Of a stretch of DNA of 64,000 nt, positions 1 to 64,000 are shown one piece after another. The translations under genes and the position numbers were made by a program. The notes below the pieces were generated by a model, which did not search any database, was not told the DNA's origin, and worked only from the letters and a program-made list of their open reading frames with translations. The DNA comes from Phaeosaccion multiseriatum (Eukaryota; Protista; Ochrophyta, other classes), in NCBI GenBank assembly GCA_965112735.1, contig OZ218952.1, positions 124,001 to 188,000 on the forward strand. Reading direction: 5' to 3'. How positions within the stretch are numbered: the first letter of the stretch is position 1; every line of letters starts with the position of its first letter.

Positions 1-2
1 CA

Positions 3-3000
3 GCCGGAGGCGGACTCACCTGGACCATTGAAATCACGACAACGCGAGGCAACATCAGCCCGACCAGCCCCACAGCGGAGAGCGCTTCAGAGGAGGGAGC
101 TGAGGAGTGGCCTCGGCTGAGTAGCTACCTGAGTGGACAGGGCAGCTCTGTCACGCTTAGCAAGGGCTATGCGCACTCTGCTGGTGACATCCAAGCGTCG
201 TTCAACGCCACCTCTCCCTTCAGTCTCGCGCGGGGAGGCGCGGGGGGCAGCTACGGAGGTAGCGGGGGGCAGGGAGTGGAAGGGGTGTCGGCTGCGGGTG
301 TGTACAACGAGGACTATGCTGATCTTTTGGGCGGGAGCGGCGGGGGAAGAGCAGGAGCCTCGCCGCATGTTCTTGCTGTAATTGGACAGGAAATGGGGAG
401 GGGAGGAGCGGGCGGCGGGGCAATTGAGTTTGTTGCGCTCGGCGACTTGATTCTTGGTAACCAGGCAGTGGTCACCGCAGATGGGGGCACCGGAGACTCG
501 GACTTTGATGGAGGGGGCGGAGGGGGTAGCGGGGGTATGGTCGTGCTCGTCGCCGGGGGCATGCTGCGGAACGAAGGCCGCATCTCGGCAAGAGGGGCAG
601 ACGGAGGGCCAACCCACCGACCGAGCTCTGCCCACGGGGGCGCGGGTGGCGGTGGGGGCAGGGTGGCTTTGATAGGGCAGACGGTGTCCCAACCCTCCTC
701 CAGTGGCGTGGATGTTGGGGGAGGGAGCTGCTTCGTCACCACCAAGGCTGGGAAAAGACGGAGGGGGGCTTGCTCCGAGGAAAGAATGGGTGCAGAGGGC
801 GCCCTCAAGGTTGTGAGTCTAAGCGACACCAAGGGGGGAGGGGGAGCCCGGGTAGCTATACATAGTAGTATGAGGAACATCAACAGCAGCAGCAGCAGCA
901 ACAGCAGCAGTAACAGCAGCAGTGTGCACAGGGCTGGAGTTCACGGCACGAACAGCTCTCTTGTGGTGGAGAGGCCAGTGTTGGCAAGTGGCGCTGCTGC
1001 TGACAAGGTCTTGTATGACGGCGTGGAGTACACGTTCGACGAGGCTATACAACCTGAAAGGGTGACAGCGTTTATGATGGCGGAAAGCAGCAGTGATGCC
1101 ACAGCGGCCCCGTCGAAGCTGGATTGGGGGGGCATGTTTGCGCTGCTGGGCTCGCTCCCTACCTTCAACAGCACCTCCAACGCAAGCCTTGGGCAGCTCA
1201 GTCCGGTTGACATGGCGATTGGAGTCAGCATGGGCAGTGCAAGAGGGATTCGACATACCAGGAATTTCGACCCACGGAAGAACGGAGCTGATATTATGGC
1301 GTCCAGCGTCACGCCTCGACGCTGGTACAAACTTGATATGCTCTTGTCTTGGGACCCGTGGACAAACACAAGTACGCATGGCTACGACCACAACGGGACC
1401 AAGGAGGTTGCCAGCGGAAAGTACACTATACTCTTGGATGGGGTAGGCGTCGTGGAAGACGTGCCCTTCTCGGTGACGGGGGGGGGGCTGGGGCGGGTGG
1501 GGCTGTACGCGCTGCCCGCCAGCACGGTCTGGTTCGACGAGATTTACGTGGGACCCGACTTCACCATGGGCTTTAGGTACGTGTGATTCATCTCGCGAAG
1601 GACGCGGTGCCCCCTCTGATTTCTTCATTCCTTTCCTTATATACCCTTGTTCTCAGATGTCCTCTGACTACGAGCAGTGGGATCCAGCTTCAAAACCACT
1701 TTTCCAAAGTGCGCTGGCCTGCCAACGTGGACGAGGCCCTCGACGCGCAAGGGAACGCCGCCTTCGACGCCTGGACGCAGGACGACTCTGCGGCGGACTC
1801 CCCGTTTCCACGTCCCGAGCAACACACCATGCAGCAGCACGAGAACTTCCTCACCACGTAAGGTTTTTGGTCTAGAGTGTGTGTGTCTGGGGGTGAGAAA
1901 CACCGATTGAACCTTCCCCCCTCCCCTGTCGCCCCCTCTGTCCACCAGGCGGAATCTGTACAACGTCGACATTGAAGATCGCCCCATCAAGCTGTTTGAG
2001 GGCGAGGGACAGGCCAAGGTCTCAGCGGATGAGCAATACCGGCACTCGCAAGTTCGAGAAGAAGGATTGCAGGGCGCCGCTCTCCTCTATCTGGAGCCCT
2101 CGCTCACCACAGTCTCTGGAAACACCGTTTTGTGGTACGGGGAGCATGAGAGTGAGGCCGCAACATCCTCTTCCGACTACTTGTCTGGAGGCGTTGGCCT
2201 TTGCTCCACCAACGATATGGTGCACTGGACGAACGAGGGCATCATGCTGCACTACTCGAACTTGACGGACATGGTCAAGGGCCGGGAGCCTGAAGGCGGC
2301 TTCGTTGCTCAGCAAGCAAAAGTGCTCTTCTCGGCCACGAATGAGACGGACGAGAGCGACAGCAGTAGCAGTAGCAGCAGCAGCAACTCTACAGCCATGA
2401 ATTCTACAGCGAACTCTACTTCTGAGTCGCCGAACTTCGTCATGTGGATGAATGTGGAGAACATGAATCGCTCCATGGGCTTGGCTGGAGTGGCTTGGAG
2501 CGAGTACTCCGACGGCCCTTTTGAGCTCAGGAGGACAATGTACCCGGATGGAAATGAGACACATGACCAGACTGTTTACGTGGTGCGTGGGTGGGTGGTG
2601 GGGGCTCTTGGAAAGTTTCTCTTTCCTCTTGGCGAAGAGGTGTGTTTCTTAACTCCGCCGCGACCCCCCCCCCCTGGCTCGCACTTGTAGGCTGAAGACG
2701 GGTCTGCCTACCTCGCCCGTACATACACCACTTCCGTGGAGTATGTGCTCCCCGCGCCTGTCATGCAGCCGGTGTGGAGCAGTGTGAAGGATCAAGAAAA
2801 TGACCAAGGCGATGACGCCAACGCGAAGTTTGGCCTCAACTACCACAGGGCGTTTTACTCGAAGGACTATGACAACTTCCACGACGTGTACTTGCAGAGA
2901 TGGAGGAACGAGGACGTGGCTTGGAAGGTTGTGTGCGTCAACAGGATGACCAAGGAGAATAGGTGGGTGGGTCGGGTGCACCGGAGTAGAAAGGTGTCGT

Positions 3001-3939
3001 GTGTGTATAGTGCAGCTAGCTAGAGGTGTTGACTCGTGCGTGCGCTTGTTGGCGTATGCGTGCGTGTCCAGAACCGTGGAGTTCGGCGAGACGAACAGCT
3101 TGGGAGGCTACTGCAATGAGCCTGAGGAGTACAAGGTGGTCCTTGGCCAAGGCCAGCCTGTGGTGGAATCCAGATTCCAGGTGAGCCTTGAAGGGTGTTT
3201 TGCTTGCCCTCCATCCCCCCCCGGGCGCCTCATTGGGTGCCTACGTCTCCTCTTGTCCCGCTGTAGGACCCCACCGTCAGCAACAATAGTTATTGGAGAG
3301 GCAGCTCGGTCCCTGCCGTCAAGTCTCAACCGTGGTCCGCCAACTACGTGGACGGCGTGTGCGGCATTCGGCACATGGACGAAGACTTTGACAGGAACGA
3401 TCCGGACCTCAGTGAGTGGGAGCCAGTGGACCGGAGCAATTGCAGTAACATTGCCGACAATCCCATGCACGACACCCCGGAGGACAAGCTCATCGGGGTC
3501 CAGCACGTGGTCGAGACGAGGTGGGCTGCGTACGTGGCCATTTCAAGGTGAGTCACTTCATGCTGTCGACCCTCGTATCCCGAAAGAGAGGGCGCGTATT
3601 CCTAAAACTCGCTTGTGCTGCTACTTGCTGCTGCGTTTTGGCAGACTGACCGAAGACTTGCTCGATACGACCGGTGAGCTCGTCAGTTTCGAAGGCAAGC
3701 TCGAGAACGGCGACGACCTGCTCAGCCTCCACGCATCCTCGTTCGGTTGGGGGGCAGCATCCAGCAACGGCAGCAGCAGCAGCGCCTTATTGCGCAGCAC
3801 ATATGCGCCCCAGAACTTCCGCTCGAGGAACGGTATGGAGGTGGACCACGAACGTCGCTTCCACCAGTACAGTGCGCACTACAACGACCACGCAGAGTAT
3901 AGCGTGGCCTGCGTTACGGGGTCGTGCCCAGGGCGTTGA
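3..3939 (+). CDS. Large multi-exon protein (5' truncated): Gly-rich repeat region, lectin/ConA-like beta region, C-terminal GH43-like five-bladed beta-propeller
   Basis: Open frame from window start to donor at 1577. GT-AG introns (first 1577-1656). GH43-type motifs GVGLCSTNDMVHW.NEG, NFVMWMN, AGVAWS...DGPF, PDGNETHDQT, DGSAYLAR. Stop TGA at 3937-3939. Confidence 0.65.
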
Positions 3940-3986
3940 TATATATATGTATATATGATGTAATATATATACAACAACGGCTCTGC

Positions 3987-5577
3987 TTAGCGCTTCATAT
4001 AATTGGCCATTTCTACGCGCACGCCCATTTAGAGGCACAGGGGGAGGAGGAGCAAGAGACGAGGAGAGGAGGGGGGGAGGAGACAGGTCAGCACACCCAC
4101 CCATTCGGACCCACATACCCAGTCACCTAGCCTACCCAGCCCACCCACTCACCTAAATTTCCCACCACCAACCCGCGCGAGGTCATGTCGATGCGCCCGC
4201 GCTGCTGCACCTCGTTGAGCATTTGGCACAGCGAGCAGGGCAAGCAGCAAGTATTCAGCATGCAGTCATTCGCGCAGCTGCCCTCGATGTTGTACGCCGA
4301 GCGAACCATGGACCGCGCTATACAGGGCGTGAGAAGGAGGCAGTTGAATATCCAGTCCGTCCCGTCCAAGCTGTTGCGGATGCTGCCCACTGCGCAGGGC
4401 CAGCAAATGCCCGCATAGAAGCAGTTGCCCGGGTCCTCGCAGCAGCTGCACAGTCCGAACTTCCACGGCTGCAAAACTGCGATTGGGAGCGAAGGAATGG
4501 AGCAGGATGGGCAAGCTCAGTCAAAGCTCTCTGCGTGCGGCCGGCCACGCAGCTCAACCCCCCTCCAATTAAGACTTACAGGTTGTTCGGTGCGGGTGTC
4601 GACCCCACTCGTTCAGAATGGATCCTCGCTCCTCCGTCTCGTTCAGCAGCTGGACACTTACACAGGGCGTGCAGAGTAGCCCGGCGCACAAATCACTCCC
4701 GCAATGGCCCCTGATGTTATAGCCCTGTTGGATCGATCGTGTTGTTTTCAGGCTAAAAGTGCACGTTGTGAAGCCTGATACCCCTATAAAATAAAGAGAA
4801 CCGTGCCTTGACTTGCACTCAAAACTTCGCCACCGACCAGCACCAGCCTCCTTGCTGCTCACCTTTCGAATGTAGTTCCTCGCCACGCAAGGACTCATGC
4901 ACAAACAGTTTAAAGCCCAAGAAGAGCTATCGAAACGGTTGACGGCCGTGGCAGTCGCACATGGGATGCAGAAACAGCCGTAGGCACCTGCGAGCACAAG
5001 GGAGAAGACACTTAGATGACGCAACCCAAGCGAACTGCTGACCCTCCACTCACATGTGTCCATAAAGTGGCAGCAGCCCATAAGGGTGTTGACCCACTTC
5101 CGGGGGTCCTGTTTTCACGCGCAGGAGAACCGAAACAAATCACAACAAGCCCAACCTACATCCTGCCTTTGTTTTGTTACTCCGGTACGTGCATGAAAGC
5201 GAACATCAACACCACCTTCTCCCCCACACAATGCCTCCTTCCTATCCCAACTGTTCCTCCCTTCTCCGGCCGCTGATCCCTCGACACCACCACACCACCC
5301 TCCCACCAATATACTCTTCTCAACCTCCTCCTATGCTCGGGGTAAAGCTGAGGCTTAATCACAGGTAGCGAGTTTCGATAAGGACAGTGTTGGCTCCGCC
5401 AAAAAAAAACACACCCTTACCGCGTTGGCCTTCTCGCGTTGCAAGTCCACCACACCGTCATCGTCGGCAGTCTGAGTGAGGGTCATGCACACATCCAGCA
5501 CACAGCGCAGCAGGTCAAGAGAGCGGAAGGCGGGAACGGGCACTCCTTCAGGCGGGGGCACGTACCTGGAAGACCAT
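3987..5577 (-). CDS. Cys-rich protein with two tandem PLAC8 (DUF614/PCR-like) domains
   Basis: Spliced exons MVFQ / TADDDGVVDLQREKANA / DPRKWVNTLMGCCHFMDTC / YGCFCIPC...RNYIRK / GYNIRGHCGSDLC...CTPCVSVQL / PWKFGLCSCCED...CWPC...YNIEGSCANDC...CCLPCSLCQ. Last exon EMANYMKR*. 5' exon structure less certain. Confidence 0.8.
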
Positions 5578-6486
5578 GGCGCGCTCTGCCTCGGACCTTC
5601 TCTCCACTTTCTCCGGGCCGCCCTTCTGCAAAGCCGTAGTACTATTGGCGGTCGAGGCCGCGGATCGCGAGGACTTGAGGGATCGGTGAGACCTAGACGT
5701 TCTCCCCGAACGCCCACTCCTCACGGAGGACGTGTCCGACCCGCGGCGAGGCTTGCAACATTTACGGGGGGGGGGGCAGTGTTAAAAGATCACAATTAGC
5801 GGCCTTTCCCCCCTTCCCCTCTCTCCGTTCTAACTCCTCTTATTGCTTCTGGGGGGGGGGGTATGGAATGGATCGTCTGCCCCATCGGGGCTATGTGTCA
5901 TCCTGACACACATCTATACTGATAAAAGCTAGTAAGCAGCACCTCCCAACTCTTCCTCCTCTTGTCTCGGTCGTATTCTTATTTCAGATTAGATTCTTCG
6001 AATGTAATGCATCTTTGCCCATGTTCCGACTCACCATTTCTCCTTTCCGCAAAGAAGCTACTGGCTGCTCCCCCCTCCCTCTCTCTCTCGCTCACCCTCT
6101 CGCCCTTGTCCCGAGATTCTCTCTGCTTTTTTCTTTTTCTTTTTTTCTGTCAACACACTGTCCCTCACCATGTACACCCTCCAGCCGAAATCTGTGAACA
6201 TAGCCGAAATGTAGGAAACAATTTTGACAAAAGTCAATAGTCGAGAGAAAAAGAAAAAAGAAAGTGAAGTTGAGCGGAGCAAATCGCTCTTGAGGTGGGT
6301 GCCTGCCGAAGATGGCTTGCAGAAGGTCAAGAGGGGAGGAGGAAATGAAAATCGCAGTGAGTAAGTGGAAGGAATTTAGTTAAAAGAAGAAAAAAGAAAG
6401 AGAGATGCCCTTCCTTCTCTTCCCCCACTATTCTTGCTTACCATCCCTCTCTCCTTGTACTCGCTTACTACAGGCAATCAGCGCCT

Positions 6487-7845
6487 ATGTACCTTTCGCT
6501 GATCCGGCGCGGGGTTCTTCCGCGTGGCCTTGGCCGTGCCTTGCCCCCTCTTGCCTCGCGGGGCAAGCACGACTCTGTGGATCCTGCCTATGAAGAGACA
6601 CTGGGCGAGACTGGTTGTGAAAAGACGAGTGCTGATATTAATCGCGTAGTGAAAACCGATACGCCAGATGCCACACGAATGGTGAGTGTCGAGGGAGAGA
6701 GAGAGGGAGTGGGTGAGGGAGAAAAAAGTTCAGATAAAGTTGGGGGCAAATGCAAATAGAAGGCAGGGGCAGGGGAACTCAAGAGGAGAGGGATGAGAGA
6801 AATTTTCGTACGTATGCCGTCAGGAAAGAAGTTTTGGGGGCATTAGTATCTTCTCCACCTGACTGACTGCCTCTCCTACTGGCCATCTCTCCTTTCCTCC
6901 TGAGTGCCTCTCCTCTCCTCTTGACTGCCTGTCCTCCCCCCTATCTTTGCTCATCAGGCCTTCACTGGTGTGTATGGCAAGGACAATAATCCGGCGTCGT
7001 TTCAAGACGATATTCTGCGGCAGGGAGTGAAGGGGTCAGGGCAGGGCTCGTTGACAAAGCCCCCCTCTGCTGGAGACGCAAGGGCGATGTACGATATGGT
7101 GTACGTAGAAGGGGACGACAAAGACTACCAGAAATCCAGCGCCGACATCAAGAGGGTTGTCACGCCCGAGACCCCAGACCTGTCGAGGCTCGTCTTTGCC
7201 GACAGTGCGTACGGAAAAGATCCAAACGAGCCTGCCTTTGCTGAGGCGAGCCGGAGCAAGGCTCATGAGCTCAAGGGGTCGGGGCAGGGCTCGTCGACAA
7301 AGGCCCCCTCTGCTGGAGACACAAGGGCGATGTACGATGTGGAGTATGTGGAAGGGGACGAAACAGACTACCAGAAATCCAGCGCCGACATTAAGAGGGT
7401 CGTCACGCCCGAGACCCCAGACCTGTCGAGGCTCGTCTTTGCCGACAGTGCGTACGGAAAAGATCCAAACGAGCCTGCCTTTGCTGAGGCGAGCCGGACC
7501 AAGGCTCATGAGCTCAAGGGGCAGGGCGCGTCGTCGTCGACAATTCCCCCCTCTGCTGGAGACGCAAGGGCAATGTACGACAGTGAACTAGTGGAAGGGG
7601 ACGAACAGGACTACGCTCGAACCAGCGAAGAAATTTCGCGTAAAGTGACGAAGTCTCCGGCCTCCTCTCGCCTCAGCTTTTTCGGGGAGGAGGTGCTGGA
7701 CGGAGCAGAGCCGGAGAGCCACGAGGAAGTGTTGGAGCAGGAAGCAGCCAAGAAAGCAGCGTCCGAGAGGCCCTCTAAGGTACACAGCAAGCGATCTCAC
7801 TGGGAGAGTGCGTATAGCGACGGCGACGATGTAAAAAAACCTTGA
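6487..7845 (+). CDS. Unknown protein with mitochondrial-type presequence and 81-aa internal tandem repeats
   Basis: Arg/Leu-rich, acid-free N-terminus MYLSLIRRGVLPRGLGRALPPLASRG. Intron 6682-6957 joins exon 1 in frame to ORF 6970-7845. Confidence 0.75.
7030..7620 (+). repeat. Coding tandem repeat, 243-bp unit, about 2.5 copies
   Basis: AAGGGG anchor at 7030, 7273 and 7516 (243-bp spacing). Copies 1 and 2 are nearly identical in DNA. Confidence 0.95.
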
Positions 7846-7959
7846 TTTTGATGAAGTACAATCATAGCTCTAATGTAATGGGAGGGGGGAAGGGGAAGGG
7901 GAAGGTTTTTTCCTCTCACCAACAACCGCAGACAGCGAATCTCCCTCAGCGGCCATCTG

Positions 7960-9344
7960 CTATTGCCATGGCCATTTGGAGCCACCTTCTTCGGCCTTCT
8001 GCTTCCGCCTCCGGTCCTTCTCCTCCATCACTTGTTGCCACTTCTCTTGCTTCACTCTGCTGTCTTCGCCTGCCTCTTCCATCCTCCTGCGAAGCCCCTT
8101 CCAAAATGCGCCTGCCTCTTCTCGCGCAGGTGGGGGGGCCACCTTGGGTGTGTTGGGGCCCATGTCGGGGGCAACGGGTGAGACACCACCCACAATATCT
8201 TTGCTCGTCGGCATAGCGCCCCCCTTAGCACTAGTACCGCCGTGTGGGGCATGGTGCTGGCCGCCCAGACCACTACCTCGGACAAGCCCCCCGAGGCCCC
8301 GCTTCTCCCTGTCCTTCTTCTGAACCTGACGGGCTCGCACCCTGGCCGCGTACGCGTCTGCAATGTCGTCACTGTTCATGTCTTTGTACTGAGCTAAGAT
8401 GGGCCGCACGTCGGACACATCTTCCATCGCAATAGCACGGAGGAAGGGAATGAGGCGAACAAGGGACCGGTCTGCCTGGGACCCTTCTTCTTCTGCCTTG
8501 TATGGCACAATCTTAATCACGTGCTCGGCCAAGCTCACGTTCTTCTCGTCCTGCGTATAGGAAAAGTAGGTTTTCATGTGCTTTAGCTCAGGCTGTGTTC
8601 GTGTGAATGCAGGGACCCCTGAACGGTACGCACCTTGTCCACCACCACGATTCGGGGAACGGGACGATTGAGCTTTGAAATATCCTTGATGTGCCGGCCT
8701 TTGACGTACTTCGTGGATTCGCGGAACAGTGGAAACACCGGCGCCTGCAGGTCCTTTGTCAAGGACGCAATGATGGGCTCTGCCGTACCAAAATTCTGGT
8801 CCGTCTGGATGACAATTTCATAGTATAGACACATTTCCTTGAGGAATTCATCCACTCCTGGCCTCTTGGCGACCCTCCACCCACGCTTACGGTCCCACAC
8901 GTTGGACACCAGCGTTCCGTCCAGGTCCAACACCAGCGTCGGCGGCGCCGGAACGTGCGCCGGAACGCCCGGTGGGGGCCAGCTGCTCAGGAGCTCCTCG
9001 CGGTTTGTATTTGTGAAAGGAGACGCAATCTCGTCCCACTGCGCGGTAATCCAGCGCCCTGCCGTGTCCAACGGAGAGCCACGCAACACTTCCGACACAC
9101 GGTCGCTGTAGAAGTAGCACACACTACACACCCCTGCACCAGCTCCAATCACCGCCAGCGTCTTCCAGCCCTGCTGTGGATTCGACTTTCTGGCGCTTGA
9201 TTTGAGGCGTGCTCTCCTCCCCTTGCGGACTGCGAAAATCTCTTCTCTGGTGGGTCCCGCAGTAGAGCTAGAGCTACTTAGCCTGCGAGCCAGCACCCCG
9301 GATACTCTTGGTGGGTGCGTCGACAATGTTCGCCACAGCAGCAT
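7960..9344 (-). CDS. TIM50: Mitochondrial import inner membrane translocase subunit TIM50 (FCP1/NIF domain)
   Basis: Presequence, TM segment, then PPTLVLDLDGTLV..WDRKRGWRVAKRPGVDEFL...YEIV, KDISKLNR, DVRPILAQY. One intron near 8553-8634. Confidence 0.92.
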
Positions 9345-9546
9345 CTTTCTCTGCCTTTCTCCGCGCTCCCTCTTCGTCCTCGCAGTTGCTTTCTGCCTTT
9401 TCGGCGTGCCTATCCTTGCTTTTCTAGTAAGACGGAGAAAGGGGGAGAGAGGAAGAGAGAGGAGAGGAGGGGGAAGGGAGGACCTTCTGGTGCCATCTGC
9501 GCTGCCCAATAGTAACGTGTCGAGAATTGACCCCTTTTCTCCTCAA

Positions 9547-9760
9547 TTTCCTCCTTTCCGCCCCTCATGATACTGAGATATGTACAACTCTCAAAGGGTC
9601 GAAGGCAGAAAGGTGCTACAATAGGGCTAGGCCAAACCCCAGAGCTCTAGCCCTTTCCTCCTTTCCGCCCCTCATGATACTGAGATATGTACAACTCTCA
9701 AAGGGTCGAAGGCAGAAAGGTGCTACAATAGGGCTAGGCCAAACCCCAGAGCTCTAGCCC
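9547..9760. repeat. Perfect 107-bp tandem duplication (2 copies) between TIM50 5' end and SRP54 3' end
   Basis: 9547-9653 is identical to 9654-9760. Each unit contains inverted repeats. Confidence 0.95.
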
Positions 9761-10049
9761 GGTCGAATTTTGCCTCTAGACCTAGGCGTTTTGTATGAGG
9801 GCCGATGTGGTCACTCCCCAGGCGCGTCACTTTCCTCCGAGCGAACCATAGAGACAACGTCAAGGCCTGCTCGAGGGCCTCAGCAACTGTCGTTGACATA
9901 CGACTGTCTCCCCGGCATGCACGGGCCCATGCACGGGGAAAGGCTGAGCAAGCACTGTCCTTATCAACTCTCCTTGTGAGCCAACCTTGTCCTCGCGTGT
10001 AGGCGGAGTGTGATATATTATGGGGAAGAAGGGAAGGAAAATCAGTTAT

Positions 10050-12270
<2,221 letters not shown>

Positions 12271-12471
12271 CTTGTCCAAAGACCTGTGGACACAGTTTAT
12301 ATAGGTCAAAAATGGGAGGGGCCTTCCGGAGGCGTCGCCAAATTAAGGTATATGCCCAACACGGGAAGTAGCATTGCTTTGTTTTCCATTTTGACTTTGA
12401 GGGAATGTGGAGAACCGTCCGAAGAAAGAAGTGAGTGCCCCGTGGTCCGTCCCCCAGCCCGCTCTGCGAGG

Positions 12472-13689
12472 ATGAGCGATGGCGGCCAACCTACACGTAT
12501 ATCGGACGAGGGGCCTCTGAAGAAGGTGGCGTTCCCGAACTTTTCGTCTGGGCAGGGAGTGAAGCACCCAGGACCTCTGGCTCACCCAGCTGTTGCTGGA
12601 GCCTCGTCGGGACAAGCCGCGGCAGGAGCAAGGCTGGAATCGGGAGGTTACGAGGCAAGTTCGTCCACACTGGAGGAGTTGGTGAAGTTGTTTAGCGATG
12701 CTGCGGCCCGACCTGGCGTGGCGAAAGGCACCGGAGGAACCTTGGACAGCCTCCTCGTCCAAATCCGTCAGCGTGCTTTTACGCAGGTCGGAGCGATTGC
12801 TGCGATGATGCTCTCCAACGGACTGCCCACCGTGGAAGAATCCCGCGTGCGCCTCGCCAAGGCCGTGAGTTGCTTTCGCCTACGGCGGTACAGTGAAGCG
12901 CGCGAGGACTTGAACTTGCTCTTGACTCGGGCACGGGCTTCGGGCGCAGAGGTGCCCCCTACTGTCTACATGACGCTGGTGCAAGTGGAGGCCGCGCAAG
13001 GAAACATGCTGGAGGCAACGGATATGCTCCTGGCATGGAGACGGAGACTGGAGGAGGAGGGAGACCAGGGGGGGGGTGCCCTGGAGAGCGGGGTTTGGAG
13101 AAGAAAGATTAACGTGGCTCTCGTAAACATATTGGTCAAGCAGAGCAAGTGGAGAGGTGCGTTGCGCCTGCTTCACACGATGGAGCTGGAAGATGTCACG
13201 GGGAGAAACGATGTTTTGAGAAGCATTGGAAAGGTCTTTCTTCAGATGGGTCACCTGCCTGCTGCAGAGGAGTACTTTCGTCGAGCGGCACTCGTAGAAG
13301 GCGCGAGCCTGGGAGGGGCACACCTCGACCGCGGAATGCTGGCATTTGCAAAGGGAGACTTTTCGGGCGCGCAGACGGCATTTCAATCAGCCTTGGAGGC
13401 AGCAAAAGCGGAGGCAACCCCCCCCCTCGTGCTCTCTGCAGTCAATAACTTGGGCATCGCGGCCTTGTATACGTGCGACATTACCTCGGCCCTCGTGACA
13501 ATAGAAGACCTGCTTCGGCAAGACCCGGTGCTGTACATGACAGAGGTTACCGTCTTCAACCTCTGCACATTGTACGATTTGGCCTTTGACAATGTGCAAA
13601 GCGAGAAGCGAAAACAGGTGCTGCAAGCGGTCGGCAGTCGCTTTCATCTCGACGACATTCATCCATCCTCCTTCCGCCTGCAACCGTAA
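12472..13689 (+). CDS. TRAPPC12: TPR protein, TRAPPC12/TTC15-like
   Basis: Single exon with TPR helices; C-terminal NNLGIAALY and VFNLCTLYDL characteristic of TRAPPC12. Confidence 0.75.
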   Translation: MSDGGQPTRISDEGPLKKVAFPNFSSGQGVKHPGPLAHPAVAGASSGQAAAGARLESGGYEASSSTLEELVKLFSDAAARPGVAKGTGGTLDSLLVQIRQRAFTQVGAIAAMMLSNGLPTVEESRVRLAKAVSCFRLRRYSEAREDLNLLLTRARASGAEVPPTVYMTLVQVEAAQGNMLEATDMLLAWRRRLEEEGDQGGGALESGVWRRKINVALVNILVKQSKWRGALRLLHTMELEDVTGRNDVLRSIGKVFLQMGHLPAAEEYFRRAALVEGASLGGAHLDRGMLAFAKGDFSGAQTAFQSALEAAKAEATPPLVLSAVNNLGIAALYTCDITSALVTIEDLLRQDPVLYMTEVTVFNLCTLYDLAFDNVQSEKRKQVLQAVGSRFHLDDIHPSSFRLQP

Positions 13690-13743
13690 ACGACCTGACA
13701 TGAGATCCAGAAACCAAACAAAAACGGAGTGTATTTCTTTCTT

Positions 13744-15613
13744 TCAACCGGTCTCGACGGCGTCCACGACGGGCTTGAAAATGTTAAAGCCGTCTGCTGC
13801 GGTGCTCATAATCGCGCCTGGTATTTGGGGATGGAAGTGCAGCTCTTTGATGTTCTGCTGGCCCATGTGCGCGAACAGCAGCTGCGGGGGAACGTCGCTG
13901 AGGCCTTGGGCCTGATCCTGCGCCTCATCCGCCTCCACGGACAGGTCCCACACAGTGAGCTGGTCATCGGCTCCAGACACAGCAAGCATGGACTCGTCAT
14001 TCGGATGCCACTCCACGCTCGTAATGGCCTCGGTGTGCCACTTGAATTGCGCCAAGGGAACCGGCTTGCTCTTGGAAAAGCTCCTCAGATCCCAAATCTT
14101 GAATACCCCTTCGTCCCCCCCGCTCACGAGCAAGTACGTCACATTTGGGTTCCAGGACAGGACATTGACGTCCGCATCATGCGCCTCCACGCTGAGCATC
14201 GAGTTGCTCTGTTGTGGTTTCGAGGTGGGTGGAGCGCGATGGGGTTACCAATCTAAGAAGAAGAAAGAAGAACGGTTCTCTCTCTTACCTTCTTTCTCGT
14301 GTCCCATATACGCACAGTCTTGTCTGCCGAAGCAGAAGCAAACACCGTTTTCTCAGATGCACTCCAAGCAATGTCCTCCACACTAGCAGTATGGCCAACG
14401 AAAGGCACCGTATCCGGCTGCCATGTGCCTCCTTCTGCGGGATGTGTCTGATAAATGTACTTGGCACAATCCCCCGTGAGCAGCTGCCCCTCCTCAGTCG
14501 GGCTCCACGCCACGGCAAAGCCCTCCTCAGGGTGCCCAGAGAAGGTGTACAGAGGTCGGACCTGCGAACTCCTAGAGCCCCCTCTCTCTAAAGACGCGAG
14601 CTGTGGACTTAAATCCCAGAGGTGCACGTCGCCCGTGTCTGCCCAACTTGCGACCTGAGAAGGGAAGGAGGGCAGCGCACCCCTGTGTGAGAGACCTGCA
14701 TCTTGGGGTTTGCGAAAAGGGAAGTGCTGCTGTACTTACAATCCCGGGCCGCTGGGGCATGCATCGAACACGATTCACCCCCCCTCTGTGGGGTACATTG
14801 ATGTGCTCCAACAGGGGGTCGTCCTCCACGTCGTCATCATCCTCTTCCTCATCACTATCGTCGTCGGGTGAGTTCCTAGTCTTGCACAGCTGCGACAGCT
14901 TCATCACTGTCAGCTTGTTGAGATCCGACCGCTCGGCCTGTATATTCGTCACCCAACAAAGAGGTTAGCAAGCCTGCATGTGACATGTCGCATATACACA
15001 CACACGCACACACCTGTGTCCCCGCGATGGCAAACATGGTGTGCGGGAAGCGGGACCGATTCACGCCCAGGCTGTCAGTGGCAATGTCGAAGCTGAGGCA
15101 CGGCCATTCCGGGCGTATGCAGTGGTACATATGGTAAGCACTTGGGTCGAACTGCAGCTCCTCTCCTTCCGCCAGCTTGTCAATACCTGGCCGCCAAACC
15201 TTGTTAGGCGGACCACTCGAGCCCTCGGCCTCCCCCTTCCCCCCCTCCCCTCCTTCCTCTTCCTCCTCCTCCTCCTCCTCCTCCTCCTCCCCATCCTCCT
15301 CCTCTCCCTCATCTACTTGATCCATCTGCACGTCGTCTTCGTCTTCCACCTCGTCCCCAAAGGGATCCTCAAAGCGCAAGTCATCCGCCTCGCCTGCCTC
15401 CTGCTGTGCCCCTCCCGGCCCTCGCTTCCTTGCTCCCTCGGCAGTCGTCGCCGGCTCAGCAGAGTCGTCGGCGGTGGCAGCAGACTCATCACGGATCCGC
15501 TTCTTCGCCGCTGGAGGGGGGTTGCTGCTGCTGCTGCTGCTGCTTCTGGCTTCCTCCCCCTTAGCACCCTTCTTGGCCTTGGCTTTGGCCGGGTTCTTTG
15601 ACCTCTTCCCCAT
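13744..15613 (-). CDS. GRWD1: Glutamate-rich WD40 ribosome assembly factor GRWD1/Rrb1
   Basis: FEDPFGDE, acidic tract, WRPG...LQFDPSAY, WPCLSFD, HRGGVNRVR, SVEDIAWS, PPQLLFAHMGQ...KELHFHPQIPG. Confidence 0.95.
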
Positions 15614-15678
15614 GATGGCTGGACCGGAAGGCTCAAGAAGCCAGCCACAACGAGGACATTTTGAGCCGCAGATCAATG

Positions 15679-15716
15679 GTAAGTCAACGATCGTTGACAT
15701 ATACATCGTTGACTTA
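15679..15716. promoter_or_regulatory. Palindromic GTCAACGAT/ATCGTTGAC cluster in the GRWD1/DNAAF2 bidirectional promoter
   Basis: Perfect 16-bp palindrome GTCAACGATCGTTGAC at 15683-15698; 12-bp inverted repeat TAAGTCAACGAT (15680-15691) / ATCGTTGACTTA (15705-15716). Confidence 0.55.
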
Positions 15717-15792
15717 TGGCTAAGCGGTTGCGCCCCACCATCCAGGCTCCCTTACTTGCCAGCCATCACGGGACAAAACAAGTGGGGTAACA

Positions 15793-18147
15793 ATGGACAT
15801 GAGCGAGATGCTCGAAAGGATCATGGCGGAGAAGGGCCAGCAGAAGGATGCGGGGTTGGACCTGTCCACAGAGGTGAGGAGGGCTCAGAGGATGTGCGGT
15901 GTGTCAGCCTGAACGTTACACAGAAACAAGACAAATCCTCTACCCCTGTGTGATCACGCTCACACCGCTGACAGTACTTGAAACCTCCTTAATGCCTTGA
16001 AATATCTGCTGAACTCGCTCCCTACTCCGCAGGAAGTTGATCGATTCCGAACGGCTTTCAAGGACAAAGAGTTTCAGACCATGATGGCCGAGTACATGGA
16101 GGAGATTGGGAATCCAGCGTCTAGAGCAGAGAACGAGGCCTACATTTCGCAGCTAGAGAGGGAGGATAAGGTGAGCCCCCTGCGGTTGTGCTGGACACAG
16201 TTTGATGAAGCTCACACTACTCACAACGCGCCCCCGGTTGCCTCGATGTTGTAGGTTCCGCAAGGAAAGAAGCTTGTTCGTCCCAAGCCGGGATTCGTAG
16301 TCAAGACCAAGTTTAAAAAGGCGACTGCAGGTGCTGGAGACGAGTGGGACAAGCTCTTTATCAATTGTGTGGAGAGTGGTGCAATCGAGAAGCCCACGAG
16401 TACGCCCGCACGAGGGGGACAGCAGTGGTCTCTGCCTCACGCTGCTGGTCCATTGAGGATGGAGAAGGATAAGAAGGGTGCCAACACTACCGCGTTTGAC
16501 GTGTGCTTTCACCCAGACGCGCTGGCCATGGGCAAGAGGTCCAAGGACTTTAATGACTTGGTGGTAACCAGTGCCTTGGAGGTGGTGGAAAGAGCCTACG
16601 AGAGCGCTTCCGGGATCGCTATCCAGGTGGAGCGAAAGTACCACGTGCTCCAAGGAGTAGCATACAAATCAGGGGAGCCGTCGACCATATTAATGTCGGC
16701 AGAGCCTCCCAAAAAGAATGCGCTGACGCCTCCGAAACGTGCACCGAAAACGACAGTTCCCAACCCTGCTGCACCTCTCCCAGAACCTGCAGGAGCAGCG
16801 GAGGCAGCAGCAGCACTACCACCAAAAGCAGTAGTACCGCCAGCAGCATTAGTACCCCCAGCACCAGCACCAGCACCAGCAGGAGCAGCAGCAGCAGTAG
16901 CAGCAGGAGCAGTAGCAGTAGCAGCGTCATCGCCCCCACCAGCAGCTGAGGAACAGAAGAAGCCAAGCACTAGGTACACAATCGTTGAGCGGGGTTTGTT
17001 CCAACTCGGGGACCACATGCAAGAGAGAGATATGCAGCCTGTGGCGAAGCGCCCCACCGAGCTTGCAGTCCGAATTTCGCTGCCAGCCGAGGTGAAAAGG
17101 GCCTCGGAACTAGTCCTCGACATTGCGGAGAGAAAGCTCAAGCTCTCAATAGCGGCAGCGAAGAGTGGCAATGGACAAGAAGAGGATTATGTGAGTATAA
17201 ATTTACCGTACCCGGTTGTGGACACGCTCGGCAAGGCCAAGTTTGACAAGACGAAGAAAGTCTTAGTCGTCACCCTGCCGGTGAAGCCCCCCGTGGTGTT
17301 GCGAAAAGTCTTTACAGAACCCGCCCCCCAGGAAAGCCAAGATGAGGGAGAGGACAACGAGCAGAGCGACGGAGGTGCCCACACCGCAGGGCAGGAGACA
17401 CAGGCCACACACGCTTCTGATGAGGATTCGGTTGACCATACCCGATGGGTCAGCGGCTTTCCCAAGGGGGAGAACTTTGACTTCAAGGACAGACCGTTAC
17501 CCGTGGAGTCCACTCCTGCGGCTCCTTCGACGGGTCAGGCACAGGAGGAGAGCCAGCCGGATTCTGAGGAGCAGCAGCATGTGCTGCAGATCCAGAAGCT
17601 AGCCTCCGACAAGGCGGACTTTATTCCAGCCTTGACGTTCGTTGGCGCGCAGGCGGGCTACTGCTTCAAGCTTGGCGACGAAGGGCTTGGCTACTATGTA
17701 GACGACGTTGCCCAAAAGCGAGACAAGTCAGAAGTACACTCTCCTGAGCTGCAGTGGCTTCAGACGGACAGCTGTGTTACGTTGATGGTTCAAGTGCCAA
17801 ATATTAACCCGCAGAGCGTGGTCGTCAAGTGGGGGCAAGGCAGAGCGGTGTCGTCGACCTTTGCGACGCATGACGGGGCTACACACACTTTCGAGCAAAG
17901 TCTGTTTGGGGAAATAGACCCCAGCAAGTGCAGGTACGATGTGGCGTCAAAGAACATGGTCATGGTCATGTACAAGGCAGAAAAGACGTACTGGGAGTCG
18001 CTGGGGGCGTCGGAGGGTGCTACCCCCCCCGCACTTGAGCAACGCAAAGAAGCAGCAGTCAAAACTCTATCCACTCCAGAGAAGAGCCTAGCCGTTGAGC
18101 CGACCGCTGTGGCCTTTAAGAATGACTTCATCTATGATTTGGATTGA
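15793..18147 (+). CDS. DNAAF2: Kintoun / dynein axonemal assembly factor 2 (PIH1 + CS domains)
   Basis: EVDRFRTAFKDKEFQTMMAEY..EI.NP..RAENEAYI.QLE, PKPGFVVKT, KLFINC, WSLPH, FDVCFHP, AKFDKTKKVLVVTLPV; C-terminal CS domain; two 5' introns. Confidence 0.88.
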
Positions 18148-18174
18148 GGAAAGCCAAATTAATTTTAAATAGAC

Positions 18175-19872
18175 CTACTGCGTCACCTGCTTCGCTACCC
18201 ACTCGAAGGGCAACACCTTAATTTCAGCAATGGCTCCCAGCTTATTCTCCAGCTTTACGACTGCCTTGCTCGAGGGCGAAACCCCACCACTCGACACTAT
18301 ACCTTCTAAACCAATCATCCGACCCGTTTTGCCCTTGTCGGGTCCATAGATGAGCAGCACACTATCTTTGATCCTGGGAGGGTCCCGGGACGGCGGCACG
18401 AAGACAAGCGTCTTATCAGACACTCCGAGGTAGAACTTTGCCGTGGAAGTGATGGGGTCGTATGTTTCGTACAGATTCCCAGCTTTCAGGTAACGATCGT
18501 AGGCTACTGACATTGCTGAGAAGGCGGACTCCGCCTTTCGCATTGGGGGGGGTGGGGGGGGGGGGGGTGGAAGGAATTCGCTACGTAAACAAGACAGGGA
18601 GCGTCATTCGGAGAAGTCAAAAGCACCTTACCTCTTTGCTGTCCTTGTTTTCGGTGGCCCGCTTTAGTCGCTCTACTGCTCCAAAGAATCTCCCCACCTC
18701 GTAACGCAGACTAACCCGAGTGTTGGTGTCGACTGGGTCATCTGAGGGGAAGGCCGCGTCTGTATACTTGGTGAAGACCGGGACCAAACTCCGAAACGCG
18801 TTGGGATACGTGGCCACAAGCTGCGCAAGTTGGCGGGAAGTTTCAAGAAGGGAAACGTCAGCCTATTTTGTTCTTCGACACACGGCCCGGCGGCGTGTAT
18901 GTACGCACCTCCCACTCCTCGTTGTACACGTCTTGCTGAAGTTCGTCCATCATCTGCGCGATAGGCAAACATGAATACATATGTATGGTTTGAGGGACAT
19001 TAGTCGCCCCCAAGAGAGAGTTGGAGGGGAAATCAAACGCACCTTAGCTGCCCTCCGCAGCTTGTCACCAAAGCGAGATCGGAGCGCGTCCGGTCCTCCT
19101 AAATTGACGGCTGAGGCGAGCTGGGGAAGTGCCAAGGCGGAGAGGGTGGCCCCCGCACGGATAATACTCTTCTGCAAGGCAGACCGCCGACTTACAGGCT
19201 CCTGCCCACTTTCGCTCAACACATCGCCCCCCTCTTCCGAACTGAGTCGAGCGCTGCTCCACCTGAAACTTAGAGAGCGACTCCGCTGCTGTTGCTGTTG
19301 CTGCTGCTGCTGCTGCTGCCACTGTTGCTGCTGCCGACTCTGCAGGCACGTGGGGCCAAATGCAGCCTGAAATCCGTGTGAATCTGGATATATGGATATA
19401 TGGGGGAATGCAATAAAAAGAGGTGTCAGTCAGTGTGCAAAGAGACGAGCGTGGACAGAGATAGAGAACAAGGGGGCATGACAGCGCGGGAAACCCATGG
19501 ATAAACACTCCAGACAAGAGAGTAAGGGTCTGTGAGCAAGAGAGCGGGTGTGGGTGAGTAAGAACGGAGCCCTCTGAGGCGTTCGAGTAGGAACGGAGAT
19601 GAGAGATTCTGGGGCCGTGAGGGAAGGTTTGAAGGCCATGAGAGAAGGTTTTAAGGCCGTGAGGGACAGAAGGGCTGCTAGAGAAGGGTTTAAGGCTGCC
19701 AAGGATCCATGCTGGGCCATGAGGGAAGGCTTAAGGGCCGTTTTGTACATGTACGGCGGTGGGGGGGGGAAAGGGAGGGGTGAGTCAGTGAAGACCCATA
19801 CTCACACGCACCTTGGACAAAAAGCAGTGATACTACACAGGCACACAGTGCTGCTGCTCTCCCCTGCACCAT
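18175..19872 (-). CDS. Plastid (probably thylakoid-lumen) targeted conserved algal protein with C-terminal KOW/SH3-like domain
   Basis: Signal peptide exon MVQGRAAALCACVVSLLFVQ spliced to DSHG-FQAAF; twin-Arg SRRSAL...ALALPQLASA; C-terminal VLLIYGPDKGKTGRMIG...AVVKL...IKVLP. Confidence 0.7.
19597..19741. repeat. Degenerate 21-bp minisatellite in intron 1
   Basis: Units of GAGRGAAGGTTTNAAGGCCRT, about 6-7 diverged copies. Confidence 0.8.
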
Positions 19873-20027
19873 CTCTCTATGCACGTTGGTAGCTCGTTTA
19901 AAGCTGTGGGTGTATTGCATGTGTAATGCATGCGTGTAGAGCAGAATCACAGATGGTGACGTTTTGTTGACTTTTGCTCGGGATGCTACTTTACTTTATC
20001 AACGAGAGAGAGAGAGAGGAGAGATAT

Positions 20028-21816
20028 ATGGCTCCTCCAAACTTGCTGGGGCTAACAGCCTTTGTGCTCACCCTACAGTCTCTCTTCGCGGAGGGATCCT
20101 GTTTCCAACTCCCCACAAAACGTGCCAGCGCCTGGGGGAAAGTGCAGGGGGGCAGGACTCCAGCAACACGGAGAGCGGCCAGCAATAACCTGTTTTCCTT
20201 CTTTCAGCGGCCAAAAGTACAGGCTGCAAAAGATACAGAAATTGTTGTGATTGGAGCTGGTATATCGGGATTGGTTTGCGCTCGAAAGCTGTGTTCAGCA
20301 GGGTATGATGTGCAGCTGGTCGAAGCATCGGACGGCGTGGGAGGAAGGGTGCGGACGGACGAGTACAAGGGCTTTCTGCTCGACAGGGGGTTTCAGGTGT
20401 TCATCGAGGGTTATCCTGCAGTCCGGGAGGAGCTTGACTACGATGCCCTTCGGCTCAAGCCCTTTCTGCCTGGGGCGCTGGTGCGGACCGAAGGAGGGCT
20501 CCACTTGGTAGCCGACCCTTTCCGGCGACCTGGTGACCTGCTACCTGCGTTGCTAGCGCCCGTCGGGACACTAGTTGATAAGGTCAAGGTCGGATTGTAC
20601 AGAGTTTACATGACCTTCAAGCCTGTAGAGGCGATTCTCAGCGACCCAGAGTACACCACATCAGCTTTCCTGCGTGAGCGGCTCTTGGGAGGCCTAGGGG
20701 AGGGCCTTGTGCAGAAATTCTTTACCCCTTTCTATTCGGGCATCTTCTTGGCCCCCCTCGAAGAGCAGTCCAGCAATTTGTTTGAGTTCGTGTTCAAGGT
20801 ACGTGGTAAAGATGCTCTGATTGCGTGGCTGCTTTGTTTGTTCACGTCATGGTCCCTTGGTAATGGGCTGTACCACTGCTGCTGCTCTGGTTGCTACTGC
20901 TGCAGATGTTCAGTATAGGCTCTGCTTCTTTGCCCCAAGGCGGCATTGGCAAGGTACGACTCAAGTCCTCTCGAGTGGCAGGCATGGTCAAGGAGAGTCC
21001 ATCTCTCACCCCCCATGTGCTCTCCTTTGGCAGGTGACACAGCAGTTGGCAAGCGACATACCCGAGGGAGTCGTCTCGCTCAACAATGGCGTGGTAAAGA
21101 TGGAGAAGCTTGAGAACCGCGTCGGCCTCACGCTGGCAGATGGACAGAAGCTTCGCGCCAAGGCAGCGGTGGTGGCGACTGACGGGCCGGCCGCTTGTCG
21201 ACTACTGGCAGAGAGTAAGGGCTTTGACGCCAAGTCAGAAGCCGTCGAGCCTCCCCTCGGACGTGCGTCCACCTGTGTCTACTTGGGTCTCCCGGCTGCT
21301 CCTCCGGTTGACTCGATTCTCGTTCTCAACGGAGAAGGGTGTAGTCCAGAGAAGCCCGTCAACAACATATGTTTCCTAGAAGACGCCTACGCCCCGCCTG
21401 GGCGGAGTCTCTGCTCCGTAACGGTTGTGGGCAACCCGCCTGACAACGATGCAGAGGTTAGTCCTGCTTTTCCGCTGGGCAAAGCTGTCTCCTCTTTGCT
21501 CACCAAGGGCCTTGGCCTTTTCTGGCACTGCTCCCTGCCCCCCCTACCCCCCTCCCCCCAATAGCTCGTGGAGAAGGTCAGACGACAACTGCAGGAGTGG
21601 TTTCCGCTGGTCGACGTTGGTGCCTGGGAGTACCTTCGAACATATCGAATCAACTTCGCCCAGCCCGCTCAGAACCCGCCGACCACTTCTTCCAAAAGCC
21701 TCTCCCTGGGCGAGGGCGTTTTCTGTTGTGGCGACCACAGGAGCTCGCCAACCCTCAACGGAGCTGTAGCCTCTGGACAGGCTGTCGCGCAACAAGTCAT
21801 TGAAAGCCTGTCGTAA
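20028..21816 (+). CDS. Plastid-targeted FAD-dependent amine oxidase / protoporphyrinogen-oxidase-like flavoprotein
   Basis: Signal ending GSC-F; VIGAGISGL..A (Rossmann); EASDGVGGRVRTD, LDRGFQVF; C-terminal CGDH.SSPTLNGAVASG. Confidence 0.88.
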
Positions 21817-21847
21817 GATGAAAGACCTTTTCAAAACACACTCAACA

Positions 21848-24359
<2,512 letters not shown>

Positions 24360-24526
24360 CAAAAAAGGGGGAGGTGAAAAAGTAAAGAAATTGACTGTAA
24401 GTCAACGAAATCGATGTTGCCCCTCCCCTCCTCCTCTCGGCTCTCCTCCCCCCCCCAGAAAACAAACACTACGTTGTAGAGTGAGTTGGTAGGCCGGAGA
24501 GGCTATTGAAATAGGTCTGTACAGCC

Positions 24527-25737
24527 ATGGCGGCGTGTCCGTCCTTCCTCCAAGTGCCTCTGAGCAAACAAACGGAGATGATTGAGGCTGGGAGGCGCGT
24601 TACGGAAGCCATGGTTCATTTCATGAGAGAGCAATGCTTGATGGACGAGAGGGCTGCCCATGCTCACCATAAGACGTCGAGGGTGGCTGTGGAGAGCGAG
24701 ATTCCAAGATCCAGCCTCCAGGTGAGTGGACCCCTCCCAAGTGCGGTGGAGAGAGACAGAAAGTCCTGTAACAGCGTCTTTCTTTGCAGGCCGGGCTCTC
24801 GAGCTTGCTTGAGCTTTCGCTGGGGGCGGGCAAGCACCATGCCCAGTGTGCGGCCCGACTGAGGGATGAGTGCACTCTGCAGCTGGAGCAGGCCATGGCG
24901 AATCAAGGGGATCGAGTGATGCGCGCCAAGCTGAGCGTCCAGAGATGCATCAATGCGGCCGTCGAGGCGGAGGAAAGGCACGCCAAGGTAGGTGGGAAAG
25001 CGGATCCAGACTCTCACTTTTTTGTGCCTGAATGCGCCTACTGGGAGAGAGGGGCCGACGCCGAGTGTGGTGGGTGTCCGTTGGCAGCTCACCCCGGCCA
25101 GCAAGCAGTATGCTGCCACTGTCCCCGCTCTTTCTCTCAATCGACTCGCCCGCCTTACCTCCAGATGAAACGAAAGCTCTTACAGGTGGCTCAGGAAGAA
25201 GACGCTATGAAAACTGTGCTCAGTCGCTTGCAGGCTGGGAACCAGCGTATTGCGAAAAACGAATTGGAGCGCGTTCACGACAAAGTTCTGAAGCTGCGCG
25301 AGCGTCGATCGAGAATGGACGGAGAGATTGAGCTTTCTCGAGCCAAGCTGTTCGAAGCAATATGTAGAAGAGATTCAGCGTTGCGCTCTGCTAGTCAGGA
25401 GTTTGAGGCCAGCGAGAGGGAGAGAGCTGCCACTGTCTCCAGCGTCCTAAGGTGCTACCATCTCCATCGGCGAAATTTGCACGTTGCTCAGCTCGCAGCC
25501 TTGGACGATCTAGGCAAGGCTCTCGAGCTCGTGAACCCTGAGGAGGATGTGAACTTGACCATTGCCGATAATGTCCACCCGGACTACACCCATGCATATG
25601 GCAAGGCATTGTCTCTATTAGATTGGGCGTGGGGACTGAAGACGCAAGGTGGCGGTGACAGCAGTGGTGGGGGTGACGGCAGCGGTGGCAGTGGCGAAAC
25701 CACCGCCTCGCCCCGCGATCCCAGCAGCAGCAGTAGC

Positions 25738-25773
<36 letters not shown>

Positions 25774-26460
25774 GAGGAAGAAGAGAAGAAAGCAGTTGTT
25801 CCGACAAGCTTGCTCAAGCTGCTCAATTCGACTTGCGCCGAAGACGCGGGGCATCTCGTGGAGACCATCCTTCCTCTCCTCCCACACGCGCACGAAAGGG
25901 CTGCCCTCCACCGAATCCTTCACGAGCGCCGCAGCGAGTCAGGCGAGCTCAGCCGGGCAGCATTCGACGGTTTAGGTCGTGTGCTCGGGGCGCTGCTTGA
26001 TGCCTGCGAACGAGGCCAGGAGACGGACCAGTCGGTGCGCAGCGCACGGCAAGTCATGATTTTGGCCAACACTTTTTACACTACTGTGGACTCACCAGGG
26101 GAGGGCGACGACAAACGAGACTATCTTCAACAGGCTCTGAGCGGACACGCTTTGTGGCAGGGGCCAAACTTTTGGGAGAAGGTTTTGAAGTTTGGCGTCC
26201 AGGAGGTGCTCTCAGACGTGGCGCCAGAACAGGGCCGGTGGGACGATATGGGGCAGCAGGCAAGACGGGAAGCTGTTCTCTCCGTCCACAATTGCGTATT
26301 CTCTCAACTGGCGAGCATTGCCTTCAACATGATCGAGTACGGCTTCCCCAGGGGGGAGATTTTCCCCTTCATCGAGGCCAAGTGCAAGAAGAGCGAGCTC
26401 GGGGAGGACCAGGTCCTTGCACTGACCCGAGATGTTCACCACAGACTCTCGTCGGAATAG
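24527..26460 (+). CDS. Coiled-coil (BAR-like) protein with C-terminal SBF2/myotubularin-related helical domain
   Basis: Introns near 24722-24790 and 24988-25163; ILANTFY...YLQQAL..HALWQ..NFWE...VFSQLASIAFNM. Confidence 0.65.
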
Positions 26461-26524
26461 ATAGAACGTGTGTGTATATGGTATATCTACAAAGTACAAA
26501 GCCGCCTCGTGCGGCGCGTTTTCC

Positions 26525-27896
26525 TCACATTTCGAAGGTGCCCAGGTACTCCCGCGCCCCTTCTCCCCTGCCAGACATGGTCCTGGCTCGCCCGAATTTG
26601 ATATTGGCTTTGGACCGGATAGCCTTGATAGCTGCCACGATGCTCTCGGATTGCTCCTGTCCGCCCTTGTACAGCACCTCGCTCGCCCAAATACTGTTGA
26701 AGCCCAGGTCCCTCAACGCCCAGCACTCCTCAATCTCGTCGCATCCCTCATCGCTCCTCCTCTCCACCGTGGCTATGGAGTGGACACCCTCGGGGATGCT
26801 TTTCCACAAGGTTTTGGCCTCCTCCGCGGGCTTGCACACGTTGATTATGGTGGCCCCCGCCTCGACAGCCTTGCCAATCTCCTCCTCGGAGACCACGTCC
26901 AACACGGGCTCCATGCCAATGGCGTGTGCAAAGTCGATGAGCTCTTTGCATCGGCCCACTTCTTCTAAGATGCCCATTTGCAGCGTCACTCCTGCAGCTC
27001 CGAGATCCTTGGCCTCTGCGATTTGGAACTCGTCCACAACAATGTCCCTCACGATAATGTCCAGGGGGCCGGGGAAGTCCCCCGCGGCGCTTTGCTGCTC
27101 GGCCTTGAGATTGCGCACATCGTCGTGCGAGCAACCCCCAGTAACTTTATCCGTGGCTATGCACACGGCACTGGCGCCTCCCTTCCGAAACAAGGGACTC
27201 AAAAGCTCCGGCGCCAGCACACCCGCCACAAAACCAGACTTGAGGTTTCTGCGATACTCGGCGACGACCGACAGCGTCTTGTTCGGTTTGGTCAGCACCT
27301 TGGTGAGAACAGAGCAGCGCTTATCCCCACCAGCCTGGGCCAGACCATCTCGGAGATACTCCAACACCGGACTAGACGGTGCGTTTGCCTCCAGCTCTGC
27401 GCGCGCTTCAGCCACTTCCCTCTCCTTCGCCTGTTTGATGAGGCGAGCGATGGAGTGATGAAGAGTGCAGTTAAGGGGGGGGGTTGAGAGAGGAGCCGAG
27501 TGGGCGTGGGATTGAGGGTGCTTTCGTCTTACGAGGGAGGGGCGTGAGAGAGGAGTCGAGAGGGTGCGTGATCGAGGGTGCTTTCGTCCTTCGAGGGAAG
27601 GGGAAGAGTGTAGTTAAGGGGTGTGGGTGGAGAGAAGAGCCCAGTGGGTGAGTGACGGAGGCCGCTTTCGTGTTTAGCAGCAGCAGAGCAAAGCTTACCT
27701 TCTTGGCCATGCCCTTCAAAGCCATGCATAGTGAAGTGGCTGAGCCGCGGGCCCTGCCTCCCCTGCTGCTGCTGCTGCTGCTGCTGCCGCTACTCGCGGT
27801 GATACCAACGCCCGTGAAGGTGAAGCAGAATGAGCTCACTGCCACGTGCGCGAGCAGGAGGCCAGAGAGACAGGCTGCTGTCCTGGGACGCATCAT
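26525..27896 (-). CDS. Plastid-targeted indole-3-glycerol-phosphate-synthase-like TIM-barrel protein (degenerate)
   Basis: Signal VSS-F; VVAEYRR, IVRDIVVDEFQIAEAK.LGA.GVTL, AH.IGMEP.L.V.SEEE. Intron 27432-27698. Confidence 0.78.
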
Positions 27897-27985
27897 CCTG
27901 CTGCTCTACCACATGAATTTGAGGCAGGGAGCCTCTCAATTGACTTACGCAAAATAATGCGTTGTTGTCACATAAACAAAAAAAA

Positions 27986-29152
27986 ATGTCTGTTATCAAC
28001 GTGATCCTCGCGGTGCTGCTGGGCGCATTGCTATCTCCCAGCTATGCATTCATGACTCCGCAGTACGCACCCTTGAGGAGCGTGTCGAAGGTGCGTCTCG
28101 TCGTGACAGAGCCGCTCCAGCAAAATCAGCCTCGCAACCGCCCATTGCTCATTTCCTTCTCTCTTCCTATCTCTAGGCGTCCCCAAGGCAATCTATGAAG
28201 ATGAATGCTTCAGAGCGCAGCTATATTATGATCAAGCCGGACGGCGTGCAGCGCGGGTAGGTTTGAAAGTCTCATCATTTATTCCTGAAGGAGGAGGCCC
28301 TCATGTCTTGTGGTGGTCCATCCTCTTGCTCCCACCTCGCCCTTGTGCGCCACCAGACTTGTGGGTGACATTATCCAGCGCTTCGAGAAGAAGGGCTACA
28401 AGCTTGCTGCGCTCAAGCTGAAGCAGGCAGACGAGGACCTCCTGCGAGAGCACTACAAGGTATGTGCAACATCAAGTTGTTGGAATGAAGAAGCAATACT
28501 TAGCGGTGTTCCCTCTCTTTTGCAACAACAGGACTTGACAGAGAAGCCCTTTTTTCCCAAGCTCCTTCAATACATGGTAAGTGGCTTGGCTACTGCCTTG
28601 GCCCTTGCGTCCCGCGCTCCCCAGAAGCTGTATTGACGTGTTGTTGTTGTTGTTGTTGTTGTTACTATTGTTTGGACTCCTGTTTACCTCCGTCGCGGAA
28701 CAGATGTCCGGACCGGTCGTTTCCATGGTTTGGCAAGGAAAGGATGTGGTGGCAACTGGCCGAAAAATGGTGAGTTTGGGGAGTCTTTTTGGAGTGTGGC
28801 GAGCCCGCGGCCCTAAAGATCAGCTTTTTGCAACTCTTGTTCCCCCCATTCCTGACAGCTCGGAGCCACAAACCCCTTAGAATCGGCGCAGGGAACCATC
28901 CGTGGGGACTTCGCACTTGACGTTGGCCGAAACGTGTGCCACGGCAGCGACTCAGTTGAGTCGGGTGAGCGCGAGATAGCTCTGTGGTTCACCCCCGAAG
29001 AGCTCGCGGTGAGTGCGGCGAGCCGCGTTGCTTTTGCGGTTGTGCGCTTCTCTCCTCAGGTTGCCCTTACTCACGCCATGCTCTCGTGTTTGGCTCTCAT
29101 CGATGCTCCTCAGGACAATGCTTCTGCAATGCACGACTGGATCTACGAGTAG
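27986..29152 (+). CDS. NDK: Plastid-targeted nucleoside diphosphate kinase
   Basis: Signal SYA-F; [41 protein letters not shown]; many short exons. Confidence 0.96.
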
Positions 29153-29532
29153 ATAAACTCTCTTTTCTCTCCTAAGATATTCCTTTGTAATAAAGTACTT
29201 GTGAGCCGAATGGCCTTTCGCTCCAATGAGGTGGCTCCGTGGCTCCTACCCTCTTCTCCCTTCTTCCCTCATATCATATTCGGCCGCTGACATGCTTCTG
29301 AGACAGGCCAGCCCAGACGCTCGAAGACGCAGGAAGCAGGCCGGCTGGCGCCGGCCAGAAGCAGGAAGCAGCCTTGGCCCTAATCATTGTCTTCTTACAT
29401 GGCTTTTGTCGGCCAGGCAGGAAACCGGTATTCGATTTTTCGTATCGATCATATCAATTTAAGTTTCAGGACATTCGGTTTGTCCTCTGTCCCCTCTGGC
29501 TTTAGCAGCGACAACAGAGAATAGGTGGCATC

Positions 29533-30687
29533 ATGGCGTCTTCCAGCCATCAGATACGACAGCTCATGAACTTTATTCTACAAGAAGCGCACGAGAAGGT
29601 AACTTTCGAGCGATGAAGGCTTATAGGGAGCGAGGAATGATCCCCCCTTTTTGTACTCCGTCTGTCGTCGTCTTGCAGGTGAACGAGATTAACTTGAAGA
29701 CCGAGCACGACTTTAACTTGGAGAAGCAGATGCTCGTCCACAACGCAAAACTAAAGATTCAGGTGCGATTTATCTCCCAAAGGAGCTTAGGGAGGCACTC
29801 CATAATAATCATTTTCGCGCGTCCCTCTCCCCCACGCAGGAAGAATACACTCAAAAGGAGAAGGATTGCGAAATACAGGATCGAATGTAAGCTTGCTGCA
29901 GACGCTGTGAGATGTGCTGCCTCTCTGACACTGCCTGCCTAAATGCCCTTCCTCCCGCCCAGCGCCCGCTCAAGCATGGTCGGCGAAAGCAGAGTCAATA
30001 AGATGACCTCTCGCGACGAGCTAGTTCAGCAGCTGCTCAGTGACGCTACTGAAGAGATTAAGACTATCAGCAAGGGGACGTCTTACTCGGAGCTCCTAAC
30101 CGGCCTCATAATCCAAGTGAGCTCTTCTCTCTTCGATACATCCCCACCTCCAAGGTGGTCGTAACCTGACGTGATTTTTCGGTGGTGATGTTGCAGGGCA
30201 TGCTCAAGATTGAAGAAACGGATGTCGTAGTTCACTGCCGAGAAGCAGACATTCCTCTGGTGGAGAAGGTTCTCGGGGATGCAACGAAGGGCTACGTTGA
30301 GCTCATGGAGAAGCAAGCCAGTCAACAGGTCGGGTGGGGGAGGGCTTCTGCCGCTGCATGCTGCTGGCTGGGTACAAAGTCTTACCAATTGGAACATCCC
30401 ACTTGTGTTACATGTGTAGGTGGAGCCAAACCTCACCGTCAGCGACGACAAGGCCCTGTGTCTGCCAGCAGATAGCCCCGGAGGCGTGGTCCTCACAGCT
30501 CGAGGAGGTCGGATTGTGTGCGACAACACCCTGGCGGCTCGGTTGAACATTGTATACACGGTAAGAAACAAAGCTTTGTCTCCGTCTCACGCGGTAGGCC
30601 CATTTCTCATATCCATGCCCTCCCACCCACCTCGCGCAGGAAGTGCTGCCAAAAATTCGCGAGCAGCTCTTTCCAACTCAAACTTGA
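29533..30687 (+). CDS. ATP6V1E: V-type proton ATPase subunit E
   Basis: QIRQLMNFILQEAHEK/VNEI..K..HDFNLEKQ; GGVVL....RIVCDNTL..RL...LPKIR..LF. Confidence 0.95.
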
Positions 30688-30808
30688 GAATAAGGGGAGA
30701 GTAGAGAGGGAGGAGGAGCTGTCAGGAGTACGTAGTAGGATGGAGGAGTGGGTGGTAATGGTAATCCCAAGAGGTACATATATATATATACAAATTAGCG
30801 TGCTTCTC

Positions 30809-32171
30809 TTAGCGGCCTCTCTTTCGCCCCTTGCCGGCGGCGTGTCGCTTCTTGCGTCCATCCTTCTTGGCCTCCTGTATACTCAAAAAGGTGTTCTTGC
30901 TGTACGTCTTGACCCGTGTGTCGGCCAAAAGCTCGTCCACAAGAGTTTGTTTGCGCTGCTTCTTGGTCAAGCGGGACGATTTCCACTCCCCTACACCCTC
31001 CTTTACGGTTCCAATCTGTGTTGTCAGTCACAGGCCAAAGAAGAGAGTTAGGGTTATTTGATGAATCCGATGCTTAATGGCACAAACTTACACCTTTCCC
31101 CTTCGCCACACTCACCTGCAGGAAAGGCGAGTGCGTGTCTGCAGCCTTGTAAAACTTCTTGGGGTCAATGTAGTTCCTCATCTTGATGACTTGAAGGTCA
31201 CGCTTCAGCTCCGGAGTCATTTGTGCTCGCTGCATCCCAAACCAACCCTTGCCTGCCGAGGTGTCCTTCTCAACTCTCGTGCGTTTCATCAGATCGGACG
31301 CACTTGTCGATGACTTTCGAGAGCCCCCAGCATTTTGTGCTTCTGCAGCTGCTCCTGGCAAGCTTGTCCTGCTTCGTACAAGCTGGTCCACCGCGTGGCC
31401 TGTCAGCACGTCGTCTCGCAGTCTGCCCCCGAGATTGCGCCCCTTTGATCGAAATTCAAGGTAGCTGTCGGAAACAAGCCCGCTATCGAGCTCCATAACT
31501 GCCTCGCTGTGGCCGGCTTTCGAGCTTGGGTTCCCAGTCCCATCGCTTGAGTGCCGCGTTTGCTGCCGCTGCTGGCGAAGGCCCGCACTCGCCGCCATGC
31601 TCACCATCGCATCAATGGCCTCTTCGGACAAATCGTCTGTAGCGTCTCCATCTTTATCGTCGTCGTCGTCGTCGTCGTCGTCCCCTTCTCCGTCCTCGTC
31701 TTCGTCCCCTTCGTCGACGCTCTCTTCACCCCGTCTCACATCCGAGTTGGGCGCGTCTTCGCCCTGCTCCTGTCGCCCCCTCTTCCGCCCCTTGGAAGCG
31801 GGCTTGCCGGACGCACGTGGCAAAGGCGGCAACCCGGCTTCCCACTTTGGTCCTCCCCTCACTCCCTTCTTCTTCCCTGGCACCGGGTTGTTAAGCATTG
31901 GTGCTACCTCTATCGAAGGTGATCGACTGCGACTCCGCGTGATCCGCCTGCCCGAGGCTCGAGAGCTCGACCCTTCCCTCGCAGGTGTGCCAGCCATCGC
32001 GCCATTAGGCAGGACCAGCTCGCTTCCTCTGGCAGACACCGATTTCATCTCTTCTGGGCCGTCCACCAGCCTGAGCTTGTACCACCCTCCAGTCTTGCCG
32101 ACAACCTCTGCTTTCGCCCCATCGAGGGGTCCATCCTTTTTGAGCCGCACAACTTGGCCTATTGTCGCCAT
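30809..32171 (-). CDS. FCF2: rRNA-processing protein FCF2/DNTTIP2-like
   Basis: SAGKGWFGM....TPELKRDLQVIKMRNYIDPKKFYK, FLQ/IGTV.EG..E..SRL.KKQRK.T.VDELL. Confidence 0.9.
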
Positions 32172-32322
32172 AGTGCTGATAACGAGGGGGGGGGGGGGGG
32201 GGGAGATTTTACTATGTGGGAAGGGGGGGGGTAAGGGGGCCAAAAGAATGATGTGTCACCAACACGCGAAGATATCCCCCCCAACCGCATACTCTCTCAT
32301 CCACCGACATCCCCCCCCTTTA

Positions 32323-34715
32323 ATGATCAGATACGCGATCGGCTTGTGCTTCTGTCCCACCGCGGTTGCTGCATTTTGCTCCCACCCTCCTGCTGTTGCT
32401 GTGCGCCAAAAGAATATCTTGCGAGGAATGGCGATGGGATCGGATGCTCGGCAAGGCCTTCCCACAATTCCGACGTCTTCTCTGTCGGGAATTGGTCGTA
32501 CGCTGCGCGAGAACGCAACAAAAGATCTGGAGTCTCTGCAAGAGCAATTGATTCGCGCGAAGGAGGGCGAGGGAATAGTGAACAGCTTTGTCAACTCGAC
32601 GTTCAGACGAAGTAATCTTGCCGTCCACTATCTTACCACCGGGCTCGTTGATCTAGCGGAGAAGGAGATTGCATGTACGTTTGGCAGATACGCGGAGGAG
32701 TGGGATTGCAGCTGGGTTTCGACACCAGAAGGACCTAATTCTTTCCTTCTCTCCTTCCCGCACGATAGCTGCGGAGAAGCTCATTGATGAAGAGCTGGCC
32801 GCCGTAGACGAGGCTTGCTGGCCGTCTGGTGTACGGCAGGACCGCATTTCCCAATCGCTGGAAGTACTATTGTCGGCTAAGGCGCTGCTGCACTTTTTCA
32901 ACACAGGTGCGCGTGCTTGCGTTACTGACCACATTTTCCCGCCTCTCCTGGCCCTAAAAGAACAAGCCTCGTACGCTCCATTTTGTGTGGGCCCTCTTTA
33001 GGCAAGCTTCTGCGCAAGGCGAACTTGGGAAGGGCATGCTTCAAGGATGCAGAGTATTTGGGAGGGGCAATGCGTCTATGCCAACTCCTCAACAAGTACG
33101 CCATCGGCCAGGTGAGCCCTTTCCTCCTCCCCGCGTCCCATGTGCTCTGTCCGTTTTAAGAGAGCGCTCCTTCTGACTCCAAACCTCTCGCCCCAGGCCT
33201 CTGATCTGGATGTGAAGAGTGTGGAGCTGTGCCGAACCCTCACCGATGAGCTGAACGCCGCTTGCCTTCAGTTCGACTTTCGGAATGGGCCCTTGAGGCT
33301 CAAGTATGACGGAATCAAGTACGACCTCAAGAGGCTGGTGAGTGGAACAGTGAGGAGAGCTGTACGCTGTTTCGTTTTTTTGGGGGGTCGGGGAAGCATC
33401 CTTCTGCGCTAGTCGTGGGTGCTCAGGTACGAGCCCTTCAATTTATGTGTCACCCCCTCGCCATGCGCCCTTTTCTCAGGACGACATTTTGTACGAGCTC
33501 AGTTTGGTCATAGAGCCTGCGAAGGGGGACGAGTCCACAGTAAAAGAACTTGGCCAAGGGAGAAAGAAAAGAGCGAGGGTGACACCGCCGGAGGAGGAGC
33601 AGCAGCCGCCGCCGGGGCAGCACGGTAAGGAGGGGGGTGAAGACGGATTGGACTTTGCTGCAAAAGTTGTTGATACCAAGGAGCTGGACGAAATTCGCCT
33701 GCGCATGGTGAGTGCAGAGAGCTGAGGAAGGAGAATAAGCACAAGATGCTGAGATCCCCCGCTCCGCCCGTTGCCTGGAATAACAGGTTGAGTTTGACGC
33801 GATGCGGGAGACCGTCATCAAGAGGTCCAGAGACATGCAGAAGCTGGGTAAGCAGGCCATTTATAGCCTTCATCGAGGAGACGAAGACAAAGCCAGCAAG
33901 CAGGTTCGTGTGTTGAACAAACCCGTGACCGGCGCTGCCCTTGAAGGCTCTGTGTTGATCACCTTCTCTGCTTTTGCGTTTCGCTCATCCAGCTTGACGA
34001 GTGTGTGGCGATTTACCGAGAGCTGGAACCAATCATCAGCGCGGACGCGAGTTTGCGGCAGGGTTCTCTCACCAATGCTCTGGAGGAGTGGGCGGAGGGC
34101 AAGCTGTACCAGATTTGGCTCGCTGACACGCGTTTGGTCACCATGAAGGAGCTGGAAATTTGCAATACGGTTAGTCGCCAAGACAAACTCGGGCGTTGGG
34201 GCTTCTCGCTCTCTCTCCCTGCTTCCAGAAAAGAGGCACAAAGACAGATAACCCAACCTCCTTTCCACTTGTCTGGCCGCTGCTACCGCCGCTGCTGCAG
34301 GGTGAGTATATGGGAGGCTTGTTCGATCTGACGGGCGAGATCAACCGCTATGCTGTGGCTCAAGCGACAAAGCGGAGGGCCGACAAAGTGAAAGAATGCC
34401 TCGAGACAGTGACGGTCATTTCCGAATTCGTCTCGCTGGCCACGCTGCCGCCAAAGCTCGGCAAGAAGGTGAGGCGGAAGAGGTGTGAATGTTTGCCTCA
34501 CCCCCCCTGCTGCCTCCTGCTTCTGACGCTGGATTTCAATGCCAACGTGTCCCCAGGAGAAAGAACTGAAGCGGTCACTAAGTAAGCTGCAGAGTATTAC
34601 CTACGAACTGGCACTCAAAAAGGCGGGCAAGGGCTCCGTGGGTGGGGTGTCCGGAGGGGAGACCGGAGGGGAGCCGAGGGAAGACAAGGACGACGGGATG
34701 AAGGATGACGTGTGA
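32323..34715 (+). CDS. Tandem two-domain translin/TRAX family protein with putative plastid presequence
   Basis: Domain 1 ends FDFRNGPLRLKYDGIKYDLKRLDDILYELSL. Domain 2 has RETVIKRSRDMQKLGKQAIYSLHRG, LEEWAEG, EYMGGLFDLTGEINRYAV. All introns are GT-AG and in frame. Confidence 0.88.
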
Positions 34716-35377
34716 TGAGCGGCGACACATATATGCATGTGTCGCAGACCCAAACGTTTTGGGTCAAGAGCCACCCCTTTCCACCGAGACGCCCTTGTTC
34801 TTGGAAGCCTATGGTACTCCCACACCACCCCGGAAGGAAAGGCCGCGTATGAAGGGCAAGAGGCGGCGAGAGAAGGCAGCAGCCGCGGCATCGGCTTAAG
34901 AGGAGGGGACTAGAAGGGGATGAGAGGCTTAGTCTCTACGCGGGTATCGGCTGACTTCTGGCTGCCAACTGCAGGCCAGTCCCGGTTTATGACTCTTACC
35001 TTAAAGCCCATTAGTGCTCTCCTTTGATAAATAAATCAAGCTGTCTAGTGTGCAGGGAACTCACTGTGCAACTTTCTGAACTCCTCCATCCTTGCGTACG
35101 CTGCTTGACGGACGTCGCTTATCCATTCCACCTGTGATCATTCCTGCCAGGGGTGGCTCGAGCTTGGAAGGCGTCATGATGGCACCCGATGGTCCTGGCA
35201 CCACCTGAGGTCCACGACTGACATGGGCAACACCGTGCCGATGTTCTTTGCTCTTGTACACGACTACAGCCTGCTCGTCTCTGGCTGCCTCGCAGCCTCT
35301 GCTGACAGCTGCAAGCCAAGCAAGCGCCCTGCTGGCAGCCGAGCCAGCCACAGACAAGTAAGTGTTAGCCCTCCAGC

Positions 35378-36653
35378 CTATCCCTCCACCGGGACGCCCT
35401 TGTTCTTGGAAGCGTACTGCTCGTAGTACTCTGAAACCTTGGCCCAGTTCACAATACTCCAAAAGGCAGCAATGTACTCCGGACGCCGATTTTGATAGCG
35501 TAGGTAGTACGCGTGCTGATGAGGGTAAAGCGGTGCAGCATGATAGGCGAGGGTAAGGAAGGCGAGAAGGGGAGAATGAGGCTAAGTAAGGAGGAGAGCT
35601 GAACAGCTTGGCGTCATCCAGTGGCATCTAGAACCACCCGAGCAACACTATCACTGCCCGTCGTGGGTGTTCTTCTCAGCACCCAGCGAGCTGAAGTGAG
35701 CCAGTGAGTGAGTGAGTGAGTGAGTGGGCGAGTGAGGGTCGCTTTAGCTCTCACCTCCCACACGTCCTTTGGTCACATCGTCACATCACGCCGGGGGAGG
35801 AGCAGGAGCCATGCACGAGTAGGTGGACCACAGCCACAGCCACAACAGCCGCCATTCGAAAAGAAAAAGAGAGGGGGTGGGGATGGTGGTGGTCCGAGGT
35901 CAGAGGTCAGAGGGGAGGGCGGGAGGCACCGGAGGCGGGGGGTAGTGGGTACAGGATGCCCGCACACACGCACAGGCAGGTAGGTAGGGAGCAAACCCAT
36001 AGCGTTTCAGGAATGCAAGGGCGGGGGGGGGGGTGTGGGATACTCCCGACGCACAGCACCAATCAAGAGAGTTCAAGCCCGAGCAAAGCGTTACTGAAGA
36101 AAAGGCGATGGGCCTTGTTGCTCACCAGTCCGAGGATGGGCACCATGGCCGTGCACGCCGCGCCTTCCATGAGAGGATTGTCCTGAGCCGAAGTGAAACA
36201 CGAGGGCACACCGTCAAGTCCGAGGATGTGGATATGCGACTGTGGGAGAGGGACGACACATACCTGATTGGGGGTTGATGTGATGTCCAGCTTACCCTCA
36301 GGGGTCACACCCAGCCTGTTGATGACATAGAGGCCAGCAGCGCGGAGGCGCATTGTTACGGAGCCGAACAAGACCCCTCAAGAAATAAAGAGAGCCCCAA
36401 CGCACTCACCAAGCCCAGCCTGAGCCGAAGACTGCCGTAGCGGTGCCCCCAAACTTGGCCTTCATGTCTTCCATGGAGCCGAAGGAAGCCTCGATGGCTG
36501 ACATGAGCGCAGGTGACGGCTCACCGCTGCTGCTGGCCGGGCCCAAAGTATTCCAGAAGAGAGCGTGGTTGTAGTGCCCTATACACAGTCGCGGGGGAGG
36601 TACTGGCTGAGACGAGGGGAGCGACTGAATCACTGACTCACTCTCTCTCTCTG

Positions 36654-36689
<36 letters not shown>

Positions 36690-37108
36690 ACACACGCACG
36701 CACGCACGCACACACACCTCCGCCTGCGTTTCTAGCGCCCGCAACTCCACCCTTGATGGCGTTCTTTTGCAGCTCCAGAAGAGACGGGGCATCCTTGCCA
36801 GCGAAGGCCTGATCACATGATGGGAGTGCGTTTTCACCGCGTGAGATAAAAAAACTAAAGACAGGCTGCGCTTTCTACTTCATCGGCCTTGCCTTGTTTG
36901 CGTTCGCAACGTAGGTCGCGTGGTGCTTGTCGTGATGAAGCTTCATGGTGTCCTCATCCACGTAAGGCTCCAGGGCGTCGTAGCTGTACGGAAGATCAGC
37001 AAGCTTGTAGGTAGCAAGCCCGCGAAGCCCAGGGGTGAAAGCGGCCTTCACGGCGGCCTGACGGCACATCTTCCCCCCCCGAACTGCGGCGCCTCGAAGA
37101 GCATTCAT
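35378..37108 (-). CDS. SOD2: Mitochondrial manganese superoxide dismutase
   Basis: Presequence; [46 protein letters not shown] (microexon 35755-35766), [13 protein letters not shown]...WSIVNW. Confidence 0.96.
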
Positions 37109-37393
37109 CGTCGGATCTTTCGAGACGAATGAGTGGGTGCTTGTTTTATAAGTACGGGAAAATCATCGTAAATGCAAGAGCGTAGGAGTACCGTCCATTC
37201 CATCCTGAGTTCGTCACACGTACCGTACTTGAAACAGCGAATATCTTGAAGCACACACACACACACCAAGACGAGGAAGGAGCGAGGAAAATCCAACTGT
37301 GATTGTTCTGTATCACCACATCCATTTGATCCTTTCCCTCCCTTTCTTTTTTCTTTTACCATTTGATTGCTGTAAGCTGTAAAGAGGAGTAAA

Positions 37394-38204
37394 ATGCCCA
37401 TGTGGTGCTTCCTGCTGCTGCTTGTGAATCTGCTGGTTGGGTGTGTGGAAGGATTTATCGGTGCTACAGCTACGGGAGCACAGCGTGGCTGGACCCGCTT
37501 GGCCCTAAGCAACATACCGGAGCCGGAGTACGGGCAACTGCAGCACGCTGGAGTCCTCGTCAGTGATACGGCCAAATCTCTGAAATTCTTCACGGACATC
37601 TTGGGCTTCAAGGACGAGACCCACCTCAGGCCTGACTTGCCTTTTGACGGCGCCTTTGTGAGGGCAGGGGCGCAACAGGTTCATCTGATGGAGCTTCCCA
37701 ACCCGGATCCCACAGAGGGAAGGCCCGCCCATGTGAGTTCCTCTCCTGGCGCCTTTTAAGCTGTGCGAAAAGCCTGTCCAAGCCCTGTAATCTTTGGTTC
37801 CTTATCTACGTAGTAGTAGACAACAGCACAAACAAGTACCAGAAGGCCCATCGCCCAGTCTTGCCGAGAGAGAGACAGAGGGCATACGTTTCCCGAACAA
37901 GCCCATACACTTCCCCAGTAGGGATCTGGTCCCACCACTGGTCCCACCACACACGCGCACACACATTTACACTCACACGCGGCACCGCCATTCTCTTGTG
38001 TCCCATATCGTGTGCTTGACCGCCCCTCTCGCACAGGGGGGCAGGGACAGGCACCTGGCCTTCACCATCAAGGATCTCGAGCCCCTGAAGGAGCGGCTTG
38101 GCCGGGCCAGCGTGGACTACACGGCAAGCAAAAGTGGGAGAAAAGCCATTTTCACCAGAGACCCCGATGGGAACGCCTTTGAGTTCCTCGAAACAGATAC
38201 ATAG
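37394..38204 (+). CDS. Plastid-targeted glyoxalase/VOC-family protein
   Basis: Signal VEG-F; LQHAGVLVSD...SLKFF..ILG, QVHLMELPNPDP, GGRDRHLA, F.RDPDGNAFEF. Confidence 0.9.
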
Positions 38205-38373
38205 GACATACATAGACAAAATTGTATATACGACTTAACATATGTACACGATAGACACAAACAGAGGGTATGCTATGCCTGGTGATGCGGCGAGGGCAAG
38301 GCGCCACTCACCCGGTGACTCTGCTGCTGGGGGCAGGGGTACCATACCGCTCGCCCTGCCCATACGACTGCCC

Positions 38374-41300
38374 TCACTGATTGCACACTTGGGCGGGAAT
38401 CAACGTTTGCTTGAGATGAACCGTGTTGGTCTCGTCTCGCACAGTCAGCTCGATCTTTTCAATTCCCCCATACTCCTTGTCCGGCGACCAGTCGTCGACG
38501 TAGGTCACATCAATGACGCCGAAATTAGGTACGGCAACAAACTCGCATTCCGAGTTGAGGCGGAGCCCAGCTGGGTCCAGCCGGAAGCCGTCGCAGTCGT
38601 ACCCCACGGCCGTTGAGCGCGTGAGGCCGGAACTCATCACCTGGTAGAGGGGATGCTTCAAGTGGTGTGTTCCGAACCAGTCCGTGTAGGTAGGATGGAA
38701 GCCTTTGTCCAGCATCTTAATGTCGCCCTGAGTGGGAGAGGAGCACGCCCAACGAGGCGGTAAGAGTTAAAAGGCTGCCTATCCATAGCTCCTTGTTCCT
38801 TGAACAATGCAATCTCTCTTCTTACCCAGTGATAATCGCCCGTGAGGATGATGTTGCAGCCGCTGGACGACCCGATTGTGTAGAGGAGCTGCAGAAGGGA
38901 TGCAAACAAATAAATAGACTTATGAGTTCGTGGAAAGGCAACAAGAGTTCGCCGTTGCTGGGGCGGGGCAGATGCGCCGCCTGACTTGACGCACATTTCT
39001 CTGCGCCGATCGGTAGCAGTCAAAGTCGTCGCCTCCGCAGCTCGAATTCACTCCGTTGAGGTCGTGCAGGCCAGGCTGCCCAACCAGCACCGAGGGGGAC
39101 GCGATGAGGCGGAGGGCCGCGGGTGACGCCGCCAACTCCTCTCTTAGCCACTGGCGCTGCTGCCTCCCCAGCACTTCGCAGAAGGGAGAGCCCTCGAAGG
39201 TGTCCTGCAGCTCGCTGCCGTCGGGGGGGCGCAGTTCGCCCGTCTCCGAGTCGAGAAATAGAGACCGTCTGCCGTTTGGGAGGGGGAGGAGGGGGCAAGG
39301 AGAACAAACGTACTGTTGACGGCGGTTTTGGGGATACTTCCCTCAACACCCTCGATGGCATGCTCACCTGCCGAAGATTGGGGACGTGTAGTCACACGCT
39401 TCCTCCCACAGTGGGCTGTTCAGCTTATTGGCCTCCTCCAGGCACCACCCGAACTGAATCTCTTCGTCCTTTGTGCAACAATTTCCCCGACCTGTACCGC
39501 ATTCGATCAATCATGAGACACGACTACTCTGGAAAGAAGCGCCAACCCTGCATGAATCAGCCTTACCGTCCACTCCTCCGTGCAGAAAGTCGGTGCAGTA
39601 GCTCGTGTGGCTGTGTCCCGGGATGGCCAGGACCAGGTCCTCGCACCACTTGGCTCGCGTGTAACACGGCCTCACGTCCCGGTTGTACCTGCGATGCAGC
39701 AAAGGTACACACATACCGCCGGTCAACAAGACCCACCTCCTTCCTCTCGCCTTCTTGTCCAGTCCCAGTGACCCACCTTTCGTCGAGGAGAAAAACGTCA
39801 ATTTCCCTCCCCGGAAACTCTTCGTTGAGCGTGTACTTGTGCCACGCTCCTCTGTGCATATTTCTGCGAGGGCTCTGGGGATCCTCTGTGAGCGCATGCA
39901 TCACCGGGTGGCGCCGACGATCGAGGGTCAGGGTTAGGCGGGTGGCCGGGTGGGTGAAATATCCTCTCCCCATCTCAATCTCACCTCCCATTGCGTCCAG
40001 AAAGAGTTTAATGAATACCCACTTGGAAGGTAGCCGATGGTCGCCGTCGTTGTACCTAGAGAAGAATAGAGATCTGCTCAGAGGATGTGTCAACGTTTTG
40101 CCCGCCCCCCCTCCCACGCCCTTACCACTCGTGGTCGTCGTATATCCCCTGCCCAACGGAGAGCCAACGGCAGCAGAGAGGCAGAGAGCGAGGACGGTCA
40201 GACAACAGAGAAGCATGTCGATGGTCTTTGGCAGTGTGTGTGTATGCGCGTGTGAGACAAAGGCGGCGCTGACGTCTGGAGTGCGTCTGTGACATGGAAG
40301 ATAAAGCCTGTTTCTTCACACACCATGATTCTTTTCGGGCACATGCTGAGGTCCATTCCTCGAGGTGGAAAGTGCCCCTTTCTCTTCTCCTTGGGGCACA
40401 TGAAGTCCAGAAAGCTGCAGGGGGAGGGCGGGGGGGGGCGGGGGTCAGTGGGGAGTGGGAAGGAGGGGGAGTATTCCAAGACCATTCCACGACTTTCCGC
40501 GCCGTGTCTTTCCGCGAGTGAGATATACTACTGGAATGCGGTGCGGGGGGGCTCTTACGTCCCCACGCACTCCTGCACGCGTGCAGTCACTTGAAGCTCG
40601 ATATGTTCGCACTAGACGCACCAACTCACTCACTCAACTCACTCACTCACAACCTCCATCCACTCCCTCATCCCTCCACTCACTCACTAAAAAACTCACC
40701 CTCACTGACTCATCCCCCCCCTCCCTCCACTCCCTCACCCTCTCCCTTCACTCATTCCCTCCCTCCCTTCCTCCTCTCACTCACCCACGCACTCACTTAC
40801 TCACGCAGGCTCTCATGCACTCAAGCACTCCCTCACCATCTACCCCCCTCCCTCTACTCCCTCCCTCCATCCCTCCCTCCCTCCCACCCTTCCTCCATCA
40901 CTCCCTTCCTCCCCCCCTCCCTCCATCACATTTCTCACCCCTCCTTCCACTCTCCCCCCCCCCCCCTCTCACCCCCTCCCTCCACTCCTTCCCTCCCTCT
41001 CCTCCCTCACTCACGCATTGTAGTCGGGGTGGTTTAACATGGTGCGGTACTTCCCCATCACGTGCTCCACGTCTCCAGCCAAACACCAAGGTCTACCGGG
41101 AGGAGGTAAAAAAGGAAAAAATGCTGGGCAAGGTGAACAACGTCTTGGCAAGGACCTCGTTTCGCACGCACTCTGTTTTGTAGAAGACATCCTCTTGGAT
41201 GCAGTTGCACTCCGTCGCGTTGGGGGCTCCTTCGCAGTTCACATCCGGGTAGTCTCCATAGATGAAATCTCCGAGCCAGATCCACACGTCAGGATCGGCT

Positions 41301-41816
41301 GGGATCACGCCGCCCTGCCAGATTGGCTGACTCCCCTCGTCTTCAACGCCTTTGGCACTTCACCGATCCCAAACCGGACAGGGGGGAGGAGGCGTCAGCA
41401 GCAGCCGTTGCTGCGAATTAGATTCCATACCGATGGACTACTTACGTGCAGGATCCAAAGGCAATTCTTGTCACGAGGGTCTGTTGCTGATGCTGCTGCT
41501 GCTCCTCTGCAGGTGCAGGTGCAGTGTGTCTCTCATTGCCTCGTCCCACCTTGACTTGTATCACCATGAAGACAAGCCCAAACAAGAGGAGCAGTACCAT
41601 AGGCATACCAAGGATTCGGTGCCGATGGTCCAAGTGCCACCACTCTGGCCGCTCCCCCGGCTGGTGCTGGTGCAGCTGCTGCTCCTCCTGCTCGTCCTCC
41701 TCTCCTGACCCTGGAGAGGGCACTGCACTCTGTTCATCGTCATCGCTCGGAGGTCCTTGTGCCTCGTTGCTCAACGGCACATGACTCCCCCTCAGTGTGG
41801 CTCTATTAAATGGCAT
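38374..41816 (-). CDS. phoD: PhoD-like alkaline phosphatase, type II membrane-anchored, Cys-rich inserts
   Basis: N-terminal TM; TRIAFGSC, PDVWIWLGDFIYGD, YDDHE..NDG, FLLDER, LLGRQQRQWL, ILTGDYHW, SSGLT; many short exons. 3' end approximate. Confidence 0.88.
40615..41015. repeat. Intronic pyrimidine-rich low-complexity tract ((CACT)n/(CCCT)n)
   Basis: About 400 bp almost devoid of G on the + strand, within a phoD intron. Confidence 0.85.
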
Positions 41817-42084
41817 ATTGTTGTCCAACACTCTCTCTCTCCCACACTCTATCTCCCCGCACTCCAAGCGGGTATTATGATACGGATTACTTTTGGACAA
41901 AGATTCGATATTTTTTTCTCCGAGGGCGGATGTGCGCGCGTGCGCTACAACTCTCGACTAGTCGGACTTTTTTTTTTTTCTGTTTTGCCATGCAGTATCG
42001 ACCCTGGAATGAAAATCAGGCCGGCTGGCGCCGATAATCAGTAATCAGATAACCTTGTCCAGGGTCGAGCAGTACTGCTGCGGG

Positions 42085-45772
<3,688 letters not shown>

Positions 45773-45899
45773 GATGAGTTCTGCAGGGCAGCAGCAGAGG
45801 CTTTCCTTACGAGTTGGAGGCGAGGGGGGGGGGGGGAAATATACCACCAACACGCCCACCCTCTCCGCAGAGGATTTCCGGAACCTTTTCCTTCCGGGG

Positions 45900-46936
45900 G
45901 TGGGTTTACAATAGCAAAAATGGACAGCACCACCCTTGTCCCTGCAGGATACACGGCAGGCAATTTCGATGGAGACAAAAAGGGAGAGTGGGACTTTGCG
46001 ACGGTGGCCATAGACTGAGCTGTGGCGGTGGGAGGGTGCCAAGAGTCTTTTTAACGTCATTCAAACATCCACAATGGTGGACAGCACCACCCTCGTCCTT
46101 GCGGGAAATACGGCAGGCAGTTTCGACGGAGAGAACAATGGAGAGGATGACGTTGTGGCGGTGGCCATGGACCTCATCTCTATACTTCCTATTTTCCGTT
46201 CCGTTCCGTTCTTGTTGTTGTTCTGACCGTCAAGCCTGAGACATGATCTCTCCGCTGGGGGGAATAACTCACCGCCGCCATCACGCGCGGCGCCGTTGGT
46301 ACCAACACCCAGCAACACGGGAAGAAGTGTGCTCGCATCGCCATCGTCAGGAGTGCCAGCACCATCGTCAGCAGCAGCACTGGGGGGGGACGAGGGGCCC
46401 TGCGTCTTCTTGAGCCATACCAGGGAGAAGAATCGGGACTTTGTATCTCTGCTGTGCGACCAGCTAGAGGAACGGAAATTTCCAGTTTCTTTGACGATCG
46501 GAGCCTGAAGGTAGGAGGCCGTTGGAGGAAAGAGATACTCTGTGCGGCTCGCAACACCCCACTTGGCGTGTTCGTGCTGAGTCCGGAATTTGTGCGCAGA
46601 GCGCTGCCTCTTCGGGAGCTACAAATCTCTCTGGACAGGGAGAAAAGCAACAAGCGAGGCGAAGCTGCTCCCCGTGCTCTTCGAGCTGACGAGTGATGAA
46701 TGCTCCGACACCGAGCTACTGCAAGAACACCATTTTTTATTTTATTTTTGGGGGAAGGCGGGAACTGCGATTGGCTTGCTGAGGGGAAGAGGGCGGACCA
46801 GCTTGCGAAGGAACTGCTGGAGAGTGTGAGTGAAGTAGAGTGTCTCCGTACTGACATGCGTGAAAGGTACACTGAGTTGGCCGTGCGAGTGGCCAAAGAA
46901 GTAGAGAAGTCACTCAGAGCGAGAGCTCGAGGCTGA
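45900..46936 (+). pseudogene. Frameshifted relic: EsV-1-12/SBBP-like beta-propeller repeats, Pro/Ser linker, TIR domain
   Basis: STTLVPAGYTAGNFDG..KGEWDFATVAID / TELWRWEG / STTLVLAGNTAGSFDGENNGEDDVVAVAMD. Then VFLSH...DFV..L...L / FFDDRSLKVG..W..EI..A....LGVFVLSPEF...PLREL / LLPVLF split over several frames. Confidence 0.8.
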
Positions 46937-47516
46937 GCAGATTTGATACCTTCAGATAATTTGTTTCTGTTGCCTTCGCTCAGATGTGCTACAGGTGCTA
47001 CCCAGCGCAGAGTAGGTCGGACAGCAGCGGCTGCTATACGATTCAAAGTGACGTGATGACTAGGACGCCTCCCTTGGGAAGGCCCTCCCCCCCCTGTCCT
47101 GGCTGCCTACCTTTAATTCCAAAATGATTAAAACCATGCGTGATACGTTACCCTTGCGTACAGAAAGGGAGGGAGGGGAAAAGGGGTAATGAGGGTAAAA
47201 GGTAATGTATATATATTACACCCTTAAGTGCCATCTATGTAAAAGGTAAAGGGAAAAGAAAGAAAAAAAATCCCCGCATCTGTGAATGAAAAACACCACC
47301 AACGCGCCTAGGACCCCCCCTGGGTTGAACCCCCTTCCTCCATTTGCTCCCCACTCTCTCTCTCCATTCTCTCGAACGCTGGAAGAAAGGGAAGGAGGAG
47401 GAGTGAGAGTAGGGGCTGGGACGAAACTCTTAGGTGTTCACCAAGGAAAAGAGGGGGCGGAGCAGCAGCAAGAGCAGCTTACGAGACAGACAGCAGGAGC
47501 AAACAGGTGAAGAGCC

Positions 47517-48491
47517 ATGTACGGCGGTGTGGGCCTTCCGACGGCCAGGGGAACCGGGACAAATGGGCACATCTCGGGGAATAAGGGCTTTCTGAAGCCT
47601 CAGCAAGTGCGGGAGAGGGTGGAGCGGAATGTGATCGGGGAAGCGCAGGCCTCCAACAGCTGGAAGAACACGAGCGGAGGCCGGAAGGCCAACGCCGACC
47701 TGCTGCAGCATCAAAAGAGGCGCCAGGTAGAGGCCAAGTTGTTTGAGTTGCGGGATGCGATGGCGGAGAGAGGCTACGCGGAGGAGGATATCGACGCCAA
47801 AGTGGAGCACACCAGGAAGCTCCTGCTGGACGGGTTGGCAGAGGAGGAGGTGCGGAGTTCCCCGCCCGCGAGCAGCCAGGCCTTGGCGAACAATTCCCAC
47901 GCCAGGGCTAATCGGAAGAACGACGACAATGCGAGGATGGCAAATGCCTTTGGCCTGGGGACTGATTATCAACCAGGGGACTCCTTCAATGAGGAGGCAC
48001 AAGAGCGCAAGAGACAGCAGCGACAGGCAGAGAAACAGGCCAAGCAGCTGCAGCGAGAGAAGGACGCCAAGTTGAAGGCCAAGAGGGAGAAAGAGAGGGC
48101 AAAGGAGGAGAGGAGGCGGGCTACGGCTGCGTCGGACGAAGACGATGATGGTCAAGGAGAGGCGTCTGGCAAGGCCGAGGGCAGGGAGGATGTGGAGAGT
48201 AGCAGTGCGGAGAGGGCCACAAGTGGCGGTAACAGGCGTGGTCGGGCGAAGAAGAGCAGTAACAGACGCGGACGGCGATCGCGATCTGCCTCTTCCTCGT
48301 CCTCCTCTTCGTCGAGCAGCAGCAGTAGTAGCAGTAGCAGCAGTAGCAGCAGCAGCAGCAGCAGTAGTAGTAGCAGTAGTAGTAGTAGTAGTAGTAGCAG
48401 TAGCAGTAGCAGTAGCAGCAGCAGCAGCGGCAGCAGTAGGAGGGGTGGCAGCAGAAAGGGGGCTCCGGCCAGGAAACGCAAGCGTGCTTAG
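47517..48491 (+). CDS. CWC21: Splicing factor CWC21/SRRM2-like
   Basis: MYGGVGLPTARGTGTNGHI..N, LL.H..RRQVE.K..EL.D; Ser/Arg-rich tail. Confidence 0.93.
   Translation: MYGGVGLPTARGTGTNGHISGNKGFLKPQQVRERVERNVIGEAQASNSWKNTSGGRKANADLLQHQKRRQVEAKLFELRDAMAERGYAEEDIDAKVEHTRKLLLDGLAEEEVRSSPPASSQALANNSHARANRKNDDNARMANAFGLGTDYQPGDSFNEEAQERKRQQRQAEKQAKQLQREKDAKLKAKREKERAKEERRRATAASDEDDDGQGEASGKAEGREDVESSSAERATSGGNRRGRAKKSSNRRGRRSRSASSSSSSSSSSSSSSSSSSSSSSSSSSSSSSSSSSSSSSSSSSSSSSGSSRRGGSRKGAPARKRKRA
48290..48437 (+). repeat. Coding AGY/TCN trinucleotide tract (poly-Ser)
   Basis: (AGC/AGT)n within CWC21. Confidence 0.95.
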
Positions 48492-48576
48492 GAGTGGCAC
48501 CCAACCACTAAAGAGTGGAATTTGTACATTGAATTACATGACCCTCGGCTTGACAGAAGCAATGTAATATAAACAA

Positions 48577-51081
48577 CTATTTCTCCTTCAGTGTCCTCAG
48601 TCGGCTGCCCCTCCACCGGAAGGCCGCGGCAGAAGAGCCCCCGCCGGTGGTTGCTGGAGAAGCCCCGCCCCCATTCCTAAATAACTTTCCTTTCACCCCG
48701 GCCAGTGCGGACTGGTTCGCCCCTTTTGGAGGGAGGAGCTTCTCTTGCGCTCTCGGCGTGGTCTGCAGGAGCTTCTGCTGCTGCTGTCCACCTTCGGGTG
48801 TCTGGAGGTGCACTGAAGTGCCCGGTGGAGCCGGCAGCCAAGCCCCCCGCTTCCGCCGATTCACCTTCCACATCTGCGCAGCCGAGAATGGTGTGAGAGG
48901 AGCCTTTTTGAAAGCACAGCAAACAGCCCAACATCGCGCCTTACCTCATAGCCGTACGAGTACTTCCACACCGTGTAGTAGAACGCCACCACCTGCTTCT
49001 TGTCCCAGCCCAAAGCCTGCGACACCGCAGCCAAGTCGCGGCCGTGAGTGGCAAATGCCTCTGTAGCCTGCTTGACCTGCGCCTTGGTGAAAGCGCTCAC
49101 GCCCATGAGCTGCAGCTCTCTTTTCGTGGGCTCCTCCTGCCGCTCCTGCTCCTTGTCAGCCACGCCGCGCCTCCTGCTCCTCGTATGTTGCTCCACTCCG
49201 GGCACAGTAACGTTATACCTCGAGGCAAGGATGCGAGCTGCCATGAGCGCATTGTACTTTTGGCGACACAACACCGTCATTACCATGCCGACTTTGGCTG
49301 GCGGAACCATACTCAGCAGCTGCGAGGGCGCAATCTGAATCCTCGCCCCGCCACCCCCACCGCTGGTGGGCTGTTCCTTTTCCTCCTTCAGGGGGCGCCA
49401 CATGGCCTCGAAGGAGACTGATGGCTCCTGATCAGTACCCTTCCTCCCCTCTTCCTTGTTCCCTTGACTCCTTGCCTCTCCGTCGTCAAGCCAAGAGCCC
49501 ACCACCGGCAAATCTGTGGCGAAAGGGTCACGCCAAGCTCGATTACACGGGGCGTTCTTTCTCCCCCAACACTCAACTCGCTCCCAATAGCGCTCCTCAC
49601 CTTTGCACTGGTACCTGTCCCCCAGCAGAGGCTCGCAGTAGCTCCCCACCATCTGTCGCTTCCTCCGCTCCAGCGTTTCGGCAGCAACAAGGCTCCCTTC
49701 CCCTCCCTCCACAGTGGCAGCTCCGGCAAGAACTTGCGTAAAAGCCTTGTTCCGGGGCACTCGCACGGGCTGCGGCGGCACCAGGCTTGTTGTGGAATCG
49801 TCTCCGATGGAAACAGTCTTCTTGTGTGGGAGAGGCACGGGGCACGACGACGGTCAGTCAATGTGTGATGTCTCGTTGTCGTCATTGGTGTGTAATCACT
49901 GACTGGAAAGAGCATCTCACCTGTTCTTTATCCATGGCGTTGAGAATCGCGTGAGGGCCGTGGTAGTACACTGCAGACCTGTTGTACGCCTTTGCTGCCC
50001 CACTCCTGCTGTCAAAGAAGCCCAGGTGCCGTTTGCAGTTGCCTACCTTCACTTCCGCACGCCACTGGTGGAAGCTCTTTCGCACACCTGACCCAACCAA
50101 GACCAAAGAAAGCCAAGCGCGGTTCAGCCGACTTGAGAGAGAGAGCTACAGCAGGCCACACTGACAGAGGGCCAACCCTCGATAACACGTGCACACCTTT
50201 CGTGACGCGGCCGTGGTCGTCAATATACTCTGCCTCCTCGCCATCATCACCAAGCCCGATAGTCTGGCCGAAGTTCAGCGACGCTGAGTCCCCAAAGAGC
50301 TGCAGGGCCTGCTTCCGCGGTTCAAGATATAGTGGCTGTGAGAGGTGAGGCGATGAGTGCACAGTCGACAATCGCTCGCACCTTCTTGTCGTGCTCGGCG
50401 GCCGCCTCCTCTGCGGAGTTGTGTAGCCCCAGCTCCCACACTCGTCCCTGTTTGGCGATAAAGGCTCTCCACTGTGGAACGCCTTCGACAGAGTCCTCTC
50501 TCCGCACTCCTATGAGTTTTGTTTCTCTCCGTCGCTTGCGCGCTCTTTCCCTTCCCGCTTCCTCCTGCCGCTTGCTCGCGCGAACCTCTGCTACACATGT
50601 CCCGCAAATCCACCATTTCTCAGAGGGTACTTCCTTCAGTCTCGGGCGTGTGCAATTGAGGTGGAAGACCAGATTGCAAAACCCGCAGCAGAGAAGCGAG
50701 CCAGGCTTATCGCACTCATTGCACTGGTCGTGGTGGGCTGTTCGGGGGCGAGAGAGCGGGTGGGGTGGGTGAGCAGGGCGCGCCGCCGCGAGCAACAAGA
50801 CAAGCAGACTTAAGGGGAAGGTTGCGCTCCCCACGTGGTGCAATAGGAGGAGCGAGAGAGCGGAGGGGGTCGGTTAGCAAGTAGCGGTACAGGAACTCCA
50901 TCTTTCGCTCTCCAATACAAGCAAGGCTCGAGACAAACCCACCTCCAGTCCAAGGGGCGAGCAACACGTTCTCTCCGTCCACTGAGACCCTGACTCTGTT
51001 CGAGGCGCGTTCCCCCTCTAAGACTTCTTCCACTTGAGCGGTGCTCCCCCTCTTGCTACTTCTCGTCCCCTTCCGCGACAT
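48577..51081 (-). CDS. Putative transcription regulator: PHD finger, two AP2 domains, ELM2-like segment, SANT/Myb
   Basis: CNECDKPGSLLCCGFCNLVFHLNC...W.CGTC. GVR...QWRAFI...LG.....EEAA..HD..A.....A.LNF and GVR..HQWRAEV....RHLGFF....AAKAYNR.A..YHG..A.LN. LGDRYQC. FTKAQ.....AF..HGRDL..V...V.FYY.WK. Confidence 0.82.
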
Positions 51082-51483
51082 ATCAAAGACTCTCCACGCG
51101 GGGGGGGGGGGGGGGGTGCTGAAACTCAAACTGTGGGGTGGGTGTGGGTGCGTGCGCGTGTGGGTGCGTGCGCGTGTGGGTGCGTGCGTGCGAGAGCCTC
51201 GCAGTGGTGGGAGAGCCCCTGCAGTAGCGAGGCTCAGTGGGGCTCTTTAGGACCTGTGCTATCTCTACATCTCTTTATTTTTGCCCCTGTTGACGTGCAC
51301 TTGCCGGCCTTGCTCCAAGGCCCCCACCTAGCGCCAGGCGCGTCATCCCGTGAATACACAATGCAATAGCAAGTCAGCCTGTTCTCTTCTCCTCCCCCCC
51401 CCCGCCTCGTCCCCCGCCTCTTTCCTGGCTGTCACTACCCTTCATCTCTCTTCTCCAATAAACACTCTATTTACAAGAGCCCT

Positions 51484-51503
51484 CCTCCTGCTCCTGCTGC
51501 TTT

Positions 51504-51550
<47 letters not shown>
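51484..51550. repeat. (CTG)n microsatellite just downstream of the HECT ligase stop
   Basis: Run of CTG repeats. Confidence 0.9.
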
Positions 51551-51553
<3 letters not shown>

Positions 51554-51584
51554 CCGTTCCTCTCGATCTACGCCCTCTCTCCTC

Positions 51585-54500
51585 TCACGAGAGCTCAAAG
51601 CCGGTTCCGCTGAAGATGGACATGAACAGCTTCTCCTTCAGCACCTTCTCGCTCGTGTACGTTGGCAGCTGGGAGTGAGCGGGAGGGAGACAGTCGGTGT
51701 TAGGCAGGCGTCTAGCACGAATGTCGAGCCCAGTAGAGCCACAGAGGGTGGCTGGCCCCACTCACTTTCAGGGTGTTGAAACACGTCGACGCGGTGGGGA
51801 GCCGTTCGTCGTCGCTGCTGACGCCGACTCGCTGAATGGTGAAGGGGGGCACCATGCTCTCAAAGCCCAGGGGGGGCGGCCGCTCGCAACTTGTCACGAA
51901 CCTGAAAGACCCCACCGCCGCAGAGTGTTAGAGCAGCGGCAGCAGCAAGCAGACTCATCACAACAAAGGAAGCCACGAAAGGACGCACCTGAGAAGGGCG
52001 GCCCGCTCTGCAGGGGACATGTCCCCGACCACTCTCCAGAAGCGCCGCACGTGCTTGTCCATGGCCAGGAACCCTCCTGCGTAGCGCGTGTGCTTCTTCA
52101 AGTCCTCCGCGTCCAAGGCGTCGGATGACCCCGATATGAGAATCTGGAGGCGACCAAGGATGTGCGTGCGTCCGTGCGTGTACAACGGTTAGTTCAGTCA
52201 GCTCCGGGGGGGGGGGGGAAATACACACACACACACACACACACCTGTAGCTCTGGCACGCTGAACATTTGCAGCCAGGTGTGCGGGATGACACTCCACA
52301 TGCCCCTTACGAAGGCGTCTGCTTGCTCCTTGTGCTTGTCCACCAAGTGGTACTTGGCAACCCTATTAATGTACTCCACCTGATGCAGGCGAATCGAATG
52401 TATCACAGCAAGCACGGCACGACACGTTATTCGGGGGGCTCTTAGCAGCGAATGCGAAGCACTAACCAGCACACTTGCCTTGTTCGCCTGCGTAACCTCC
52501 AGCTCGCCTCCCCTGGGCACGAGGTTCACTTCCTGGGTCACACCAAAGTCTTCGTCCGTCACCGTAAAGGTCAAACACAAATCCTCAATGTTCAGCTCCT
52601 TCTCCCGCTTGAGGAAGACGAGATTGCGATACAAGTCCGCGTCGAGCCCGGCGAGGTCATGAAAGAGGTTCAAGTAGTTGTAGTTGCCCCTTAGCCTCGC
52701 CAGGAAGAAGGCCGCGAACTTGGGCTGCACAGTAATGCCCTCGTACAGCGCCTTGCCCAGGATGCGGCCTAAGAACTCAAAGAGGCGCAGATGCTGCCCT
52801 TGGCCATGCACGGTGCTGGAGTGGGCGTTCGGGTAGAGCAACCCTCCGTTCTCCGTCTGCTGCCATAGGCCGAACTGAAGGTCAAAGGCAAGGCCGCTGA
52901 GGTCCGTCCAAAAGTCCTTGAACAAACCTGTGTGTGTGAAAGAGAGTGTGCGCGTGAGTGACTCTGTGTGTGTGCGCGTTTATATGTCCACAGCAATATG
53001 CGTAACGTGTATGTACATTGCAGGTAAGCGCTCTGTATCATCAACACACGTACCGCCCATGTCGATGCCCGACTCCTGGCATAGTCCAGAGGGGAGAAGG
53101 GGGGGACGACACATTTCAGAGCGTTAGCTCTCTGTTCAGCAGCACTTTCTATGGAACGTCGCAACACTCACCAACCAACCCACCCACCCACCCACTCACA
53201 TCGTAGCCATCGTGGCTGACGTATACCACACTCAGGCGCTTCTTCAGCAGCCCGTCGGTCTTGTTGAGCGCCGCGAGGCCGTCCTCCAGCAGCGCCCCTC
53301 TGCGGATGCGGACACGAATGCCCGGCGCGTCCTGCGGCTGGTGCACGGCCTTGTCGTTCTGGACGAAAGCTGCAAAGATCCGCATGCGCTCCGTCAGAGG
53401 CACCGCGAAGGGCATTGCGGCAAGAAAGTGACGTGCACGCGGGGTCTGCGCCTTGAGCTCTCGTATAATGTGGGCAGAGTCCGTGCCGTCCACCAGCCAG
53501 GCGTCGGCGGGGCACAGGGGCTTGCGGGAGCTTCTCTCATGGAGTGCCCGCATCAGCCGCTCCATCGCATCCCGGACATACTCCCCGAAGCTCGCTTTGC
53601 GTCCCGGCAGCCGATACTGATCCTGTTCCGCCCAGTCCTGCCACCTCGAGGTAAAGATGAGTTGCTTGAAGCTGGACACCACTCGGCGCACTTGGTGCAG
53701 CGGGAGGGGGACGCCGCCGGAGTAAATTTCGGTGTCGTCGAGCACCGCCATCATGTGCGCATAGGCCGTCGCAAACACCGCCAACACTGCAAAGAGACCC
53801 TGCATACCGCCGGCGTTGCCCTCATCGTATGGGCTCGATCGGAGGATTCGGGCTCGTGCAATGACGGAGGAGGAGAAATTGCCCAAATCAGACTGAAGGA
53901 AGGCCCAAAGCTTTGGTACTATAGGGGTGGAGAAGCACAGCGTATTGAGGAGCCCTTCCACCACTCGGTTCCGCCCTCCACTGCATTCCAACCCATCCCA
54001 GCGCCACAGCAGAACGGCCAGCAGCTGCACGAGCGCGAGTACAGCTTGTTCGTCCACCTCTCCCTCGTGCCGTGAGGGCTGCGACTGCTGCGACTGTATC
54101 GGCCCGCTCTCCGATTGCACTGCCGGCGCTTCCACCTTTCCCAAGGCTGCGGCCCTCGATATTGCCGAGCAGTTCAGCGCTTTCTGCTGCTGCTGCTGCT
54201 GCTGCCGCTGCCGAATGGGCTTAGGGGGAGCGGACTCTTTGAATCTTGCCGTTACGCTCTTACGGAGACGAGCAGCCCACTTGGAGACCACCCACTTGTC
54301 CTCCTCGGCCTTCTGCTCGTACACGCTGGCGACGGCAAGAGTCGCTGCCGAGGCCTCCGCGAGGCTCCGCGTGACACGCTCCTCTGCGGCGGTACTGCGA
54401 GCGAGGACGCGGTGTGCGTCTACACTCGCAAGCTGCTTCCCCACCAAGCCCCTCACAGTAGTGTCCGCCAAGACCATCCTTGTTTGCCCTTGCACTTGCT

Positions 54501-55894
54501 CTGGTACGGCCTGAGTGTGGAAGGAGCAGTTTTGAGGAGGTCGGACATTAGAAAACAATTGCCTCATCTCGCCTCGTTGACACACTGACCATGGCCGTCA
54601 TACTGGCGCCTTTCCCTCCCTCCGTCCTCCAAGTGACAGCCTGGTGCTCCGTCAGGAGTGCCTCAGGCAGGTCTGGGCGCAAAAACAGCTCTCCGAACAC
54701 GCGAAGGACCGGGACTGTTTGCGGCGCAGACAGCAAGTCCAGGGGCAGCAGGGCTTGCAGCTCGGACAGATTTCCGAGCAGAAAGGCCACAGAGGGTGCA
54801 GAGAAGGTGGGTGACGGAGGGAGTGGTGGCTTCTCGGAGAGAAAAGCCTTGAGACAGGTGAGATACAGAGTGTCGTCTGCTCCGCGGGGGGGGGCAAAGA
54901 GGGGTTGGCGTATCACCTCCACGGAGGCTAAGCATGTCGTCAGCACAGGGATGGATAGGATGTTGGCCACAAAGCCCGCCTGAAGCCACCTTTGCTCAAT
55001 ACCTCTACTGCTTGCGTGAACAACCATCTGCACCGCGAGTTCCCAGCAGCCCTGCATCACCCCCCGCCGCCCCGCCGTCAAAGTCAATGCCCTGCTTCGA
55101 CCCCCCAGAGTAAGCCCCACAAGCTTCTGGTCGGTCCCTGATGATGATGACAGCGACGACGAAGAAGAATACGACGACGAATCGCCAAAGAAGACTTGCC
55201 GGACTCGCCCAAAGACATGTAACTCCTCGGTGAGCAGCCGCACACACACGTCCGTGACGCCTGCACTGGCCAGCATGTCATAGCCGGTGCCCAGTTGCCC
55301 GATGATGCCGCTCTCCTCTTGGGCATGCCTTTCGCAGCCGCTGAGCATGAGGAGGACCTTCAGAGGGTGGTTTCCATCTTCAACCCCACCCTGGTCCCAA
55401 TGGCGCCCCACGTAGGTCAGGCAGGCACGAAGGAGCTTCGAGAGAAGTCGCACCCCCCCAACACCACCCCGCACCATGCTCGTAGCAAAGTTCACCTCGG
55501 TATCTTGATGAGCGAGCGACGGAATCAGCACCTCTCCACAAAGAGTGCACAGTCGAGCGCTGTCCTCCTTGTCGTCAACCGCCCGTCTCAGCAAGAACAG
55601 CAAGCGCCCCATCGCTGACATGGAGAACGCCACGGGAGGCGCGAAAGGAACCCCTTGCGCGGCAAGCATTTTTCGCAATCCTTGGTAGTCTTTAAGCTGC
55701 TTGTCCCAGCCCTGCAGCAAGACATGTCGCTCCCGGCGGTGGTCCCTCCTCCCCCGATACCACCTCTGAATGCGGAGTACAGGCCCGAGCAGCAGCCTCA
55801 ACCTTTGCCTCTCTTCCCTCTTGCTCTTAGCCTGCTCCAGCAAGTCATCCTTCTCCTTTCTTCCCTTACCGCCGACTCCATCCTTGCCGAACAT
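51585..55894 (-). CDS. HECT E3 ubiquitin ligase UBE3B/UBE3C (UPL6/7)-like with N-terminal IQ motif
   Basis: RIQRWYRG; ESGIDMGG (22-nt microexon 53054-53075) /LFKDF; LGKALYEGI; [13 protein letters not shown]; [15 protein letters not shown]; GTGFELS*. Confidence 0.93.
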
Positions 55895-55931
55895 GCCCCT
55901 CCCTTCTCCCCTTCACCTCATTCTCAGACAG

Positions 55932-56028
55932 GCATTCACGGCCAGTAGAAGGAGGTAGAATGATGGGAAGGAGAAGGAGGAGGTGAGATAGAGGGAGCCC
56001 TGCATTCACGGTCAGTAGAAGGAGGTAG
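55932..56028. repeat. 27-bp direct repeat pair (one mismatch) at the HECT/SAC1 divergent region
   Basis: GCATTCACGG(C/T)CAGTAGAAGGAGGTAG at 55932 and 56002. Confidence 0.9.
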
Positions 56029-56229
56029 GGGAGAGAAGGAGAAGGAGAGAAGGAAAAGAGGAGAGAAGTGAGAGAAAGCAGGGCCGTTGGTTCTCCAGTT
56101 CTCCTCCACCTGGCAACGACACTGCATCACACAAACAAAAACAAACACACCACCAGTAGTGAGACCCGCGACCACACCAACAGATTTGAGAAAAAAAGGA
56201 GGTAGTCACCCTCGGTGGGTGGCACTCCC

Positions 56230-59200
56230 ATGAGGAAGAGGAAGGGTTACAAGGTCCTTGTGTCTCTTGCTTCCTATTTGCTCCTGCAGCATGGAGGGGC
56301 GGTCGCATCAGCAGCTGGAGGTGGTGGAGGTGGCGCGGTGGATACCGCTGCGGGTGCGGGTTCACCGGTCGTCATGTCGTTGCGGACGAAGACCAAGTCT
56401 GGTCTCGCTGGGATGCTGCCCACGCGCCCAAAATTTCCGTTCCGTCGACGGAGGCCGAGGGAGGAGGCTCTGCTGGACACGAGGCAGCGCTACTTGCACA
56501 TCACGCGCGACTCTCTAGTGTTCGAAATCGACGGAGAGGACCTGTGTCTTGTGTTTGGGCGAGGTGGGGGCGGACCTGTCGTCGTGTCCGTGATGAGTAA
56601 GGCTGAGGTAGGCATATAAAGGACACACGTTCCCACCTCAAAGGACGGTTGTCCCTAACTACCCCTCACCAACAACCCACAGGCTGGCGCTGCCGAGGGT
56701 TCTCCTTCGCTTCTGTCATCCATGCCGGTGGACTGCATCTTTGGCGTGTACGACTTGCTGAGCGGCCCCCATGTGGCGGTCGTCACCAGGTCCAAGCTTC
56801 GCTACATGCACCGCGCACTTGGCCTGGTAAGGCGGAGCTATCTATCCATTCATGAATGTATGGGTCTCTCTTCGCCCTGTACCAATGAGCCCCCACCTCC
56901 ACGAACATGTGAACACGGCAGGAGTTCCGGAGAGCCTCCAAGATCAAGCTGATTCCACTGTACTCCTCTCCTGTAGCCCTGGACGAAGAGGAGCGGCGGG
57001 TGGAAGCCAACGTCCTCGATCTGCTGAAAGAGGGCTTTGGGCGCTTGCAGTTTTACTTCAGCCACAGCCATGACGTTACTCACTCTGTGCAGCGCATGGT
57101 AACGGGAGCGGACTCGACGGGCCGGTCTTCGGGTAGCGGCGGAGTAGAGAGCGATGGGGAAAGGACGAGAGGCCCGGGGATGTGGCGAGAGTCCGACCCG
57201 CGCTTCTTTTGGAACAGGGGGGTGATGGGCCCTCTTACCAACTTCAGTGGGACTGCCGAGCAGGGTGGAGTGGTGGATAGCTGGATCACGCCTGTGACGT
57301 GCGCCTTTTTGCAGGTGGAGAAGGGGTGCAGTGCTACTCCGGATGACGAGGATGACGAAAAAGGCAGCACGCACAGCTTTGACCTGCTGTTTATGAGCCG
57401 GCGCAGCTGCTACCGGCAGGGGACTCGCTTCATGCGGAGAGGGATCGACGAGGACGGGAATGTCGCCAACTTTGTGGAGTCGGAGCAGACGCTCCTCTTC
57501 GACAGTGGCAGAGTCACTTCTCACGTGCAGATCAGAGGTGAGGGCTCTCTTTGAGATTGAGGCCATGAGACACACAACACACTGCCCCGCGTACTCAATC
57601 CCTCCAAACCTTTGCCGGCCCCTGGACACAAACCAAAATAGGCTCCATCCCTTTGTTTTGGAGCTCGCCCGTGACGCTGGCCTATCACCCACCAGTGCAC
57701 ATTAGCGAGGACGAGGCAGGACACCGCAGGGCCCTTTCGAAGCACGCAGAGGAGCTGCTGCGCTTTTACACGGTGGCGCCACCCTCCAGAGAGGGGGCTG
57801 TCGTATTCATCAACTTGGTGGATAAGAAGAAGGCCCAAGGGGAGCTTGGGACTCTGTTGGACGAGACGATTAACGCAGTGCAGTCTGAGGAGCGTGTCCT
57901 AGGTATGTAAGGAATTGAGGGTTGTTGACCTCACGAACAGGTCTCTCTCTTTCTCCCTCTCACTCTTCCTCTCTCTCTCCGTTCTCTTTTGTTCCCAGAT
58001 GGCTGGTCGTACTGCCCCAAAGCCCTTCGGCACGTTTGGTTTGACTTCCACCACGAGTGCGCAAACATGCAGTGGGGAAACCTCAACAAGCTTCTGGACG
58101 ACGTTGAGCAAAATCTCGCCACGCACGGCTTTTTTCTTCTCGACAGTTCGGACGGCAACAAGTTGCGGCCCACATCGGTGCAAGACGGGGTGATGCGGAC
58201 CAACTGTATGGACTGCCTCGATAGGACCAATGTGGTGCAGAGTCTGTTGGCAAGGTGTACTCTCCTCCAGCAGCTCGACGCGGTGGCTGCTTTGGATGGA
58301 CGAGGAGGAGGAGAAGACTCGGCAGAGAGTAGCCCACCCACAGGGTCCCAGGAAAAGAGGAGGAAAGAGAGCGTAGCACCCACCAAGAGAGCGGCAAGCT
58401 CTGGCGACGATTCGGAGACTGAAGAGGAGGTACCAACGACTTTGGATGTCGCCACTTCCGGACTGGAGCGGCTGCAGCTGCCGAATGCGCGGCTCGAGGA
58501 GCGCTTTCGAAACGTGTGGGGCAACAACGCCGATGAGATTAGTGTGCTGTACACGGGCACCCCCGCTCTGAAAAGAGACTTTACACGGACAGGTGAGCGG
58601 CGAAGGCAAGGCATGGGTATGGGTGGGTCCCCCTTGCCCTTTGTGTATGTCCTGCATGCTAACTTACGCCAACCCAACACACCCCACACACTCTTCGGGC
58701 TACCCCCCCAGGCAAGAGGACCCGCTTGGGGTTGATGCAAGACGGGACGAACAGCGTCCTGCGCTACTTTATCAACAACTTCTTGGACCACCGGCGGCAG
58801 GAAGCCGTCGATTTGCTGGTCGGGGGCTACATTCCAACGCGTAGAGAGGATGCAGAGCGGCTAAGCACCACCAGCCCGCTCGGAAAAGAGCTAGATTTAG
58901 ACCTGTGGGCGAGAGACCCCAGCGTGTTGGCAGCTTGGAGGGGGCTAGGCGATGCCGCGATACGCTCCTCGGCGGGGGAGGAGGGAACTGAGGAGGCATT
59001 CACGCACCACTCGCGGTGGCCGGCGAGCTTCGAGGAGAGGGCAGTAGCTTCCCTCCAGGTCGGTAAAGAGGCGGCCAAGCGGAAGCACAAACCCCGAGAG
59101 ACCAGAGGCGGGGGCAGCAGCTTCGAACCACAGAGGCCAAAGGGCAAGAGCAAGGGCGAGGAACAAGCCGCTGATGCACCGCCCAAGCTGAGCTCTGCGG

Positions 59201-59370
59201 CGTCGCCAGTGAGAGCTGCCGTGCAAGCGCAGTACCGGCTCATGTCTGCCCTCATTCTGTTGATGATGCTGTCCAAGGGTATGCGCTGCGGGGAGGTGCT
59301 GTCACCCGGGGTGCTGGTGATGCTCTGCAGCCTGTTTCTGCTGCCTATTGTGCAGCAGCTCCTAAGCTAA
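56230..59370 (+). CDS. SAC1: SAC1-family phosphoinositide phosphatase
   Basis: FYFSHSHDVT, RFFWN, SRRS..RQGTRF.RRG.D..GNVANFVESEQ, RGSIP.FW, FDFHHEC, RTNCMDCLDRTNVVQ, YTGTPALK.DFTRTG; C-terminal hydrophobic segments. Start codon uncertain. Confidence 0.92.
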
Positions 59371-59458
59371 CTTGACGAAAATGAGAAGAATCGGTCGGTT
59401 GCCTCGCCCCGAGAGGAGGTTTGTAGTCTGTGATATTTGTGATAAGTCTTGTGTCACG

Positions 59459-60982
59459 TCAGCTCAACACGCACGACGACTGCGATTGGTTCGCCTTTTG
59501 CACTTGCTGCAGGCCTTGCCGTGCTCTCTCGTGGGCAGCCTCCGTCTTGGCTTCGATGTGATGCACCTGCAGTACACAGGTGGATGCAAGACAGGGGGCA
59601 GGTCAGTACTATTGTGCTAGCGCCGCCGCCTCTCTTTGGCCACTAACCTGCTCGTCTTGCTGTGATACTATACTCGCCAAGTCCCGATATACCTCGTTCA
59701 CTTTGTACAGAGAGCGATTTATATTTCGAAGCTCCTCTTCTGTTTCCTCAATAATGGCTTGGTTTACAGCCTTGTTCATTTAGGTGCGCGACAACAGCAG
59801 AGGGGTTAGAAACTGAAGTGTCAGGGGGGGGGGCTCTTCCGCCAAACACCTCACCTCTTCCTGCATATTGATCATCATCTGCTGCTGCTGGTGCTGCCCT
59901 TGCCCCCCCCCACCGGTCATGCCTCCTCCACCGAACATCGCCGCCTCCTGCTGCTGCATGGTGGCCGCCTCTTGCTCCTTTTTCCTATCCCACTCCCCAC
60001 TCCGCCTCCCCGCCTCCGTCTCGAGCTCCGCTGCTATCGAATTGACACGGTGAAAGTCCTTTGACAGTTTGGTGTACGTTGCCCGCCGCCGAGCAGCCCT
60101 GAGCAGCAACAACACAGAACAAGGTACACAGTCTTAATACACATACATACACACCCACTCCTCACTGACGAAGACTCACTCCTGCCGGCTGACGTTGTCT
60201 AGTTCGGCCGCTTGGGCCTGCAGGTCTCCCTGTATCTTGCCCGCCAGCTCATGCACGACTTCTGTCTGTAAGTGGAACTGCTGCCGCAGCTCCGCGGAGT
60301 CCCGCATTGTGCCGAGACTCTGAACCAAGCGGTGCAGTATGGTCACGTTTTGCTGGGAGAGACAGAGAGGGAGAGAGAGACAGAGAGAGAGAGAGACAGC
60401 GAGAGCGGGAGGTAAGAGTAGTGTGAGATGACAGCGAGAAACGGGGGGCAGACAAGATGAGGGAAAGAGGGACAGTCATATAGACAGAGGAGAGCCACGC
60501 GGAGATGGGACGGAGACAATGCTGCACACAAAGACGGGGGGGAGGGGAGGAAAGAGAGGGAGACAGGAGGGAAAGATAAAGGTGCGAAAGCCAAAAAGGC
60601 AGGCATGGAGGGGCAGAGAGATCGGCGGTGTCGATAAGCAAGATGGGGAAGCCTAGGAGAGCGGGGGGCCTAAGTCACAAACAGAGGAGTGAGTTACGGG
60701 GGCGTGCAGGCGACGAAGAGCACGATGATTGTTTCTCCAGCCTTTCGTCCTTCTCATCCCTCTTACCGAGTGCTGCATGAGCAGATTGCTCAGTCTCCTT
60801 GTGACCATGTCTCCGCCACCCCCTCCGAGAGCTCCACCAGCGCCTCCCGCGAACCCTGCCCCCCCTGCTGCTCCTCCTGCTGCTGCTCCTCCCGCCCCCG
60901 CTGCTCCTGCCAAGGGACGCCTCCGACCCCCTCCTCCTCCTCCTCCTGAACCCCCTCCTCTGCCAACGTCGGAGAAACTCAT
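59459..60982 (-). CDS. Qa-SNARE syntaxin (STX7/PEP12-like) lacking TM helix, ending in CVLS
   Basis: MSFSDV start; Habc region KLSKDF; SNARE motif IIEETEEELRNI...VNEVYRDLASIVSQQDEQVHHIE...ARQGLQQVQKA..SQSSCVLS*. Confidence 0.88.
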
Positions 60983-61248
60983 CAGGCCCTCGCTCTTTCG
61001 CTAAGTTGGTGTCTCCCTGTGTGTCCACGTCCTCTGGCAATCCGGCCTCGGAGTACTTCTGGGCCAGCTGCCTTAAGGGCTGTGCGGCGAGTCGAGTCGA
61101 GGCGCAAGAGGGAGAGGTGAAGTGCCAAAAGCGAGAGATTAGTTATGGTTTGTTGGCGGAAAGAAGGAGGGAGAATTCTGCATCAGGTGCCATCTAGGCG
61201 TCTTCCGTTCCTTGTTTCCCATTTCAACCCGTTTATTCGTCAGCAGCC

Positions 61249-62390
61249 ATGACCTGGTCTCAAGGCGTCGCTGTTCTTCTCTTCGTCTGTCCTGTGCTTA
61301 CATCGGCGTTCTCCTTTACGCAAAGCTCTGCCGTATGTCAGAGGCGCGCCAGCAGCAGCTGTCGGAGCTGTGGTAGCAGCCGGATGAGCATGACTACGCG
61401 AGAGGGAGGCAATAGACGGAGTTTCTTGAGCAGCAGCGTCCTCCTCCCACTGCTTGGGGGGCTGAGTGCAATCGTGGGGGCTAGTGCTGGGACGGCGGGG
61501 GCTGCTCTGGCTGAGACTGCGACGGGCGACGACCAACTGGTGGACACGTACTGGGGCAATGGCTGCTTTTGGCACGTTCAGCACGAGATGATTAAGGCAG
61601 AAAAGGACTTGCTCGGCAGAACCAACGACAACTTGACGTCGTTGACGGGATACGCAGGTGCGAAGAAGGGGGCGGTCGCGCCCCCCACGGAGCCGGGCGC
61701 CAAACTGTGTTATCACAACCTCAGAGGCATGTCAGACTACGGCAAGGCGGGGGCGGCCGAGGTGGTGAGGGTGCGCATTCCTGCAAAGGAGATTCCCGCC
61801 TTCGCCCAGGCTTACTTTGACCTATTCGCCAAGTTCGAGAAGAGAGGGGGTGTTGTCTACGACAGGCAAGTAAAGTAGAACAGAAGGGGGGGGCGGGCCC
61901 TTCCATCAGGGGAAGGGAACGACGAGCGGATAGTGATATGTGTCTTGTGCTCTTTGTGTGTGCAGGCGTGACCCCCAGGACCGAGGAGGGGAGTACCGCT
62001 CGCTGTTGGGCATCCCGGGGGGCGCCAGCAGCCCGTACTTGGCCTCCATCAAGGAAGCGGCCGCTGCCAAGGGTATTTCGCTCTTTGAGGGCCAGGGGGG
62101 AGATCCCGACACCCTGTTCAAGCAAAAGGTCTTTGTGCACGACACAGAGAAGTTCCCCTTCTACCCCGGAGAAGGTACGATATGTTGTGATTGTGGCAAG
62201 TTCTATGTGGTGGAAACGTTAAGATGCAAAACCCCCTTCCCCCCGCCACGTCTTTGCTCTTTCACCAGTCTACCACCAGTTCCACAACGACATGACGGAG
62301 TTCTACGGGAGGGAGTACAACGGCCTCAAGGACAAGTACTTTGAGGCGGGCAAGATTAGTGAAACGGGCTGTCCGGAGGGCATCCTGTGA
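61249..62390 (+). CDS. Plastid (twin-Arg, probably lumen) MsrA-like protein
   Basis: Signal TSA-F; NRRSFL twin-Arg plus hydrophobic AxA; YWGNGCFWHVQHE, TGYAG, AEVVRV, DPQDRGGEYRS, FYPGEVYHQFH. GC-AG intron 61866-61965. Confidence 0.85.
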
Positions 62391-62534
62391 CCTTTATATT
62401 ATAGATCACACGCATTTAAAGATGTCGAGAACGTAAATATAACTTTATGATTATGATTATCGTACTTTTAGCGTAAACCGGTGGTGTGTGATGAGAGACT
62501 GTACAGTGCCTACTTTAGAGACCGCCTTGCCCGT

Positions 62535-63825
62535 CTAGTACAGGAAGGGGAAGCCGTGTCCGGTGAGAGCTGCTTGAGTGATCATGCCGCTGAAGGCCAT
62601 CATCGCCAGGCGTCCGTTCTTCAGCTCTGCCACCCTGAACCTATCCGCCTTAACTGGGTCCTGTGGCGCAGCAAGGGATAGAGGGCACAAGCACAAGAGG
62701 AACAGAGGCGTGCACACATCAGAGAGTTGACGACGTGTCGAGTCCAAAAGAGCATCAGCGAGTTGCATTACAGGGAGCAAGAGGAAGCTCAGGCGCCTTA
62801 CCTTGAGCAGCTTCAGTGGGTCGAGGGCAAAGTCCCCTGGGGCTCGGTCCTTCTTGTCCATGTCAAAGATTGTGGGCATGGTGAGGATCTCGACGAGGCT
62901 GATCCAGAAGAGAAGCTGCACCATGGGACCCTTCTCCACCATGGCGTTGTGTGCCTCGACAACGCCGAGTCCCTGGTACATCTCTCCCGGTAGGCGGAAG
63001 TAATCGGGTGCTACCATGCCCACGGTGGCGAGCATGCAGATGCGCCCGTGCTGCGAGAGAAGACGTGGGTTGTTGGGTTAGGTACGGGTTGGGAGAGAGA
63101 AATAAGCAAGGCAGCCAAAGCAGCCAACGCGTGGCACTAAAGACTCACCTTGAGCTCGGCCTCACGGTAGAAGAGCAGGTTCTCGGGGTTGTTCTCCGCC
63201 ATCTTGAAGGGGTCGAAGTTCTGAGACAAGGGAAAGCGGGAGAAAGAAAGGGCATTTCGAAATGAGTGTTTCGATTATCGACTGCTGCTTCTACTGCTCG
63301 ACAATTGGACTGCTGCTCGGGCACCATCGGTGCCCCAGCATAGTATGACTCCAGTCGCTCAGCTCCGACTGCGAGGTAGATGGCACGCTACCCCAGCCAA
63401 CACCCAGCCTCTTTCCCCAACTCACCTTGGAGTTTGGCTCCGGTCCATCGGCGCCAAGCATGCCTCCGGCGAACTGCATACATAGGAAGAGATCAAAGCG
63501 CAAAGGGCGAGGGAGAAAAGAAGGCGTTCAAACTCGGCATGTCGACGTGGGCCCACTGCACCGCCAGCCATAACGCCATTCTTCGCAGCAGCCACAAGCT
63601 CCAGTTGCTCCTCGCTGCCTCTCACGCTCCTCGCCGCCACACAAGCCCTCCCCGTCGCGTATGCATCCACTCATCCTGATCTCCTCCGCGACATACCTCC
63701 ATCTTCATTGCCGAGGTGCTCTTCGGCGCCGTGTGCTTCACCACGCTCCCGATGAAAGCATTGGGCTGCACAAAGGCGCTCGCCGATGCGAGCGAAAGGG
63801 CAGCGACGGTGGCACAGGTCTTCAT
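62535..63825 (-). CDS. Light-harvesting chlorophyll a/c (Lhcr-type) antenna protein
   Basis: ASAF signal; NFDP, REAELKHGRICMLA, AHNAMV..GPM.QLL.WI...E, PGDFALDPL, AELKNGRLAMMAFSG. Confidence 0.96.
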
Positions 63826-64000
63826 GCTATGTGTAGGGTGGAGAGAGAAGAAAGAGATAATTGTATAGAGAGAGAAATGAAATGGAATGGCCACGCGACA
63901 ACGTTTTCTGTTTTTGGGTGACAGGGGTTGCATCATATCAATGCCATAGGATGCTAGATGGCGTTACATTTTTATTGCCTTCCGCCCCCCCCCCCCCTCT

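Follow-up and report, generated by a model that had tools for sequence, protein, structure and literature searches.

TIR families turn over quickly. In a paper on the ROCO proteins of brown algae, a TIR domain is named only for the TPR-ROCO-TIR of Chondrus (PMC11378527), and the literature searched yielded nothing on propeller-TM-TIR proteins in ochrophytes. The TIR subfamily discussed here is seen in the red alga Chondrus crispus, in Logan assemblies and in Bacteroidota, and its members have a signature in common (FISHAGxDK, FxDxxxLKxGD, GVFILSPEF, WPMxELxCFL, PxLIPVFYRL). The locus that we describe lies in a window of 64 kb, which is the whole stretch of DNA that was analysed. It is very probably an expressed pseudogene, a remnant of about 1 kb of a gene that had a C-terminal TIR domain of this "FISHAG / GVFILSPEF / WPMxEL / PVFYRL" subfamily. 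The features of the locus are listed in Table 1.

Table 1. Features of the TIR relic and its surroundings. Positions are those of the window.
Feature	Position	Strand	Remarks
DEAH-type helicase, first exon	45683-45803	-	spliced X5 contig
Unspliced transcript	45899-47128	undefined	X5 contig; a break of the assembly at a repeat may account for the right end
Blade-like repeat 1 (MDSTTLVPAGYTAGNFDGDKKGEWDFATVAID)	45920-46015	+	followed by TGA 46016-46018; holds the first ATG if the RNA is a + strand transcript
Inter-repeat segment (TELWRWEGAKSLFNVIQTSTM)	46014-46076	+	shares the frame of repeat 2; offset by one base from repeat 1
Blade-like repeat 2 (VDSTTLVLAGNTAGSFDGENNGEDDVVAVAMD)	46077-46172	+	forms a 53-aa unit together with 46014-46076
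Pyrimidine-rich low-complexity tract, (TTCCG)3 + (GTT)3	46173-46226	+	repeat 2 frame reads hydrophobic LISILPIFRSVPFLLLF; TGA 46224-46226
Pro/Ser-rich linker	46227-46403	+	frame of repeat 2 and of the TIR start
TIR piece 1 (VFLSH...LEERK; first strand and helix)	46404-46478	+	TIR_2 positions 1-28; family profile 15-42
Frameshift 1	46470-46481	+	A3T3 run at 46476-46481; downstream frame one base early
TIR piece 2 (EISSFFDDRSLKVGG...GVFVLSPEF...LPLRELQISLDREK)	46475-46648	+	Pfam TIR; family profile 37-104
Frameshift 2	46643-46662	+	at or after the A4 run 46643-46646; downstream frame one base late
TIR piece 3 (AKLLPVLFELTSDECSDTELLQEH)	46659-46733	+	matches the family PiLiPVFYRL..dC strand; family profile 99-123
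Frameshift 3 (putative, from the open frame only)	46731-46754	+	T6/T4/T5/G5 runs at 46733-46754
C-terminal piece, helix-like (GGNCDWLAEGKRADQLAKELL...)	46751-46936	+	open frame of 78 codons; TGA at 46934-46936

A TIR domain split over two reading frames

A recognisable TIR domain is present on the + strand from 46404 to approximately 46733 and is split over two reading frames. Translation of 45900-46940 in three frames reproduced the peptides that had been listed in the preliminary description. The frame of 46227 contains a Pro/Ser-rich stretch that runs into GPCVFLSHTREKNRDFVSLLCDQLEERK, the start of the TIR domain, and the frame of 46268 reads EISSFFDDRSLKVGGRWRKEILCAARNTPLGVFVLSPEFVRRALPLRELQISLDREK, which is the second TIR piece and includes GVFVLSPEF and LPLRELQ. 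The third piece is back in the frame of the first. The pieces were searched separately and never as a stitched peptide. The first (scanned as 46227-46505) matches positions 1-28 of Pfam TIR_2 (PF13676) with an E-value of 0.0086 and a score below the cut-off, and the second (scanned as 46268-46693) matches positions 28-87 of Pfam TIR (PF01582) with an E-value of 4.7e-5 and 23.7 bits versus a cut-off of 21.3. Pfam thus orders the first two pieces consecutively in the TIR model, although their frames differ.

A family profile was built from eight intact relatives and searched against the three frames, in which stops were written as X. Its matches are colinear and alternate between frames: positions 15-42, 37-104 and 99-123. 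The E-value of the central match, 2.4e-20, is circular, since the profile was made from relatives found with the second piece, whereas the colinearity across frames is not. Because the matches are colinear across alternating frames, frameshifts 1 and 2 are demonstrated; at the first of them the two frames overlap in profile positions 37-42. These results, together with the Pfam TIR match above the cut-off, bear out the earlier proposal of a decayed TIR-domain gene. The relic retains the columns that are invariant in the family (F, D, G, F-LS..F and EL). The Glu of its LRELQ, which had been placed at the catalytic position, aligns with the invariant Glu of the family motif WPMxEL (WPMkEL in intact relatives), and the Trp of this motif is a Leu in the relic. 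The C-terminal piece, which is in the frame of the second piece, gave no match to Pfam or the family profile; its best BLAST match is P0002 residues 422-453, with an E-value of 0.89. Its putative homology to the family is deduced from the open frame only.

To collect relatives, the largest piece (46445-46693) was compared by HMMER with the full set of 1.84 billion representative proteins. The scan returned only 14 matches with E-values of 1e-3 or lower (best 6.9e-6), and a TIR domain was present in nine of the nine that were scanned for it. The BLAST identity is 47% over 70 residues for a protein of 500 amino acids from a Logan contig (P0002), 47% over 55 residues for a metagenome protein of 175 amino acids (P0004), and 38-40% over 57-71 residues for two Chondrus crispus proteins of 357 and 350 amino acids (P0003, XP_005716146.1, and P0007, XP_005710537.1). 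A protein of 273 amino acids (P0008) is 38% identical and was assigned to Bacteroidota because of SusD genes on its contig. Between the relic TIR and its best intact relatives the identity is only 32-47%. A metagenome scan with alignment A4 added one fragment of 1.2 kb, and tblastn found no paralogue within the 64-kb window.

The domain architecture was checked in 15 of 21 TIR relatives, made up of nine of the 14 proteins and six of the seven loci from the metagenome and prokaryote genome scans. None of these 15 has the order propeller-TM-TIR, and the only propellers among them are WD40 repeats in NB-ARC proteins. The partners found are short unique N-termini, Roc, NB-ARC-WD40, or NACHT/NB-ARC following a lipoprotein-like leader.

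Six of the TIR proteins are encoded by a single metagenome-assembled genome of an intracellular symbiont of the Amoebophilaceae (WTJV01, loci L005-L010), and all six belong to the "eukaryote-like" TIR subfamily of the relic and open with a lipoprotein-like hydrophobic leader. Five of them carry the TIR domain at residues 130-160; three of these are clearly fused to NACHT or NB-ARC STAND NTPases, and L010 shows a faint STAND match at its end only. The sixth protein is an NB-ARC-TPR protein with a C-terminal TIR domain.

Lesions and transcription of the locus

Contigs from four of the five public runs that contain the stretch were compared with the window over 45000-48000. Three runs (X1, X3, X4) are DNA-like and derive from one sample of study P1, possibly the source of the assembly; the fourth (X5) derives from a different sample and study (P2). 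The X1, X3 and X4 contigs cover at least 45683-47209 and show zero changed letters and zero indels within the relic. In X5, the relic is represented by a single contig of 1,230 nt (45899-47128) that is colinear with the genome and has no other letters, no gaps and no joint. X5 is labelled "DNA?" and is evidently RNA. Its 2,237-nt contig joins five exons of a DEAH-type helicase gene (45000-45046, 45133-45233, 45355-45429, 45525-45569 and 45683-45803), the joints are CT..AC, which corresponds to GT..AG on the - strand, the introns are 86-121 nt long and the start codon lies near 45772. In the helicase gene, the depth of each bin equals the exon share of that bin exactly, and the depth of the introns is thus zero. 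The splicing of this contig and its empty introns identify X5 as RNA free of DNA carry-over. The depth of the relic contig in X5 is 37.7, versus 130.5 for the spliced helicase contig. The locus is thus transcribed, as the X5 RNA includes a colinear contig across it. Contigs drop rare variants and carry no strand information, and this comparison could miss a second allele that is intact, or a spliced isoform of low abundance. In all runs, DNA included, the depth ends at approximately 47424, and continuity with the next gene is not readable from the contigs.

The preliminary description had counted three frameshifts in the TIR domain. Two are demonstrated and are present in both the DNA and the RNA contigs, while the third is proposed from the open frame that follows it. 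All three breaks lie at or near runs of A, T or G, and homopolymer runs are classic sites of long-read errors. This would suit a living gene, in which the frameshifts are errors of sequencing or assembly or else hide small introns. We regard such a gene as very improbable, since the two studies together give four runs, including the RNA run, in which every letter is identical and no indel or joint occurs within 45899-47128. The DNA-like and RNA contigs match the window letter for letter, and the breaks are thus not assembly errors. In addition, two further stops interrupt the + strand, one after repeat 1 (TGA at 46016-46018) and one before the linker (TGA at 46224-46226), and three-frame translation revealed no ATG that opens the TIR frame.

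If the RNA is a + strand transcript, its longest ATG-initiated ORF has 78 codons (78 aa), and the first ATG, at 45920, opens an ORF of 32 codons. The frameshifts in the TIR domain together with the stops leave no + strand ORF above 78 codons, and therefore no TIR protein is possible. An uninterrupted ORF able to give a folded TIR domain is likewise lacking, with two demonstrated frameshifts inside the domain. The relic itself is without protein function. The GC content at third codon positions (GC3) is 0.57-0.65 in the pieces of the relic versus 0.71-0.76 in neighbouring genes, a lowering that would fit relaxed constraint. With its lesions found in contigs from two studies and a transcript across them, the locus has the properties of an expressed pseudogene. 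A dead TIR gene is by itself routine. The present one is a clean case in which "frameshifts" at homopolymers are real in DNA and RNA data, and annotators should not repair them.

The dead gene is still copied into unspliced RNA. Between the left end of this RNA (45899) and position 45803, where the helicase transcript has its 5′ end, the distance is 95 nt. Most simply, the RNA would arise by divergent transcription, as a by-product of a bidirectional housekeeping promoter shared with the DEAH helicase. If the RNA is instead a minus-strand transcript, it would be a tandem unit that ends just upstream of the helicase. A minus-strand transcript might also encode the antisense ORF of 285 codons (46189-47046), as a new gene overprinted on the dead TIR sequence; this ORF stays open across all three breaks of the sense strand, and the RNA contig gives no strand. 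We consider such a gene highly unlikely. The ORF starts with TTG, belongs to no Pfam family and has no homologue in a word search, and its GC content is flat over the three codon positions (0.53/0.60/0.52), in contrast to the GC3 of the real neighbours given above. Moreover, the 64-kb window contains 34 stop-free stretches of at least 250 codons, several of them as antisense pairs. On these grounds (family, homologues and codon-position GC) the 285-aa ORF was rejected as a real gene. A known non-coding RNA was rejected as well: Rfam gave no family match in the relic RNA and only two sub-threshold, miRNA-like chance matches, both outside the relic.

The surroundings contain several repetitive sequences. 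A C17 run in the first helicase intron (45661-45678) and a G13-14 run (45823-45836) lie on either side of helicase exon 1 as an inverted repeat. The G run lies 20 nt upstream of the helicase transcript start, and one X1 contig has four more C. Downstream of the relic, 47208-47239 (wider region 47121-47322) is a 32-nt near-palindrome (...GGTAATGTATATATATTACACCCTTAAGTGCC...). In the DNA-like runs its depth is 30-50 times that of single-copy sequence, which marks it as a high-copy repeat; it is also present in RNA contigs. The window holds one copy, and in contigs of other copies position 47225 is followed by an additional A. In X1, X3 and X4 there are contigs that link 45679 with 47217 and so skip 1,537 nt; the shorter side of the join comprises only 21 letters, and the filler letters vary. 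These are probably other copies of the repeat that lie beside C-rich sequence and were aligned onto the C17 run; a structural variant is the alternative. Further downstream, an ORF on the + strand (47517-48491) encodes a cwf21 domain (E-value 6.9e-13) and a long poly-Ser tail, and is overlapped by an antisense ORF of 356 codons.

The upstream repeats and their relation to the TIR domain

Upstream of the TIR domain, 45921-46015 and 46078-46172 are direct repeats of 95 nt each that are 82% identical without gaps, at a spacing of 157 nt. Two repeats of approximately 53 amino acids linked by TELWRWEG had been described here before. The repeats are real in the DNA, but a frame break between them had not been counted: 157 is not a multiple of three, and repeat 1 is therefore in a different frame from the TELWRWEG linker and repeat 2. 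Between the repeats lie a stop and a frame change. In the repeats, 20 of 32 residues are identical, and the codons that differ comprise 12 non-synonymous and three synonymous differences. The flanks of the two repeat cores are unrelated to each other, which would suit a pair of protein repeats whose loops vary better than a recent tandem duplication.

No Pfam family matched 45800-46015 or 46014-46223 at E-values up to 10, none matched 45920-46015 at E-values up to 1, and the Pfam search found no match of the SBBP model (PF06739) to the repeats. Profile searches of NCBIfam and PDB with the repeats were blank, and a word search with the blade piece among proteins of 38-122 amino acids found no relative. 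No further copy turned up when the 64-kb window was searched by tblastn with each of the two units. Closure of a propeller needs six to eight tandem blades, and the two units present are too few to close one. Look-alikes by ESM-Atlas features were found at 0.86 for the 50-aa ORF and at 0.94 for the 53-aa unit, with 142-146 of 256 features shared versus 170 usual in true members. Nearly all look-alikes of the 53-aa unit are SBBP/NHL propeller clusters, and these clusters are bacterial. The repeat core AG-T-G-FDG..N-G..D...V..D resembles the SBBP consensus, which provides a lead and not a test. Read by eye, the period of approximately 52 residues and the spacing of W and G after each core fit a blade. 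The earlier suggestion of SBBP-like propeller repeats is thus retained in part: the Atlas look-alikes favour it, if weakly, but the profiles of Pfam, NCBIfam and PDB are blank. We treat the "SBBP-like blade" as a moderately supported lead for the repeats and not as membership. An FG-GAP/VCBS identity, suggested by the FDGD pattern, was rejected, as it has no Pfam support and the Atlas look-alikes are SBBP/NHL. The phaeovirus link that had been drawn from the repeats was not supported: the IMG/VR scan with the repeats was blank, and no paper was found that joins SBBP and Ectocarpus. A phaeoviral or other viral origin was rejected after two blank IMG/VR scans.

Between the repeats and the TIR domain lies the low-complexity tract, which is 74% pyrimidine when taken more widely (46173-46234). 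It had been described as intron-like, with CTGAC...AAG. An intron at 46173-46234 was rejected: the tract is retained in the assembled RNA, whose contig runs colinear with the genome, and excision at the sole GT..AG pair that can be placed (46152-46234) does not restore the frame. The peptide LSAGGI, formerly taken as the start of a TM helix, mixes two frames; the TIR frame reads LSAGGN, and the hydrophobic stretch lies at the tract instead. This 19-mer has a Kyte-Doolittle mean of 1.8, and Arg as well as two Pro residues occur in it. Its DNA is of low complexity, and a TGA terminates the stretch. It may be the relic of a TM segment or plain non-coding DNA.

The question is whether the repeats and the TIR domain once formed part of the same gene. 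Within 46014-46505, one and the same frame, interrupted by one TGA, leads from blade 2 through the hydrophobic stretch and the Pro/Ser linker into the TIR start. This common frame is suggestive but weak as a sign of one gene, as by a rough estimate the chance that the two share a frame, and that no more than one stop falls within the 75 intervening codons, is approximately 0.08. The repeats and the relic might instead be unrelated neighbours, the repeats being a local non-coding duplication or a remnant of another gene and the parent a simple TIR protein whose N-terminus was short or disordered. We give this close to an even chance. It agrees with the nearest intact relatives, which have short non-propeller N-termini or NACHT/NB-ARC, Roc and WD40 partners and, among those checked, never SBBP, and with repeats that have neither a profile match in Pfam, NCBIfam or PDB nor a relative in the word search. 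The 12 to three ratio of codon differences and the microsatellite-like character of the tract between the repeats and the linker point the same way. The one frame with one stop from blade 2 to the TIR start argues against it, as do the blade-like period and W/G spacing and the predominance of SBBP/NHL among the Atlas look-alikes of the 53-aa unit.

The reconstruction as one gene is tentative and in our estimate falls somewhat short of an even chance. Here the repeats, as putative remnants of SBBP-like blades, would once have been part of the ORF of the TIR domain and would have been followed by the hydrophobic segment and the Pro/Ser linker; the parent would then be a receptor-type propeller-TM-TIR protein. 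A Toll-like ancestry is weakly hinted at. No signal peptide or complete ectodomain was found, and the RNA and all similarity begin at 45899-45920. Like other TIR proteins, the ancestor would have worked as a NAD-cleaving or scaffolding signalling module. It is unlikely that the parent belonged to an as yet unrecognised ochrophyte family of single-pass membrane receptors, in which the outer part is an SBBP-type propeller and the inner part a TIR domain of the NADase type, and of which intact paralogues persist elsewhere in this or related genomes. If true, this family would be a functional analogue of Toll-like receptors assembled from different parts. The 53-aa blade together with the TIR subfamily of the relic can serve as a search key for propeller-membrane-TIR receptors in related algae, which would become interesting only with an intact copy.

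Comparison with known systems

With SBBP proteins (PF06739), the repeats would share the features that place the 53-aa unit beside SBBP/NHL clusters in the Atlas; unlike SBBP proteins, the relic has only two units and no HMM match at E-values up to 10. In the TIR domain, the proteins of Chondrus crispus share with the relic the FxSHxxxxK start, the FxDxxSxKxG loop, the GVFxLSPEF strand, the xPxxEL helix with its Glu and the PVxF strand. In contrast to the relic they are intact, and their non-repetitive N-terminus of approximately 100-130 residues, without a Pfam domain, contains neither blade-like repeats nor a hydrophobic segment before the TIR domain. The Bacteroidota proteins (P0008 and the TIR proteins of WTJV01) are of the same TIR subfamily (32-40%) and have a comparable order of hydrophobic segment, Pro/Ser/Thr linker and TIR domain. 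However, their hydrophobic segment is a lipoprotein-like leader at the extreme N-terminus with no repeats before it, and most of them continue into STAND NTPases. Animal Toll-like receptors have an LRR ectodomain and a signal peptide, whereas the relic has no LRRs and no signal peptide, but two blade remnants and a candidate membrane span in a dead gene. If the receptor reconstruction is right, the relic would share with them a repeat ectodomain, a single membrane span and a cytosolic TIR domain.
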